This document shows, one piece after another, positions 1 through 64,000 of a DNA stretch of 64,000 nt (its first letter is position 1; each line of letters starts with the position of its first letter). The position numbers were made by a program, and so were the translations under genes. The stretch covers positions 96,001 to 160,000 of the forward strand of contig JAVRCJ020000005.1 of NCBI GenBank assembly GCA_034530875.2, written 5' to 3'. The notes under the pieces are model-generated. The model searched no databases. It saw only the letters and a list, made by a program, of their open reading frames with translations, and was not told the DNA's origin. This DNA comes from Nostoc sp. DedSLP01 (GTDB lineage: Bacteria > Cyanobacteriota > Cyanobacteriia > Cyanobacteriales > Nostocaceae).

Positions 1-40
1 AATTAATATAGGAAAGTCTTGAATAAGGGGCGGCAAACAA

Positions 41-163
41 ATGGATGTAAAGCTGATTCTAGCTGGCTTAACAGTTATTTTTACAATTTCGTGTTTATTC
101 TTTGGCACGAAAAATGGATTCTATGATTCAGATAACTACCACGGCAATGGTTCCGCACATTGA
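41..163 (+). CDS. ndhP: NDH-1L complex small subunit NdhP (40 aa; below the ORF-track cutoff)
   Basis: Manual translation MDVKLILAGLTVIFTISCLFFGTKNGFYDSDNYHGNGSAH: one TM helix plus the C-terminal FFGTxNGFYDxDxYHGNGSAH signature of cyanobacterial NdhP. Confidence 0.93.
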   Translation: MDVKLILAGLTVIFTISCLFFGTKNGFYDSDNYHGNGSAH

Positions 164-197
164 GATGAGTCTGTAGGCGCTGGGACAACTTTTAACA

Positions 198-387
198 GGG
201 TAAGTTGGCTAACAGCGCTCGTAACTTTCACACAAAAAACAGGCCAGACACAAAACTCCTTTAGCTCCTAGTTTGATGGCTCTCTCGTTATTCAACTTTT
301 CCGAACTAGTGCGGGTTCGGTGGAGGCGTCCTCCCCAATCAAAAATCCGTATTCTCAGGGTGTAGGGGCGGATAATAAAACTTACCC
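198..387 (+). ncRNA. ssaA: 6S RNA (cyanobacterial SsaA/6Sa)
   Basis: ~190 nt with complementary ends (GGGTAAGTT 198-206 / AACTTACCC 379-387); internal blocks GTAACTTTCAC, CAAAACTC, GGTTCGGT, GGCGTCCT, ATCCGTAT and GGTGTAGGGGCG match my recollection of cyanobacterial 6S RNA; ends approximate. Confidence 0.85.
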
Positions 388-467
388 CTAAGTCACAAAA
401 CCAAAATTTTTGTAATTTTTGGCTTTTGGGATATGTCCATGACGATGAGGTTTGAGGGGAGGAGAGC

Positions 468-2132
468 ATGAGGGATAATCTATCAGCATCCTCTCGCGTA
501 GATGCTGGAGAAATGGGTAGTGAATTAGAATGTTTCCCCTATAGTGTCCAGCATTACGATGAGGGTGTGTGTTTATTGGTGAAAATGGGGCCACACCGTA
601 TTTTGTTGGACTGTGGTTTAGACGATATCTCATCACTGGCAAGAGGGCTTAACAACCCGGTACGTGGAAGTAGTTCGGTACCAGCTGATTTAGTTTTAAT
701 TAGTCACGCCCACCCAGATCACTCTAGAGGCTTGCTGGCGCTACATCAAGCTTTTCCCAAGTTGCCTATTTATGGTAGCGAAGTAACCAGTAAGTTACTG
801 CCACTGAATTGGCTAAACCAAGAAAGAGAGAAAATTTCCCAATTTTGTCATGCTTTGCCGTTGCGATCGCCAGTAGAATTCCAAGACGGTCTGGTGGCAG
901 AATTATTTCCCGCAGGCCATCTACCAGGAGCAGTGGCAATTCTCCTTACTTACACCACCCAACATCGTAGTTACAAACTACTGTATACGGGGGATTTTTT
1001 CTTATCGAACTCCCGGCTGGTAGAAGGTTTGCGTTTAGAGGAACTACGGGGTATAGATTTAGATGTGCTGATCGTTGAAGGCACTTATGGCACATCCCGC
1101 CATCCCCACCGCCGCAACCAAGAAAATCAATTGGCAGAGCGAATTAATCGCGCGATCGCTGAGCATTGGTCTGTAATCCTCCCTACCCCTGCTTTAGGGC
1201 TTGGTCAAGAACTGTTAATGCTCTTGCGTTCTCATCACCACTTCACTGGACGAGATTTAGATATTTGGGTAGACGGTGCCGTGGCCACTGGTTGCGACGC
1301 TTACCTAGAACTCCTACCCCACCTCCCGTCATCAGTACAGAACTTTGCCCGCCATCAACCTTTATTTTGGGACGAACGGGTGCGTCCGCGGGTGCGTCGT
1401 CTGCAACCAGAACAACGCGCCACTGTTGGCAAGTCGCCCTGTATTGTCCTGACTGACTCGATAACTGATTTGCGCCAATATTGTCAACCAGATACCGGCC
1501 CTTGGCTAATCTTGCTCCCGGAAAAAATTGATATAAAAGTTAACAAAAAATATTTAGCTCCCACCACTGTGGAAAGCTATCTCCTAGCTCAACACAGTGA
1601 TGGGCCTGGTACTACCCAGCTAATTCATAATTTGCGACCGCAGCACGTAATTTTTGTCCACGGTTCTCCTGCCTACTTAGCCGACCTCACGAGCTTAGAG
1701 GAATTGCAAAACCGCTATCATATACACTCTCCAGCAGCTCGGACTTTGGTGGAATTGCCCATTGGCGATACATTTTTGCAACCCGCAGCACCAGAAACTA
1801 ATTACGAAGGTGAGCTAACGGAGTTAGGAACAGTAGTTACAATCACCTTACCCGATGCAATCACAGCCGATCCTCGTTGGCAACAGTTTGCTGATACTGG
1901 TTTAGTCGAGGCGCGTTGGCAGGGGGAAGAACTCGTATTAAGAGGATTGTCTCAACGAGAATTGCTCAATCAAAATAGCGATCGCTATACTTGGACAGAT
2001 CTAGAGTGTTGCGGTACTTGCCGACATCAAAGGGGGCAGCGGTGTTGGAACCCAGCTTCCCCATTGTACAATTTTAAAGTCACCTTAGAAGGTTACTGTC
2101 CTGCTTTTGAAAGGTTAAGTGAGGGTCAATAG
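468..2132 (+). CDS. Metallo-beta-lactamase / beta-CASP family putative ribonuclease with C-terminal Cys cluster
   Basis: LLDCG, SHAHPDH, AGHLPGA, YTGD, EGTYG, QHSD and FVHG motifs; C-terminal CCGTC-x7-C-x17-C. Confidence 0.88.
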   Translation: MRDNLSASSRVDAGEMGSELECFPYSVQHYDEGVCLLVKMGPHRILLDCGLDDISSLARGLNNPVRGSSSVPADLVLISHAHPDHSRGLLALHQAFPKLPIYGSEVTSKLLPLNWLNQEREKISQFCHALPLRSPVEFQDGLVAELFPAGHLPGAVAILLTYTTQHRSYKLLYTGDFFLSNSRLVEGLRLEELRGIDLDVLIVEGTYGTSRHPHRRNQENQLAERINRAIAEHWSVILPTPALGLGQELLMLLRSHHHFTGRDLDIWVDGAVATGCDAYLELLPHLPSSVQNFARHQPLFWDERVRPRVRRLQPEQRATVGKSPCIVLTDSITDLRQYCQPDTGPWLILLPEKIDIKVNKKYLAPTTVESYLLAQHSDGPGTTQLIHNLRPQHVIFVHGSPAYLADLTSLEELQNRYHIHSPAARTLVELPIGDTFLQPAAPETNYEGELTELGTVVTITLPDAITADPRWQQFADTGLVEARWQGEELVLRGLSQRELLNQNSDRYTWTDLECCGTCRHQRGQRCWNPASPLYNFKVTLEGYCPAFERLSEGQ

Positions 2133-2213
2133 TCATCAGTTTTTGATTATTTGCCATTTCTCCGTAATCATTGAGAAATGACTAACGATCGATGACTAAT
2201 GACCAATGACTCT

Positions 2214-2525
2214 TTATTCCGGATTTGAGTCAGTGTAACGATTGCGGATGCGTTCGGCTTCGGGACAATCCTCTGTCAGGAGAGGTTCGACATTGCCGCG
2301 TGGCACTGAAGCCAATTTTTGCGTTACAGCACCGATGCTCTCGAGGCGAACCATTTCTTCCCAAGAACAAATTTCGTCTTCTTCTTCTGTTTCATAGCGT
2401 AGGGTTACTAAATCTCCCTCTATGTCTATGATGCGGGCGCGTTCAATCCAGCGTTGCTGGTCCCGCAAGAAAACACATACCTCCCGCCCGTCGCAACACA
2501 GTTGATAAATCTTGCGGTGTAGCAT
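2214..2525 (-). CDS. Conserved cyanobacterial small protein (DUF6679-like)
   Basis: 103-aa ORF starting MLHRKIYQLCCDGREV, a family typical of cyanobacteria. Confidence 0.75.
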   Translation of the reverse strand: MLHRKIYQLCCDGREVCVFLRDQQRWIERARIIDIEGDLVTLRYETEEEDEICSWEEMVRLESIGAVTQKLASVPRGNVEPLLTEDCPEAERIRNRYTDSNPE

Positions 2526-3183
2526 GTACTGCTTCTGCCTTTTTAAACAACGTAGTTAAACCTGTCGAAATCTGGGTTTTACCCAATTACATTACACCCT
2601 AAAGAGGTGAATTCCACGGTTGAGAACAAGTACGCCTCATGACTGAATCTCAAGATTTGCTTGTAGTTATCAAAATCTAGGGAGATTTTGGGTCATCAAC
2701 CAATGGTTGCTGTACTAATGAACTCAATCTCTTTCGAGCTGATTTTAAGAAATGCTTACTTCATAAGAAGTCAAACAAGTCGGGATTTCTCCTTACAAGG
2801 TTAATATTTGCTGGTGAGTTGTTTCTACCATTATGTAATAAAAAATACTGCAAAACAAGCGTTGATTGCGGTTGTTTAATTTGCCTACTTGTAATCATTG
2901 GCATTACTGCGAAGTCCGGGGACTTGGCTTTACTTTTACCCCTGTGTATTTGATCTTAACTCATTCTCTTGCTGACCTTGATGATTTTCAATAACAATAG
3001 CCAAAGAGTTTTGAGTTTTTCAAGTTTTTCCTTGAATACGAGGCTCAGGGCGATGGGAAAATAAAGGAAGCATGGGATATGAAAGCAGGACGCGGGGAGG
3101 CGGAGAGTTGCTTGGTTTCACCTTGTCTCCTAGTCTCTTTATCCCCCTTATTCCCCTCATGTCTCGTGTCTCTAATAGAAGTA

Positions 3184-3402
3184 TCAATAAGATTTATAAG
3201 GTAAGGGTAGTTCCATTAGCACATTGGAAGATGTTGCTTCTCGTTTAATTTGACCTGTGCGGACTGCATCATATAAGGCTGCAAGGGCTGACAAATCTTC
3301 TGACTGGTAGCACTTAGTAGCCAGCATTTGATGCAGTAAGCCTTCAGATTCAACACTAAGATATCCAGTTTGAAAAGCAGATTCAACAATTGTGCGAATC
3401 AT
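3184..3402 (-). CDS. Small conserved hypothetical protein (72 aa)
   Basis: ATG ORF with AAGG upstream; resembles small helical cyanobacterial proteins (IVxxAxxTGYLS...D..AL..L..AV..G.I). Confidence 0.75.
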   Translation of the reverse strand: MIRTIVESAFQTGYLSVESEGLLHQMLATKCYQSEDLSALAALYDAVRTGQIKREATSSNVLMELPLPYKSY

Positions 3403-3487
3403 CTTGATTAAGGCAGAGTAAGCAATTTATTACGTCTAGTGTGGAACATTTCCCTCTACTGCTGATTGATATAGAACATTAATAATA

Positions 3488-3531
3488 TGTGATTATCATT
3501 ACACTATATTTGTGATTTGTATCACAAATAT
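3488..3531. promoter_or_regulatory. Tandem CRP-type binding sites
   Basis: TGTGA-ttatca-TTACA (3488-3503) and perfect TGTGA-tttgta-TCACA (3511-3526), the latter inside the extended palindrome ATATT-TGTGA...TCACA-AATAT (3506-3531); upstream of the 72-aa ORF. Confidence 0.75.
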
Positions 3532-3691
3532 TATTGAATATATAAGCTTTTAGGGATTGGTTAATTAAAATACGTGAATAAATAATTACAAATATATAAG
3601 TATTAATATTTATATATCTATCTTCTAAGAATCTTAAAAAATAATAAAACTTTTAGGCAAGCACTCAAAATAATACTTATAAGCTCTGCAA

Positions 3692-4480
3692 TCAAGCAAA
3701 AAACTGGCGGAAATCCTCATCTTTTTGACTCAGTTGCACCCAGTCTAAGTTTAAGGACTGGAATTTTTGCACCAAGCGATCGCAAGCAGGACGTTCTGTA
3801 GCATAATGTCCAGCGTCAATTAAAATGAGATTGCGGTCGCGGCTTTCTTGAAACTGATGAAATTTGCAGTCAGAAGTCAGGTAAGCTTGGGCGCCAGTTT
3901 TAGTTACTGCTGAGATAAAACTCGCTCCCGAACCACCCAAAACTGCAACGCGTGAAATAGTTTGCTGTAGATCTGCTGTTGGGGAAAAAATTAAATTTGG
4001 GGAAGCAAGTCGGGTTTGAATTACCGCAAGTAATTCATGTAGCGTCATCGATGGCTCTAGCAAACCAACACGACCGTATCCTAATCCTGGCTGTGTGGGT
4101 ACTATGGAAGTAACTTGTTTGAGTTGTAAAATTTGAGCCAAGACATCAGCAGTACCATCCTCTACTTGGTCAAAATTGGTGTGAGCGCTGTAGATACCAA
4201 TATTATGGGTAAAGGATAAGCGTATCATTTCTGCGATCGCTTCACCAGTGCGTAAGGACTTGGGAGGGGTAAAAATTAGCGGATGATGGGCAAAAATTAG
4301 ATTAGCATTTAAGGCGATCGCTTCCTGCATTACTGCTAAAGTTGGTGTCAAACACACCAATACTCGCGCTTTTTCCTGCAACACTCCTGGCTCAATTTGC
4401 CAACCACAATTATCCCAGCTTTCAGACCAAGCAGGATTTGCCCATGCTTCAAACCAATTAATTAAATCAGCAATTTTCAT
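3692..4480 (-). CDS. Nif3-like dinuclear metal centre protein (YbgI / GTP cyclohydrolase I type 2 homologue)
   Basis: WDNCG, AHHPLIF, SAHTNFD, GGSG and DAGHYATE motifs. Confidence 0.95.
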   Translation of the reverse strand: MKIADLINWFEAWANPAWSESWDNCGWQIEPGVLQEKARVLVCLTPTLAVMQEAIALNANLIFAHHPLIFTPPKSLRTGEAIAEMIRLSFTHNIGIYSAHTNFDQVEDGTADVLAQILQLKQVTSIVPTQPGLGYGRVGLLEPSMTLHELLAVIQTRLASPNLIFSPTADLQQTISRVAVLGGSGASFISAVTKTGAQAYLTSDCKFHQFQESRDRNLILIDAGHYATERPACDRLVQKFQSLNLDWVQLSQKDEDFRQFFA

Positions 4481-4679
4481 AATTAATTTTTAACTAGAAA
4501 GAATTCAAGAGTCAGAATTCACAAATTGAATTTTTAGCTCTCAGTGAATGAATAAACAGTGAAACACTCGCGCCTAATTTAAAATTTTACGGTCTGCAAT
4601 TATTAGCTAGTCTAAATACTCCACTTCGAGTATTACTGAATTCTAAATTCTCTATTCTCTATTCTTGTCTAATTACTGC

Positions 4680-5459
4680 TCAGTGTTTCTGTGGTTGAAT
4701 ATCTAATTTTAACGCCATTTGCTGACGCATTTCTTGAAAAGGTTTATTCCATACAGGGCTAGCATTCCAATTCCACACTGGTACTGGAATCAGTTGTTCC
4801 CGAGCAAGATAGGTTAACAGACGATATTCATCTTCTGGTTCGCGAGAAAAAGTGAAGGGGTTGCGGTAACCTGTATCGCATAGTTTATAACAAGTTGTTT
4901 GACCCTGACGAATACGTTGTGTAATTTCCTTACCTTTAGCTAGTAAGTAATCAAAAAACATTAAGCTAAAAGGCTCTACACTGCCACGATTTTCTGGGTC
5001 TTTTTGTACCCACCTTGCCCAATCAAATCCATACATAAAATCGTGAACGTAACGGAAACGTATTTCTGTATTAATTCCAAACATCTCCGTTAGCCTAACC
5101 ATCTTTTCACCAAAAATTTTTAGATAAGAAATAGCACCTTCATCTGCGACTAAAGCCTGTCTCAGCATACTACTTACCAAGAAATCAAAATCCCAAAAAA
5201 TATTTTTTGGGAAATTTTCTAACTGAGCATCAACTATAGATTCTAAAGTTTCCTGAAGAGTTGTAATGATTTCGATGTCGGTGTTTTGTTCGGCAATCAA
5301 ATTTCCTAATTGTGTAAAACTGGTAATAATTTTTTGTTGTGGATTCAGTGATAAAAGATTAACAGAGTGCTGGGCAAATATTTCATCAATCAGTTGGAAA
5401 TTATGAGTTGGCATTAATTCTTGCTTCATAGTAATTGAAAAAGCCCAGCCAGATAACAC
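4680..5459 (-). CDS. Conserved hypothetical protein (true start possibly a downstream Met)
   Basis: 259-aa ORF with conserved-looking FPxNIFWDFD and IRFRYVHDFMYGFDWARWV blocks; no function recognised. Confidence 0.75.
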   Translation of the reverse strand: MLSGWAFSITMKQELMPTHNFQLIDEIFAQHSVNLLSLNPQQKIITSFTQLGNLIAEQNTDIEIITTLQETLESIVDAQLENFPKNIFWDFDFLVSSMLRQALVADEGAISYLKIFGEKMVRLTEMFGINTEIRFRYVHDFMYGFDWARWVQKDPENRGSVEPFSLMFFDYLLAKGKEITQRIRQGQTTCYKLCDTGYRNPFTFSREPEDEYRLLTYLAREQLIPVPVWNWNASPVWNKPFQEMRQQMALKLDIQPQKH

Positions 5460-5706
5460 TAAATATTAGTTTATATTAAAAAAACTCAAATATTAAAGAA
5501 ATATAAACAAACTTTATTTTTGATTTACAAACTGATACACAGCTTTTTTATCAGCATATATATGATTTACTCCCGATGCAGATTTTTCGTCAATAAGAGA
5601 TGACACCAACGAAGTTTACAATATTTTACCTAAAGCGTAGGCCCTAAGAACAGAGTATTTAAACTCTATAAAGCTAGAGCTTAAACAAATTAAATTTGAG
5701 AAATTA

Positions 5707-6120
5707 CTAACCAGAAATATGGACAACTAATTCCCTTGAATGACTGCGCTGGCGGTGTTCCCAAATATAAATTCCTTGCCAAGTTCCCAGTACTAGATGA
5801 CCGCGATTAATGGGGATATGTTCGGATGTGTGCGTAAGTGCTGTACGGATATGTGCCGGCATATCATCAGTGCCTTCAGCGTCGTGAATGTATTTAGCTG
5901 ATTCTGGTACGAGTTTTGCCATAAAATTAGCTAGATCCACAAGAACATCGGGATCGGCATTTTCTTGGATGACTAAACTAGCTGAAGTGTGGCGTAAAAA
6001 TAAAGTACAAAGGCCAGTTTCCACACCCGACTCTGCAACGATCGCCTCAATTTTATTAGTAATATTGTAAAAAGATTTGCCAGCAGTAGTAACTCTTAAT
6101 AACTTTTGGTAGTGAGTCAT
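5707..6120 (-). CDS. yjbQ: YjbQ/UPF0047 family protein (secondary thiamine-phosphate synthase)
   Basis: HTSASLVIQENADPDV, AHIR and LGTWQGIY motifs. Confidence 0.93.
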   Translation of the reverse strand: MTHYQKLLRVTTAGKSFYNITNKIEAIVAESGVETGLCTLFLRHTSASLVIQENADPDVLVDLANFMAKLVPESAKYIHDAEGTDDMPAHIRTALTHTSEHIPINRGHLVLGTWQGIYIWEHRQRSHSRELVVHISG

Positions 6121-6288
6121 TTTTAACTGTAATATTGATAACAGTAAAAGCTAGTAACAGTAGGATATTTCAACACTAGAGAAATATCATCTACTTGTTG
6201 CTAGTTCTTATTATAAGTCTGGCTGAACTCAACTAACATCTGCAAAATTTCTTTGTTTATTGTTAGATTTTCATTACCATTATGAATT

Positions 6289-7386
6289 TTACTTGGATTG
6301 TAAATAATTAATTACAGCCTGAGCGATCGCTTCATTACCATCTTTAGAAATAGGTTGAGATTGTTTTGGTGCTTGGGGTAACTCAAAAAGAAAATTCCAA
6401 TTTCCTTCAAAAAACTCGGTTGGGGTGACAATTTGATGTTTATTGTAATTAATTACACCTTCTAATAGATAACTTGCTTCAGCAAAATCTTCTCGAGGAA
6501 TAGTAACAATCGGTACTTCCAATTTTGTAGTTTCAGCAAAAGTACTATAACCAGGTTTAGAAACTACTCGCCCACAAATAGGCATAAAATCTACAGGGCG
6601 ATATTTACGGTCATTAATTTTAATTACATTTGGTAAATCAGGGGCAGAGCGATCGAACGTAATAAATTGCCAGTCTAAAAATTCTTGTAGGTTATTATAG
6701 GGAATTTGCTGTAAACCCAAACCTCCAAAAGTCAATAAAATTGTTTTTTCAACTGGTGCAGTGATTCCCCAAACAGAGCGTAAATCATCAAGTGAGTAAC
6801 GTGGAGAACTGCCTGTTAAGCCTATATCTGTGATATTGTTAAAAGCCTGCATCCTTTCGTGGAAAGGAAGACGAAACAGGCGATCGCACTTTGAATACCA
6901 ATCGCTAATCCAGTCTGCAACTGCTATAAATTCACCTCCCCAATCTCGATATACCAAGTCCCAGCCAAAGTTACTAATCATCCAGCAGGGAATATTTGCA
7001 GCATTAGCAAACCCAGAAGCAAGAAATGGGATATCTCCCAAGATGAGATTGACGCGATTTTGACGGATAAAATTAACTTCTGAGGCAATTAACGAATTTT
7101 GCTGTTTTTTAATCTCCAGCAACTTTTCTAAAGTCGCTGCTTTATCCATTGCTAAACTATCAGCTTGCACCACACCCAAATCAAATGCACGGGGACGATA
7201 GATAAAATCACCTTCTATGTAGCACTCTAACAACCAGCGTGGTGCAGTAGTCACCATAATCAGCAGGACTTCTGGACAGAATTTTTGAATTGTCGCAGCC
7301 ACAGAAGCCATGCGGGTAGCATGACCAAATCCGTGATTAGTGATGGCTAAATATAAAATTGGGCGTTCCATTTTAGAGTTAGTCAT
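6289..7386 (-). CDS. GT-B fold glycosyltransferase (L-arabinokinase N-terminal-like)
   Basis: HGFGHATR, SNFGWD, TFGG and SKPGYSTFAE motifs. Confidence 0.85.
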   Translation of the reverse strand: MTNSKMERPILYLAITNHGFGHATRMASVAATIQKFCPEVLLIMVTTAPRWLLECYIEGDFIYRPRAFDLGVVQADSLAMDKAATLEKLLEIKKQQNSLIASEVNFIRQNRVNLILGDIPFLASGFANAANIPCWMISNFGWDLVYRDWGGEFIAVADWISDWYSKCDRLFRLPFHERMQAFNNITDIGLTGSSPRYSLDDLRSVWGITAPVEKTILLTFGGLGLQQIPYNNLQEFLDWQFITFDRSAPDLPNVIKINDRKYRPVDFMPICGRVVSKPGYSTFAETTKLEVPIVTIPREDFAEASYLLEGVINYNKHQIVTPTEFFEGNWNFLFELPQAPKQSQPISKDGNEAIAQAVINYLQSK

Positions 7387-7404
7387 TAGTCATTAGTTAT
7401 TGGT

Positions 7405-7478
7405 CTTCTCTTACAAAGTTCCGTTCGCCCTTGGCGTTGCCGCAGGCATCGGAGGAAACCTCCGCTCAGACTTTGCGC
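7405..7478. repeat. Small dispersed hairpin repeat embedded in a GTCATTA/GTTATTA heptamer tract
   Basis: CAAAGT...ACTTTG outer stem enclosing a CGGAGG-AAA-CCTCCG hairpin; flanked by STRR units. Confidence 0.55.
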
Positions 7479-7537
7479 TTAGTTATTAGGAGTTAAAATT
7501 AGAGTTATAACTCCTAATAATCGAAAACTATTAACTT

Positions 7538-8731
7538 TTAGCTAGTTTTACAAAAAGTTTGAACTGCCTCAATTAATTGGTTAATTTCCGATTCTAAAGT
7601 AAAGTAATGGACAGTAGCGCGGATACAGCTAGGGTTGGCAATTGTGCGAGTTAATATTTTTTGTGAGTCTAAAAACTGCACTAATTTGACATGAGCTTCT
7701 GGCTGATTATTTGTCAGTTGAAAAGAGACTATACCGCTTTCTGGCGGGGAAGTCCACAGACATTGAACATCAGCTAAAGCCGTTAACTTTTGCCAGAGGT
7801 ATTCACTGTTGTGACAAATTTGTTCGTAACGTTCTTGTGGAGTTCCCCATTGCTGATGAACGGCGATCGCCTCCCGTAAACCGACATACAAAGGGTAAGC
7901 TATTGTAGACACTTCATATCTTCGCCCATCTGGAAGCCAACCCACAGGTTGAGATTGACTATCTACAACAACGCCATTCAAACCAATAAACGTAGGTCTG
8001 AGGCTTTCTCGTGCTTCTGGTCTGACGTACAAACCGCCTGCGCCAGCAGGGCCGCATAACCATTTGTGACCGGTGAAAGCATAAAAATCTACTCCCAATT
8101 CAGTCAAGTTTAAAGGCAACAAACCAGCAGATTGAGCAGCATCTATTAATAGTGCAGAATGATTATTTCTGCATACTTCAGCAATTTTATCTAAAGGTAA
8201 AACTTGACCTGTATTCCAGAAAACATGACTCAATATTACTAGGCGGGTATTAGGGCGTAAATATTGGGTAATGAGTTTTACAGGGTCACCTTCATTTAAA
8301 GTCGCTTTTAGAGGACAGATAGTCACTTCTACAGAAAATCGTCTGCTGATTTCTTGGGTTGTAGCAATCACGCCTGGGTGTTCGCAATCAGAAAGTAATA
8401 TGTGGTCGCCAGGACGCCATTCGAGACCCCAGATAGCGATATTACAGCCAACAGTCACATTCTGAGTCAGGGTTATTGTATCAGTTGGTATCTGGAACTC
8501 GGAGGCGATCGCTTCTCTTGCAGCTTGTAATTCTGGTTTTAGCCAGCGATAGACCTCACTACCAAAGGGGCCTAGATGCTGAATGTGGGCTTCGGTTTGA
8601 GCGATCGCATCCATCGCCCCAAGAGGCATCGGCCCTTGTCCTCCATAATTAAAATAAGTCTTATTTGCTAAAGCGGGAAATTGCTCTCGATGGCGATGCA
8701 ACCTATTTTGTGTAACAGCACTAGTGGTCAT
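7538..8731 (-). CDS. PLP-dependent class V aminotransferase, L-cysteine/cystine C-S lyase (C-DES) type
   Basis: YFNYGGQG, EHPG, SHVFWNTG, DAAQSAG and FTGHKWLCGP (PLP lysine); lacks the catalytic Cys loop of IscS/SufS. Confidence 0.88.
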   Translation of the reverse strand: MTTSAVTQNRLHRHREQFPALANKTYFNYGGQGPMPLGAMDAIAQTEAHIQHLGPFGSEVYRWLKPELQAAREAIASEFQIPTDTITLTQNVTVGCNIAIWGLEWRPGDHILLSDCEHPGVIATTQEISRRFSVEVTICPLKATLNEGDPVKLITQYLRPNTRLVILSHVFWNTGQVLPLDKIAEVCRNNHSALLIDAAQSAGLLPLNLTELGVDFYAFTGHKWLCGPAGAGGLYVRPEARESLRPTFIGLNGVVVDSQSQPVGWLPDGRRYEVSTIAYPLYVGLREAIAVHQQWGTPQERYEQICHNSEYLWQKLTALADVQCLWTSPPESGIVSFQLTNNQPEAHVKLVQFLDSQKILTRTIANPSCIRATVHYFTLESEINQLIEAVQTFCKTS

Positions 8732-8768
8732 ACTAAATATTGGATTTTGGATTTTGGGTTAGTCATTA

Positions 8769-8816
8769 GGAGCCACTGCGTTGCGGAGGTTCCCCCCCTG
8801 TTGAAGCAAGTGGCGT
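8769..8816. repeat. Small dispersed GC-rich hairpin repeat inserted in a GTCATT(A/G) heptamer tract
   Basis: GCCACT...AGTGGC stem (8772-8777/8809-8814) flanked by TCATT STRR units. Confidence 0.55.
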
Positions 8817-8836
8817 TCATTGGTCATTAGTTATCG

Positions 8837-8943
8837 AAACAATCGGGTTTAAACCTCGCCTTTAAAGGTGAAAAGTTTTTGTAATGGGGTATAAATCCTC
8901 GTTACAAAAACGGCCTTCTGCCTCCTGCCCCCTGCCTTCGTTA
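8837..8943 (+). repeat. Dispersed ~105-bp repeat, copy 1 (copy 2 at 54102-54238)
   Basis: Shared AAACAATCGGGT...AATGGGGTATAAATCCTCGTTACAAAA...CGGCCTTCTGCC...CCTGCCTTCGTTA. Confidence 0.85.
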
Positions 8944-9025
8944 TTCCCCGTGTCTCAACCTCCCATTCCATTACTAATTGTTTGAGTTAGTGCCAGAAAA
9001 TGCTAATTGTTGTTAACTTAAAGAA

Positions 9026-10486
9026 ATGCTAATTAATGCTGAACTCCTACTGCAATATCAACGCTGTAAACGCCGACCTTTTTTAGATATCCACGGTGAT
9101 AGAGGTCAGCGCGATGCTCCTAACGAGCTGCTGGGGAAACTACAACAAGACAAAATCGCTCATCAACTGAGTAATTTGGCACAGCTGACTTATCATCAAC
9201 CAGATTATCCATCTGGAAACTGGAAAGCGGGAGAAAAAGCAACTTTAGAATTAATGCAACAAGGAGTTGAGTACATCTATAAAGGAATGTTGTTAGCAAC
9301 TTATTCTGAAGGATACACCTTACTGAGTCGTCCAGATTTACTTATTAAACAGCCAGGACAATCTCGCTTTGGAGATTGGATGTATATCCCGGCTAGTATT
9401 GAACTCGGTAAGCGTCCTAAACAAGAATATCAAGTTGTGGCTGCGTTTCATGCCCAAGTGTTGGCAACAGTCCAAGAAATTGTACCCGAGAGTGCTTTGC
9501 TGATTTTACGGGCTAAAAATACTAGTTATGTAGTGGATTTGTTGAAATGGACGCCACAGATGCAACAAATTCTGGTGGAATTTATTCAAGTTTTAGAGTT
9601 ACCAAATCCGCCAGAAATGTTTATTTCTCGGCAAAAATGTAATCTTTGCCATTGGTATAGTCAATGTTATGCCATCGCTCAAAGTCAGCAACATCTTTCG
9701 CTGTTACCAGGCGTAACACCCATTCGCTACACTCAACTCCAAACCTTAGACATCGCAACACTGGAATCTCTCGCCAACACTAGTCCTAGCATTCTCGAGA
9801 ACCTAGTTGGTTTCGACAGCGAAGTGGCAGCAAAACTAGTAGTGCAGGCTCAATCTGTACTTGAAAAACGACCTTTAATATTACCGTATCCGCTTTCAAA
9901 GGAAAACATTACATTTACAGCACCTATAGAGCTTTATTTTGATATTGAGGCACAACCAGACTTGGATTTAGATTATCTTTTGGGAGTTTTGGTGGTAGAT
10001 AGGCTTACCAACACAGAAAAGTTTTATTCTTTTTTAGCAGAAAAACCAGAAGACGAAGAATTAGTTTGGCAGCAATTTTTAAACTTAGTTTGCCAATATC
10101 CCCAAGCGCCAATTTATCATTTTTGCGCGTATGAATTTGATACAGTCAAACGACTAGCAAAGCTTTACAATACTCCGCACTCCTCCGTGCGTCCCATACT
10201 GAATAGATTTGTCGATATCTACGAACTATTAACCCAAAGTGTAGCATTGCCTGTGGAAAGCTATGCCCTCAAAGCGATCGCTCGTTGGTTAGGATTTGAG
10301 TGGCGTAATAAAGAAGCTAGCGGTGCTAAGTGCATTTACTGGTATGAAGAATGGTTGAAGACAGGCGATCGGACATTGCTAGCAAGTATCCAAAGTTACA
10401 ATGAAGATGATTGCCGTGCGACCTGCATAGTTAAAGACTGGCTGGTTCAGTTTTTCCAAGATGAATACAGTTGGCAGCTTGCTTAA
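9026..10486 (+). CDS. TM0106 family RecB-like putative nuclease with HhH and C-terminal RNase H-like (DEDD) domain
   Basis: QRCKRR, SRPDLL, CxxC-x5-C, LPGV HhH, YFDIE, YHF..YE, SYALKAIA and YNEDDC motifs. Confidence 0.92.
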   Translation: MLINAELLLQYQRCKRRPFLDIHGDRGQRDAPNELLGKLQQDKIAHQLSNLAQLTYHQPDYPSGNWKAGEKATLELMQQGVEYIYKGMLLATYSEGYTLLSRPDLLIKQPGQSRFGDWMYIPASIELGKRPKQEYQVVAAFHAQVLATVQEIVPESALLILRAKNTSYVVDLLKWTPQMQQILVEFIQVLELPNPPEMFISRQKCNLCHWYSQCYAIAQSQQHLSLLPGVTPIRYTQLQTLDIATLESLANTSPSILENLVGFDSEVAAKLVVQAQSVLEKRPLILPYPLSKENITFTAPIELYFDIEAQPDLDLDYLLGVLVVDRLTNTEKFYSFLAEKPEDEELVWQQFLNLVCQYPQAPIYHFCAYEFDTVKRLAKLYNTPHSSVRPILNRFVDIYELLTQSVALPVESYALKAIARWLGFEWRNKEASGAKCIYWYEEWLKTGDRTLLASIQSYNEDDCRATCIVKDWLVQFFQDEYSWQLA

Positions 10487-10744
10487 TGAATTCTAAGTAG
10501 GTACTGAGCAGTGAGAGAAGAATTCCTAATACTAATTCGCAGATATTATTTAGGTAATTTATAAATTTCTACTCTTCACCCCTAATCGTGACTTCCTAAA
10601 AGCCAAAATTACAAAGTACTAAATACTGGTAAATTATGCCAAAATTTGTCTGTGGTTAATAGCCACAAATTTAATTTTGCAGCTGATTACCCAGCCACTC
10701 ACCCCTAATTGCCAGTACCTTTTTGAATTAAACAATAGCTTTCT

Positions 10745-11935
10745 ATGCAGTTAATTAAAAAAATCTTCCGATTTCCCAGGCTGATTTACTTTTTCATTCC
10801 AATTTTAATTACTAGCCTATTCTTGACAAATTTACCATCCAATGCTTTTGAAATAAGTAGCATCAAATTTATTGGAGAAGTTACTTTACCTAAAAATTTA
10901 ACCTTCCAAAAAACTGAAGTTGGAGGTTTATCAGGAATTACATATAATGCAAAAAATAACCTTTATTATGCTATTTCCGATGACCGCGGGCAAAAAGGTA
11001 ATGCTCGTTTCTACACTTTGAAAATCGATTTAAGCAAGGGTTTATTAAAAAAAGGTGGAGTTGCTGTTGTTAATGCTACTACCTTATTAAAGCAAAATGG
11101 TGAAAAGTTTACTCGTGGTGAAACTGATACAGAAGGCATTGCTTTCATGAATAAAGACACTGTATTTATTTCATCTGAAGGCGATGTCGGTAAATTAATT
11201 AATCCTTTTATTAAAGAATTTTCATTATCTTCTGGTAAAGAAATTGCAGCACTTCCTATACCCAACAAATTTTTGCCAGATAAAAATGGTCAAAAAGGTA
11301 TCCGCAACAATTTAGCTTTTGAAAGCCTGACCGTTACACCCGATGAAAAATATCTATTTACAGCTACAGAAAATGCTTTAATTCAAGATGGTTCAGCAGC
11401 TCAACCGAAAATTGGTACTCCTTGTCGGATTTTGCAATATAACTTCCTCAGCAACCAACCAGAACGAGAATTTCTTTACCAAACTGAACCAGTAGCACCG
11501 TTTTTGAATATTACGGGTAAATTTGCAAGTGGATTACCTGATTTACTCGCTCTCGATAATCAAGGAAATTTCTTAAGTTTAGAACGGTCTTTTACTGGTA
11601 TAGGATTTGCTGTTTCTCTATTTCAGGTTTCATTAAATGGAGCCGATGATATTCATAATATTGATAGTCTTTTAGTAGTTGACTCTAAAGCTATTAAACC
11701 AGTACAGAAAAAACTATTGTTAGATTTGAGAACTCTAGATGTAGCTCTAGACAATATCGAAGGCTTAACTCTCGGTTCTAAGTTACCAGATGGACAGCGT
11801 TCGTTAATTCTCGTTAGCGACAACAATTTTAACTCTCTACAACGTACCAAAATCTTAGCTTTTAAAATCAAGATAGAAACACCATTAATGAGATTGTTAC
11901 GTCGTTTACTGCCAAATCTAAATCGCGAACGGTAA
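10745..11935 (+). CDS. Esterase-like activity of phytase family secreted protein
   Basis: Signal peptide; GGLSG, ISDD, DTEGI, SSEG, NLAFESL, DNIEG and VSDNNF motifs. Confidence 0.9.
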   Translation: MQLIKKIFRFPRLIYFFIPILITSLFLTNLPSNAFEISSIKFIGEVTLPKNLTFQKTEVGGLSGITYNAKNNLYYAISDDRGQKGNARFYTLKIDLSKGLLKKGGVAVVNATTLLKQNGEKFTRGETDTEGIAFMNKDTVFISSEGDVGKLINPFIKEFSLSSGKEIAALPIPNKFLPDKNGQKGIRNNLAFESLTVTPDEKYLFTATENALIQDGSAAQPKIGTPCRILQYNFLSNQPEREFLYQTEPVAPFLNITGKFASGLPDLLALDNQGNFLSLERSFTGIGFAVSLFQVSLNGADDIHNIDSLLVVDSKAIKPVQKKLLLDLRTLDVALDNIEGLTLGSKLPDGQRSLILVSDNNFNSLQRTKILAFKIKIETPLMRLLRRLLPNLNRER

Positions 11936-11961
11936 AGAGTCTAAGCAATTTTAAAAGTTAC

Positions 11962-11991
11962 ATCCCTGACTTGTTAAATTAAGCCAGGGAT
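11962..11991 (+). terminator. Hairpin downstream of the phytase-like gene
   Basis: ATCCCTGACTT / AAGCCAGGGAT inverted repeat; weak U-tract. Confidence 0.45.
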
Positions 11992-12316
11992 CTATACATG
12001 GTAAATTTTTAGAAATCAAATACAATAGCTATATTTACTTTTTTCTAGTTATTACTGTGTATTTACTGAATCCACCAGATAAATTTATCTAGTCTATTTA
12101 GACTTTCAGTGTAATTTCTCAACCGTATTCCTTAATAAATATGTTACATAATGTGTAAGAGCTTTTGCATAGAGGCGAACCACATTCAATGTAATAAATT
12201 TTGCTGGTAGCAGTTGTTAAAATTATACCATTTAATTAATTTAACAAGCTTAAAGTTTTTCAAAATAATAATTGACTCAATTTATTCAAGTGTTTTGCCA
12301 ACAATATTTTTCATAA

Positions 12317-13927
12317 TTGATTTTTATGACAGAAAAAAAAATTGAGAATATGGTAGGGCAAAAAGTAGAATTAGACAATTACATTGGACAATTATTAAAT
12401 AATCGCTATTTAATTAGAGATTTAATTGGTAAAGGCGGGATGGGTAGAGTTTACCTAGCAGAAGATACTGCTAAAGGTGGAATGGCGATCGCTATTAAAA
12501 TTCTATCACTCAGTCTAGCCAACCAACACATGTCTCAACGCTTTGCCAGAGAGATTTTTATTGGCGCGCAATTAGGCCGTAAAAGTAAACATATTGTGCG
12601 GATTTTAAGTTACGGCGTAACTGAGGATAAAGTTCCCTTTTATGTAATGGAATATCTGCAAGGCAAAAACCTCAAACAGATTCTCAAAATTCAGCCTTTA
12701 ACAATATCCAGATTTTTAGAGATTTCTCAGCAAATTTGTTTGGGTTTGCAATGTGCCCACGAAGGTATTAACCTCAAAGGAGAAATTTATCCTATTGTTC
12801 ATAGAGATATTAAACCAGAAAATATATTTCTTAGCGAACATCCTAAGCAAGGAGAAATTGTTAAAATACTCGATTTTGGCATTGCCAAGTTTTTAACAGA
12901 GCGCAGTGGGATGACCCTGACAGATTCTTTTATCGGCAGTTTGCCTTATTGTTCTCCAGAACACATGGAAGGGCGAAAATTGTTGGATGTACGCTCTGAT
13001 ATTTACAGCTTGGGAGTATTAATGTTTGAAATGCTGACAGGTAAACATCCATTTCAGACAAAAAGTAACTCCTTTGGTAGTTGGTATCAAGCGCATCGTT
13101 TCCAAATACCACCTACAGTTGAAGAAGTAAATCCGCAAGTTAAAATACCTCAAGCATTACAAAAAATATTAATGAGTTGTTTGGCAAAAGAAGTCAGCGA
13201 TCGCCCTCAAAATATCAATGAAATATTAGACGAATTAGCAAAAATAAATAACCAAATTGAGGATTCTATTTCTGAAGTCTTGCCAACTATGCAATTAGTT
13301 CCGGTAACCTTATTATCAGAAAAAGAGTGTTTGCAGAAAATTTGGCCTAAAAATAAGCCAGTTGCACCAATTGGATTTCCTCATTTATTACATACTCCTC
13401 AAAAATCTATCCCAACTTTTTGGGCAATGTTACCCAAACAGGAAATTCTAAAATTTTTGGATAAACTGCGCGGTACAGAATTTATCGCTAAAATGGATAT
13501 ATACCCAATGTTATTGTGGGTAACAGTACTATACGATGCCGAACCTTCTCTAACAAAATGGCTACCTTATTTTTTGGATTTGAAAGATTCAAAAGGTCAG
13601 AATATAGCGCGTAGCTTAGCAGAAGTAGGTTACTATCATCTACTATTTTTCCCCCTAGAAGATGCCAATCGTTGCTCCCATGTTACGACTTTAAGCATCA
13701 CAGCTAGCCAGCGCCAGCAACTGACAGATTGGTTAAATACGAATCAAAAATTAAATGAATCAATTTTACCTCAAGAAGCCAAAAATCTTTTAAAAATAGA
13801 ATACGAAAAGCTTAAATTAGAGATTTTACGCAAATTAGTTACAGAGCAAAAATCTGAAAAAGAAACTTTAAAAAATAGGCTTGCTAAATTTTGGGAGATG
13901 GTTTTTAAATTTATATCAATTCGTTAA
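12317..13927 (+). CDS. Ser/Thr protein kinase, SpkA-type (paralogue 1; start probably the nearby ATG)
   Basis: GKGGMGRV, AIK, HRDIKPEN, DFG and SDIYSLG motifs; C-terminal WPxNKP...PMLLWVTVLY...WLPxxLDLK domain typical of Synechocystis SpkA. Confidence 0.92.
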   Translation: MIFMTEKKIENMVGQKVELDNYIGQLLNNRYLIRDLIGKGGMGRVYLAEDTAKGGMAIAIKILSLSLANQHMSQRFAREIFIGAQLGRKSKHIVRILSYGVTEDKVPFYVMEYLQGKNLKQILKIQPLTISRFLEISQQICLGLQCAHEGINLKGEIYPIVHRDIKPENIFLSEHPKQGEIVKILDFGIAKFLTERSGMTLTDSFIGSLPYCSPEHMEGRKLLDVRSDIYSLGVLMFEMLTGKHPFQTKSNSFGSWYQAHRFQIPPTVEEVNPQVKIPQALQKILMSCLAKEVSDRPQNINEILDELAKINNQIEDSISEVLPTMQLVPVTLLSEKECLQKIWPKNKPVAPIGFPHLLHTPQKSIPTFWAMLPKQEILKFLDKLRGTEFIAKMDIYPMLLWVTVLYDAEPSLTKWLPYFLDLKDSKGQNIARSLAEVGYYHLLFFPLEDANRCSHVTTLSITASQRQQLTDWLNTNQKLNESILPQEAKNLLKIEYEKLKLEILRKLVTEQKSEKETLKNRLAKFWEMVFKFISIR

Positions 13928-14027
13928 AATTTTACTATTAAAATTAAAAAATTATTAATATTGAATAATATAATTTATATATTACCATCACTAACTGTAA
14001 ATAAATTAAGGAGCAGAGGTTACCAAA

Positions 14028-15554
14028 GTGAATCAAAGCCCATTTGCATCTCCCAGTAATAAGGGCTTGCTTGCCAATCGTTATCAGCTCAAGCAATTAA
14101 TTGGCAGCGGTGGCATGGGGGAAGTTTTTTTAGCAAATGATATTTTGTTAGGGGGAACACCAGTTGCTATAAAGTTTTTGACTCAGACTGTTGCCGACAG
14201 CAAAATGCAACAAGACTTCGCTCGTGAAGCTTTAATGAGTGCAGCTTTGAGCCAAAAAAGCGTACATATAGTGCGCGCGTATGATTATGGCGTTAGTGAA
14301 AAAGGAAAACCATACTACGTTATGGAATACCTATTTGGCAAGAGTTTAAAGGATTTAATTCCGCTATCCCTACCGATGTTTTTGACTTTATCCAGACAAA
14401 TTTGTTTGGGTTTACAGTGCGCTCATGAAGGCATTAATATTGATGGCAAAATTTGTCCGTTAGTTCATAGAGATATAAAACCTGCAAATATATTAGTTAT
14501 CCCCGATCCTATATTAGGTTATTTAGTTAAAATTTTAGACTTTGGTATTGCTCGATTTTTAAATTATGCATCAACAGCCTCTACAAGTAGAGGGTTTAAT
14601 GGGACTTTGCCTTATTGTTCTCCAGAACAACTAGATGGGGAAAAATTAGACGGTCGTTCTGATATTTATAGCCTGGGCGTGATGATGTTTGAGATGCTCA
14701 CAGGCAAAAAACCTTGGCAGCCAGAAACTGACTACTTTGGTGCTTGGTATAAAGCACATCACTTTGAAGCACCAAAAGCGATCGCAGATGTCAAACCCAA
14801 TCTGAAATTGCCTCAAAAACTTAATAATTTAATTATGGCTTGTCTTGCGAAAAAACCAAGCGATCGCCCACAAAATATTGCTCAAATTTTACAAGTTTTA
14901 AATAGTTTAGAACAATCTAATTGTCCTAGTTTACCTACAACTTTAGCCTCTAGAACTATCCTCACTCGCCCTTTAGATTCTGGCTTAACAATTACATTAG
15001 AACAAACCTGTCGGCAACTTTCTTGGCCTGAGAATAAACCAATTCAAGAAATTGTTTTTCCCCACATTATAGACACCTTACAAAAACCCATAACTGCACT
15101 ATGGTTAATGTTGCCTCAACCAGAAATTAAAAAGTATGCTCTTTCTACCCGTTACAATCAATTTATTTTCATCACATCTCCCCACCCAATGCTCCTGTGG
15201 GTAACTTTACTCTACCATCGAGAACTCGCCCCTAAGTGGCTGCCCTGCTACCTAGATATGCAAAATCTCCAAAATCGCAAAATGGTGAGCTTTCTGGCTG
15301 AAAATGAGCGCTATCCGTTGATTTTCTTTACTTTGGAAGCCCCACATTCCTGTGCTAATGTTCTCAGCAGCCGCATTGACCAAAATCAGCGACAAATGTT
15401 AAAAACTTGGGTCGAACAAAGTCAGAACCTACCGCCCAGTTCTCAAGCCCACTTGAGTAAACAGCTTCTAAAACAACAGTATAAACAAATGCAATCCAAG
15501 ATATTGCAGCATTTAGAATCAAAGCCCCAGGTTGTATTATCCGGATCTGCGTAA
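14028..15554 (+). CDS. Ser/Thr protein kinase, SpkA-type (paralogue 2)
   Basis: LLANRYQL, GSGGMGEV, HRDIKPAN, DFG and YCSPEQ motifs; C-terminal RYNQF..PHPMLLWVTLLYHRE..PKWLPCYLD closely resembles SpkA. Confidence 0.93.
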   Translation: MNQSPFASPSNKGLLANRYQLKQLIGSGGMGEVFLANDILLGGTPVAIKFLTQTVADSKMQQDFAREALMSAALSQKSVHIVRAYDYGVSEKGKPYYVMEYLFGKSLKDLIPLSLPMFLTLSRQICLGLQCAHEGINIDGKICPLVHRDIKPANILVIPDPILGYLVKILDFGIARFLNYASTASTSRGFNGTLPYCSPEQLDGEKLDGRSDIYSLGVMMFEMLTGKKPWQPETDYFGAWYKAHHFEAPKAIADVKPNLKLPQKLNNLIMACLAKKPSDRPQNIAQILQVLNSLEQSNCPSLPTTLASRTILTRPLDSGLTITLEQTCRQLSWPENKPIQEIVFPHIIDTLQKPITALWLMLPQPEIKKYALSTRYNQFIFITSPHPMLLWVTLLYHRELAPKWLPCYLDMQNLQNRKMVSFLAENERYPLIFFTLEAPHSCANVLSSRIDQNQRQMLKTWVEQSQNLPPSSQAHLSKQLLKQQYKQMQSKILQHLESKPQVVLSGSA

Positions 15555-15648
15555 ACCACTCATCTGCAACTTTGGATGGAGTTGTTAGTAAGGGAAGATG
15601 AGGGAAATACAGGGCAAAAATAATTTCTGATTTCTCACTCAAAAACAC

Positions 15649-15677
15649 TTGACAATTAGAAAAAAAATAGCGACAAT
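15649..15677 (+). promoter_or_regulatory. Sigma70-type promoter for tRNA-Asp
   Basis: TTGACA (15649-54), 17-bp spacer, GACAAT (15672-77), 17 nt upstream of the tRNA. Confidence 0.6.
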
Positions 15678-15694
15678 AGCAAAGTTGCCATCAA

Positions 15695-15768
15695 GGGACT
15701 GTAGTTCAATTGGTTAGAGCACCGCCCTGTCACGGCGGAAGTTGCGGGTTCGAGCCCCGTCAGTCCCG
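15695..15768 (+). tRNA. trnD: tRNA-Asp(GTC), CCA not encoded
   Basis: GGGACTG/CAGTCCC acceptor stem, D-arm TAGTTCAATTGGTTAGAGC, anticodon arm CCGCC-CTGTCAC-GGCGG, T-loop GGTTCGAGCC. Confidence 0.98.
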
Positions 15769-15938
15769 TTCTAAAATAAATAGCAAGCCTTAATTCCTGA
15801 GTAGTAGAGGAATGTGACCTAATTATCTTATATTGCTAGGCTCAACATGAAGCGATGAATCCTATCTCTGTAGGCTCAAACCTGAAAGTTGAAATATAAG
15901 GTACATTTATTGATGCTTTGCAAAAGAGAGAATAAACT

Positions 15939-17384
15939 GTGACTGTTAGAGTCCGTATTGCGCCCAGTCCGACTGGAAATTTACATATTGGTACAGCGAG
16001 AACGGCTGTATTTAATTGGTTATTTGCCCGCCACCACGGTGGGACGTTCATTTTGAGAATAGAAGACACAGACTTAGAGCGATCGCGTCCTGAATATACT
16101 GAAAATATCCTTCAAGGGCTGCGCTGGTTAGGGTTGAACTGGGATGAAGGGCCGTTTTTTCAATCGCAACGCCTGGATCTTTATAAACAAGCAGTACAAC
16201 AACTACTAGATCTAGGATTAGCTTATCGCTGTTACACCACTGCTGAAGAACTAGAGGCTTTACGAGAAGCCCAAAAAGCTAGAGGCGAAGCTCCTCGCTA
16301 TGACAACCGTCACCGCAACCTCACCCCAGAACAACGCGCTGCTTTTGAAGCAGAAGGTCGTTCTTCTGTAATTCGCTTCAAAATTGAAGACGATCGCGAA
16401 ATTGTCTGGAACGATTTAGTCAGAGGAAAAATGTCCTGGCGAGGTAGCGATTTAGGCGGTGATATGGTTATCGCCCGCGCCTCAGAAGAGGGTAGCGGTC
16501 AACCTTTATACAACTTTGTAGTTGTAGTTGATGACATCGATATGCAAATTACCCATGTCATTCGCGGAGAAGACCACATCGCCAACACAGCCAAGCAAAT
16601 TTTGCTGTATGAAGCTTTGGGAGCAAAAATTCCAGAGTTTGCCCACTCACCGCTGATTTTGAACAAGGAAGGGCGTAAACTTTCCAAGCGGGATGGCGTC
16701 ACTTCTATCTCTGACTTTAAGCAAATGGGCTTTACTGCCGAAGGCTTGGTAAATTACATGACATTACTTGGTTGGTCGCCCCCAGATTCAACCCAAGAAA
16801 TATTTACCTTAGAAACAGCAGCCAAAGAATTCAGCTTTGAGCGAGTTAATAAAGCAGGTGCAAAATTTGACTGGGACAAGCTCGATTGGTTGAACAGTCA
16901 GTATATCCACAATACGCCTGTAGATAAACTCACTGATTTACTCATACCTTATTGGCAAGAAGCTGGGTATAAATTTGACGGGGGACGCAGCCGCCCGTGG
17001 TTAGAGCAGTTAGTAACTTTAATTAGCCAAAGCTTGGCTCGACTGGTAGACGCTGTAGCTATGAGTCAAGTGTTTTTCACCGACACAGTTGAATTTAGCG
17101 ACGAAGCAAATACACAACTCAAGCAAGAAGGTTCTGCTGCTGTCCTTGAGGGGATTGTCACTGCTTTGGAAAATCAGCCGCAACTCTCGGAAGAATCTGC
17201 CCAAGAGATTATTAAACAAGTAGTTAAAGAACAAAAAGTCAAAAAAGGCTTAGTAATGCGATCGCTCAGAGCAGCTTTAACTGGAGACGTTCACGGCCCC
17301 GACCTCATCCAATCTTGGTTATTACTAAATCAAATTGGTTTAGATCGGCTGCGCTTGAGTAGAGCAATTACCCAAGTTAATTAG
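15939..17384 (+). CDS. gltX: Glutamate--tRNA ligase
   Basis: [11 protein letters not shown] (HIGH), [15 protein letters not shown] and KLSKR (KMSKS) motifs. Confidence 0.98.
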
Positions 17385-17445
17385 CGATGACTCCCAGTTT
17401 TTAGAAATATTTTAGTTAGATTTTAAGGGCGTATATTTATGCGCC
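17381..17445 (+). repeat. Left copy of imperfect direct repeat bounding the gltX 3' island (overlaps a hairpin at about 17417-17456)
   Basis: Matches 21540-21593 at 49/54 aligned positions plus one 4-nt indel; begins at the gltX stop codon. Confidence 0.85.
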
Positions 17446-17475
17446 TCTAAAATCTATCTATTGAGCATAGAACCC

Positions 17476-17701
17476 ACATTTCGCAGGTGTGATCGTAAAT
17501 GCTGTATTTTTGAAAGTAACTTCAATGCTGCATTTTAGAAGCATGAGAGTATAACCATTAGATACCAACCATATCCGGCAGGTAAATGAATAGGCTGATG
17601 GTATTTTTAAATCATGATATCTGAGCAACGTTGGATTCTCCAGTTTCTCAGTGAGCCTTGCCGAAAATATTATTTGCTTACCAAAGAGACCTGCAAAATG
17701 T
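17476..17701. mobile_element. Possible MITE / IS remnant (~226 bp)
   Basis: Terminal inverted repeats ACATTTCGCAGGT (17476-88) / ACCTGCAAAATGT (17689-701), 12/13 match; no clear TSD. Confidence 0.45.
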
Positions 17702-17913
17702 ATATTGCATAATTAAAAATTGTAACACGTAAGTAGTGATTAGTAGTTGCTAATATTACTATTGTCTGGTTAGCTCAATTTTTATACGGCTTTAGTCCGA
17801 TACTGCATTGTTTAACATAATTAAATAATACTTACGCATTCACAAAAAACGTAAAGTAACTAATTCTAATTTTTGAACATAAAATTAAATTGCCACTGAA
17901 CTATACAACAAAT

Positions 17914-18474
17914 ATGAATACAGAAGATTTACTGGTTAACAGTTTTCGGCAGGTATTTGAAAACATGAATAAGGAAGGGATAAAGGATAGCATCGATAAA
18001 AACGGGATTGATAGGTTTATTTCTGATTGTGCATTGTTAGCTGCTACAACAGGTGCAGCTAGTGGTTTTGGGGGATTTTCTACAATGATTGTTGGAGTTC
18101 CTGTAGATGTTATAAATAACGTTATTCAACAGTTTAGAGTCACATTAGGAGTTATTTATCACAAAAAAGGGGTATATAAAGTTTCTTTTTCTCAATTTAT
18201 GAAAATAGTAGGAGTTTCATTAGGTGTAGAGATTGGTGCGTCTCTAACAAAATCAGTAATGATCGCTATTGCTAATAAAATACTTGTTAGATTATCTGCA
18301 TCAAGTGCAGGCAAAGCTGTACCTTTTTTAGGTGCAGTTATTGGCGGCAGTGTAAATTACGGTTTTATTAGAGCTATAGGATCTGCTGTTAAACGAATAG
18401 ATATGAGCAACATTGTCTTTGAAGAAGATGTACAACAAGATGATTCAACTAATGAAACCTCTTTATCTACTTAA
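17914..18474 (+). CDS. EcsC-like protein
   Basis: AATTGAASGFGG..VPVD and GKAVPFLGAVIGGSVN Gly-zipper motifs typical of EcsC-family proteins; ATG at 17914 preferred to TTG at 17890. Confidence 0.7.
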   Translation: MNTEDLLVNSFRQVFENMNKEGIKDSIDKNGIDRFISDCALLAATTGAASGFGGFSTMIVGVPVDVINNVIQQFRVTLGVIYHKKGVYKVSFSQFMKIVGVSLGVEIGASLTKSVMIAIANKILVRLSASSAGKAVPFLGAVIGGSVNYGFIRAIGSAVKRIDMSNIVFEEDVQQDDSTNETSLST

Positions 18475-18728
18475 AAGATACTGTGCATTTTTTTAGCGTG
18501 TGTTAATCAGATTTATATGAAGGCTTCCTACCAAGATCTGTGCCAAAAAAACTGTTATCAAAAATTGTAACCTACATTGCCCAGATTGAAACGGAGAGTT
18601 CGGTATTTTTTAATAACGTTGAATTAGCAATTAATATTTAAATTTTTGGCTTCACTAAGCTACATAAATATGGTGTTTTCTCATGCATCATTCTTGGATT
18701 GCTATAGATGTTTTCTTGATCTCGGATT

Positions 18729-18983
18729 CTAAACATCAAACCCATATTTTTCTTTTAATAAAGCCTTAAGTTTATCATTAGGTTTTTCTCCATAACAAGA
18801 ACCAACAACCTTTCCATAATCCTCTAAATCAATAGTTTGATTTGATTCGAGTGCTTTTAAAAACTCCTGCTCTAAAGCAGGTCTTATATAAACGAAATAA
18901 TATGCCCATCGACCAGTGCTATCTTTAGCTTTGAGTTTATGAATAAGATGGCCTCGTTCTGCAAAAAACTTATCTTCATGCAT
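18729..18983 (-). CDS. Small hypothetical protein (84 aa), last gene of the island operon
   Basis: ORF with globular-looking sequence KAKDSTGRWAYYFV...IDLEDYGKVVGSCYGE.P. Confidence 0.8.
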   Translation of the reverse strand: MHEDKFFAERGHLIHKLKAKDSTGRWAYYFVYIRPALEQEFLKALESNQTIDLEDYGKVVGSCYGEKPNDKLKALLKEKYGFDV

Positions 18984-19028
18984 ATCGCTATCACTACTAG
19001 ATGAGTTTGGACTAATTTAGTATGAACT

Positions 19029-20794
19029 TTAAGAATCCCATTGAGTTGATTTACGTAAGGCATTAATCACAGCATTACGAACCTCCTTTTCCCTATGATT
19101 CTTCATAGACTCTAAAACCTTCCGCCCCTGTGGATTACTAACACCGGCTAATGCATAAGCTAGGGCATTGATATCTATTTGATTCTTTATACCAAGTTCA
19201 ATTTGTTGCTGAAGTGCGTCTACATTACCCATACCGATTAGTGCTAGAAAGCAACGTTCAGGTAAACCATACTTATCTGTATCATCTTTTGGGCGATTCA
19301 CTCCATATATAAGCGCAGATATAACTTGAGAATTACCTGTAAACACTAAATAAACTAATGCTTCATCACGTTCATCACTAGTACACATATCATCCTGAAA
19401 AACTTGGAGGAGCGGGTCTATTATTTCGGGTAGAAAGCATCCTAGTCGTCCAAGCGCAATGGCTACATATCTTTTGGCTTTAATTGGTAAATGTGAAAAG
19501 ATTAACTTTTTCATGACCTCAATATCTTTCAGACGATTGAGATATGATACTTTTGGTAACTTTCTTTGAGGCTTACCTCCATCTGCCACAATTGCCCATT
19601 CGTAAATCCAATCTGCTTGGGCAAATATAGTTTTTTCAGGGGTACAGACGCTCAAAATAAGAGCAGACCAACTTCGAGCAAAAGCATCATGTTTTTCATT
19701 GATAATAACTTGCCGTAAAATGTCAAGTTCTTCATCAGCAAAAGTATAGGTTGTGTAAGAATGGCAAGTTTTGGCACTGGTTAGCCATAAAATAGCCCAT
19801 ATAGCTGTGGTTGACACTGCATCATTACCCACCGTCTTTTGTTCAGCAGCCGTAAGTAATACTTTGACCGCTTTACGCAAGAGTCCGTTCGGTAAAAATC
19901 TATTCTTGTACTATTATTTTTACCCTGTGGACTATAGAATGCTTCAACTAAGTGCAGTGCTGCTTTAACACGCTCTTCCACCGAGCAGAAGATAGTTAAC
20001 TCCTCCAAAAAGGGTATTAATATTTGAGTAGCATTTTCTGCATTGAGGATTTCACTGATTGTGATTACCGTATTGAATAAAACACCACCAATCTTATTTC
20101 GATGGTCATCACGAGTTTGTATATAACTCTTTAACAGTCGTTCATGCAATAGCTGTCTAAAACTGGACTGCATTACTGAATAAAATGCTTCGTCCATTAA
20201 AGTATTCTGCTTATTGTTAAGACCATCAAGGTCGTTGAGGTTATCTATAGCTTTATCTATTACTAAATGAACGGTCTCGTTCTTCAATCCAGGCTCTTTT
20301 CCAAGGCACTGCATAGCAAAACTAGACAAAGCACGAGCTTCCGTAGCCGATCTATTGGAAGATAACAGCATTAACATCACGTCATCAGCCGTGACAATAC
20401 TTAAAGACTCTGATTTATTGTTTTTTTGACCCAATTTAAATATCCAAAAGCGCATAAACTCTTGCCAATGAGCAGCGACAACTGGCTCAGTTTTTTGACT
20501 TTTACCAAAAACTTCAATTTGTCTATCTACAATCGGTATGTCATGCATTTTCTGACATAAAGAATCCAAGATATCTAAAGTTTTTTGTTGGCTCTCTTTT
20601 TTTAAAGATTCTATTTCTTTAGCTTTTCTTTCAATTTCTTGCCGACATTCTTCAATTCTTTTTCGTAATCCAAATCTTTGCTCTGCACTGTAAGTCAAAA
20701 CAAGGTCTTTCTCTAGTTCGGCAAGTTTTTCTTGCCAGAGATCCATCACTTCCTCTTGCTTTAATAAAATTTGTTCTCGATTATCTGCTGACAT
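19029..20794 (-). pseudogene. HEAT-repeat protein with N-terminal helical hairpin, split by a 1-nt deletion (restored length ~588 aa)
   Basis: ORFs 19781-20794 and 19029-19880 overlap; adding one T to the T5 run (plus-strand A5 at 19894-19898) gives ...RIDFLPNGLLRKAVKVLL...; C-terminal half has HEAT-like repeats (AKRYVAIALGRLG, ERDEALVYL, EVRNAVINALRK). Confidence 0.75.
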
Positions 20795-20797
20795 TCC

Positions 20798-21277
20798 CTA
20801 TCTCCGAACTATTCTCCTAATTTTCTCCCAAGCTTTATACATCAATCCCTCTGTTTCCATCTCCAACTCATAAGATACGATCGCAGGAATTAACGGTAAA
20901 ACTACCTTCAACTTGGCTGAGGCTGCTTTATCTTGTTTCTCTAACTTGTCTCTAATCTCTTGCAGGAGAGAAATTAATTCTGAAGGATAAGTAATGGGAG
21001 GTCTCTGTTCGATAGATACAACTGCTTGTTCTACTTTAACCAGTTGGGTTTCTGCTTCCTCTTCAGAGATAATAATCGCTTCTTGTGGATAAAGTTGCCA
21101 GTATTCTGTCTCGTATTTAGTAATATTAGGGAGAATCTCTCGCTTAATGCGCTGCTTTAACTCAAATTTCGCAGGTTGACTATTACTAGTAAATAACTCT
21201 TTTTCAAACTCTCCCAGCTTTTCGTAGAGTAAGTCTAAAATATCTTTTAAGTCATTTAGTCTGTCGTAATCGCTCAT
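20798..21277 (-). CDS. Hypothetical helical protein (159 aa) whose N-terminal hairpin is homologous to that of the downstream gene
   Basis: ORF ends 3 nt before the next ATG; DLLYEKLGEFEKELFTSNSQPAKFELKQRI motif; C-terminal KLKVVLPLIPAIVSYELE. Confidence 0.85.
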   Translation of the reverse strand: MSDYDRLNDLKDILDLLYEKLGEFEKELFTSNSQPAKFELKQRIKREILPNITKYETEYWQLYPQEAIIISEEEAETQLVKVEQAVVSIEQRPPITYPSELISLLQEIRDKLEKQDKAASAKLKVVLPLIPAIVSYELEMETEGLMYKAWEKIRRIVRR

Positions 21278-21539
21278 ATTTATTTTTAATTTATAGTTGT
21301 TAATGTAATAAAGTTTTGGGCGTTCTTGAATGATGCGGTAAATAAAAAATTATCCTATCATGAATTATTCAAGATTGCTATATATTTTACTTATCTGTTG
21401 ACGGTCTTCACTCTTGATTAGGGGAATAAAAAAGTCTAAATACCCACTGTTTGAGGACATGCCCCAGCCTCGCATTTTACATTGAGTATCATATTCAGGC
21501 GCTCAAATGGCTCCATGAAAGTTTCTTAACAGCAGCCAG

Positions 21540-21600
21540 TTAGTGATTACTTCCAGATTTTAGAAATATTTTAGATTTTAGGGGCGTATATTTGTGGGTC
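21540..21600 (+). repeat. Right copy of imperfect direct repeat bounding the gltX 3' island
   Basis: TTAGTGATTACTTCCAGATTTTAGAAATATTTTAGATTTTAGGGGCGTATATTT, compared with 17381-17438. Confidence 0.85.
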
Positions 21601-21766
21601 CCTATCGACAAGGTACAGCAACTACAGGAACAAGAAATTATTGAGTGATTACTAATGAATTATCCCCAATTTCAAATCCAAAATACCTAGTCAATTATCC
21701 TCATGTTGGGAACTTGGGGTGTAAAATTCATGTCTTCAAAAGCACTTAGAAGCAAACCTAATTACA

Positions 21767-22261
21767 ATGCCGACAAAAGCGCTCAACATAGGGATGAGAT
21801 TATCGTTGATGATAGTTACGCTTTTCATCACTTCAGCAATTAATGCCATAGCTGATGCCCAAGAAGCGCCAACGATATTTGGAGATGTCACCATTAGCCC
21901 GCAGTTTTCGCCAGATCCATTGACAGTTCGGGGGATGAGTGGTGGCTCAGTTTCTGGAAATCAAGTAGGTGGCAGAAATGAAACAGCCACCGGCCCTTGT
22001 ACTGGATTCGTTGATGAAACGCCAGACCACACATTAGTACTAACCAGTAAATTTGATTACCTCAAGCTACAAGTTCAAAGCCCTGAGGACACTACCATAA
22101 TTGTTAACGGCCCCGGCGGTACTTGGTGCAATGACGATTTTGATGGTAAGAATGCTGGCATTGTTGGTGAATGGCTGGCTGGAACTTATCAAATTTGGGT
22201 TGGTTCCTACGATAAAGGCAAGTATCTTCCTTACACTCTACAAATTACAGAAGTTAAGTAA
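21767..22261 (+). CDS. Secreted conserved protein, pre-peptidase C-terminal (PPC)-like beta domain
   Basis: Signal peptide; CTGFVD..PDH, DTT...GPGGTWCNDD and GTYQIWVGS motifs. Confidence 0.8.
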   Translation: MPTKALNIGMRLSLMIVTLFITSAINAIADAQEAPTIFGDVTISPQFSPDPLTVRGMSGGSVSGNQVGGRNETATGPCTGFVDETPDHTLVLTSKFDYLKLQVQSPEDTTIIVNGPGGTWCNDDFDGKNAGIVGEWLAGTYQIWVGSYDKGKYLPYTLQITEVK

Positions 22262-22269
22262 AGAATAGG

Positions 22270-22384
22270 GCATAGGGCATTGGGCGTGGGGAAAAGGGTA
22301 AGGGGTAAGGGGGAAAAGTTAAATTTATCCCTTTACCCTTTACCCTTTAACCTTTTCCCCTACCTCCCATACCTCCCTATGCCG
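22270..22384. repeat. G-rich/C-rich STRR-derived long hairpin
   Basis: GGCATAGGG...AAGGGGTAAGGGG arm followed by CCCTTTA repeats...CCCTATGCC arm. Confidence 0.6.
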
Positions 22385-22613
22385 ATTCTCTTTCTTTTTC
22401 TCGTGCGATATTGTATTAAAATTAAGTTAACTTTAATTAAGATTCTTGTTGGCATGGCCATAATGGTCTAAAGCTTGTATGGCTTTGCATATAAGAAATC
22501 AAATTAAACAAAATGGATTTATGAACATCCGTTTAACGGCTCAAAGTGACAGAATGATAGTCCTTCGGTTGCTAAGGCTAATGAGTTGTATAAACATCTA
22601 GAGGCAAATTAAC

Positions 22614-24500
22614 ATGAAATTTTCCTGGAAAGTCGTGGCACTCTGGACGTTGCCGGCTTTGGTTATTGGCTTTTTCTTCTGGCAAGGAGCTTTTGCAGGT
22701 GCGCCTGCGGATATGACTAAAAATGCCGCCAACACCCGGATGACCTATGGTCGCTTCCTAGAATATTTGGATGCCGATCGCGTCACCAGTGTCGATCTGT
22801 ACGAAGGCGGCAGAACTGCAATCTTAGAAGCTCGCGATCCAGATCTGGAAAATCACATCCAAAGGTGGCGGGTCGATCTGCCTGTTAACGCCCCTGAGTT
22901 AATTAGCAAGCTTAAAGAAAAGGGAATTAGTTTTGACGCTCACCCCATGCGTAATGATGGCGCAATTTGGGGATTATTGGGCAATCTGGTGTTTCCAGTT
23001 TTATTGATTACTGGATTATTCTTTTTGTTCCGGCGTTCTAGCAATCTTCCTGGCGGGCCAGGTCAAGCAATGAACTTCGGCAAATCCCGCGCCCGCTTCC
23101 AAATGGAGGCAAAAACCGGAGTCAAATTTGATGATGTAGCTGGGATTGAAGAAGCTAAGGAAGAATTACAAGAAGTTGTTACCTTCCTCAAACAACCAGA
23201 AAGATTCACCGCTGTGGGCGCACGCATTCCCAAAGGAGTACTCTTAGTCGGGCCTCCTGGAACTGGTAAAACTTTATTAGCAAAAGCGATCGCTGGTGAA
23301 GCAGGCGTACCTTTCTTCAGCATTTCCGGTTCGGAATTTGTAGAAATGTTCGTAGGTGTAGGTGCATCCCGCGTCCGCGATTTGTTTAAGAAAGCTAAAG
23401 ATAACGCCCCCTGTATTATCTTCATCGATGAAATCGATGCCGTGGGCAGACAACGGGGCGCTGGTATCGGTGGCGGTAACGATGAAAGAGAGCAAACTCT
23501 CAACCAATTGCTGACCGAAATGGATGGGTTTGAAGGTAACACAGGAATTATTATTATTGCTGCTACCAACCGTCCCGACGTATTAGACTCAGCATTGTTG
23601 CGTCCCGGCCGTTTTGACCGCCAAGTTACAGTAGATGCACCTGACATCAAAGGGCGTTTGGAAATTTTAGAAGTCCACGCACGGAACAAGAAACTAGACC
23701 CTAGCGTATCCTTAGAAGCGATCGCTCGCCGCACTCCTGGATTCACTGGTGCCGATCTAGCCAACTTACTTAACGAAGCGGCAATTCTCACCGCCAGAAG
23801 ACGCAAAGAAGCTATCACCCTCCGCGAAATTGATGATGCAGTGGATCGGGTAGTCGCTGGGATGGAAGGTACTCCTTTGGTAGACAGCAAGAGCAAGCGC
23901 TTAATTGCCTACCACGAAATTGGACACGCCTTAGTCGGGACTTTGTTAAAAGACCACGATCCAGTACAGAAAGTCACCTTGATTCCACGCGGACAAGCAC
24001 AAGGTTTAACCTGGTTTACTCCCAACGAAGAACAAGGTTTAATTTCTCGTTCCCAGTTGAAAGCCAGAATCACTGGTGCTTTGGGCGGTCGCGCTGCTGA
24101 AGAAGTGATTTTTGGCGCTGCGGAAGTAACCACTGGCGCTGGTGGAGATTTGCAACAGTTATCAGGAATGGCGCGGCAAATGGTAACCCGGTTTGGGATG
24201 TCAGATTTAGGGCCATTGTCGCTGGAAAGTCAACAGGGAGAAGTATTCTTGGGTCGTGACTGGACAACCCGATCTGAGTATTCTGAATCTATCGCTTCTC
24301 GGATTGATGGACAAGTTAGAGCGATCGTTGAAGATTGCTATGAAACCGCTAAGAAAATCATCCGCGACCATCGCACCGTTACCGATCGCTTGGTAGATTT
24401 GCTCATCGAAAAAGAAACCATTGATGGCGAAGAATTCCGTCAGATTGTGGCTGAGTATGCTGAAGTACCAGAAAAACAACAGTACGTACCACAACTGTAA
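22614..24500 (+). CDS. ftsH2: ATP-dependent zinc metalloprotease FtsH2
   Basis: MKFSW N-terminus, [11 protein letters not shown], Walker [17 protein letters not shown] zinc motif and QAQGLTWF. Confidence 0.96.
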
Positions 24501-24595
24501 TCATTGATTTCTGGGCTAATGCCTGGAAATGAACAAAAGAATAAAAACTAGAATGGGGATGGTGTTAACTATCCTCATTTTTTTAGCTCTTCCGT

Positions 24596-25666
24596 TTAAA
24601 AGGAATCCTCATCCTCTAGATCCTCTAATTGATCGTAATATTCATTATATCCTTCCTCTAATTCAGGATAATGCATTGCTCGGTGTAAAGGTGTAATAAA
24701 TTTATCGCTTACTAATTCAAAAATATTCAATGTAGCATCTATCACTTCTAGAGCTTGCTCTGAAGAAATTTCTATCACATCATATCTAGGATTATTGGTA
24801 GGCTTTTTAATAAAGATTTCTTCTGAGTATGGAATTTTTTTTACTTCATCTACTATTTTTAAAGTGCTTTCAAGATAGCATTCTAATTTCTGGAGGATAT
24901 AGAATAGTTGATGTCCATATTCATTTCTCAACTCTTTCCGTATTTCTTCAGATGTATTTTTAGTGTATTTTAATTCTTCTTCTATTAAACAAGCTTTTAA
25001 AAGTTTTTCAATTGCTTGTGAAGCCGGAAAAATTACAAATTGATAATCCCTCGTATTTTTTAAAGTAACGATAGCAAGATTTAAATCTTCAATAGCAAAA
25101 CTAATAAGCTTTATAGTTTCATTATTCAAATAAAAATTATTTTTTAATTGTTCAGGGACTATAAAAGGAAAATTACGATCGGTTTTACGTTCTTCATTAC
25201 GATAAAAAACTACATCATTTAGATATTTTATTGCTTGGAGTTTTTGTCTACTGCATTTAAACAAATTTTTTAAATATTCATTTTCTTCTTCTGTTAAACT
25301 TTGTTTGACTATTTCCGGTAAATTTGTGCAGTTAATATTGCAATCTTCAATCTTTTCTGGATGTGTGAAATACCAAATTTGTCCTTGCAGAAACAATGGT
25401 GTTTCTTTAATAATGAAATAATCAGGTATTTGTTTATATCCATAATTTTCTCGATACCAATCCTCAACTTGCCAAGCAGATAAGAATCTATCTAATTCTT
25501 CTTCACTTAATGAATCAACTCCATTGAAAAATCTATCTCCTAAATCATTTATATCAGGGCATAATTCAAGTACTACTATATCAATTCTGTCAGCAAGATA
25601 TTTATTTTCACTTGCTAATCTGCGATTTATTTTAGCTATTTGAGCATTTGTTTCATCTATGTTCAT
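24596..25666 (-). CDS. HEPN-domain protein with uncharacterised N-terminal region (AT-rich, accessory)
   Basis: C-terminal AIEDL..A, F.ASQAIEKLLKA, GHQL and PRY motifs of HEPN (MNT-associated type). Confidence 0.75.
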   Translation of the reverse strand: MNIDETNAQIAKINRRLASENKYLADRIDIVVLELCPDINDLGDRFFNGVDSLSEEELDRFLSAWQVEDWYRENYGYKQIPDYFIIKETPLFLQGQIWYFTHPEKIEDCNINCTNLPEIVKQSLTEEENEYLKNLFKCSRQKLQAIKYLNDVVFYRNEERKTDRNFPFIVPEQLKNNFYLNNETIKLISFAIEDLNLAIVTLKNTRDYQFVIFPASQAIEKLLKACLIEEELKYTKNTSEEIRKELRNEYGHQLFYILQKLECYLESTLKIVDEVKKIPYSEEIFIKKPTNNPRYDVIEISSEQALEVIDATLNIFELVSDKFITPLHRAMHYPELEEGYNEYYDQLEDLEDEDSF

Positions 25667-25798
25667 TTTAAATTAATCTTAAAATACTACGTAAAAATAG
25701 TTCTATTTAGATAATTTGACTCTAGCCATTTTCTTAGAACATAAACTAGAAAATTGAATAAAGTACAGTGCCAGATGGCTAGTTAGAAATTTGTAAGC

Positions 25799-26317
25799 TT
25801 ATATGTTACAGTCTACAAGTTTAGAAGTGAGCCGACAGAAGCCCAATACGACCATCATCACCCAGAAACTACCCCCCAACCAAACATTTCCCCTATTAAT
25901 ATCACAACTAATATAAGGAAGGTGTCCTTGTGGTGCTGTAAGGTCGAAAGTCAACTTTGGATAATGTAATCAGTTCCAATCCTCTTTCCTCCAACCTACA
26001 GCATTGGCAAAAGTTCCCCAAATTTCTACATCATATTCCTTCACAATTTCTGCTTTATACTCCTTAGTTCCACCAAGGCTTTGATAAATACGCCTTTGAA
26101 TTGAGAAGCCAAAGTGTCCATTGCTGTATTTAACCCACAATCGGTCAATAATGCTGAGGTCTGTACAGGGAAAATCATCAATATCTTGAAAACGCAACCA
26201 ACTTTCCTGTTTCGCTACTACTAACATTACTCGTCCTGTTTCGTGATCAGCCTCTTTCCATTTCCCAGCAGCGAGTAAGTCCTGCAAGCGGGTGTAGTCT
26301 GTTGATCCTTGTGGCAT
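25799..26317 (-). pseudogene. Stand-alone GUN4-domain gene interrupted by one TGA (25970-25972)
   Basis: DYTRLQDLLAAGKWKEADHET, FPCTDL.IIDRLW..YSNGHFGFSIQ; the frame stays open past the stop as LHYPKLTFDLTAPQGHLP...SKLVDCNI*. Confidence 0.88.
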
Positions 26318-26551
26318 AAATAATAGTACAAAGTTCCTAATCTTGTTTAAGGGAAATGCTTACTACTTATTGTTCCCATCTGTATTAAGAGGATCACAAC
26401 TTGGATTAAATTCAGTATCATTTTGCTGTAATGACTTTTGTGGTTATTTGGTCAGCTGTTAATCTGATGTATTTATTTAAGCTTGCCGAAATCCGAAACT
26501 GGCAACACGGTTATTGTATGTAAATATCTACCCCTTTTTTATTTGCAGCAA

Positions 26552-27097
26552 ATGAATAGTAAAGCGAAATTATTAACTCTTGCCACCATCACTTTTGCTC
26601 TTTCATCTGTGAGTGTGGGAGCAGTCATAGCACAGACAAAACTAACCAATAAATCCAAATTGTTCGCTAACGGTATTGGACAAGTGCGAGTGGGAATGAC
26701 GGTCTCTCAAGCAAGCAAAGCTGCTGGGACTCGGCTAATTGGCGACCCACCGAATAAATATTGCTACTACGTAAAGCCGGAATGGGATCCTAAAGATGTT
26801 GGGTTCATGGTGACAGAAGGTCGTATTTCTAGGGTGGATGTGTGGAGAGATAGCAAAATTACTACCTTAAAAGGTGCAAAAATCGGTGACACGGAAGCGC
26901 GGATTAAATCTCTCTATCCAGGGCAGATTAAAGTTACTCCTCATAACTATGTCCAAGGTGGTCACTACCTGACTTTTATACCAAAAGACGAATCTGACCA
27001 AAATTATCGTCTAGTATTTGAGACTGATGGTAAACGTGTCACTCAGTTTCGCTCAGGTAAATTACCGGAAGTTGAATATGTGGAGGGATGTAGTTAA
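26552..27097 (+). CDS. Secreted conserved hypothetical protein
   Basis: Signal peptide from ATG 26552; GIGQVRVGMT, T.KGAKIGD.E and C-terminal EGCS motifs. Confidence 0.8.
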   Translation: MNSKAKLLTLATITFALSSVSVGAVIAQTKLTNKSKLFANGIGQVRVGMTVSQASKAAGTRLIGDPPNKYCYYVKPEWDPKDVGFMVTEGRISRVDVWRDSKITTLKGAKIGDTEARIKSLYPGQIKVTPHNYVQGGHYLTFIPKDESDQNYRLVFETDGKRVTQFRSGKLPEVEYVEGCS

Positions 27098-27371
27098 TTA
27101 GAGAGAGCGTAAGTGTATCTATAACTCGGAACAGTTTAAGTCAAAAAACACCGTCATCGATTTCTGCAATTATCGAAACCACACCGATTTCATCTGGCGA
27201 TGGTCTTGTTCCAACATACACCACTGTGTAGCAAGATAAAGGCTTTGAACGGCAGTTAGTTTATAGTCATTCGTCTTTATAAATGACAAATAACTAATCG
27301 AAAATTGTATCAGTTCGTTCAACTGCTTCAGAATTCAGAATAATCTTGAATTCTGAATTCTGACTTCTGTT

Positions 27372-28682
27372 TTATCGTTCGAGTTCATCTACTGCTTTGG
27401 GAACTCCCGCAGTTAAGATTTCATGTCCATTCGCTGTCACTAACACATCATCTTCAATGCGAATCCCAATTCCAACCCATCGCGGGTGAGTTTCTGGTTG
27501 GTCTTCTGCTAATTTGGTATCAGGCACAATATAAAGTCCTGGTTCCACTGTCAAAATTTGACCTGGTTGTAAAATCTGCGGTTTATCTTCACCGTGCTGG
27601 TAAACTCCCACATCATGCACATCTAAACCTAACCAATGACTGGTACGGTGCATATAATATGGTTTGTATTTTTCTTCTTCAATTAACTTGTCAATTTCCC
27701 CTTGAAGAATGCCAAGTTCAACTAAACCTTCAGTCAGGACGCGCACTGCTATATCATGAACTGATTTGAAGGTATTGCCTGGTTGTACTTGAGCGATCGC
27801 TTGTTTTTGTGCCTCTAAAACAATCTCATACAATGTCTTCTGTTCTGGTGTAAATTTACCTCCAACGGGAAATGTCCGGGTAATATCAGAATTGTAATAA
27901 CCATAAGCACAACCGGCATCAATTAACAGTAACTCTCCATCCTGCATTTGCCGATTATTTTCAACGTAGTGCAACACGCAAGCATTCACACCAGAAGCCA
28001 CAATGGAAGGATAAGCCGGGCCGATACCACCCCGCACTCGAAAGATGCGTTCCATTTCTGCTTGGATTTCATATTCATAACGTCCGGGTGCAGCGATTTC
28101 TTGGGCGTGATTGTGTGCTTCAATAGCGATCGCAGCTGCTTGGCGCATTAACTCCAACTCGGCTTCACTTTTGATTAGTCTCATACCGTGGATAATAGTC
28201 CCGGTATCTTGAATCGCAATCGGCCCTGTACCGCGTTTGGGATAAGTTTGCAGTAACCTTTGGTAATGTGTCAAAATTTTCTCATTAAAAGCGCGATCGC
28301 GTCCTAAGTGATAGTAAATGCGATCGGCTTTTTCCAAATATTGCGGCAATTTTTCATCTAACTCGTTAATGGGGTACGCTTCATCAGCACCATAAATTTC
28401 TTTCGCTGCATCTACCCCGCAGCGATAACCACTCCATACTTCTCTTTCCCGATCCTTAGGTTGAACAAACAACACAAACCGATGTTCAGCGTGATGCGGC
28501 GCTAACACTGCAACAGCCTCTGGTTCGTTAAATCCAGTTAAGTAGAAAAAATCACTATCTTGGCGATAAACATACTCAACATCATTGTGCATCACTGCCA
28601 TTGGCGCACTGCGAAAAATGGCTGTGCCATTGCCAATTTTTGCCATTAATCGCTCTCGACGCTGCCGATATTCTGTTTGCAT
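27372..28682 (-). CDS. pepP: Xaa-Pro aminopeptidase (aminopeptidase P)
   Basis: RQDSDFFYLTG, LHY, DAG, SDITRT, H..SHWLGLDVHD, EPGLY and GIRIEDD motifs. Confidence 0.96.
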   Translation of the reverse strand: MQTEYRQRRERLMAKIGNGTAIFRSAPMAVMHNDVEYVYRQDSDFFYLTGFNEPEAVAVLAPHHAEHRFVLFVQPKDREREVWSGYRCGVDAAKEIYGADEAYPINELDEKLPQYLEKADRIYYHLGRDRAFNEKILTHYQRLLQTYPKRGTGPIAIQDTGTIIHGMRLIKSEAELELMRQAAAIAIEAHNHAQEIAAPGRYEYEIQAEMERIFRVRGGIGPAYPSIVASGVNACVLHYVENNRQMQDGELLLIDAGCAYGYYNSDITRTFPVGGKFTPEQKTLYEIVLEAQKQAIAQVQPGNTFKSVHDIAVRVLTEGLVELGILQGEIDKLIEEEKYKPYYMHRTSHWLGLDVHDVGVYQHGEDKPQILQPGQILTVEPGLYIVPDTKLAEDQPETHPRWVGIGIRIEDDVLVTANGHEILTAGVPKAVDELER

Positions 28683-29188
28683 AGTAGATGTATTTGTAAA
28701 GTCTCGTGTTATTTTACACTTTTGACAACCAGCGGATGCACAGATAATGCTTCTCGGTAGTTGCTAATCTTAGTTATTTTAGCCAATATTTGTTCGCGCT
28801 CAAGTTATAAAACATCAGGATTCAGAATTAAGTATTCAGGATTCTGAATATTTTTACACCCAAGCTGAATCAGTTAAAAAATCAATAACCCATATAGCAA
28901 CCCTATTTGAGTTATGAAAAATATATCGGCGGTAATTATTACAAAAACATCACATAATTTATCTATAAATCATCACAAGCAGAATTTATTTCCTAATTGT
29001 TTAGATAATACTTGATTTTTACAGACAAATGATTTAAACGAAATCAAAATTTGTGGTCAAAGACTGACATTAAGCAAAATAAAATAGTGCTGAAGAAAAA
29101 ATAAAAACCAAATAAATGTTATTTCATTACAGAAAAGTACAAACTAAAAAAGTTAAAAAAAGATAACAACCAACAATTAAAAAATACC

Positions 29189-30424
29189 ATGTTTGGAAGT
29201 AAAAATTCCTCAAAATTATCTTTGAAGACAGATGATTGGGCATCCTCATCTTTCAATAAATCCCAAGAATTAGTATCTCTTGTTAATAATTCAAATTCTT
29301 TTGATTCTGAGGTTCCGACTTTTAGTAGTAAGAGTTCTTCACTACCACAAGAGTCTGCGGTGGTGTCAGCAAATCCCAATCCGAATCCTTACTTAACCAG
29401 TGCAGCGATTGTCCCCGATTTTAATGGTGATGGCAAAACAGATAAACTTTGGGTTAATACCCAAACTGGTGAAATTATTGTTCGCCTAATGGATGGAACC
29501 AGAGTTATCGAACAGGGTTCTTTGGGTCAATTCGATCTAAACTCTTGGACTTATAATATTGCCGATTTCAACGCTGATGGCAAGACAGACTTCCTTTTGC
29601 GTAATCAAGTAACTGGTGAGAATAGTATTGTATTAATGGATGGTACAAGAGTTGCTAATGCAGCTTCTTTAACCAACGTTGATGCAGCTTGGACTTCTAA
29701 AATTGGCGATTTCGATGGCGATCGCAAAACCGATATTTTTTGGCATAACAATCAAACTGGCGAAAATGCGATTTGGTTAGTCCAAGATACAACAGTTGTA
29801 AATGCAACTGTTCTAGACACAAAAGACCCAGCGCTAACTGCTAGCATTGTTGATTTCGATGCCAACGGCAAGAGTGACATCTTCTGGCGCAATGAGACAA
29901 CCGGCGAGAACAGCGTTTGGTTTATGGATGGTGTTCAAAAGAGTGAGTTTAGCCTGCAATCACAAGAAGCAGGCTGGACTTATCAAGTCGGCGATTTCAA
30001 CGGTGACCTATGCACTGACCTGCTGTGGAGAAAGGCCGAAACAGGTGAAGCCAAGGTTTGGACAGTCAGAGGTATCTTAGTCACAGAAGGTGCTTTGGGA
30101 ACAAAAGACTCTTCTTGGACTTCTCAAATTGGTGATTTCAATGGTGATGGTAAGACCGACATCTTCTGGCACAATGGAACCACAGGTGAGAACACTGCTT
30201 GGTTGATGGATGGTACAAACGTTGCAACTGAAGCCTTCCTACCGAGCAATAGTGCATCTCTAACCCCATCCCTTGGCGATTACAATGGTGATGGCAAGAC
30301 CGACATCTACTGGCGCGATCAAGCAACAGCCGCAGACAACATCTGGACTATCGATGGCACAACCGCTGTTGAGACTCCGATCGGCGACGCAGATAAGCTG
30401 GGCCCAGAGTGGTATACGTTCTAA
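29189..30424 (+). CDS. FG-GAP/VCBS repeat beta-propeller protein
   Basis: Seven repeats of DF(N/D)GDGKTD(I/L)FWxN..TGEN..W.MDG. Confidence 0.9.
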   Translation: MFGSKNSSKLSLKTDDWASSSFNKSQELVSLVNNSNSFDSEVPTFSSKSSSLPQESAVVSANPNPNPYLTSAAIVPDFNGDGKTDKLWVNTQTGEIIVRLMDGTRVIEQGSLGQFDLNSWTYNIADFNADGKTDFLLRNQVTGENSIVLMDGTRVANAASLTNVDAAWTSKIGDFDGDRKTDIFWHNNQTGENAIWLVQDTTVVNATVLDTKDPALTASIVDFDANGKSDIFWRNETTGENSVWFMDGVQKSEFSLQSQEAGWTYQVGDFNGDLCTDLLWRKAETGEAKVWTVRGILVTEGALGTKDSSWTSQIGDFNGDGKTDIFWHNGTTGENTAWLMDGTNVATEAFLPSNSASLTPSLGDYNGDGKTDIYWRDQATAADNIWTIDGTTAVETPIGDADKLGPEWYTF

Positions 30425-30425
30425 A

Positions 30426-30605
30426 GAATTCTGAATTCTGAATTCTGAATTCTGAATTCTGAAGTGAGGACACAGGGGCATTGGGTATGGGGAGATGGGG
30501 GAGTAAGGGAAGAGAGGGGAGTGTGGGGGGAAAGATTTCTTCCCCATCCTCCCACACCCCCCACACCTCCCCATACCCAATGCCCCATGCCCCATGCCCC
30601 ATGCC
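30426..30605. repeat. STRR tract (GAATTCT x5), 20-bp perfect inverted repeat and TGCCCCA repeats between convergent genes
   Basis: GGGGCATTGGGTATGGGGAG (30475-94) / CTCCCCATACCCAATGCCCC (30567-86); probable bidirectional terminator. Confidence 0.8.
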
Positions 30606-30618
30606 TAATACCTGTTCA

Positions 30619-31386
30619 TCAAAACTTGTAACTTAAAACCTGAATTTCTCCATTCTCTGGCAATTTATCGGCAGTAATGGAAATAGTATCTCCACTGTTA
30701 CGTCGCACTGTCATACCTTGCATTAAGGTGAGAAAATCATCGAGTGGCGAAATGTCACATGCAGCAGGATCGGCAGCCTGTGTCCGGTAATGGGTGGGAA
30801 TTACTAGCTTGGGATTTAATACTTCAACAGCCTGCTTTGCTTCTTGAGCATTGTAGGCTTTTGCACTGCCTCCCACCGGAATAAAAGCTACATCGGGACG
30901 ACCCATGAGAATTTTTTGCTCAATGGAAATCGGTGCAGCAGCGCCGCCTAAGTGCAGGATATTAATTCCGCCTTGTTTCCAACTCCAAGCGGTATTAATG
31001 CCAAACTGCTTACCACCTTTGCGATCGTGGTCTATGGCAATTCCTTGAAACTTAATACCTTTGAACTCGTAAACTCCCGGTTCGTAGATCAATTTTGCAT
31101 TTGCAGGTAGTACGTCTACAGCACCTTCATCGAGCAATTGGCTACTAATCAGTACTAAATCTGCCGTAACTTTTGGTACGCGATACCCGGCAGTACACCC
31201 GATCGCTCGAAATGGGTTAACGAGAATTTTAGTACCGCTACCACTTAAAAGGAAGCAAGTATGACCCAACCACTTAACTGATAAACCACTAGACTGTGCG
31301 TCAGCTTGAAGGTGGGAACCTAAGGTAGTAACTGAAGCTGTGACCAAACCTGCCCCAGCGTAGCCCATGAACTGTCGTCGTTTCAT
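30619..31386 (-). CDS. Tat-exported MBL-fold protein with degenerate metal site
   Basis: MKRRQFMG twin-Arg signal; WLGHTCF, PVGG and IPTHY motifs; HxHxDH replaced by SSQLLDE. Confidence 0.85.
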   Translation of the reverse strand: MKRRQFMGYAGAGLVTASVTTLGSHLQADAQSSGLSVKWLGHTCFLLSGSGTKILVNPFRAIGCTAGYRVPKVTADLVLISSQLLDEGAVDVLPANAKLIYEPGVYEFKGIKFQGIAIDHDRKGGKQFGINTAWSWKQGGINILHLGGAAAPISIEQKILMGRPDVAFIPVGGSAKAYNAQEAKQAVEVLNPKLVIPTHYRTQAADPAACDISPLDDFLTLMQGMTVRRNSGDTISITADKLPENGEIQVLSYKF

Positions 31387-31392
31387 TAATAA

Positions 31393-31992
31393 TTAAGCTC
31401 TCGACTGTAACTGTTGGAGAAAGTTCCGCAATAGCTGTTTTCCTGATGTTGTCAACACGCTCTCTGGATGAAACTGGACACCCTCAATCTGAGGATAGTT
31501 CCGGTGTCGTACTCCCATAATTGTGCCATCTTCAACCCAAGCGGTGATTTCTAGCACATCAGGGCAGGTTTCGCGTTCGATGACTAAACTATGATACCTG
31601 GTAGCGGTAAGCGGATTTTCTAATCCTTGGAAAACTCCCACCCCTGTATGAGACACCTGAGAAGTTTTGCCATGCATCAACTCTGGAGCAGAGACTATTT
31701 TACCACCGAACACTTGACCGATACTTTGATGCCCTAAACAGACGCCTAAAATTGGCAACTCTTGTCCTAGTTGCTCAATTAACTCTAGAGAAATACCCGC
31801 ATCTTCTGGGCGGCCAGGGCCGGGAGAAATAACCACAGCTTGGGGCTTTAATGCCCGAATTTCATCTATAGATATTTTGTCGTTACGAAAAACTTTAATA
31901 TCAGCTGCTACTGGGAACTCGGCTGCCAACTCTCCCAGATACTGCACCAGATTATATGTAAAACTATCGTAGTTATCAATGACTATCAACAT
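31393..31992 (-). CDS. trpG: Anthranilate/aminodeoxychorismate synthase component II (glutamine amidotransferase)
   Basis: [28 protein letters not shown] and QFHPES motifs; start set at ATG 31992. Confidence 0.95.
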
Positions 31993-32115
31993 AAATAAGG
32001 AAAAAATTATAGGTTGTAAGTGACAGATAGACAACTGTCATCGACTACAAAGGTAGGATGTAGGAGCAGCTACTTGATTTGAGAAAGCATCTAGCCAATA
32101 AATCGGGAATTTGGC

Positions 32116-32148
32116 GCGATGGGCTACGCCCCGCCGGATTGCGATCGC
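32116..32148 (+). repeat. Tiny repeat attached to a HIP1 site (SDR-type)
   Basis: GCGAT-GGGCTACGCCCCGCCGGATT-GCGATCGC; related copies at 33614-33645 (rc), 43603-43624, 46605-46668 (rc) and 48036-48056 (rc). Confidence 0.75.
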
Positions 32149-32227
32149 ATTGTGTGATTTAGAATTTTCAATCCTCAGGAATCGCTGGGCAATACCTGCG
32201 GTGTTTGCTAGGGTACAGCGATCGCAT

Positions 32228-32683
32228 CTACAAAGTCGATATAATTAACGCCACCAGAGGAGGAAGCAACAATGTAGCAGCTACTAGCACTGCTACTAAA
32301 GCTGAAACCAGCACTGCACCAGCAGCACAATCTTTGGCGACTTTTGCCAGTTCGTGGTATGTCTGCTTAACTGTCAAGTCAACAATAGACTCGATCGCTG
32401 TATTCAGCAACTCTAACGCCAAAACTAAACCGCTAGTGATGCCAATTACTGAGATTTCTACTGGCTTTAGATGCAAATAAACGCTTAAAGCGATGGCTAA
32501 AGCACACACACTCGTGTGAATGCGAAAATTACGTTGAGTTTGAAAGCTATAAGTGATTCCAGCCCAGGCATACTTAAAGCTAACAAATAAATTAGAAGCA
32601 ACCTTCCACGAAAATTCTCGTTCGTTGTTCACGATTGTTGGTAACGAGGTGGCTGTTGGTGGTGGAGAAATTTTTTGGGACAT
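32228..32683 (-). CDS. dgkA: Prokaryotic diacylglycerol/undecaprenol kinase family protein
   Basis: SFKYAWAG, QRNFRIH, ELLNTAIESIVD and AKDCAAGAVL motifs. Confidence 0.92.
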   Translation of the reverse strand: MSQKISPPPTATSLPTIVNNEREFSWKVASNLFVSFKYAWAGITYSFQTQRNFRIHTSVCALAIALSVYLHLKPVEISVIGITSGLVLALELLNTAIESIVDLTVKQTYHELAKVAKDCAAGAVLVSALVAVLVAATLLLPPLVALIISTL

Positions 32684-32834
32684 AGGCTTAAAAATACAAA
32701 AACACAGTTGTTACAGTGCGAATTTTGCCGATATTTCTAGAGTAATTAACTTTGAGGCAATATTTAAGCAATTTTCCATAGAGGTATTATAAAAGTATTA
32801 CCCAAAATTTACACCAAAGTATGACTCATTAGTG

Positions 32835-33368
32835 CTATTGCTTGTCAATAGCAATACCTATCGCCGTCAGCAATTTTACTTGCTGTTCTAACATTCGCTC
32901 TAAACTTTCTTCGTCAGGATGATCCCAGCCCAACAGATGCAATAAACCGTGAGCAGCTAACCAGGCCAGCTCGGTTGGTAAATCGTGTCCCTGCTGTTGG
33001 GCTTGACGTTGTGCGGTATCTACAGACACAATAATATCGCCTAGATATAACGGTACAGAAGCAAGCATTTCTTCGCTTTGAGGAAAATCTACCTCCAAAG
33101 CAGCAAAAGCTAATACGTCTGTGGGCTGATTTTTTTGACGATACTGGGCATTTAGTTCCTGAATTTGCGAGTCATCTGTCAAACGCAGCCCAATCTCATA
33201 ACCTGACGCTGGTGGAATGTGAGGGTGAAGTATTTCCAACCAGCAATTAAACCACTCTTCCCAAGTTTCAGATGTAATTCGAGGATGAGTGTCGCTAAAA
33301 TTTACCGACGTTGTTGGCGACAACTCGTCAAAATAATTTTCCACATACAATTCAACTCCCAGAACCAC
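32835..33368 (-). CDS. ybeY: rRNA maturation endoribonuclease YbeY
   Basis: LNAQYR...PTDVLAF, LGDIIVS and HGLLHLLGWDH motifs. Confidence 0.96.
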   Translation of the reverse strand: MVLGVELYVENYFDELSPTTSVNFSDTHPRITSETWEEWFNCWLEILHPHIPPASGYEIGLRLTDDSQIQELNAQYRQKNQPTDVLAFAALEVDFPQSEEMLASVPLYLGDIIVSVDTAQRQAQQQGHDLPTELAWLAAHGLLHLLGWDHPDEESLERMLEQQVKLLTAIGIAIDKQ

Positions 33369-33400
33369 GCAGTCTCCTAATCTGAAGTCACAGTTTTTCG

Positions 33401-33556
33401 TTAGCGAGTTAGGTAAGCAAGACCAATCAGGACAGCTAAAAGCCCTATAGTGGTTAACGCAAAATGTTTTAAGGAAGTTCCGCCCTTACGTACCATATTT
33501 CGCATGGCGAGTTTTACGTAACTAGGTTGGGGTTCTGATGAAGGAGAGTTACTCAT
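33401..33556 (-). CDS. DUF3285 family small membrane protein (51 aa; not in the ORF track)
   Basis: Manual translation MSNSPSSEPQPSYVKLAMRNMVRKGGTSLKHFALTTIGLLAVLIGLAYLTR; lies between prfB and ybeY. Confidence 0.88.
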   Translation of the reverse strand: MSNSPSSEPQPSYVKLAMRNMVRKGGTSLKHFALTTIGLLAVLIGLAYLTR

Positions 33557-33613
33557 AGTTAGTTCGATCGCGGATTCTTTTATAACTGTAACAGTTGGCT
33601 CTGCGATAGGATT

Positions 33614-33645
33614 GCGATCGCTAAAGGCGGGGCATAGTCCATCGC
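33614..33645 (-). repeat. Tiny repeat attached to a HIP1 site (SDR-type)
   Basis: Reverse complement reads GCGAT-GGACTATGCCCCGCCTTTA-GCGATCGC, the same architecture as 32116-32148. Confidence 0.7.
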
Positions 33646-33726
33646 GCCAATCTTCAAATACTCAAAAAATAATCGGTACTAAATAATAGTAAAAATTATT
33701 ACTTAGTACCGATAATTAACTGCCAA

Positions 33727-34849
33727 TTAAGCAGGAGTATTTTCCACTAGCTTATTTTCTTGTCGCAGATAAGCTTGGATGAAGGCATCAAGTTCGCCAT
33801 TCATCACATCTGTAATCCCTGTTGTTTCCGTATTTGTACGTAAATCTTTCACCATTTGGTAAGGATGAAACACATAGTTCCGAATTTGGTTACCCCAGGA
33901 GGCTTCCACCATATCGCCACGAATTTGGGCAATTTCTTGGGCGCGTTGTTCTTGGGCAATAACTAGTAGTTTTGCTTTGAGTCGAGCGAGAGCTTTTTCT
34001 TTATTTTGCAGCTGCGATCGCTCTTCTGTACAACGCACGGCAATTCCTGTAGGCAGGTGAACAACCCGTACAGCCGTTTCTACTTTGTTGACGTTCTGTC
34101 CGCCTTTACCACCAGAGCGAGTTGTGGTGATTTCCAAATCTTTCTCTGGAATATCCAATTGCACAGAATCATCTATTTGGGGCATTACTTCCACCCCTGC
34201 AAAACTAGTTTGTCGCTTGCCATTGGCATTAAACGGCGAAATTCTCACCAAGCGGTGCGTGCCTGTTTCCGACCGCAAGTAACCGTAAGCATAGCGACCA
34301 GTAATTTCTAGGGTTGCCGATTTAATTCCCGCTTCATCACCCTCTGACTCTTCAGCTAAAGTTACCTTGTAGCCGTGAGCTTCAGCCCAGCGCGTGTACA
34401 TACGCATCAGCATAAATGCCCAGTCTTGGGCATCTGTACCACCAGCACCAGCATTAATTGTCAGTACAGCACCTTCAGCATCATAAGGGCCGGAAAGTAA
34501 CTGTTGTAACTCCCACTGGTCAAGGTCGCGATTCAGTTGAGTGATGGTAGATTCCGCTTCTTGCAATAGTGCTTCGTCGGTTTCTAACTCCAACAGTTCG
34601 ACAACTGCCTTAGTATCTTCCAGACTGCTTTGCCACTGTTCGTATTGCTGGAGGTGGCTTTTTAAGTCGTTGAGTTCTTGCAGCGTTTTTTGGGCTTCGG
34701 GTTGATTATTCCAAAATTCTGGTTGGGCAGATATTTGTTCTAGGTCTTGAATTTTAGCTGTCAGTGCAGGTACGTCAAAGATAGTCCTGGGTCTTACCCA
34801 GGCGGCTAGACAACGTTTCAATTTCGCGTTTGAGTTCTAAAACTTCCAT
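33727..34849 (-). CDS. prfB: Peptide chain release factor 2, expressed by +1 programmed ribosomal frameshift after codon 24
   Basis: ATG 34849 gives [24 protein letters not shown] then CTT-TGA-C; the +1 frame continues DVPALTAK... with GAGGTDA, SPF and GGQ motifs. Confidence 0.97.
34774..34788 (-). promoter_or_regulatory. prfB +1 frameshift cassette
   Basis: AGGA-C-TAT-CTT-TGA-C: internal SD-like AGGA plus the slippery CTT TGA C. Confidence 0.93.
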
Positions 34850-34998
34850 AGTGCTTGCTAAATTTAGAGATTGAGCGCTTTGGATTGGTAAATTGCTCTA
34901 TATTTTACTTATCTTTTTTGATTTTAGCTGTAGTTGGGCAAATTCTCTTGGGAGGGCTGAATATTAAGTGACCAAAATTACTTTAAATTCTTTAGAAG

Positions 34999-36109
34999 TT
35001 ATTTGCTGACCGCAGTGGTTTGATTTTGTTGTATGGAGGCTTTGAGAAACAAATCGATTTCACCGTCCAAAACGTCTGTCACAGCAGTAGTTTCAAGTTT
35101 GGTACACAGATCCTTTACTTTTTTATAAGGATGTAAAACATATTCTCTAATGAGCTTTTTGGATAAAGATTTTATTTGCCAGGGTTGAATTTCGTTAACT
35201 TGCTGGACACCTTGAGCTAGTGCGATCGCCAACAGTTTACTCTTGAGAATAGCTAAACCTTTCTCTTTGCTTTCTAGCTGACGCCGCTCTTGGTTGCAAA
35301 ATACACTAATCCCAGTAGGAATGTGCAACACTCGCACCCATGTTTCTGGACGGTTGACACTACCTTGTGGGCGTGGCACAGTAATTTCCAAATCTTTTTC
35401 TGGAATCTCAAACTCCACAGACTTATCCAGAATTGGGCTAACTTCTACAGTAGCTTGGTAAGTATATCTCCTGCCATTGCCACGAACAGGAGAAATCCGC
35501 ACTATTTTTGTATGAGTTCCTTGTTCCGATTTTAGTCAGCCATAGGCATAACGCCCTGTAATTTCTAGGGCATAACTAATGGTATCTTTATCCCTATCAT
35601 TAATATCTAGAAAACATACCTGATGTAAGTGACTTAACCCCCACAAATAATACATTCGTAATAACATAGATGACCAATTTTGGGTTTCTATGTCACTAAC
35701 TTTAGCAGTAATAGTTACTAATGCTCCCTTTGAATTGTAGGGATTAGACAATAACTGCTTTATTTCTGGTGTTTCGATTTCTTGCTGGAGTTGAGCTAAG
35801 TTAATTTGAGTCTCTTGCAGTAATTGCTCGTCAACTAATGATTCCAAAAGTTCTAGAGCAGCCTTGATATCTTTTAAGATAGAGAGCGATCGCTGATATT
35901 GTTCCTGCCTTCTAGATATAAGATATTTGATTTTCTCAGACGTCTGATGAGCAGTAGCTAGATTTTCCCAAAAAGCCGTTTTAGCGATTAGCTGATTTAG
36001 GTAGTGAATTATTCCAGTAAAATATCGCAGGTCAAAGACAGTCCTCTGTTTTGCCCAAGATATTCGACAACCTTTCTACTTCTATTTTGAAATTTAACAG
36101 TTCGAGCAT
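34999..36109 (-). pseudogene. Full-length RF2 paralogue lacking GGQ/SPF, with retained +1 frameshift site and one in-frame TGA (pseudogene or recoded gene)
   Basis: ATG 36109 gives 25 codons, then GAGGAC-TGT-CTT-TGA-C (CTTTGAC at 36037-36031); the +1 frame is open to TGA at 35536-35538 and continues in frame to 34999; collinear with prfB throughout ([46 protein letters not shown]). Confidence 0.9.
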
Positions 36110-36163
36110 AGTTTTGCTCCCTTAAATCTGAACTTATGTAGACATTTTACTGGTAAACAGATG

Positions 36164-36201
36164 AAAAAAACCGTGGTTGAATTTTTAGCAACCACGGTTT
36201 T
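36164..36201 (-). terminator. Rho-independent terminator of the Bax inhibitor-1 gene
   Basis: AAAACCGTGGTTG / CAACCACGGTTTT stem with a T7 tract on the minus strand. Confidence 0.85.
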
Positions 36202-36242
36202 AGTTTGTAAAACTTTACTTCTGTACTAGTACGTACAGATAA

Positions 36243-36971
36243 TTAATCGCGGCCATTAAGGGCAATTAGCAACCGCAAAATAAAGATGAATAGGTTGATG
36301 TAAGTCAGGTACATCGATAAAGCAGCAGGCAAATATTGATCGTTACTGTAAGTGCGCGGCAAGATATAAAAATCAACAACTGAAGCGCCAACAAACAGAA
36401 ACACGCCCAAACCTGAGATAGCGATTTCTAACCAAGATGGTGTATAAACACCAAATAAGCTAAATGCAAATTGCGTCAGGCAGACAACCACCAAGGCAAT
36501 GATACCGAGATTGATGGTTTTCGTCAAAGCCATGCCATCTTGTTCGGAAAGATTTGAACCAATTTGACGGGCTGCTATGAAGGTGACGCCACAACCAAGG
36601 GCAGCTAAACCAATGCCTTGAATGCCAACGCCTTGAGTTCTCAAGGCGAGGAACACCAAACCACTGAGAGTGTATCCAGATAAAAGGCTGTAGGTTGCTA
36701 GCAGGGGTAATGCCAAACCCTTGTTACCTTTTTCAGCAACATTTTGGGCAACAAAGAACAGAATCAACTCCAAAATCACCGCACCAATGAAGGTAGGAAA
36801 GAATATTCCGGGATTAGTACGGATAATTCCCAAACCTCCGTATGTTCCCAATGCAGTTATTACCAGCCCGCCACCGACGTAGGGGAGGGCGTTAGCAATC
36901 ACATTGGGGCCGACGAGTGCGTGAGATTTCGCCTCACGGATAGCTTCACGAAAATTGCTGGTATTGCTCAT
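36243..36971 (-). CDS. Bax inhibitor-1 / YccA family membrane protein
   Basis: Seven TM helices; C-terminal AALSMYLTYINLFIFILRLL. Confidence 0.92.
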   Translation of the reverse strand: MSNTSNFREAIREAKSHALVGPNVIANALPYVGGGLVITALGTYGGLGIIRTNPGIFFPTFIGAVILELILFFVAQNVAEKGNKGLALPLLATYSLLSGYTLSGLVFLALRTQGVGIQGIGLAALGCGVTFIAARQIGSNLSEQDGMALTKTINLGIIALVVVCLTQFAFSLFGVYTPSWLEIAISGLGVFLFVGASVVDFYILPRTYSNDQYLPAALSMYLTYINLFIFILRLLIALNGRD

Positions 36972-37309
36972 ATTGAAAAACTAGTTTTTGAGGACAATGT
37001 TCTGCTTATTCCTATTCTTACCAAGATTTTGCACGATAAGCCAGGGAGGGGTTACCTAAGGTAACGGACAACTAAATAAAAAAGATTATGGTCTATTGAA
37101 ATTTTTATCCGCAAAACAAAAATAATTAGCAAAATAGCAAGCCACAAAATCATGCGTACAAATACTGAATTATAGACTGCGACCCCTTGTAAGTTCAGTG
37201 AAACGACGATGGCTTATTCAGTCTTGGCTAAGGAAAATAATTACAGTCTAAAAGAATATATACGCAGCTCCATTTTTTAATAAATAGGAGTTACAACAAA
37301 GGAATTTAT

Positions 37310-38095
37310 ATGGCAGCAAGTGAGTCCTCTTTACGAACTGATGGTATAGAATTATTACACTTGTACCACCAGAATCCATCTATTAAACTTCGTAATAAAC
37401 TTGTACAGTTACATACTGGCTTAGTACGGAAGATGGCTCATAAATTCAGCCATCAATGTAATGAACCTTATGAAGATTTAGAACAAATTGGTTATTTTGG
37501 TTTAATTAGAGCAATTGAGCGTTTCGATCCTAGCCAAGGATATGCTTTTAGTTCTTTTGCTGTGCCGTATATTCGCGGTGAGATGTTGCACTTTTTACGC
37601 GATCGCAGTACTCTATTAAAAATTCCTCGTCGTTGGCAAGAACTGTACAATGAAGGACAAAAGGTACGCAAAGAATTATCTGTATCTTTAGGCCGTCCTG
37701 CTAAAGATGCTGAAATTGCCAAAGAACTCCGTGTATCTCTGCAAGAATGGCAAGAAACCAAGTTGGCTGCTCAAAACCGTTTGCCTTTAAGTTTAGATGC
37801 GACGGCAGTTAATTACGTTGATTGTCAAATTACTTTGGGTGAAGCACTTCCTTGCCCTCGTTCTACTGCCCAACAACAACTAGACGAAGAACGCCAACAA
37901 CTCCAAGGGGCAATTAATATGTTAGAAGAAAAGCCCCGCATGGCAGTTGAAATGGTCTTTTTAAAAGAACTTTCTCGCAAGGATGCTGCTAAGAATATTG
38001 GCACTAGCCCGATGACAGTAACGCGGTATTTACAAAAAGGAATTCAGGATTTAATTTGCTATTTACAACCACAAGTTATGCCCACTGGATCTTGA
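37310..38095 (+). CDS. sigJ: Group 3 RNA polymerase sigma factor, SigF/SigJ family (probably SigJ)
   Basis: EPYEDLEQIG..GLIRAIERFDP..G.AFSSFAVPYIRGEMLHFLRD and a region-4 HTH; family certain, SigJ versus SigF orthology from memory. Confidence 0.72.
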   Translation: MAASESSLRTDGIELLHLYHQNPSIKLRNKLVQLHTGLVRKMAHKFSHQCNEPYEDLEQIGYFGLIRAIERFDPSQGYAFSSFAVPYIRGEMLHFLRDRSTLLKIPRRWQELYNEGQKVRKELSVSLGRPAKDAEIAKELRVSLQEWQETKLAAQNRLPLSLDATAVNYVDCQITLGEALPCPRSTAQQQLDEERQQLQGAINMLEEKPRMAVEMVFLKELSRKDAAKNIGTSPMTVTRYLQKGIQDLICYLQPQVMPTGS

Positions 38096-38138
38096 TTTTA
38101 TTTATGAGAGGGATGAAGAATATAAAGGGAATAAGATT

Positions 38139-39050
38139 ATGACTTCCCCGGAAACAAAGACTAATCTTATGCCTTGGCAATGGGCTTTGATTGGTTCTGG
38201 TTCTACGGTGATACTTGCACTTGCAGGTTTAGGACTCTGGAACTTAGTTGCATCAAAATCTCCTAGCAATTCTTCTACCTCGGGTGCTTCAAATACCAAT
38301 TTAGAAAATATTACTATTAAACGCTTAGTCGGTCAGTGGCAGCAAAAAGATTCAACTAGGCTCATTTTTACTCCTGAAGGAAAGCTATTTGTTATACCCT
38401 CTAATTCCAACGAGGCTATTGAATCGCGCTATCAAGTAAATGATGCGACTCAACCAAATCAATTAACTATATTAACTCTTGGTAATCAGATTTCGCGAAC
38501 AGTAATTTTTGATTTTATATCAGATAATCAGTTACGAATTGATAAAAGTGCATCTGCAAACTCTAGAGAATTCAGCTCGAATACACAATTGTTTCAGAAA
38601 GTATCTGATGTGACGTCACTTCCTTTAGGGATTGCACTCGTAGGCGAGGAAGCGCTACTAAAGCAAGCCAACAAAGCGAAAGAATCAGAGGCAAAACAAT
38701 ATGTCGGTGCGATGAATCGCGCACAACAAGCGTTCTTTTTGGAAAATAATCAGTTCGGCTCAGACCTTGATAAGTTGGGATTAGGCATCAAATCCAATAC
38801 GGAAAACTATACTTAGAGTGTCGTTACAATTGATGATAAGCATGTTGTCCAGAATGTAGGATTAGCAAAAACAGAAGGTCTTAAAAGTTATACAGGTATA
38901 GTTTTTATAAAATCTGTTGGGACGGAGACAACTACTTTTGCTAAACTCTGTAAAAGTATTGAGCCAACTCGGAAAATACCACCACAAGTACAGTTATCAA
39001 AAGATGATATACAATGTCCGGCTGGCTATGTTGATTTGAGCCACAACTAA
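38139..39050 (+). pseudogene. Membrane-anchored protein with C-terminal type IV pilin-like G/H domain, interrupted by one TAG (38814-38816)
   Basis: QANKAKESEAKQYVGAMNRAQQAFFLE...TENYT*, continuing in frame as SVVTID...GLKSYTGIVF...LCKS...CPAGY..* (TAA 39048-50). Confidence 0.88.
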
Positions 39051-39088
39051 TATTGCTATTAGTAGAGAAACAATTAACTAATGACTAA

Positions 39089-41113
39089 TTATCGAGATTT
39101 TAAATCGGCGATCGCACCTTTAGTCATGGCAGCAATAGCTTTATCTGTTGCTTTCGGTAAATGATAATACTTACCTGCTGCTGTTTGCGCTAATTCTTTA
39201 GCAAAACCCGTAGAAACAAACTTACTCTCGGTATCAATTACTAATAGTTGCATCCCCAAACCACGAATTCTAGCCGCAATTTCTAGCAATTCTGCTTTGA
39301 TGTCTGGTTTTTCTCCTGGTTCTAGCTGTTCGCCTAAGGAACGCGCCAAGGGAATATTACCCCGTCCGTCGGTGATTGCTACAAGTACTACTTGCCCAAT
39401 ATCTCCACTCATCTGGGCATTTAAGCCGACGCGTACAGCTTGGGTTAAACCATGCGCTAAGGGCGAACCCCCACCACAGGGTAATCTTTCCAAACGGTTA
39501 CGCGCTAAGGCAATGGAACGTGTTGGCGGTAACAATACTTCTGCTTGTTCTCCTCGGAAGGGAATCAAGGCTATTTGGTCGCGGTTTTGATACGCTTCGG
39601 TTAAAAGTTGCATTACTGCGCCTTTCGCCGACTGCATCCGATTTAAGGCCATTGAGCCAGAAGCATCTACCACAAACACTACTAACGCCCCAGCTTTACG
39701 TACTAAGCGTTTGGAGCGAATGTCACCCTGTTCGACAATCACTTTTCTATCTGGGTGGCGCTCTCTGCGTGCTTTTTGATACGGTGCTGCTGCTCTGAGT
39801 GTGGCATCTACGGCAATGCGTCGCACTTTTCCTTTGGGCAACATTGGCTTAATGTAGCGTCCCCGGTCATCAGAAAAGATAATGCTGCGGCTACCAGATT
39901 TACCCTGGCGCTTGGCCATCTGAGTAAAATAAAGCACGCTATCATCCAAAATTACCCCTTCTGGATCGAAGATGAATTCTTCCGGGATACTGGGGGGTTC
40001 TTGCTCTTGATTTTCTTCTTGTTCTTCCTGTTCTTCTTGTTCTGATTCGTCTGGTTCTTCTTGATTTTGAGGTGGTGGTGGCGGTGGTGGTGGCGGTGCT
40101 TGTTCTGGTGGTGGCGTCTGTACGACTGTTGCCCGCGGTACAATTACCAATTCCACGGCACGGCGCAAATCTTCGGCATTTACTGTGTTGCGTCCTTCCA
40201 AAGCTGCGGCGGCCTTGGCAACTCGCACAGCAAATAACTCAGCGCGATGTCCCTGAACTCCACCGCGAATTGCTTCATTCACCAGGTAAGCGATTTGTTC
40301 GTGGGTAATGCAGACATCCTTGAGCCATTCCCGCGCTAGGATAATTTGGGTTTTCATGGCGTCTAAGTCTTCGCTGTATTGGGCAAGAAACTCTTGGGGA
40401 GATTGAGAGTAGGAGATCGCAACCTCTACTGCTGCTACTCTTTGATCTAGTCCCAGTACGCCATCCGCAGAAAGAGCGATCGCAATTCTATCTAGCAAAT
40501 GTTCCCTTAATGCTCCCTCTTCTGGGTTATAGGTCGCAATAAACAGCGGTTTGCAAGGATGCTGAAAACTAATTCCTTCTCGCTCTATCTGGTTGCGTCC
40601 CTCAGATAATACTGTCAGTAGTTGATTTGATATTTGGTCATCTAATAAATTGATTTCATCCACATACAAGACGCCGCGATTCGCACTAGCAAGTAAACCG
40701 GGCTGAAAAATTGTATCGCCTTGTTTGACGGATTGTTCTACATCCACAGAACCGAGAAGCCTGTCTTCTGTTACGCCCAAAGGAATTTGGATAAATGGTG
40801 CGGGGATGATTTGGGTGGGTACATCTTGAGTGTCTTTATCTGCATACTCTAGCAAAAGGCGATCGTCCCATTCTTCTGGGTGATTGGGGTCGCAATTACT
40901 GATAGAACCTTTAACGACTTCGATGGGTGGTACTAGGGCGTGGATAGCACGAGCCATTACAGATTTTGCCGTACCGCGACGGCCTGCGATCGCCACTCCC
41001 CCCAATCCCGGATCTACGGCTGCTAACAGCAAAGCTAGTTTAATCGCTTCTTGACCGACTACAGCTGTTAAAGGAAAGGCAGTGATAGTAGGGTTGATAG
41101 TGGGCGCAGGCAT
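39089..41113 (-). CDS. chlD: Magnesium chelatase subunit D
   Basis: [20 protein letters not shown]-like domain, Pro/acidic linker, vWA domain VDASGSM. Confidence 0.97.
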
Positions 41114-41527
41114 GGTTTGAATAATCGTGAGTCTCGGCTTTTAGCATATCAATTTCTCGCACGTTTAAAACAAATCTTATGGGAATAAGTATGAAGTTTA
41201 AAAGCCATACGTGTTTTCACAGAGACTTTGGCGTTAATCCCCAAACGAAGTCAACTAAAGCTCAAACTCTGATTTTGGGATTTTGAGAGTTATTGAAAAT
41301 ACTGCAAGATTTTTTTTAACAAAATATTATCGTAGTTGCTGCTTACTTTTTAGGCATTGGTCACATTGGATAACATCACGAATTGACAATTGCTCTAAGT
41401 TTATTGTTGTAGCTGGGCAAAAATTCAAGTTTTTCACTTTCTAGTTAGCAAAGTGTGCGCTGCGATGCTTCGATACGCTTCTAAGGACACCCTGCCGCAC
41501 TGTACTATTTTCCAGGAGACTACAGCA

Positions 41528-42148
41528 ATGATGAAAGCTGAAGATATCATGACCAAAAACGTGGTTACCATCCGCGGTTCGGCAACTGTTGCAGAAGCGG
41601 TGGGGCTGATGAAAGAAAAAAAATTGCGGGCGCTGGTTGTGGATCGTCGCTATGACAATGATGCTTATGGCATTGTTACAGAAACAGATGTTGTTTATAA
41701 GGTAATAGCTTACGGTAAAGATCCAAAGCAAGTGCGAGTTTACGAAATTATGAGTAAGCCTTGCATTGTGGTAAACCCCGATTTGGGTGTGGAATATGTA
41801 GCCAGGTTATTTGCTAACACTGGTATCCATAGAGCGCCTGTGATTCAAGGTAAACTGTTGGGAATTATCTCAATTACCGACATTTTGACCAAAAGCGACT
41901 TTGTGGAAGCGCCAAAAGCACTATTGCTAGAGGAGAGAATTCAAAAAGCTATCGAACAGGCTCGTGCCATTTGCACCGAACAAGGTGCTTATTCTAAAGC
42001 CTGTGCAGCTGCTTGGGATGAGGTAGAAGAACTGCAAGCAGAAGCAGCTCATCAAAAAGCTGAGGGTATGGTGTCAGCCAAAGGTAGTTTTGAGAAATAT
42101 TGCAAGGAAAACCCAGATGCACCAGAATGTCGAAATTATCATCCGTAA
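41528..42148 (+). CDS. CBS-pair-CP12 fusion protein
   Basis: Two CBS domains, then CP12 with C..C, AWDEVEEL and YCKENPDAPECR; RBS AGGAG before ATG 41528. Confidence 0.92.
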   Translation: MMKAEDIMTKNVVTIRGSATVAEAVGLMKEKKLRALVVDRRYDNDAYGIVTETDVVYKVIAYGKDPKQVRVYEIMSKPCIVVNPDLGVEYVARLFANTGIHRAPVIQGKLLGIISITDILTKSDFVEAPKALLLEERIQKAIEQARAICTEQGAYSKACAAAWDEVEELQAEAAHQKAEGMVSAKGSFEKYCKENPDAPECRNYHP

Positions 42149-42172
42149 TTGAAGTGGGGCATTGGGCAAACA

Positions 42173-42359
42173 GGGAGTGTGGGAGGTGTGGGAGGAGAGG
42201 GAGGTGTGGGAGGTGTGGGAAGCATAAATTCTCTTTCTTCCCTCACTTCCCCCATCTCCCCATCTCCCCACACTCCCCACACCTCCCCATCTCCCCACAC
42301 TCCCCACACTCCCCACACTCCCCACACTCCCCACACCTCCCCATCTCCCCATCTCCCTC
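42173..42359. repeat. G-rich/C-rich short tandem repeats (GGGAGGTGT / CCCCACACT, CCCCATCT) between convergent genes
   Basis: Directly visible 8-9-nt tandem units forming imperfect inverted arms. Confidence 0.85.
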
Positions 42360-42362
42360 ATT

Positions 42363-43550
42363 TTACCGATTTGCGACTCGCATCAATAAAAAGACACCTA
42401 CTCCTAGAAAAATAAAGTTGGGTAACCAAGCTCCCATAAAGGGAGAGAGGATGCCTGTTTGTGCGATCGCGCCACTAATAAAGAAAATTAAGTAATAGGA
42501 AAAAATAACTATAACGCTAATCCCAAAACTGGTGCCTCTGCCTGTGCGCTGGGGTATGCTTCCCATTGCAGCGCCGACTAAGCCAAAAACTACGCACACA
42601 AAGGGCAAGGAGATTTTTTGTTGAATCCTGACTTCCAGTTTACGAATTTTTTGGCGATCGCCGCCCAAGCGTTCCACTTCTAATTGATCTAGTCCTTCAG
42701 AAATATTCATTTCGTCGTAGTCGCGGCTTTTTTCTGCCAAAATTAATGGCGTCCGGGGTAGTTGCAGTTGTTGCTGTTCAAACCTGACGATGTTGCGATA
42801 AGAGCGATCGGCTGCGACAAAATAGATTGTGCCGTTGTAAAAATCCCAAACATTTCGAGAAGCATTCCACTGGGCGGATTCTGATACCACAATTTGATTC
42901 AGACCTTTAGTTGAACGATCTATAATTGTCAAACCTGTCATACGCTTACCATCAAATTGGTCGGCGTAAAACAAGCGCGACAATATCCTATTTTTAGTGC
43001 CATCTGGCTGGACAACATCCTGATATTCAGGATAAAAAATATTTTGCTGTTTAAAAGTTGGCTTGTCTGATTTGAGGGCTTTATCCAGAGTCATCGCCGC
43101 TTGGTAATTTGCTGCTGGCGCTATGTGTTCGTTAAATACAAATGTCATTCCTGTGACCAGAAGACTTAATATCACAGCAGGTAGCACCATACGATAAACG
43201 CTGACGCCACAACCACGCAAAGCTATGAGTTCGCTTTCGCTGGAAAGACGACTGTAAGTCATCAGAGTAGCCAGCAACGTGGACATGGGGAAGGCTAAAA
43301 CAACAAAGTTGGGAAACTTTAATAAAAAAACCTGAATGGCAATGTCTATAGGTAGCCCAGATTCAACTACTTTTCTGACTAAATCGAATACAGCATCAAT
43401 GGTGACACCGATTGAAGAGAAAGCTCCGACACCAAAGAAAAACGGTGGCAATAATTCGCTGCTCAGATAACGATCCATAATCGTAAAAGGTAGCAGTGAA
43501 TGCAAACTGTAGAAAGATGTAACTTTCTTTGATATCATAAGCAACTGCAA
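42363..43550 (-). CDS. LptF/LptG family LPS export permease
   Basis: MDRYL, LSSESELIALRGCGVS, QKISLPF and AWLPN motifs; downstream of lptB. Confidence 0.93.
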   Translation of the reverse strand: MQLLMISKKVTSFYSLHSLLPFTIMDRYLSSELLPPFFFGVGAFSSIGVTIDAVFDLVRKVVESGLPIDIAIQVFLLKFPNFVVLAFPMSTLLATLMTYSRLSSESELIALRGCGVSVYRMVLPAVILSLLVTGMTFVFNEHIAPAANYQAAMTLDKALKSDKPTFKQQNIFYPEYQDVVQPDGTKNRILSRLFYADQFDGKRMTGLTIIDRSTKGLNQIVVSESAQWNASRNVWDFYNGTIYFVAADRSYRNIVRFEQQQLQLPRTPLILAEKSRDYDEMNISEGLDQLEVERLGGDRQKIRKLEVRIQQKISLPFVCVVFGLVGAAMGSIPQRTGRGTSFGISVIVIFSYYLIFFISGAIAQTGILSPFMGAWLPNFIFLGVGVFLLMRVANR

Positions 43551-43925
43551 AAGTTAAATATTGGTAACCCTGGTAAAGAAAACATACAGTATAAGTCAGA
43601 ATGGGCTACGCCCCGCTACGCTAACAGAATTCAGAATTCAGGAGTAAAAAAGTTTTCATCTTTGGTTTTAAAGTCTAAATTATGTACCTCACTTGGCTGT
43701 GTCTACTATGTTTAATATCAAAATTTAATTTTCAATGGCTAAAAGTTAGCTAAAAAATTCATGCCGATAAATAAAAAATGAAACTACTCTTTAAAATTAT
43801 TTACTAAATGCAGCAGTTTGTTATTAATTGAAGTACAACACCTTAGCCTAAAAATTAGATATAATCTTTTATTCACTTCTAACTCCTGATTCCTGAATTC
43901 TGACTCCTGAATTCTGATTCTGAAT

Positions 43926-44654
43926 TTACACTTGAAAGCTATCGCCCAAGTAATATTGCCGCACAAGGGGGTTGTGGTAGAGTTCGTCAGAAGTCCCAAA
44001 TGCAAGAATTTGTCCCTCACGCATGATATAACCGCGATCGGTAATGGCGAGAGTTTCGCGGACATTATGATCTGTGATTAAAATACCCATACCGCGATCG
44101 CGCAATTGAGCGATAATGTGCTGAATTTCTGAGACTGCTATCGGATCTACTCCCGCAAATGGTTCATCCAAAAGTAAAAACTTTGGTCCTTCTCGTCCAG
44201 CAGCCAGAGACCTTGCTAATTCCGTCCGCCGTCGCTCCCCACCAGAAAGTTGAATTCCCTTGCTATTAGCTACTTTTTCCAAGCGAAACTCCCGCAGTAA
44301 TGTTGTTAGTCGCCTCGACCATTCCCATCGTGGCACATTAGTCTGCTCTAGCACTAATAGAATATTATCTTGTACCGAAAGCTGACGAAAAACACTCGCC
44401 TCTTGTGCTAGATACCCAATACCCAATCGCGCCCTTCTGTGCATTGGCATTCCTGTAATGTCTAGATTACCTAGCCAGACTTTTCCTTGATTGGGTTTTT
44501 CTAAACCTGTGGCAATGTAAAAAGTCGTAGTTTTACCAGCGCCATTAGGCCCTAGTAAACCAACGACTTCCCCTTGAGCAACAGAAAGGTTGACACGATT
44601 GACAATGACTCGCTTGTTGTAAGATTTGTGAATATTCTCTAAAACAATTTTCAC
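43926..44654 (-). CDS. lptB: LPS export ABC transporter ATP-binding protein LptB
   Basis: GPNGAGKTT, LSGGERRR, LLDEPFAGVDPI and TDHNVRETL motifs. Confidence 0.96.
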   Translation of the reverse strand: MKIVLENIHKSYNKRVIVNRVNLSVAQGEVVGLLGPNGAGKTTTFYIATGLEKPNQGKVWLGNLDITGMPMHRRARLGIGYLAQEASVFRQLSVQDNILLVLEQTNVPRWEWSRRLTTLLREFRLEKVANSKGIQLSGGERRRTELARSLAAGREGPKFLLLDEPFAGVDPIAVSEIQHIIAQLRDRGMGILITDHNVRETLAITDRGYIMREGQILAFGTSDELYHNPLVRQYYLGDSFQV

Positions 44655-44684
44655 GCTACAGGCAGCCTTTCTTAGTAGTAGATG

Positions 44685-45182
44685 CTAATTAGAACGCTTA
44701 AATTCTGGTGTCTTTGGGGGAGGTGTTGCAGTTTGTGCATTATTATTTGATTCCTCCACCATGTAGATCGACTCTACCTGACGGTTGGCTTGGGGTAAGG
44801 CCACAAATCGTCCTTCATCAATTAAATAGGTTACCTTCTCCGCCCGGATACTGTTACCTCCCTGCTGCAAAATATAGACGTTGCCACTAAAATCAATCCG
44901 GCGTTCTTTACTAAAATACTGTGCTTGGGCAGCTGTTGCCTGAAGTTGGCGAGAAGGATAAAACATTTGCACGTTACCGCGAGCCGTGATTACTTGAGTT
45001 TTGGCGTCATATTCTTGCACATCAGCACGGATGGTCAAAGGGCGATTTTCTCCAGATGTTTGTGCGGTAGCGGTTTGCAGTCGGTTGGGGAAAGCAAAAG
45101 TTCCGAAAAGAAAAGCTGGCAGTATTAAGGCTAATCCAACACGACGCATCTGAGACATGGGCAATTTATAACAGGAGGTCAT
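44685..45182 (-). CDS. lptA: LptA/OstA family periplasmic protein
   Basis: Signal-like N-terminus; ITARGNV and FSGNVYILQ.GNSIRAE beta-jellyroll motifs; upstream of lptB. Confidence 0.85.
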   Translation of the reverse strand: MTSCYKLPMSQMRRVGLALILPAFLFGTFAFPNRLQTATAQTSGENRPLTIRADVQEYDAKTQVITARGNVQMFYPSRQLQATAAQAQYFSKERRIDFSGNVYILQQGGNSIRAEKVTYLIDEGRFVALPQANRQVESIYMVEESNNNAQTATPPPKTPEFKRSN

Positions 45183-45581
45183 TGCAATTTGGGGTTGAGA
45201 ATTTGGGCTTGTGTTTTAATTATCTCAAGTACTCTATCCAGATATGAAAGGTACAATCTGGAGGGATTTTACGATAACTACTGGCTCAAATACTGACGCT
45301 ACCGCCAACCTCAAGGTTTCAGAAAACTTTATATTCAGATCCACTACAGCTTAATATAACGGTCTTAGCTTTTTTCTCCACACTCTACACCTCATTGGCA
45401 TCAAGTTTAGCCAAAACCTCGATCGAGTTTCGTTTCCAGGTTTAGGAAATAAACGCAGACAAATTCAGAACTCGAACGTTGAGCTTTTGATATATCGTGC
45501 AGAGAATCTTGATTAACAGCAGTTATTTTGTACGATAAAGTACAAAGTGTCATCATAAATTAATCAATAAGGAATGCGTAC

Positions 45582-46157
45582 ATGGGCAAGGGGAGGTTAG
45601 AAGCATTCAGCGATGGGGTGATTGCCATCATCATCACTATTATGGTGCTGGAAATCAAAGTGCCGCATGGCAGTGAGTTAGCCGCACTGCGTCCGTTGAT
45701 ACCAATATTTCTCAGCTATGTGCTGAGTTTTATTTATCTCGGCATCTATTGGAACAACCATCATCACTTGTTACAGGCGATTCGCCATGTTAATGGGCGC
45801 ATCCTTTGGGCAAATTTACATTTGCTGTTTTGGTTGTCGTTAATCCCCTTTGGTACTGCCTGGATGGGTGAAAATAACTTTGCCATCATACCAGTTGCCC
45901 TTTATGGTGTGGTTTTGATGTTAAATGCGATCGCCTACTACATCCTGACTCGTACATTAATTTATTATCATGGCAGTGATTCTACTTTAGCGATCGCAGT
46001 CGGTCGAGACTTCAAAGGAAAAGTATCGGTGGTTATTTATGCCGTGGCAATTCCACTTGCTTTTCTAAATTCCTGGCTTGCCTGTGTATTATACATTTTG
46101 GTCGCAGTTATGTGGCTTATCCCCGACCGCCGCATTGAAAAAACTCTAACTTCGTGA
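45582..46157 (+). CDS. TMEM175 family K+ channel (DUF1211)
   Basis: RLEAFSDGVIAIIITIMVLE, SYVLSF and YWNNHH motifs. Confidence 0.94.
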   Translation: MGKGRLEAFSDGVIAIIITIMVLEIKVPHGSELAALRPLIPIFLSYVLSFIYLGIYWNNHHHLLQAIRHVNGRILWANLHLLFWLSLIPFGTAWMGENNFAIIPVALYGVVLMLNAIAYYILTRTLIYYHGSDSTLAIAVGRDFKGKVSVVIYAVAIPLAFLNSWLACVLYILVAVMWLIPDRRIEKTLTS

Positions 46158-46346
46158 CATCGCCCTGCAATTTGATTGCATCGCCCTGCAATTTGATTGC
46201 ATCGACCTGCAATTTGATTGCATCGACCTGCAATACGATTGCATCGCCCTGCAATTTGATTGCATCGACCTGCAATGCGATTGCATCGACCTGCAATGCG
46301 ATTGCATCGACCTGCAATGCGATTGCATCGACCTGCAATGCAATTG
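46158..46346. repeat. Tandem repeat, 9 x 21 bp (CATCG[A/C]CCTGCAATnnGATTG)
   Basis: Units counted directly; starts immediately after the TMEM175 stop; no spacers. Confidence 0.95.
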
Positions 46347-46438
46347 CGCTTAATACCAAATTGGCAAAGGATGCTTTGTTTCAGATGCAGAGTAACAGAT
46401 TGAAAACCAGTTGTGTCAGCCTTTTCAAACTATGTCTT

Positions 46439-46592
46439 AACGTGAATTCGACCAACCTCTCCCTGTCTTGAACTAGTGTTCAAGTCTGTCCCTCTCCGAA
46501 TCGGAGAGGGACGGTTTTACGTAGTAAAACCAGGGAGAGGTTTTTTATTTGGCTAATTAGACGAACACTATATAAACCGTCGAATTCACGTT
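46439..46592. mobile_element. MITE, 154 bp, 14-bp perfect TIRs and 5-bp target-site duplication
   Basis: AACGTGAATTCGAC / GTCGAATTCACGTT; GTCTT on both flanks (46434-38, 46593-97); internal multi-hairpin structure. Confidence 0.85.
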
Positions 46593-46604
46593 GTCTTAAT
46601 TACG

Positions 46605-46668
46605 TTAGCCCAGCGGGGCGTACTCCTACGGAGAAGCAAGCTACGCGGAGCGTCTCGTAGAGAAGCCC
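46605..46668. repeat. Tiny repeat (TTAGC..AGCGGGGCGTAGCCC) carrying a nested 42-nt insertion
   Basis: Compared with the uninterrupted copy at 48036-48056; both are flanked by ATTACG units. Confidence 0.7.
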
Positions 46669-46696
46669 ATTACGAATTACGAATTAGTATTAGATT

Positions 46697-47890
46697 TTAC
46701 ACACAAGTGCAATACCTAAATACAAAAAATATCAAAACTGCAAAACCCGTCGCTGCATGATAAACGCTATGAATTCCGCCAAAACCAAAAGCATACCCCA
46801 TCAATAGCGGCCCTAAAGTTTGTCCTAAACCGAAGAATGTGCCGTTGACCGATATAATTGTCGCTAAATATTCTCTTGGTGCTAAATCTGCTAACAGTGT
46901 TTGGATAGTGGGAAAACCAATCCCAAGGCCAATACCAAAAATTATACTAGGCACTAATAGTAACCACAGGTTTGGCACAAAAGGAATAATTAACATCGCT
47001 AAACCGTACAAAACATAAGATGCACTAATTAAATTAGTAGCGCGAAATCTTCTAGCTAATCTGCCTAACTGTGAAGATACAATAGTTATTGATATAGAAA
47101 CACTAGAAAGTAACAATCCAATAATAGTAGATGGTGCTTTAAAAGTGTCGTTAATTAACTGTGGTAAATAAGTAACATAAGCGCCATAAAGGAAAACAAA
47201 GTTAGCTGCACTGGCAAGAAAAAGTCCAAATAATTGGCGATTTTTGAGAACTTTTAGTGCATTTCTTAAGTAGTCTTTTAAATTGCGATCGCCTTGTGGT
47301 TCTGGATTCTTCAATCCAAACAATACCAAGAACCCCAGAGGAATCGCTAATATCGGCAACATAAAAGGATAATACCAGCCCATTGCTGCCAAAGCACCAC
47401 CAATTATAGGATAAGTTGACGTGCCAACGCTGCTGATACTGGCACTGTAACCCATTGCCTCAGTACGTCTATCTCCTATATATAAATCGCCAATTAAAGT
47501 AATACTTAAAGAAAGCAAAGGAGCAGCACCGATTCCTTGGAGCAAACGAAACAATAATAATAAATTAAAATCACGTGCTAAGGCGCACGCTGTACCAGCA
47601 ATCCCAAATAAAAATAGTGCAGGAACCATAATTCTTTTTCTGCCCCATCTATCAGCTAATATGCCAATAACCGGCCCTAAAAATAAAGATGGTAATGTAA
47701 AGAATGTAATCAATAAACCCAAATTTTGGGGATTGATATTTAACTCTTTAACTAACTTAGGAAAAGCTGGAGTTACGCTGGAAACCCCGATAACAGCAAT
47801 CAGAGAGACTGCACTAACTATCTGAAAATTTAGCTCTAGATAAACTGGCTTTTTACGCTCGCTTTGGCTGTTATCTTTTGGCGAATTCAT
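46697..47890 (-). CDS. MFS transporter (DHA1-like)
   Basis: GILADRWGRKR motif A, RLLQGIG, 12 TM helices. Confidence 0.92.
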   Translation of the reverse strand: MNSPKDNSQSERKKPVYLELNFQIVSAVSLIAVIGVSSVTPAFPKLVKELNINPQNLGLLITFFTLPSLFLGPVIGILADRWGRKRIMVPALFLFGIAGTACALARDFNLLLLFRLLQGIGAAPLLSLSITLIGDLYIGDRRTEAMGYSASISSVGTSTYPIIGGALAAMGWYYPFMLPILAIPLGFLVLFGLKNPEPQGDRNLKDYLRNALKVLKNRQLFGLFLASAANFVFLYGAYVTYLPQLINDTFKAPSTIIGLLLSSVSISITIVSSQLGRLARRFRATNLISASYVLYGLAMLIIPFVPNLWLLLVPSIIFGIGLGIGFPTIQTLLADLAPREYLATIISVNGTFFGLGQTLGPLLMGYAFGFGGIHSVYHAATGFAVLIFFVFRYCTCV

Positions 47891-48148
47891 GAGATTACCC
47901 TAGAAAATTAGAATTCAGAATTCAGAATTCAGAATTCAGGAGTCAGAATGGTTAGATAATCGGAGAAGCGATGATAAATATATCGATCCCACTAGTACTT
48001 GAAATGTCTAAAACCCTTACGCAACAGTAATTACGTTAGCTAGCGGGGCGTAGCCCATTACGAATTACGCAAAGCAATACTAGGCTCTCGATGAATTCTG
48101 ACTTCTGACTCCTGATTAGTGAATTATTAACTGCGATTTATTGCCTTC

Positions 48149-48862
48149 TTAAGCTGCAACTTTTTCCTCAAATGGTTTAAAAGTTTTTTTCGTTGCACCG
48201 CAAATCGGACATTTCCAATCATCAGGAATTTCTTCAAAAGGTGTACCAGGTGCGATTCCCGAATCAGGATCGCCAGCTACAGGATCGTAAATCATACTGC
48301 ATTGTTTACAAATCCATTTACGAGTTTGAGGATCGTCAGCTACAACTTTATTTACTGTTTGTCCTCCGTTTAATACTTCTAAGGCTTCAGCATAGCGATC
48401 GGCATGATAATTTTCGATGAATTTTAATAAGCCGAAACGGTGTGCAGCTTCCCGAAATGTATTTGCATGGTCGGTAGATTCTTTTGCTTGTTTGAGAAAT
48501 TCTTCAGCAGCGGTATTATCGCGGTCGCGTTGAGCATCGGCGGCAAATTCTGGATACATTGTGGTGTATTCATAAGTCTCGCCTTCAATTGCCAACGATA
48601 AGCAGCGAGAGACAATTTCTCGCTTTTGCTCGTCAGTTAAAGCTGCTGGGTTTTCAACTACAAGTTCTGGATGTAGCAACTTAAAATGTGCAAAAGCATG
48701 TTCGGTTTCTTGATCTGCTGTCTCTTTAAAAAGTTTTGCCAAATCTGTGAACCCAAGTTGACGCGCTACATCAGCGAAAAACAAATATTTGCGATTTGCC
48801 ATCGACTCACCACCGAAGGCAGCTTCTAAGTTTTGAAGAGTAGTAAAGTTGGATAAATCCAT
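48149..48862 (-). CDS. rbrA: Rubrerythrin with C-terminal rubredoxin domain
   Basis: AFGGES.AN, QETEHA, EGETYE, ESTDHA; C-terminal WICKQC...WKCPICG. Confidence 0.9.
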   Translation of the reverse strand: MDLSNFTTLQNLEAAFGGESMANRKYLFFADVARQLGFTDLAKLFKETADQETEHAFAHFKLLHPELVVENPAALTDEQKREIVSRCLSLAIEGETYEYTTMYPEFAADAQRDRDNTAAEEFLKQAKESTDHANTFREAAHRFGLLKFIENYHADRYAEALEVLNGGQTVNKVVADDPQTRKWICKQCSMIYDPVAGDPDSGIAPGTPFEEIPDDWKCPICGATKKTFKPFEEKVAA

Positions 48863-48984
48863 AATTGTGGGATGCCTACGAAGTGATATTTAGTACGAAA
48901 ACACGAACTATGCAACCAAATAAATGAGCCGTTATTTGTATAAAGTAGAAACGTTTTATACAAAATTTAGCCCAAATTTATAAA

Positions 48985-49008
48985 GTTAGCACAGCTAGCT
49001 GTGCTAAC
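48985..49008. promoter_or_regulatory. Perfect 24-bp palindrome between the OYE stop and the rubrerythrin start
   Basis: GTTAGCACAGCT-AGCTGTGCTAAC; role (terminator or operator) unknown. Confidence 0.5.
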
Positions 49009-49080
49009 CTACCTGGACAATTATAAAACCGAAAACTTTTGTAGCTGAAAATTTATCAACAAAGAATTCTGAATTCTATT

Positions 49081-50175
49081 TCAAGTTCTTTGAAGTTCTA
49101 AAAACGGATAATCAGTGTATCCTGTAGCGTCAGGTGCATAAAATGTTTTGGGATCTGGCGTATTTAACTGTGCATTCAGTTGTAAGCGTTTTGGTAAGTC
49201 AGGATTAGCAAGATATAGCTTGCCAAAAGAAACTAAATCTGCGTTATTGTTAGCTAGAATACTATCTCCTTTCGAGCGATCGTAGCCACCATTTGTAATT
49301 AAAGTACCTTGGAAGATTTGCCGATAGTAAGGCGTTAGAGGATTCATGACTTGGCGATTTGCTAAATCGACTTCGTTAGGTTCCATCAGGTGGAGATATG
49401 CTAATCCAAAGTGGTTGAGAGCATTGATAGCATAACTAAATGTTTCTTGAGGATTAGAGTCATACATTCCGTAAAAAGTATTACTTGGTGAAAGCTTAAT
49501 CCCAACACGGTTTTCACCCCAAACACTAGCGACTGCTTCCACAACTTCTAATAAAAATCGGCTGCGATTTTCTATTGAACCGCCATATTCATCTGTGCGT
49601 TGGTTAGAACCATCTTGTAGGAATTGATCGATTAAATAGCCAAAAGCGCCGTGAAGCTCAATTCCATCAAAGCCAGCTGCTAAAGCATTTTTAGCACCTT
49701 GGCGGAATTGTTCGACTATTTCGGCAATTTCCTTAGTTTCCAAAGCGCGGGGAGTTTCTAACGATACTTTACCTATGGGAGCGTGGAGCGAGCCAACGCC
49801 CGCGATCGCACTTGGAGCAACTGGTAATTTTCCACCGAGTAAAGCAGGGTGAGAAACCCTACCAGAATGCCAAAGTTGCAGAAAGATTCTACCACCTTCT
49901 TGATGGACTGCATCAGTTATTAACCGCCATCCAGCCACTTGCTCATCTGAGTAAATTCCTGGGCAATTGATGTATCCCAGGCTCAAAGGTGACACCATCG
50001 TACATTCAGTAACAATTAAGCCTGCGCTGGCGCGTTGGGCGTAATAAGTTGCCATCAACGAGTTAGGAATATTGTCAATCGCCCGCAAACGAGTCATGGG
50101 CGCCATTACAATCCTGTTCGGCAGAGTATAAGGGCCAAGCTGAACTGCTGTGAAAAGATTGATATTGGAATTCAT
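49081..50175 (-). CDS. Old-yellow-enzyme family alkene reductase (NemA-like)
   Basis: NRIVMAPMTR, QLWHSGR, GFDGIELHGAFGYLIDQF, NQRTDEYGGS and GYTDYP motifs. Confidence 0.94.
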   Translation of the reverse strand: MNSNINLFTAVQLGPYTLPNRIVMAPMTRLRAIDNIPNSLMATYYAQRASAGLIVTECTMVSPLSLGYINCPGIYSDEQVAGWRLITDAVHQEGGRIFLQLWHSGRVSHPALLGGKLPVAPSAIAGVGSLHAPIGKVSLETPRALETKEIAEIVEQFRQGAKNALAAGFDGIELHGAFGYLIDQFLQDGSNQRTDEYGGSIENRSRFLLEVVEAVASVWGENRVGIKLSPSNTFYGMYDSNPQETFSYAINALNHFGLAYLHLMEPNEVDLANRQVMNPLTPYYRQIFQGTLITNGGYDRSKGDSILANNNADLVSFGKLYLANPDLPKRLQLNAQLNTPDPKTFYAPDATGYTDYPFLELQRT

Positions 50176-50294
50176 TGCTTAAATTTCCATTGGTAGATTA
50201 GCAGCCTATTTTGTATTGAGAATTGGGCATAAGGGCAGAGGGGAAAGACTTACTGCTACTTCCCCTGTACTCTTGTGCTTTGGGTTCCCTTCTT

Positions 50295-51605
50295 CTAAAA
50301 TTCTGGAGCGATCGCTACACCATCGGTTAGATTCAGCAGTCCTGAGATAATAATTTTATCTTCTGGCTGTAATCCTTCAAGCACTTGATAATTATTGCCT
50401 TTAATTTGACCTAGTTTTACTCGCTTTTGCCGGGCTACTTGTTGAGATACGCCTTGGGGAGACTTTTCAGTTTCAGCTACATACACAAAAGTTTCTCCAC
50501 CAACGCGAGTCACTGCTGCTGTTGGAATTAAAATTCCAGGACGTTGATTCCAAATAACTCTAGCCCTGGCCAATTGATTTGCACGTGCCTGACCTTTAGA
50601 GTTATTAAACAGTGCTTTAATTAGTATTCCTTGTGTTTCATTACTGGTATTAGGCGCAATGTAAAACACTCTAGTTCTACCCAAGTTTTGACCTTGTGTG
50701 TTCATAACTTCCACGGGCATCCCTTCACGCAACAGTGATTTTCGCTGTGGAGGAACGGAAATTCTAACTTCTAAAGGTTGATTTTGCATTAAGGTGGCTA
50801 GTGGCGTGGAAGTATTAACCAAATCGCCCACTTTTACGGAGATTTCGCCAACTGTACCAGCAAAGGGAGCAGTAATTTTTTCGTACCGCACTTGTGGCTG
50901 CTTCGGATTTACATTAGCTTGCTGTAAGGATTTTTCAGCTTGTAAAATATTAGCTCGTTGGGCTTGAATCCTAGAATCAATTACATTGAGATTAGTTTTG
51001 GCGGCGGCGAGTCTAGTAGCATACTGATTGCTAGCCAGTCGAGATACTGCTCCTTGTTGAGCTAAGTCGAAATACTTTTCGTATTCCTGTTGGGCAAGTT
51101 GCACATTAGTAACGTAAGATGCCCGTTCTGCTTCCAAAGATTGGAGTGTAGCGCGGGCGTTGGCTAGTCGCTCTAAAAATGCCTGAGATACAGGATTAAT
51201 TCCATTAACTCCTGCTTGTTGCGGTCTGGAGTCTACTACGAGAATTGCCGAGCCTTGTACTACTGAATCTCCAGCTTTGACAAACATCTGCGCGATTTGA
51301 CCTGGAATCGCGGGTCTGAGGTTAACTGAGCGCTGGGACTCTAGGCTAGCAATAAAATCTGAACTTTCCTCAATGATGCCGCTTTGTACTGTGGATATTT
51401 TGACCCTTACCCCTTGAGGTTGAACATTTGCAGTTGAAGGTGCTGAATTTTGTGGAGTCAGCAAACGCCAAACTATAGTTACTCCGCCTCCTAATAATAG
51501 TGCAGCTAAAAATAACCAAAGCCACCGCCGTTTTTTTGGAGGTGGCTCATAAGAGGTTTGTGAAGAATTTTCTCCAAAATCAGTTTCAGGCTGTGGGGAT
51601 GTCAT
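50295..51605 (-). CDS. RND efflux periplasmic adaptor (MFP) subunit
   Basis: N-terminal TM, VKAGDSV, coiled-coil hairpin, ITAPFAG and V.EGL..EDKII motifs; start MTSPQ chosen. Confidence 0.9.
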   Translation of the reverse strand: MTSPQPETDFGENSSQTSYEPPPKKRRWLWLFLAALLLGGGVTIVWRLLTPQNSAPSTANVQPQGVRVKISTVQSGIIEESSDFIASLESQRSVNLRPAIPGQIAQMFVKAGDSVVQGSAILVVDSRPQQAGVNGINPVSQAFLERLANARATLQSLEAERASYVTNVQLAQQEYEKYFDLAQQGAVSRLASNQYATRLAAAKTNLNVIDSRIQAQRANILQAEKSLQQANVNPKQPQVRYEKITAPFAGTVGEISVKVGDLVNTSTPLATLMQNQPLEVRISVPPQRKSLLREGMPVEVMNTQGQNLGRTRVFYIAPNTSNETQGILIKALFNNSKGQARANQLARARVIWNQRPGILIPTAAVTRVGGETFVYVAETEKSPQGVSQQVARQKRVKLGQIKGNNYQVLEGLQPEDKIIISGLLNLTDGVAIAPEF

Positions 51606-51980
51606 AGCTGATAAGGAATTAAGGAACAATTAACTAAAACTCAATGGAAATTTTCAGTAGACACACATAATTAAACTTCAAGTATCAATGACTGAAATCT
51701 CGTTGGTGACAAGCTTTTAGCTTCTGTCTTCAGCATAGCTGCCTTCTGACTTCTACATTATATATAGATACGAAAATTACTAATTTAGCATGATGTTTTA
51801 TGGCAAGTTTTGTATTATACAATCCAAATATACTGTTTTGATAATTCTGTCTCACTCTACCAAAAGGTGAGTAAACTAGCCACAGGTAATAGAGACAGGG
51901 CGCAGGGGGCAGGGGGCAAGAGGTAGTTGTTGCTGGAGGGAAAAGAAGAATATCTATATTTAATTCTCCAGTTGTCTACT

Positions 51981-52955
51981 TCATTTATTTGCAAACTGCT
52001 GTATATTTTGCTCGGAACTATTTAACATAGACGATATCAACATTTGTTCAAAAGCTTTGGAAAGAGCAGTTTGAAAACGCTGACGATGCTTGATTTTGAA
52101 AAAAGGTCGAACTATTTCGACGATGGCATTCTCTGGTTGTCTGTCATCAATAACTTTAATTGCGCGTAAAGTTCCCAACTGGATTTCTTTTTTTACCATC
52201 AACTCAGAAATTCCAGTTGCACCAACGCCGTTTTCAATGGCTGCTTTTGCCATCTCGCCGCTAGCGAACACTAAAATTATATTTAGTTCGCCGAGATTAA
52301 TTCCCCAATTGAGCAACGCTTCCTCAAACCTTTGCTGGGTTCCAGATTCGGGTACTCGCATTACCCAAGGAGTTTGAGTCAGCTGGCTTAACTCGATTTC
52401 TCCTTGCTCAAACCAAGGATGTTTTTCACCTACGACAATTTGTAAGCGATCGCTCCCCACAATTTCGTACTCTAAAGTAGTTTGCAGCGCTGGCTTGACA
52501 TCTCCTTCCACCAAACCCAAATCAAACTGTCCCATTGCAGTACCTACACAAATTGTTTCAGCGTTAGCCAGGGTACAGTCAATTTGGATACCAGGATATT
52601 GGCTCTTAAATTCACTAATCTTACTTGGTAGCCAATAATTACCAATTGTCAGACTCGATCCTAATTTCAACTCACCCCGTTGCAGATTATTCAATTCCCG
52701 CAACCCCCTTTCTGTCAATGAGACTTGATCGAGGATTTTCTTCGCCTCCACTTGCAGTAACTTCCCAGCCTCAGCAATCTCAATATGACGACCAATCCGA
52801 TGGAACAATTTGACCCCGTACTCTTGTTCTAAGTTCTGAATCGCTGCACTGACGGCTGGCTGTGTAATATAAAGTTCTTCTGCTGCCCGAGTAAAGTGTA
52901 AGTGCTGCGCCACAGCCATAAATATTTTTAGCTGTTCAAGCGTCATTCCTGCCAT
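51981..52955 (-). CDS. LysR family transcriptional regulator (CysL-like)
   Basis: FTRAAEELYITQPAVS HTH; GSSLTIGNYWLP substrate-binding domain. Confidence 0.94.
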   Translation of the reverse strand: MAGMTLEQLKIFMAVAQHLHFTRAAEELYITQPAVSAAIQNLEQEYGVKLFHRIGRHIEIAEAGKLLQVEAKKILDQVSLTERGLRELNNLQRGELKLGSSLTIGNYWLPSKISEFKSQYPGIQIDCTLANAETICVGTAMGQFDLGLVEGDVKPALQTTLEYEIVGSDRLQIVVGEKHPWFEQGEIELSQLTQTPWVMRVPESGTQQRFEEALLNWGINLGELNIILVFASGEMAKAAIENGVGATGISELMVKKEIQLGTLRAIKVIDDRQPENAIVEIVRPFFKIKHRQRFQTALSKAFEQMLISSMLNSSEQNIQQFANK

Positions 52956-53198
52956 TGATGATATTCCTAAAACTTGGTGTCAAAATTTTAATCACTTTCA
53001 TTTATCATTTTGACAAAAAAAAGCATTTGATTCTATCGTTTAGTTTGCCTAAAGTATAAATCAAAGCTTTCTACGTAGTTATTGGTCATTGGTTATTGGT
53101 CATTAGTGATTATTCATTAGTTATTTGTAAATAGATTGATGCCCTATGCCATTTGCCCCATACCCAATTACCAAGTATCAAAATAAGGACTTGTACAG

Positions 53199-53897
53199 AT
53201 GAGCGGTTTAGCCACTGCAATTACCACAGGAATCACGGCATTCAGTGCCACCAATATTGACGATATTGTGATTTTGACTTTGCTTTTTTCACAAGTAAAT
53301 AAAACTTTCCGCAGTCGTCACATTATTGCCGGTCAGTATCTTGGTTTTGCTGCACTGATTGCCGCTAGCCTTCCAGGTTTTTTGGGTGGACTAATTATAC
53401 CGCAGTCGTGGATTAGACTACTTGGTTTAATGCCAATAATTATTGGTATGAGTAGTTTACTCAAACGCGAAGAGGATTCACAAGACGAAGCTACAGAAGA
53501 AACTGAGCCTGCTTGTCCCTCTGTAATTAGCAGTTTTCTCTCTCCCCAAACATGTAATGTAGCTGCGATCGCCTTTGCTAATGGTAGTGATAATATCAGC
53601 GTTTACGTACCTTTATTTGCCAACTCGGAATTAGAAACTCTATTGCCAATTTTGGGCGTATTCTTTTCTTTGGTGGGCGTCTGGTGTTATACAGCTTACA
53701 AGTTAACTTATTTACCAGCGATCGCTCAATTTTTAACTGAGAATGGCAAGAGTTTTATGCCTTGTATCTTGGTTGGCTTGGGTGTGTTTATTGTCTCAGA
53801 AAATGTTGCTTGGACTCTTTTATCTGTAGTTTCTAGTTATTTATTTTCCTTTATTTTGAACAGGGTACAGAATTGTGGAGTCAGAATAGTTGAATAA
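53199..53897 (+). CDS. CadD-family (cadmium resistance) transporter
   Basis: FSATNIDDIVIL, GQYLGF and ANGSDNISVYVPLF motifs; divergent from LysR. Confidence 0.9.
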   Translation: MSGLATAITTGITAFSATNIDDIVILTLLFSQVNKTFRSRHIIAGQYLGFAALIAASLPGFLGGLIIPQSWIRLLGLMPIIIGMSSLLKREEDSQDEATEETEPACPSVISSFLSPQTCNVAAIAFANGSDNISVYVPLFANSELETLLPILGVFFSLVGVWCYTAYKLTYLPAIAQFLTENGKSFMPCILVGLGVFIVSENVAWTLLSVVSSYLFSFILNRVQNCGVRIVE

Positions 53898-54101
53898 GAA
53901 ACCAGAATTCAGAAGTCAGAACTAATGAGTTTAGATTGAGAATTGCTTATCGATCTACCAGGAACTACAAATTCAATTGAAAAACTCTTGAATCTGACAC
54001 CTTTATCTATTTGAACAATCAACTAAGTATTTGATAGATAAGTAGATTATGCATCATAACAATCTGTAAAATTATGACTTTTTAATTCTGAATTTTTCTC
54101 A

Positions 54102-54238
54102 AAACAATCGGGTCTAAAATCTCCCCTTTTAAGGCGAAAAGTTTTGGGAATGGGGTATAAATCCTCGTTACAAAACGGCCTTCTGCCGACGCTCGCGGAC
54201 TCGCTAACGCTGCGCTATCCTGCCTCCTGCCTTCGTTA
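54102..54238 (+). repeat. Dispersed repeat copy 2 (copy 1 at 8837-8943) with ~30-nt nested insertion
   Basis: Same blocks as 8837-8943; extra GACGCTCGCGGACTCGCTAACGCTGCGCTA at about 54188-54217. Confidence 0.85.
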
Positions 54239-54281
54239 AAACACTCTTCCAAATGAAATATTCATCAACAGGAATCTAATC

Positions 54282-54938
54282 ATGAAAATCTGGAAATCTC
54301 TGCTAATTGTTTTGATGATTTTTGCTAATTTAGCCTTTGCTCAACCTTCTTTTGCTGATAGGCCAAAATTTAGCGAAAACCCTGATTATGTCGAGGTTAC
54401 CAAAGCAATTAAGCAACTCACTCAGGCAAAAAAAGCCAAAAATCAACTCGTAGGTGTTACACCAGGAGAAATTCAACAGAAAATTGATGAATTAGAATTT
54501 CAAAAATATGCTTTAGAGACAGGAAGTAGCTGGGGTCAATGCGAGAACTACACAGGTAATACTATTGCAGTATACGGCAAACCAGCAAATGAGGAACTGG
54601 ATGATGATGCTGCATACGAGAATGGACTGTATTTTCTAGCCGATGGTCAGTCAACTCAAAATAACTGGGATTGTGATGGATTCTATCTGCCAAATGATGC
54701 GAAGCTTGCAGCTTTCACCCCAGACGGTAAAACTCAAGAATTGACACAACCGACAGCTATAAAAATACCTGATGGTAGCAAGTTAACGATTAAAAGCAAT
54801 CCTGATACTGGTGCGCTGGAAATCAACATTCCTAATGCTCAAATTGTCACAGCTAATGATGTGAACTGGTTTATTCCGAATGTAGCGCAGGCTTTAATAG
54901 ATACACGAGTTCCTAATGCGCCTACCCAAGAATCTTAA
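54282..54938 (+). CDS. Secreted conserved hypothetical protein
   Basis: Signal peptide ..AQPSFA; C.N.TG...AVYG and LYFLADGQST...WDCDG motifs; AGGA RBS. Confidence 0.82.
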   Translation: MKIWKSLLIVLMIFANLAFAQPSFADRPKFSENPDYVEVTKAIKQLTQAKKAKNQLVGVTPGEIQQKIDELEFQKYALETGSSWGQCENYTGNTIAVYGKPANEELDDDAAYENGLYFLADGQSTQNNWDCDGFYLPNDAKLAAFTPDGKTQELTQPTAIKIPDGSKLTIKSNPDTGALEINIPNAQIVTANDVNWFIPNVAQALIDTRVPNAPTQES

Positions 54939-55316
54939 ATCGCTCAACAGTAGATAGTTACTGCAATCTGGTTCTCAACGATTGCTCTCAAATTTAACAG
55001 GTTAACAGCCAAAATCAGAGATAAAAAAGCACGAGCTCTAGTGAAAAATCTCTCTGAGGTTGGCTGTTTTTTTTTATAAATTACTATTGACCGTTGCTTA
55101 AAAGATTGATTTTGATGTGGCATCGTAGCTGAGGTCACACTACTTGAGAAAAATCGAAAATTTCAGTTAAAATAAACCTAGAAAAAAATGTACGATCGCA
55201 ATAAATATATTTCACTAGCACAATTAGCGCGTTCAGTGCAAGTCATCTGGAAGGAGATTTGTTATCACTTTCGCGTTTTTTGGAGAGGTACATCTTTCGG
55301 CATAAAGGTATTATTA

Positions 55317-55745
55317 ATGCAGTTAAAATCTAAACCCACAGAAGAAAATAAAGAGCAAAAGAAACCAGGACGGCTGAATCCATCTCGCATCCGAGACCAC
55401 TTGGCAAATGAGCGTACATACCTGGCTTGGATGCGGACAGGGATTGCTCTTTTGGGTTTTGGTGTAGTCATTGTGCGCCTGCGGGCTTTCCAAATACCTT
55501 TAGTACCCCGTCCTGGCAATGGTTGGAAGTTAGGTTTAGTCTTCTCGCTGGTGGGTTTGATTACCGTGTGGCTGTCAACGGGACATTATTTTGCTGTCCG
55601 CCGCGATATTGAAGAAGATACTTACGAACCAACAGACCGCTGGGTGTTACTGTTCAGTTTGGCTGTGATGATTCTCGGTGCTGGAGTCATCTATTTTGTG
55701 TTTACAACTTCTTTAGATCCAACGAGTCCAATTATTGCTGAGTAA
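55317..55745 (+). CDS. YidH/DUF202 family membrane protein
   Basis: RDHLANERTYLAWMRTG motif, three TM helices; start set at ATG 55317. Confidence 0.9.
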   Translation: MQLKSKPTEENKEQKKPGRLNPSRIRDHLANERTYLAWMRTGIALLGFGVVIVRLRAFQIPLVPRPGNGWKLGLVFSLVGLITVWLSTGHYFAVRRDIEEDTYEPTDRWVLLFSLAVMILGAGVIYFVFTTSLDPTSPIIAE

Positions 55746-55861
55746 GTAGGGCGACGGAAATAAAGCTAATTGGCTGTGATTGTCATTAGTCATTGAGATA
55801 CTGAATTCTGACTCCTAAATTCTGAAGTCTGAATTCTGACTCCTGACTCCTGAATTCCTCT

Positions 55862-56584
55862 TTAAAACCGCACTTTATACAACTCGAATAATTCGCCTGA
55901 TTTCTGGGTTATGATTTTAGCGCCAGCAGCTTTAATTGTTTTTTCCCACTCAGCTAGAGGTTCTAAAAATACCTCAGCACCTAAATAAGTTTCCAGAACT
56001 GCCCAATCTTCAGCTAAAGGCTGTTCTGGATTGAGGACATCAAATACAAAATTTCCGCCTGGTTTTAGGACTCGTTTCACTTCTGTGAGGACAGTCTTCC
56101 AGTATTCGAGTGGAAAATAACAGCTAAATCCCGTGGCGATCGCCAAGTCAAATTGAGCCGATGAATAGTTTAGATCGTGAGCTGCTCCCAATTCAACACC
56201 TTTAAATAGCTTAGAATTCAACTGCGGGCCGCGAGAATTGAGAATATCTCGCGCTACATTACTGATTTCTTGCCCATAAAAAAATGCTTGCCAATCTCGC
56301 CAAGGATAAATTAACAAACTGACACCGCAGCCAATATCCAAACAGTGCTGATTTTTTTGAGGTTTGGCAACTTCCCAAAACGGAGAAGCAATTCTGCCGG
56401 AAAAATTGCCACTAGCCCACTCGCGAAAGATTGGCATTGCTTGAACTTCGGCTGGGAGTTCGGCGTGTTGACCTTGGTATTCTCTGTTGAAGCGATAGGC
56501 AACTTGTGTTAATCTTTCTTGCCAGTTGCTTGATTTGTGGGTGGCAAAGAGATTTTGTAACTGGGAATCGGGCTTTTTAGACAT
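55862..56584 (-). CDS. Class I SAM-dependent methyltransferase
   Basis: LDIGCGVS, FDLA and RVLKPGG motifs. Confidence 0.9.
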   Translation of the reverse strand: MSKKPDSQLQNLFATHKSSNWQERLTQVAYRFNREYQGQHAELPAEVQAMPIFREWASGNFSGRIASPFWEVAKPQKNQHCLDIGCGVSLLIYPWRDWQAFFYGQEISNVARDILNSRGPQLNSKLFKGVELGAAHDLNYSSAQFDLAIATGFSCYFPLEYWKTVLTEVKRVLKPGGNFVFDVLNPEQPLAEDWAVLETYLGAEVFLEPLAEWEKTIKAAGAKIITQKSGELFELYKVRF

Positions 56585-56648
56585 GAAATTTTTGGTACTC
56601 TTTCTAAGGATTGTATGCAAATTCCCTTGGCGATCGCATCCCTATCAA

Positions 56649-56773
56649 TAGACTTCTTGCAGAAGTAGGGAAAAGGGTAAGGGGGAAAGGGAAAAGGGAT
56701 AAGAAAAAACGCTTTCCCTTTTACATGCATCCTTTTGCCCCAAGAGTGCAAAACTCTTTTTGCAAGAGGTCTA
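56649..56773. mobile_element. MITE-like element (~125 bp) with TAGAC(C/T)TCTTGCA termini and a purine/pyrimidine STRR interior
   Basis: TAGACTTCTTGCAGAAG (56649-65) / CTTTTTGCAAGAGGTCTA (56756-73). Confidence 0.7.
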
Positions 56774-56953
56774 ATATCCGATAAGTCAATACCGTTGAGT
56801 TAAGCTTTTTTCTCCTCCCCTGCCCCCTCTGCCCCCTTGCCCTTTTCCCTTCAACCTAAAAGTATTGCGAGTTTTTCCGACTTGCGATCGGTAACCAAGC
56901 TGCCAAAAACTGCTACTGTAATTTGATACAGCAACCTGCACGGAGAACCGAAT

Positions 56954-59479
56954 ATGACATCTCCAGAAACGGTTACATGGTTAGAAGAACGCACCACTTT
57001 CGGAAGTCTCTCACCTGAAGTGTTGAATGCGATCGCCCAAGCCATTGAAGAACGAGTTGTTCCAGCACAAGCACACCTTGTTGAAGAAGGCACTCCTCCA
57101 GAAGCACTTTACATTCTCATAGATGGTCAACTTGAGTGCGACAATACTAATCACCGCAACTCAGCTTTAGTTCGGGGATTTCTGCCTGGAGCAGTGATTC
57201 ACCTCCAAGAGTTAGTATTAGATGAATTAGCCACATTCACCATTGTCACCCTTACAGAATGCCATTTGTGGGTTGTACCTGCTGACAAATTTCGAGAATT
57301 AGTCAACCAATACCCAGAAATTGCTCAGGGTTTTTCCCGTCAATTAGCTCAAGAGTTAGCTCAAGTTACCTCTGCACTTGGCTACGAACAAGAACGTTCC
57401 ATAGCTTTGCGACCATATTTAGTTACCAAAGCGCAACGGGGAATTATCGGTACAAGTCGCTATGCAGTACGTCTGCGGGAGCAAATTCGAGAAGCCGCCA
57501 ATGACCGCAAATCTGTAGATATTTTCGGCGAACCAGGATTAGAAAAAGACAATATAGCAGCTTTAATTCACTTTGGTTCTCCCAAAAGACGAGAACCAAT
57601 TATTAAAGTCAATTGTGGTATTCTGCAAACCAGTGGTGCAGATTTATTTGGTCGCGTTGGCGGTAAACCAGGACTGTTGGAATGGCTGGGAGAAGGTACG
57701 CTAGTTTTCAACAACATCCAAGAATTACCCAAAGAGTTATTACCTGCTGTCACGGAGTTGGTAAAAACTGGTACATATACCCCCGTCACTCGTCCGGGAG
57801 AAGCAGAAGCCGAACCTCGTCCTAGTAAAGCGCGGATTCTGATCGTTTCGGAAAAAGCTCAGCCCACAATCGATCGCTCCGTTGGTCATATTATTAAAGT
57901 ACCGCCGCTACGAGTGCGAAAAGCTGATATTCAAGCCCAAGTAGACTACTATATCAGTCTCTACGTCCGCGCTAGAGGCGTTCCCAAACCGCACATTACC
58001 CCAGAAGCTTTGCGCCGTTTACAGTCTTACGATTTCCCTGGGAATCTCAAAGAATTAAAAAATCTGGTAGAAAGAGCGATCGTCCAAGCTGAAAATGCTA
58101 GCGAATTAACAGAAGAAATCTTTTGGCCAGCCGAAGCAAAGAAAAAAAGATTTCGAGCCAATCTTTTAAATGTTTATCCCAATTTACGCAAATTTTTGCG
58201 GAGTCCCTGGTGGCCGGATCGGATTAACTATGGTTTTACTGCAACGGCTTTTGCAATTATTGTGGCGATATTATTTATCGGCCCGCAAACCCGCGATCGC
58301 AATTTCGTTTTAAATTTATTTTGGGCTTGGTGGTGGCCTTTTTTCTTATTTCTCTTTCCTTTTTTAGGACGTATCTGGTGTTCTGTTTGTCCGTTCATGA
58401 TTTACGGAGAAATTACCCAAAAATTATCTTTATGGCTCTGGCCGCGAAAACTCAAACGCTGGCCGAGAGAGAAAGCCGAAAAATGGGGCGGATGGTTTCT
58501 GTTTGGGCTATTTACCTTAATTTTCTTATGGGAAGAACTCTGGCATTTAGAAAATACAGCTTACCTCAGCGCTTGTTTGCTATTATTAATTACCGCAGGA
58601 GCGATGATATTTTCTGCTATTTTCGAGCGCCGATTTTGGTGTCGATATCTCTGTCCCATTGGCGGCATGAATGGTTTATTTGCCAAACTTTCAATGACAG
58701 AACTTCGCGCACAGCAAGGCATTTGTTCTGCCAGTTGTACTACTTATCAATGCTATAAAGGAGGGCCGCAAAAAGGCGAAGGGATGGAAACTAATGGATG
58801 TCCCTTGTATTCTCACCCGGCGCAGTTAGAAGACAATAGAGATTGCGTCTTGTGCATGACTTGTCTTAAAGCTTGTCCCCATCGTTCCGTAGAATTTAAC
58901 TTGCGTCCTCCTGGTATTGAATTGTGGACAACCCATATACCCCACACTTATGAAGTAGCATTGTTGTTTTTGTTGTTAGGAGGAATATATCTGCATCGCT
59001 TGCCAGAGTTGCAATCTTGGTTAGGGTTACAACTAGATTTAACTAATTTTTGGCAACATTTAGGATTATCGCTGCTAGTGTTAATTATTCCGGCAGCTTT
59101 TGTCTTCGCTGCTTATGGGTTGCTGCGAATATTCAACTTTAACCGGAAGCCAAAACCATTTGTAGAGCTTGCATATAGCTATTTACCATTAGTTTTGGGG
59201 GGAAACTTGGCTCATTATCTGCGTTTAGGCTTAAGCGAAGGCGGACGCATTTTACCTGTGACTTTTGCTACTATTGGCTTGAATGGCGAACAATTACCAA
59301 TGTTAGTAGCTCATCCTGCTGTGATTAGCTTTTTACAAGGTGCAACTTTAATATTTTCGGTTTTATTAACGATATTATTAACGCAAAAAATTGCACGGCA
59401 ATCACTGATATCATTGCTTTGGCAACATTTAGCAGCGATCGCTTTGGGTGTTAGTATGTGGGCAATTATTGTGTTTTAA
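56954..59479 (+). CDS. cNMP-binding + degenerate sigma54-activator-type AAA+ + membrane 4Fe-4S (NapH/NosR-like) fusion protein
   Basis: N-terminal cNMP domain; GEPGLEKD, VPPLRVR and YDFPGNLKEL; membrane part with CSVCP, CRYLCP and CVLCMTCLKACP. Confidence 0.88.
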   Translation: MTSPETVTWLEERTTFGSLSPEVLNAIAQAIEERVVPAQAHLVEEGTPPEALYILIDGQLECDNTNHRNSALVRGFLPGAVIHLQELVLDELATFTIVTLTECHLWVVPADKFRELVNQYPEIAQGFSRQLAQELAQVTSALGYEQERSIALRPYLVTKAQRGIIGTSRYAVRLREQIREAANDRKSVDIFGEPGLEKDNIAALIHFGSPKRREPIIKVNCGILQTSGADLFGRVGGKPGLLEWLGEGTLVFNNIQELPKELLPAVTELVKTGTYTPVTRPGEAEAEPRPSKARILIVSEKAQPTIDRSVGHIIKVPPLRVRKADIQAQVDYYISLYVRARGVPKPHITPEALRRLQSYDFPGNLKELKNLVERAIVQAENASELTEEIFWPAEAKKKRFRANLLNVYPNLRKFLRSPWWPDRINYGFTATAFAIIVAILFIGPQTRDRNFVLNLFWAWWWPFFLFLFPFLGRIWCSVCPFMIYGEITQKLSLWLWPRKLKRWPREKAEKWGGWFLFGLFTLIFLWEELWHLENTAYLSACLLLLITAGAMIFSAIFERRFWCRYLCPIGGMNGLFAKLSMTELRAQQGICSASCTTYQCYKGGPQKGEGMETNGCPLYSHPAQLEDNRDCVLCMTCLKACPHRSVEFNLRPPGIELWTTHIPHTYEVALLFLLLGGIYLHRLPELQSWLGLQLDLTNFWQHLGLSLLVLIIPAAFVFAAYGLLRIFNFNRKPKPFVELAYSYLPLVLGGNLAHYLRLGLSEGGRILPVTFATIGLNGEQLPMLVAHPAVISFLQGATLIFSVLLTILLTQKIARQSLISLLWQHLAAIALGVSMWAIIVF

Positions 59480-59684
59480 GAGTTAGCCTGGAGCATTGCC
59501 AAAGCCACAAGCTTTGTGTGGTGATGCTCCTTTTGCTACTCTAATGCATTAAACCAGGCTTGTATCACTTTTTGCCGAAAATCATCACTATAAGCTTTAG
59601 CCATTGAAATGGGGGTAGACGCTATGGCAACTATTTTACTTTACGTCCTAACTTATGTGGCTATAGCTATAACTTTTAATGAGA

Positions 59685-62600
59685 TTACTTTTTAAGTAAT
59701 TCTACAATCGTTGCGATTAAATCTTCTGGTTCCACAGGCTTGGAAATATGCCTTTGAAATCCTGCTTTGATTGCCTGGTCTTCATTAATGTCGCCAGCAT
59801 AGGCAGTCAAAGCGATCGCTTTTACATTCCCTCCCTGTGCTGGCGGCAGATTTCTCACCTGTTGCATCAGCATATAACCATCAATTTGGGGCATTCCAAT
59901 GTCGCTCAACAATACATCTGGTTTGAAGTGTGCTAAAGTTTTTAATGCTTCAGTGGCAGAATCCACTTGTACCACAAAAGCGCCTTCCTGCTCTAATACA
60001 AACGCCACGAACTCACGACTATCAGCATCATCGTCCACCACTAACACTTTGATGCCACTTAAGTCTAATACTTCCTCGATTTGCTTACCATCGCCATCGA
60101 CTTGCCCTTGAGTCAGCATTAGCGGTAACCCGACTATAAAAGTTGCTCCTAATCCTTCCCCTAAACTCTGGGCGCAGACAGTGCCACCATGTAACTCAAC
60201 TAAGCGGCGCACAATTGCCAGCCCTAATCCCAAACCGCCAAATTTTCTAGTAGTCGTACTATCAGCTTGACGAAAATAATCAAATACGAATGGGAGAAAC
60301 TGGGGTGAAATACCTTGACCGTTATCGTTGACTGTAATTTGAGCTACAGAGTTACAGCGTTCTAGCCTGATTTCTACTTGCCCTCCTGAAGGCGTAAATT
60401 TAATGGCATTTGCCAGCAAATTCCAGACAATTTGTTGTAAGCGGCTAGCGTCTCCCGCTACTTGCCCCATATCTGGCTGGAGTATAGTCTGTATTGTAAT
60501 TAACTTAGCCTCTGCTGCCAGTCGTACTGTTTCCATCGCGTTAGCAATTATCGATGCTAAATTTACAGGACTGTTATTCAGATTCAGCTTGCCTTGGAGA
60601 ATGCGCGACACATCCAATAAATCCTCGATTAATTGCGCTTGTAACTTGGCATTGCGCTCGATAGTTTTTAAACCTTCAGTCGTTTTTGCTTGGTCTAATT
60701 TTTTTGATTGCAGTAATCTCGACCATCCCAAAATTGGGTTGAGGGGTGTCCGCAACTCATGGGATAGCACTGCTAGAAATTGATCTTTGATGCGGTTTGC
60801 CTGTTCTGCCTCGGCTCTGGCTTGGCGTTCTGTTTCATATAATTGAGCGCGAACAATTGCCTGAGCGCATTGACGACTCAACGCTAAGACAAATTCGCGG
60901 TCATCCTGACTCAATGGCTGAAATTCTTTAAAAGCTAGGGACAAACCCCCGATCGCTTTGCCCTGAGTTACCAGAGGTATTGACATCCACGAGCTAAAAT
61001 CATAAGCTCTGTAGCCTTGCTCTAAATGAGGATAGCGGCGAACTCTATCTGCCAAGGTTTCTATCCACACTGGTTCTCCAGCGCGGATTGCATCTGCTAG
61101 CGGTACGGGACTATCAATGGGAAATCGCCGCCAACTTTCTAGCGAACCGGTATGATAACCAATGGCTTTGACAATCTCTAGTTCTGTTCTATCTTCACTG
61201 ACCAAAACTACTAAGGCAGAAGCCGCTTCTAATGCAGCCATACTTTGTTCGGCAATTACCTCTGCAACTTGTGATGCAGTCAGGGATTCAGAAAGGGCAG
61301 CTGTAACAGTTTGCAGGCGAGTAGTGCGGTCTGCTGCTTTTTCTGCGGCTTGTCTGGCTTCCTGTGCTGCTTGGTAAAGACGAGCATTATCAATGGCGAT
61401 CGCAGCTCGTTGAGCTAAATCTTCAGCCAAGGCTAAATCCATCATGCTGTAATAACGATTAGACTCGGCAAACACAAAGGAAATAGTTCCTAATACCCGT
61501 TCCCGCGCGATCAAAGGAGCGATAAGACATGACTTTAAGCCTAAATCGCGTAACAGTTGCAAATATTCCAAATCTTGAATGGCATCTCTCAACTGCTCGT
61601 CAGTAATTTCCAGAGCAACTTCCATTTGCCCAGTTTGCATCACCGCAGAGACTCCATAGCCATCATCCAAATGTCTGGGGTAGCGTTGAGCAATTTCCCA
61701 CCCTAGTTTCACCTTTTCAGGGTCAGAATGAGCAACAGCTACGCGGCTGATAGTGCCATCTTCATTTAGCAAATCAATGCTACACCAGTCACCAAAATAA
61801 GGGACAGCTAAATTAGCGATGCTTTTGAGGGTTTGTTCGTAGTCCAAGGAAGATGCCAAGGTAGCGCTGACTTCAGCCAGAAAAGCTGACTGCTGCTGTG
61901 CTGCTTGAGCTGCGGCACGAGCTACCTGTTCTCGCACGAGTTGGACTCGTTTTTCCTCGGCTTGTTGGCGTAAGCGAAGCTCCTCGAAGACATTGGTGAT
62001 ATCGTGCATCACGACAACAGCACCTTGTTTGTTACCATTGGCATCTACAATTGCTTGCCCGTTAGCACTGAGGATGCGCGCTACTCCTTGCTTTGGCACG
62101 ATCGCCATTTCTAAATTTTTCACCTGCTCTCCTTGTAATGCCCGAAACAAGGGAATATCGGCTGTGTTCATTGGCGTCTTGCCATCTGGCAAATACAAAT
62201 CGTACTGTTTTGCCCATTCTTCTGGCAAAAGTGGTTCTTCGGGTAGACCGTGAAATAATCTTGCTGCTTGGTTAAATAGCTTTAATCGTCCCTCGGCATC
62301 GCAAGCGACAATTCCGGCTTGCACGTTATCTAACAGAACATTGAGAAAATTTTGTTCTTTTCGCAGCGTTGTTTCTAACTCTTTTTGTTCTGTAATATCT
62401 AAAAAATAGGCTAATACGCCGCTGGCAATTGGAATCAGCCGCACCGCAACAGAGCAAGCCAATGTTGGATAAAACTCCTCAAACTCCACGGTCGCTTGTT
62501 GGCTAATTGCTTGATGATATTGTTGAGATAACTCAGTTTTAGTACCTGGGGGAAATACCTCCCATAATGGTTTACCAAGCAGATTGCCTCGGTTTGTTCC

Positions 62601-62807
62601 CAAAAGCTGTTCTATTTTTTTGTTGACAAAAGTTACATAGCCTGTATTATTTGTCTCGATAGAGGCTTCTGCTATGTTGTCTAAAATGGCTGCTAAACGT
62701 TCTTCTGGGGATTGAGTGCCTGTAACCAAGTGCGGGAAACCTCCAGCAAGTTCTTCCTCTGAGCTAATTTGTTTTAGGCGATCGCTTTTGGGATAAATTT
62801 TTTTCAT
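59685..62807 (-). CDS. Hybrid sensor histidine kinase (PAS-PAS-GAF-GAF-HisKA-HATPase-REC)
   Basis: SHELRTPL, NLLANAIKFT, DNGQGI, GLGLGL, VVDDD, SDIGMP and KP motifs. Confidence 0.95.
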   Translation of the reverse strand: MKKIYPKSDRLKQISSEEELAGGFPHLVTGTQSPEERLAAILDNIAEASIETNNTGYVTFVNKKIEQLLGTNRGNLLGKPLWEVFPPGTKTELSQQYHQAISQQATVEFEEFYPTLACSVAVRLIPIASGVLAYFLDITEQKELETTLRKEQNFLNVLLDNVQAGIVACDAEGRLKLFNQAARLFHGLPEEPLLPEEWAKQYDLYLPDGKTPMNTADIPLFRALQGEQVKNLEMAIVPKQGVARILSANGQAIVDANGNKQGAVVVMHDITNVFEELRLRQQAEEKRVQLVREQVARAAAQAAQQQSAFLAEVSATLASSLDYEQTLKSIANLAVPYFGDWCSIDLLNEDGTISRVAVAHSDPEKVKLGWEIAQRYPRHLDDGYGVSAVMQTGQMEVALEITDEQLRDAIQDLEYLQLLRDLGLKSCLIAPLIARERVLGTISFVFAESNRYYSMMDLALAEDLAQRAAIAIDNARLYQAAQEARQAAEKAADRTTRLQTVTAALSESLTASQVAEVIAEQSMAALEAASALVVLVSEDRTELEIVKAIGYHTGSLESWRRFPIDSPVPLADAIRAGEPVWIETLADRVRRYPHLEQGYRAYDFSSWMSIPLVTQGKAIGGLSLAFKEFQPLSQDDREFVLALSRQCAQAIVRAQLYETERQARAEAEQANRIKDQFLAVLSHELRTPLNPILGWSRLLQSKKLDQAKTTEGLKTIERNAKLQAQLIEDLLDVSRILQGKLNLNNSPVNLASIIANAMETVRLAAEAKLITIQTILQPDMGQVAGDASRLQQIVWNLLANAIKFTPSGGQVEIRLERCNSVAQITVNDNGQGISPQFLPFVFDYFRQADSTTTRKFGGLGLGLAIVRRLVELHGGTVCAQSLGEGLGATFIVGLPLMLTQGQVDGDGKQIEEVLDLSGIKVLVVDDDADSREFVAFVLEQEGAFVVQVDSATEALKTLAHFKPDVLLSDIGMPQIDGYMLMQQVRNLPPAQGGNVKAIALTAYAGDINEDQAIKAGFQRHISKPVEPEDLIATIVELLKK

Positions 62808-64000
62808 TTACTTGCTAACTAATTCTAAAATGGCTGCGATTAATTCCTCTGGTTCTACAGGTTTAGCAATATGTTTGCCAAATCCGGCAGCTATGGCAAG
62901 TTTTTGATTAATTTCTCCAGCATAAGCAGTCAAAGCGATCGCTTTGATATTTCCTCCCCGTTCTGGAGGCAGATTTCTTATCTGCTGCATCAACATATAG
63001 CCATCCATATCAGGCATTCCCACATCGCTGAGTAAAATGTCTGGTGTCGATTGTATTAATAGTTTTAGCGCTTCAGATGCCGATGCGGCTAAAATTACCT
63101 TTGCACCAGCTTGCTCTAACAGAAACCTGATATAGTCGCGGGTATCTGCATCATCATCTACCATGAGAATTTGCATATCCGCCAGGGATAAAGCCGCAGA
63201 CACATCTGATGCAGCATCAAAATTGAGTTCGTTGTCTGCTAAGGCTCTTTTGAGTAGCGGTATGCTGACTGTGAAAGTGGCTCCCTGTCCTTCGCCTAAA
63301 CTATGTGCCGTCACCATACCACCGTGTAATTCTGTGAGATGGCGGACAATTGCCAACCCTAACCCCAATCCACCGAATTTTCTCGTTGTGGCGGCATCTG
63401 CCTGACGAAAATAGTCAAATACGAATGGTAAAAAGTCCGGATTGATACCTCTACCTGTATCGGTGATGATAATTTGAGCTTGAGTACCAACACGCTGCAA
63501 ACGCACTTCTACAGACCCTCCGACATCTGTAAACTTCACTGCATTCGATAACAAATTCCAGAATATTTGCTGTAAACGTGCCGTATCTCCTGATACTTGA
63601 AATTGATAATTTTGAGATTTTGCAGCCAGTCCCAGCGATTGAGAAGTTTCGCCGATGGAGTTGAGATTACTTAATTGTTCGGTATAAAGATTTGCCGATA
63701 CTAAATCTGATATTGAAAATTGCAAATTGATAGACTTGGCTTGGGCAGCCAGGCGCACCGTCTCGATTGCGGCGGCGATGGTAGTTTCTAAATTAACTGG
63801 GGCAATGTTGAGACTGAGCTTTCCTTGGAGAATACGGGATACATCGAGTAAATCTCCAATTAACTGAGTTTGCAATTGGGCATTGCGTTCGATGGTTTCT
63901 AGGGCGTAAGCTGTTTTTTGGGCATCCAATTTGGAATTGCGGAGCAGTTTTGCCCAGCCGAGAATGGGGTTGAGGGGCGTCCGCAATTCATGGGATAAGA
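62808..64000 (-). CDS. Hybrid sensor histidine kinase, C-terminal part (5' end outside the window)
   Basis: (L)SHELRTPLNPILGW at the window edge, NAVKFT, DTGRGI, REC domain; its stop codon directly abuts the next ATG (TAAATG). Confidence 0.93.
   Translation of the reverse strand, partial: LSHELRTPLNPILGWAKLLRNSKLDAQKTAYALETIERNAQLQTQLIGDLLDVSRILQGKLSLNIAPVNLETTIAAAIETVRLAAQAKSINLQFSISDLVSANLYTEQLSNLNSIGETSQSLGLAAKSQNYQFQVSGDTARLQQIFWNLLSNAVKFTDVGGSVEVRLQRVGTQAQIIITDTGRGINPDFLPFVFDYFRQADAATTRKFGGLGLGLAIVRHLTELHGGMVTAHSLGEGQGATFTVSIPLLKRALADNELNFDAASDVSAALSLADMQILMVDDDADTRDYIRFLLEQAGAKVILAASASEALKLLIQSTPDILLSDVGMPDMDGYMLMQQIRNLPPERGGNIKAIALTAYAGEINQKLAIAAGFGKHIAKPVEPEELIAAILELVSK

Follow-up and report, generated by a model that had tools for sequence, protein, structure and literature searches.

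In a 64,000-nucleotide stretch of Nostoc sp. DedSLP01 (hereafter the window), three adjacent genes, A, B and C, appear to form an accessory conflict module in which a sensor (B with C) would be coupled to an effector (A) by pairing of a shared N-terminal hairpin, as in systems with effector-associated domains (EADs), and which would be inactive or crippled in this strain; we hold this view with moderate confidence. Judged by analogy, the module would be an undescribed variant of the EAD-coupled, NLR-related conflict systems, broken here, with defence as its presumed role. More tentatively, we propose that the 155-aa module represented by A has three interchangeable couplings to its sensors, that a Shine-Dalgarno-like element was reused between them, that B is an NTPase-free NLR derivative, and that the 84-aa domain encoded by C is a new sensor or decoy domain. 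The preliminary description of this DNA had read the genes as a sensor, a hairpin adaptor or effector, and a small partner. That reading draws support from the specificity of the hairpin, the co-occurrence of the genes and the conflict domains among their partners, and the genes are co-oriented with gaps of 3 nt and 45 nt, as it had claimed (Table 1).

Table 1. The A-B-C cluster and its surroundings, in window positions
Feature	Position	Strand	Description
Gene A	20798-21277	-	159 aa
Gene B, broken	19029..20794	-	hairpin + post-NACHT helical/HEAT region; ~588 aa if intact
Gene C	18729-18983	-	84-aa domain, alpha+beta, found at the C-terminus of conflict sensors
EcsC-like gene	17890-18474	+	convergent; PF12787; first ATG 17914
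Hairpin of A	21092..21271	-	about residues 3-62; EAD9-like
Hairpin of B	20585..20773	-	about residues 8-70; EAD9-like
A/B junction	20792..20806	-	two final Arg codons, purine-rich and Shine-Dalgarno-like; then stop, 3 nt and B start
One-base loss in homopolymer run, gene B	19894..19898	-	orthologue alignment
Direct repeat, left copy	17381..17438	+	at gltX stop codon; insert's left end
Direct repeat, right copy	21540..21593	+	insert's right end

How is the cluster placed in its genome? Together with the EcsC-like gene it is an accessory insert, flanked by two direct-repeat copies that match imperfectly (84% over 58 nt). The interval between gltX and a conserved gene for a 164-aa protein is shorter than 800 nt, an empty site, in 72 of 79 comparable loci (80 were fetched, one of them without gltX); the cluster lies at the same site only in L270, on the same contig as L013, and a remnant is found in L282. 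No other defence genes were found at this site in the 79 loci. A defence hotspot was considered and rejected, given that 72 of the 79 syntenic loci are empty, and the place is an occasional insertion site. Of the defence-rich setting that the preliminary description had looked for, the module's partners show conflict-system domains, but the site itself is no hotspot. The island is indeed free of HIP1 sites, falling in the longest stretch of the window that lacks them (17258-23286; 54 sites in 64 kb); the probability of no site in one given 4.2 kb is ~0.03 with no correction for scanning. It is also AT-rich as described (35.3% GC versus 40.8%), but 11-14 kb and 25-26 kb are equally low or lower, so GC alone is no marker of the island. 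Promoter and terminator scans gave chance-level matches only.

The EcsC-like gene is an optional member of the module. It is present in 5 of 11 loci of the HEAT type, in none of 11 other separate-gene loci and in none of 48 frameshift loci (these classes are defined below), and one natural fusion joins it to the 84-aa domain; its proposed tie to the cluster is upheld by these loci and that fusion. Comparison with the PADLOC 2.0 systems, suggested earlier as a check, gave no system for A, B or C (best E 0.005, 0.016 and none, respectively), and the EcsC-like gene alone matched a candidate, PDC-S29 (E = 2.3e-14). In the available text of bioRxiv 10.1101/2022.09.17.508391, an EcsC-like gene is named among the operon partners of jukA, and the accessible literature mentions EcsC once in a CASP locus.

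The likeness between A and B is carried by the hairpin, two helices in the predicted structure. The 30-residue segments first quoted for the two proteins share 14 identical residues, and hhalign matches the two hairpin family alignments at 96.3% (E = 1.5e-9, 42 columns). Against the 45,940 ORFs of the genome, the best non-self match of the A-hairpin profile was B (E = 4.6e-4; next 0.061) and that of the B-hairpin profile was A (E = 1.6e-6; next 0.069), and these profile searches found no hairpin protein besides A and B. Reciprocal best matches and the profile comparison thus bear out the claim of homologous N-termini. That the likeness is generic coiled-coil bias between unrelated passenger genes is scarcely credible: although many weak coiled-coil Pfam matches (130 families) fall on the hairpins and a fold search returns only generic hairpins, the likeness is specific by both tests above and gene order is fixed, a hairpin-bearing gene following A by 3 nt in 13 of 13 loci, so that this explanation is already contradicted. 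The same 13 loci answer the doubt whether the genes co-occur at all; the HEAT region and the 84-aa domain occur together in 11 of 22 loci of the separate-gene type.

Do the two hairpins bind each other? A model of the A-B hairpin complex scored 0.43 (best control, 0.00), with at least 88% agreement in contacts and partner pLDDT of at least 83. Among solved complexes 116 of 157 passed the mark, as did 2 of 215 mismatches, and the A-B score lies in the range at or below 0.60 that holds 18 of the 157 solved complexes and both passing mismatches; the model therefore lends weak support to direct binding. In sequence, isoleucine is the only invariant residue among 30 partner hairpins. A partner hairpin ranked its own neighbour's module first in 0 of 22 cases, though modules of its own class scored above those of the frameshift class in 19 of 22. 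Where partner hairpins were compared with one another, in six loci, the own neighbour ranked 1, 2, 4, 6, 6 and 11 of 27. The shared hairpin probably docks A and the sensor together.

How does this arrangement compare with known EADs? In the available text of Kaur et al. (PMC7159879, PMC8195603), EADs are paired copies of small helical build and lineage-specific likeness for which homotypic coupling is proposed; in PMC7159879 this coupling is a prediction. The hairpin is likewise a small helical domain of non-enzymatic type in its two-helix model, with a second copy on an adjacent gene that bears variable effector or signalling domains. EAD9 (PF19962; cut-off 25 bits) has no match on A or B, and a genome search for it found eight weak places, none at the A-B-C locus. 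Among partner hairpins EAD9 is the top Pfam family, matching 12 of 30 (best E = 5.1e-4), never at the cut-off, and it reaches 20.8 of the required 25 bits on the distant module P0231. From these scores the hairpin may be called EAD9-like, below the Pfam cut-off, in an arrangement that would work like an EAD pair; of the earlier proposal of a shared EAD, the paired layout stands, but the hairpins pass no EAD cut-off.

The EAD9 systems with VMAP, MoxR and vWA components, as far as the accessible text describes them, resemble the present family in having a small helical N-terminal domain on adjacent genes, in occurring in multicellular cyanobacteria and in their variable partners (PNP, bDLD3, FGS, WD40, GUN4). 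Moreover, six of the frameshift partners described below are VMAP-C proteins, and in L051 and L200 MoxR-type AAA genes follow the module and a hairpin-WD40 or hairpin-FGS gene precedes it. They differ in that the window lacks MoxR, vWA and NTPase genes, that the hairpin is here part of a larger, unnamed 155-aa module, and that the parts of PMC7159879 and PMC8195603 available to us describe no frameshift coupling. In relatives the module is joined to a core VMAP-C or STAND protein by frameshift or fusion, whereas B in the window is a NACHT-derived tail without an NTPase.

Gene A encodes an all-helical protein in the predicted structure (pLDDT 83.8), with a hairpin (H3-30/H34-62) followed by four helices; the alignment behind the model is shallow (39 close sequences), which leaves the C-terminal helices uncertain. 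It has a conserved KLK..P motif and a basic, amphipathic last helix, and neither a catalytic motif nor a transmembrane stretch was found (maximum hydropathy 1.38). No family in Pfam, NCBIfam, PADLOC or PHROGs matches A at its cut-off; matches to DASH_Ask1 and DUF848 in the family scans of A and C were set aside as coiled-coil noise. The ESM Atlas returned unnamed cyanobacterial clusters only, and no fold matched at E 0.001, the best (Z 9.5) being generic hairpins over residues 1-70, with the C-terminal half barely covered. It has 294 close homologues and, at 50% identity, 286 clusters, 150 of which are listed; in the 115 listed clusters that were scanned, the module is fused to TIR, SEFIR, Roc-COR, nSTAND1, NACHT, TPR and vWA domains and also to TRADD-N, EAD1, EAD8, EAD11, FGS and GUN4. 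Its presence is patchy: 18 of 127 genomes sampled in the genus, 35 of 401 in a phylum sample and, with a broader profile, 61 of 301 in an order sample, kin in these samples not being independent. A is thus a mobile module of ~155 aa, linked to STAND, VMAP or TPR partners in three ways: within one reading frame, by a probable programmed -1 frameshift, or as a gene apart from a partner with its own start.

The second gene had been described as continuing into HEAT repeats. The repeats are there (HEAT_2, E = 7.1e-9), but B is split into 337 aa and 292 aa in two frames and only the second part carries them. The parts are 80% and 87% identical to an intact 587-aa orthologue in L013, and the lesion is a T-run of five bases that has six in four of four aligned orthologues. 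B is therefore a single gene that was split when a T-run lost one base. The short run recurs in three deep contigs (three runs of one study, depth 187-474, possibly the source of this DNA), and the extra base is present in contig X4 of a relative. An assembly error is not favoured as the cause given the deep contigs, with the proviso that those runs may be this DNA's own source. As it reads, the module would be inactive or crippled in this strain, and at most a hairpin-bearing half of B would be made.

Where does B come from? Residues 76-587 of the intact L013 protein match the entire region that follows the NACHT module in CHAT-, trypsin-, TIR- and caspase-like NACHT proteins. Of 16 long homologues of B, 15 carry NACHT, and identity to their C-termini is 57-62%. 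The same region follows a hairpin-phosphoesterase (P0298) and also P0325, which from its sequence motifs we take to be a vWA-type protein, in the MoxR-type locus L122. No NTPase family was found on A, B or the intact orthologues, B aligning only downstream of the NACHT module. Intact B is accordingly the post-NACHT region of an NLR-like protein in which a hairpin replaces effector and NTPase, and B with C makes up one unit in the sensor position that has neither. The sensing role of this unit is inferred from where it lies in NLR-like proteins, as described in the available text of bioRxiv 10.1101/2022.07.19.500537. The preliminary description made no mention of a NACHT origin.

Bacterial NACHT/STAND NLR-like anti-phage proteins (the same preprint and PMC13581612, from their accessible parts) share with the cluster the C-terminal region in the sensor position, at 62% identity or less to B with C, and STAND NTPases with TPR, WD40 or HEAT repeats make up most of the frameshift partners of A. 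B has the C-terminal repeat region of such proteins (HEAT_2) and lacks their central STAND NTPase. The window copy differs from them in having neither an NTPase switch nor an enzyme effector, and the cyanobacterial NACHT proteins matched here are not themselves demonstrated to be defensive.

The third gene was rightly described as an 84-aa domain without a known family: C has no match at cut-off in Pfam, NCBIfam, PADLOC or PHROGs. It looks less like a third partner, however, than like the end of the sensor that has become detached. The domain is C-terminal in 119 of 120 longer homologues among the matches listed, with TIR, caspase, NACHT, SIR2 and DUF4062 as its partners; it forms a single protein with B in L003-L006 and L014, while L002, L008, L010, L013 and the window encode the two separately. 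Its model is helix-strand-strand-helix-strand-helix (pLDDT 89.5). No fold match was found in the PDB or viral libraries (best Z 3.4), which is no proof of a new fold, no solved relative turned up by sequence, and the ESM Atlas gave no usable match. The domain was not found in 50,697 phage records and has two plasmid matches; it occurs standalone in Alphaproteobacteria, C being 60-74% identical to standalone Rickettsiales proteins.

How is the module joined to its sensors elsewhere? From 95 loci, the window included, we obtained 94 nonredundant copies and classified 87, after setting aside two at contig edges and five fused to a C-terminal extension. In 23 of the 87 the next gene is separate; this class was defined by the hairpin score of the partner (12-45 bits, with a profile from module N-termini only), and start codons, checked afterwards, showed a hairpin-bearing gene with its own start in 23 of 23. 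At 20 of these 23 junctions the stop is followed by 3 nt and ATG or GTG, with a peak of anti-Shine-Dalgarno pairing (-6.2 kcal/mol) 5 nt before the start, which makes translational coupling of A and B probable.

In another 48 of the 87 the stop is preceded by an in-phase slippery heptamer and the -1 frame stays open for 100 or more codons, a combination found in 19 of 5,487 ORFs of the window's genome. The heptamers are A_AAA_AAG (42), A_AAA_AAA (3), G_GGA_AAG (2) and G_GGA_AAA (1). Immediately downstream of the heptamer lies a stem (mean -10.8 vs -5.8 kcal/mol), reaching -10 kcal/mol or lower in 33 of 48 copies vs 11% of 384 control windows; z-scores against dinucleotide shuffles are modest (mean -1.5; 19 of 48 below -1.5), and the positional test is the stronger. 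Upstream, the Shine-Dalgarno-like signal is weak on average (~-2.7 kcal/mol), and ATG or GTG lies within 60 nt in only three of the 48. Position 1 of the nSTAND1 model falls six to eight residues past the shift. The 48 partners comprise 23 with a STAND family listed, 10 dominated by TPR_12 (among the best five matches of each), 6 VMAP-C, 5 TPR, 1 Ig/PPC and 3 unassigned. Joined module and partner also exist as single ORFs (P0148, P0127). These strong sequence signals make it probable that relatives join module and sensor by a programmed -1 frameshift. This majority of the family was absent from the preliminary description.

None of the 48 frameshift partners carries a hairpin (maximum 2.5 bits). 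Conversely, the window junction has no slippery heptamer with an open -1 frame, and the single heptamer among the 23 separate-gene copies leads into a frame closed after 34 codons. The other 16 copies fit neither class and are mostly broken or partnerless; L047 and L048, from the window's clade, are among them and have hairpin-less NB-ARC-type partners. Seventeen new loci of the genus added 14 copies, 11 of the -1 type without a hairpin, 2 of the separate, hairpin-bearing type that duplicate earlier loci, and 1 fused. Eight of those 11 form a subgroup with a run of nine A and no stem, which may work by polymerase slippage. On a quick tree (midpoint-rooted, no clade test), separate-gene copies mostly form one clade (34 rows, SH-aLRT 99) nested among frameshift copies, and the separate-gene label needs six changes, three of them forced by strong branches. 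With so few forced changes, 23 of 23 vs 0 of 48 rests on few independent events, and a Fisher test of the contrast overstates it and is not relied on; 15 of the 48 come from one family. The counts fit replacement of the covalent link by the hairpin, within the limits that kinship sets, and a direction from frameshift to split genes is suggested. In the sister frameshift clade, purine-rich codons stand at a distance from a conserved YE motif that equals that of the two final Arg codons of A in the window; they are identical in L193 and L194 and variable in other members. One Shine-Dalgarno-like element might therefore have had two uses, stimulating frameshifting in the sister clade and serving as the ribosome-binding site of B in the window.

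Could ribosomes instead read through the stop of A, with the 3-nt in-frame gap retained to allow this? The 20 of 23 junctions that are in frame would suit this, as would P0127, which resembles such a junction fixed as one ORF, and L048, with an in-frame TGA and no near start. We nevertheless consider readthrough very unlikely: the stops are mixed (TAG 11, TAA 10, TGA 2) and followed by variable bases, each B begins at a start codon of its own with a well-placed Shine-Dalgarno-like element, L049 has two in-frame stops, and L197 and L200 are out of frame. The -1 shift itself is known from dnaX and IS3-family elements (PMC3711429, PMC5009743, in their available text); here the window lacks a slippery site, and the shifted product of the relatives would be a long module-sensor fusion.

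We propose the following course of events. B, with C fused or separate, would derive from an NLR-like NACHT protein as its sensor end, bearing a hairpin instead of the NTPase and enzyme effector. Once an invader is sensed, clustered B hairpins would recruit A by like-with-like pairing, A being supplied from the same message as B by translational coupling. A would act as a non-enzymatic effector or amplifier, its conserved C-terminal half driving oligomerisation. The hairpin of B would substitute for the covalent link made elsewhere by gene fusion or by the programmed -1 frameshift, the latter yielding both free A and an A-sensor fusion.

What would A do in such a system? Its reading as an effector comes from three observations: A and a hairpin-PNP gene alternate before the same sensor, the minimal loci L004 and L005 share only A and B-C, and the genome encodes no other hairpin protein. 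Hairpin-PNP phosphorylase genes precede hairpin-HEAT-84 genes in L094 and L095, where A is not directly upstream, so A and the enzyme can fill one slot. With the same hairpin coupling, A could instead serve as adaptor or decoy inhibitor: when free it would cap the hairpin and set a threshold, and the effector would then be EcsC, the PNP enzyme or a protein encoded elsewhere. This is rather unlikely in our judgement, yet a role as adaptor or brake is suggested by the fusions of A to the TIR and SEFIR enzymes and to EAD1, EAD8, EAD11 and TRADD-N, which are frequent and fit an adaptor as well as an effector. A frameshift would give free A in fixed excess, and EcsC is linked to the cluster, with one C fusion and the precedent of the jukA operon partner (bioRxiv 10.1101/2022.09.17.508391, available text). 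Against it stand the three observations that favour an effector, and the flanks of 6 of 11 HEAT-type loci contain no EcsC.

Nor need the device serve defence: it might be a modular signalling system for development, stress or envelope sensing. Periplasmic-binding, GUN4, PPC or TPR domains among the partners speak for this, as do the lack of matches to tested defence systems and an insertion site without other defence genes in the 79 loci. We think it improbable in view of the patchy presence in the genus and phylum samples, the repeat-flanked insert, the rapid swapping of partners and the frequent decay; moreover, STAND, VMAP-MoxR-vWA, TIR, PNP and bDLD3 are listed as conflict components in the accessible text of PMC7159879 and PMC8195603. 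A conflict module with A as effector remains our preferred reading. By description, its layout also resembles that of the Bell-domain/BASS NLR pairs (bioRxiv 10.1101/2020.01.06.895854 and 10.1101/2024.11.07.622273, from their available text), in which a small helical gene lies just upstream of the receptor, a motif occurs on both, and split and all-in-one forms exist; there the motif is a short amyloid at the effector C-terminus, whereas here it is a 60-aa hairpin at both N-termini.

The searched literature, which included few subscription papers, does not, in its accessible text, describe the module, the 84-aa domain or the recoding, and the source-data tables of PMC7159879 may list these proteins. 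The family offers a natural test of EAD coupling, with the hairpin unduplicated where the module is covalently linked and duplicated where it is not, and would imply that contact between proteins can take over from a covalent link in an NLR-like system. How much of the module stays free and how much is bound to the receptor could, in such a bacterial system, be fixed by recoding. The 155-aa module and the 84-aa domain are two unannotated domains for study. The family also implies that the annotation of many cyanobacterial STAND genes leaves out the N-terminus.

The module family of gene A, the 159-aa helical protein with an N-terminal hairpin, occurs among the relatives in loci of more than one kind. 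Two copies lie in tandem within a single VMAP-MoxR-vWA locus (L200), one of them ahead of a hairpin-FGS gene and the other joined to VMAP-C via a slippery site. A very distant module (L231:3698-5056) shows the same junction grammar—a stop, 3 nt, a start, and a hairpin—in a locus of the ABC-three-component type (PADLOC PDC-M68A/B, LmuB-like).

How is the module linked to its partner at some of the other junctions? In one subgroup of loci (L062, L065, and L318-L326), a partner of the nSTAND4 type is linked through a run of 9-10 A without a stem, for which polymerase slippage is a candidate mechanism. The partners in four other loci (L047, L048, L056, and L057) have neither a hairpin nor a working -1 site and show a +1 frame or an in-frame TGA instead; broken fusions and other recoding are both candidate readings of these junctions.

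We also recorded features elsewhere in the window. The HEPN-domain gene sits in the window's lowest-GC stretch, and a PADLOC search with its protein gave no match. The GUN4-like ORF is possibly truncated. The highest score in the genome for EAD9 (PF19962) was 18.5 bits, below the cut-off of 25 bits, in a 1015-aa frame just past the window's end (G000:C5:161229-161330).

Additional features of the window
Feature	Position	Strand	Source or location
Two Ser/Thr kinase-like genes in tandem, C-terminal region common to both	12317-15554		
tRNA-Asp	15695-15768		Between tandem kinase-like genes and gltX
356-aa protein, C-terminal HEPN domain (E 7.7e-8)	24596-25666	-	Family scan
Short GUN4-like ORF, 115 aa	25970-26317	-	Family scan

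At the same site as the window's insert, one locus (L282, the same locus as L096) carries a remnant, in which part of gene C, the gene for the 84-aa domain, adjoins a transposase-like ORF. Downstream of gene C in L008, L091, L092, and L100 lies a conserved run of five small uncharacterized genes and an AAA ATPase; this run after the A-B-C block gave IetA-like PADLOC matches in all three loci tested.

The 84-aa domain is found in other settings as well. Many Rickettsiales and other Alphaproteobacteria carry it as a standalone gene of ~90 aa (L105-L146; 59-74% identity), with no neighbors common to these loci. In L089 (4998-5843), it forms one natural fusion with an EcsC-like protein, the two parts being 81% identical to gene C and 85% identical to the window's EcsC-like protein, respectively. 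In L132 (4767-5243) and the protein P0320, it is fused behind a HigA-type antitoxin (HigA being the source's name for P0320).

Follow-up and report, generated by a model that had tools for sequence, protein, structure and literature searches.

Gene content at the prfB locus

The window, that is, the whole 64,000-nt stretch of Nostoc sp. DedSLP01 DNA analysed here, carries two RF2-like genes in tandem on the minus strand, the canonical prfB and a paralogue. The features of the locus are the following:

36243..36971, minus strand: gene for a Bax inhibitor-1 (BI-1) family membrane protein (Pfam PF01027), the conserved upstream neighbour
36164..36201, minus strand: terminator-like hairpin (13-bp stem, 9-nt loop) plus U-run, separating the paralogue from the BI-1 gene (folding z -5.2)
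36109-34999, minus strand: RF2 paralogue, whole gene, 369 codons in total, with its ATG at 36109
36032..36109, minus strand: 0-frame leader of the paralogue, from the ATG through 25 codons to the first TGA; codons 24-25 are invariant in 77/77 genus copies
36031..36046, minus strand: prfB-type +1 frameshift cassette, with SD-like GAGGA, CTT-T slip site, TGA and C (motif as in PMC12421855)
34999..36033, minus strand: +1-frame body of the paralogue, 344 codons ending in TAA, with RF2 fold and Pfam PCRF and RF-1 domains
35536..35538, minus strand: the second UGA, in frame at codon 191 and with C as the next base, a putative read-through site; the same TGA occurs in 32/79 genus copies, with selection downstream
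35485..35493, minus strand: SPV where RF2 has its stop-recognition tripeptide SPF (from the alignment to RF2); head type A
35350..35379, minus strand: shortened catalytic loop without GGQ (GGQ in 2/108 copies)
33727..34849, minus strand: the canonical RF2 gene prfB, whose own CTT-TGA-C frameshift lies at codon 24 (TIGR00020, 486.5 bits; cut-off 370)

The body of the paralogue shares 47% identity with the adjacent prfB (159/341, E 9e-103), which together with the cassette at the homologous codon excludes a chance resemblance to RF2. Only the paralogue, prfB and prfA gave full-length RF-type matches in this genome, and the nearest named relatives were Nostoc records. The sequence-only reading had described an RF2-like frame of 369 codons upstream of prfB and in the same orientation, with an ATG, 25 codons, GAGGA and CTT-TGA-C at codon 25 versus 24, and all of this was confirmed. 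It had also taken the +1 frame to be collinear with RF2 and open through to the C-terminus; the collinearity stands, but the frame is interrupted by the in-frame TGA at codon 191. That gene callers fragment the gene is true of the window allele, for which a 157-aa piece is present among the called proteins, but intact alleles elsewhere are annotated full length (375-388 aa) by NCBI, as 'PCRF domain-containing protein'.

Downstream of prfB and in the same orientation are genes for ybeY, a diacylglycerol kinase and a class-I glutamine amidotransferase (31393-33368, minus strand), an ordinary conserved cluster. Short tandem-repeat tracts with spurious low-complexity ORFs were found at 42074-42495 and 30260-30602 of the window, and are of a kind typical of Nostoc intergenic repeats.

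Distribution, synteny and phylogeny of the paralogue

The genus sample comprised 127 genomes, and loci were fetched from 95 of them. A near-full-length copy was found in 79 of these loci, a broken or partial one in 10, and no trace within the fetched stretch in 6, so that the paralogue is broken or missing in 16/95. The 32 genomes outside this locus count include several with remnants. Two of the 79 copies have N-terminal lesions, and the other 77 are the basis of most counts below. A family search of 389 genomes (E at most 1e-118, a cut-off that more divergent copies may escape) detected a copy in 31 of the 262 genomes of the host family outside the genus, in 8 genera, two of these genomes having two tandem copies. 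At the order level (a sample of 251 genomes), two matches were present in 3 of the 236 genomes outside the host family. One of the three, G589, was rejected as a carrier, both of its matches being ordinary RF2s; the other two contain a GGQ-less paralogue with a CTT-TAA-C cassette, in one case tandem to prfB and in the other located elsewhere. Altogether, 9 genera within the host family were found to have the paralogue, as were 2 genomes from beyond it.

The gene order BI-1, paralogue, prfB, which had been proposed as a check, holds across the genus, with prfB directly downstream in 77/79 copies of the fetched loci. In four outgroup genomes without the paralogue BI-1 adjoins prfB, from which we infer that a duplication inserted the paralogue between them. 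The 108 aligned paralogue copies form one clade. Eleven of the best 150 cluster representatives lack GGQ, ten of them inside the paralogue clade and one sister to it. A 47-row IQ-TREE phylogeny grouped 22 paralogues (support 100/99; bootstrap not fully converged) among the RF2s of cyanobacteria, whose own branching was unresolved. The paralogues are accordingly a clade nested in cyanobacterial RF2, in a tree whose rows do not include the plant homologue PrfB3, and the sequences point to an old tandem duplicate of cyanobacterial prfB.

Transcription signals

The hairpin upstream of the paralogue is partly conserved before 76 orthologues. Because this terminator-like structure follows the BI-1 gene, a separate promoter is implied in the ~55 nt before the paralogue ATG; a promoter scan gave nothing above chance (4 vs 4.3 expected). 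In four RNA-seq runs, all of one study, 6% of the words were present, and the contigs derived from a relative at ~88% identity; as they are relative-derived and span divergent intergenic DNA, these contigs may be DNA. Regarding a link to the TrcR/trn translational-stress regulon, PMC10272220 does not use the terms 'release factor' or 'prfB' in its main text, and 'release factor' is absent from PMC8421152.

A 21-nt in-frame insertion (7 residues), which leaves the frame unbroken, was observed at a GCGATCGC (HIP1) site (window ~35222-35229) in 40/77 genus copies and 1/31 others, and also in the contigs of the RNA runs. It resembles SDR5, a small mobile repeat of Nostoc.

Conservation of the frameshift cassette

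Codons 24-25 are TGT CTT in 77/77 genus copies, whereas other leader Leu codons vary synonymously, so the cassette is conserved even at synonymous sites. Codon 26 is TGA in 72 of the 77 copies, TAA in 3 and TAG in 2. A TAG cassette was also found in 5 copies of genus g75, where both tandem paralogue pairs upstream of prfB (L182-L187, L196) contain one TAG-C and one TGA-C cassette each, and both outside-family copies have TAA. Among prfB motifs, TAG at the frameshift stop is reported for 0 of 8,164 (PMC12421855).

In prfB the cassette ties synthesis inversely to RF2 activity, and overexpressed active RF2 is toxic (PMC12421855, PMC5009743). The paralogue had been proposed to be wired to RF2 in the same way; conservation of the cassette supports the proposal, but strict wiring is weakened by the TAA and TAG cassettes. 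With such stops in some copies, the cassette may serve to attenuate expression in general instead of sensing RF2.

Loss of catalytic motifs and predicted structure

The motif losses claimed for the window allele were all verified: GGQ is gone, in a loop 4 residues shorter than that of RF2, SPF is replaced by SPV, and the GAGG tip of alpha-5 is altered. In RF2 this tip reads U1, and the switch-loop Trp has a functional role. Trp was found at the switch-loop column in 0/108 paralogue copies, and GGQ is kept in 2/108. Loss of SPF could not be extended to the family, as the tripeptide is retained in 53/108 copies. Peptidyl-tRNA hydrolysis at UGA and UAA is predicted to be absent from the paralogue. 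The two GGQ-bearing copies (L011:1480-2571 and L101:405-1475) have a full-length loop and a third head type; they may represent ancestral retention or regain, and catalytic activity is possible for them. N-terminal, head and loop segments occur as discrete types that recombine and recur across genera.

With the TIGR00020 profile, the +1-frame body of the paralogue scored 257.7 bits, under the curated cut-off of 370, compared with 486.5 for the prfB body; with TIGR03072 (PrfH) it scored 33.9 bits against a cut-off of 166.65. AlphaFold2 returned the RF2 fold with a mean pLDDT of 84 from a mixed alignment whose RF2 rows bias the model, and a pLDDT of 49 from an alignment of 25 paralogues alone. 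The best Foldseek match of the model built with RF2 rows was E. coli RF2. On these sequence tests the paralogue is not RF2 by membership, since GGQ, SPF and the TIGR00020 cut-off fail while the fold and the cassette are retained.

Evidence of selection on both sides of the second stop

Codon models gave omega values below 1 in every subset (range 0.33-0.56; 2dL 77, 175, 113, 160, 250, 377). In the 32 TGA alleles, omega was 0.53 before and 0.38 after the stop (2dL vs omega=1: 77 and 175), in the 45 non-TGA alleles 0.49/0.44 before and after codon 191, and in the 31 other-genus copies 0.39/0.33, compared with 0.058 for prfB. Pairwise estimates agree (0.40/0.29 at dS 0.38, the dS of prfB being equal). 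No 25-codon omega window was clearly above 1. The claim of a conserved non-catalytic RF2 homologue under purifying selection was therefore upheld, each omega being below 1 by likelihood test.

The 60 codons straight after the second UGA show an omega of 0.38 (2dL 50 for the 32 alleles; 2dL 3.9 in a five-genome clade). Past the TGA, 0 nonsense codons were observed versus 50-69 expected under neutrality, an expectation inflated by the effect of recombination on tree lengths. In the five-genome clade, which includes the window, every allele has TGA and the downstream part is monophyletic (support 99), with a downstream omega of 0.41 (2dL 20.5) and 0 stops vs 7-9 expected; because this all-TGA clade is constrained downstream, refreshing from sampled intact alleles fails as an explanation. 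Other premature stops in the 77 genus copies number 4, each in a single copy.

The omega of the paralogue is 7-9 times that of prfB, and this, together with the 16/95 broken or missing loci, indicates that selection is weak or intermittent. Of the signs of decay named beforehand, dN/dS near 1 and loss of the cassette were not seen, which favours function, but loss and breakage are common. We regard it as very likely that the paralogue is a functional gene.

The second in-frame UGA

In the window allele, the context of codon 191 is GGC TGA CTA, within the PCRF domain, at a column where RF2 has Tyr. Across the 79 genus copies this codon is TGA in 32, TAC in 29, TGG in 6, TGC in 3 and another codon in 9. 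Since the second UGA is missing from 45/77 genus copies and from 31/31 other-genus copies, it is not required by the paralogue family. It is associated with the head type: the 37 type-A heads in the genus have 30 TGA, 6 TGG and 1 CAA, and TGA also occurs in 2 recombinants, whereas TGA or TGG was found in 0/33 type-B heads. Other genera contain 14 type-A-like heads with a Tyr or Cys codon and no stop. A local tree built without codon 191 placed TGA in two deep genus lineages, with the six TGG alleles nested among TGA at several points; on the prfB tree, 16 state changes were counted. Synonymous variation is lower around the second UGA, which may be due to linkage.

Among the tetranucleotides at the stops of long ORFs in this genome, TGAC is the least frequent (59/3048). 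No restart codon is conserved near the second UGA, as no in-frame start within 41 codons downstream is common to more than 10 of the 32 alleles; a GTG is found 12 codons after it in 8/32 alleles, including the window allele, and a TTG at +51 in 18/32. Nor was a convincing read-through RNA structure detected: the downstream consensus folds are the lowest in the gene (-9 to -10 kcal/mol) but weak, and start ~17 nt past the stop. Selenocysteine was rejected, with no SelA (PF03841) match in a 99.8% complete genome and no UCA anticodon among 74 tRNA calls. A suppressor tRNA was likewise rejected, there being no UCA tRNA and a normal, 5-bp anticodon stem in the housekeeping tRNA-Trp.

UGA read-through is normally a few percent, with 6% quoted for B. 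subtilis, and bacterial in-frame stops tend toward short-lived polymorphisms (PMC7918605), so an in-frame stop persisting across a dS of about 0.4 is unusual. We consider it likely that the second UGA is read through in this allele class, probably as Trp by the ordinary tRNA-Trp. The simplest reading would be near-cognate read-through of a weak UGA-C stop.

Outside the window, a tRNA cluster of genome G000 has, next to tRNA-Cys, a gene resembling tRNA-Trp whose anticodon stem is bulged (aragorn c[1849,1923]). It is probably part of a trn-type tRNA array, and could be a pseudogene or affect UGA reading. Three such pseudogenes are reported in PMC8421152.

Proposed mechanism and alternative explanations

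The reading that we prefer, with a probability of about 0.5, is that the paralogue encodes an RF2-shaped, non-catalytic protein kept by selection, whose synthesis is gated by weak termination. The ribosome would shift to the +1 frame at the first UGA-C; alleles of this class would require, in addition, read-through of the second UGA-C, probably with Trp inserted. With two RF2-dependent escapes in series, the full-length protein would be rare and steeply induced when RF2 activity drops. The product could act as a decoy or buffer for RF2 partners, absorbing an RF2 inhibitor or trap, or could compete at the ribosomal factor site, and a decoy would avoid the toxicity of additional active RF2. Since a dead product cannot itself restore termination, such gating is easiest to understand for a protein that shields RF2 from something that disables it, or that vies with RF2 for partners. 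We place this decoy or competitor role a little short of even odds. The mosaic make-up of the alleles, the recurrence of allele types in different genera, the tandem copies and the many losses would fit a conflict-type gene, without proving it. A more specific version, which is speculative and rather unlikely, is a doubly gated sensor of termination failure, in which an inhibitor, toxin or phage factor lowers RF2, both UGA-C gates open and the fast-evolving, dead decoy shields the neighbouring RF2; under such a scheme, a tandem pair would monitor RF1 through its TAG cassette and RF2 through its TGA cassette.

Several observations could be explained otherwise. The protein could be a ribosome-independent RNA-binding or stabilising factor, with the frameshift and the second UGA only holding its level low. 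PrfB3 of plants is a GGQ/SPF-less RF2 recruited for an RNA role (PMC5897788), a protein that has lost the alpha-5 tip, the GGQ loop and the switch-loop Trp is not expected to be accommodated normally in the A site, and TAA and TAG cassettes are tolerated; but the variable heads and loops and the allele mosaics are unexpected with a fixed RNA target, TGA is still present in 72/77 cassettes, and PrfB3 is of separate origin (PMC3472500), making this explanation improbable. We give similarly little credit to a functional family in which the UGA type-A alleles yield a truncated or split product, namely an N-terminal piece of 190 aa with a C-half that is re-initiated or maintained by recombination. 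The usual few percent of UGA read-through (PMC7918605), the downstream GTG (8/32) and TTG (18/32), and the evident recombination, with its 16 state changes on the prfB tree, are compatible with it. Against it, the alleles have no conserved start close to the stop, the 60 post-stop codons are constrained (although in the five-genome clade 2dL is only 3.9), the stop cuts the PCRF domain, and TGG revertant-like alleles exist.

A dominant-negative termination modulator would bind stop codons and stall ribosomes or promote read-through, in positive feedback, and the second UGA would tame a toxic decoding-competent allele. The basic RF2-like head retained by type A, and TGA or TGG in 36/37 type-A but 0/33 type-B heads in the genus, would be expected from it; yet the 14 type-A-like heads of other genera have no stop, the association may reflect linkage, and alpha-5, the U1 reader, is altered at its tip, leaving this as an improbable explanation. 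Slow decay of a duplicate into a pseudogene, disabled long ago by the shared TGA, would account for the internal stop, the frequent loss and remnants, an omega far over the prfB value and the 4 stops that are private to single copies in the set of 77. However, omega is significantly below 1 in all main subsets, further stops are nearly absent at a dS (0.38) matching that of prfB, the frameshift codons are invariant and the gene persists across families, so that decay appears highly improbable.

If the decoy role is correct, something as yet unrecognised would be attacking translation termination in Nostoc, symbionts of lichens and plants among them. The gene is also a strong candidate for long-lived, selected UGA read-through in a bacterial gene annotated as a pseudogene, and its natural TGA/TGG allele pairs are inherent controls.

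Comparison with known systems

The paralogue family was not found described in the literature searched, which covered few subscription journals and no supplements and included term look-ups in PMC12421855, PMC12873609, PMC7918605 and PMC5009743. Neither a bacterial decoy of a release factor nor a cellular release-factor gene recoded twice was found in the same literature.

The closest relative is RF2 itself (prfB; TIGR00020, PF03462 and PF00472), which is alike in fold, domain order, sequence (47% identity) and an SD-CUU-UGA-C cassette near codon 25. The paralogue differs in being without GGQ, in its altered alpha-5 tip and switch loop, in scoring below the TIGR00020 cut-off and in an omega ~8x higher; it is further dispensable, has a second in-frame UGA and in some copies a TAG cassette. 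PrfB3 (mtRF2b, AT3G57190) is likewise a full-length GGQ-less RF2 homologue beside a working RF2. It has lost SPF too, as has the window allele, but half of the paralogue family keeps SPF. Unlike the paralogue, PrfB3 is nuclear-encoded and arose from a land-plant plastid RF2 duplication (PMC3472500); it binds the petB 3' UTR (PMC5897788) and was set beside the paralogue by description rather than by sequence. By this comparison, PrfB3 is an analogue and not an orthologue.

In the account of PMC6514570, the bacterial RF2-fold proteins are only RF1, RF2, ArfB and PrfH. The specialised paralogues PrfH (RFH) and ArfB retain the catalytic Gln and are without the N-terminal domain, and PrfH is located beside rtcB (PMC6514570), whereas the paralogue lies beside BI-1 and prfB, with a full N-terminal domain and no GGQ. 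The baeRF-1/Dom34 proteins are catalytically dead A-site binders and resemble the paralogue in their inactivity, but have the unrelated aeRF-1 fold (PMC6514570). Whereas the bacterial RF2-fold paralogues treated there retain the catalytic Gln, the widespread cyanobacterial family has lost it and kept the RF2 frameshift, freed from autoregulation.

For double recoding, the closest precedent appears to be the class-I release factor of Mimivirus and Megavirus, in which two internal stops are passed by frameshift and read-through, a combination termed unique to these viruses (PMC3521657). That factor is viral and of the eRF1 type, whereas the paralogue arose by duplication of a bacterial RF2 gene and no longer has GGQ.
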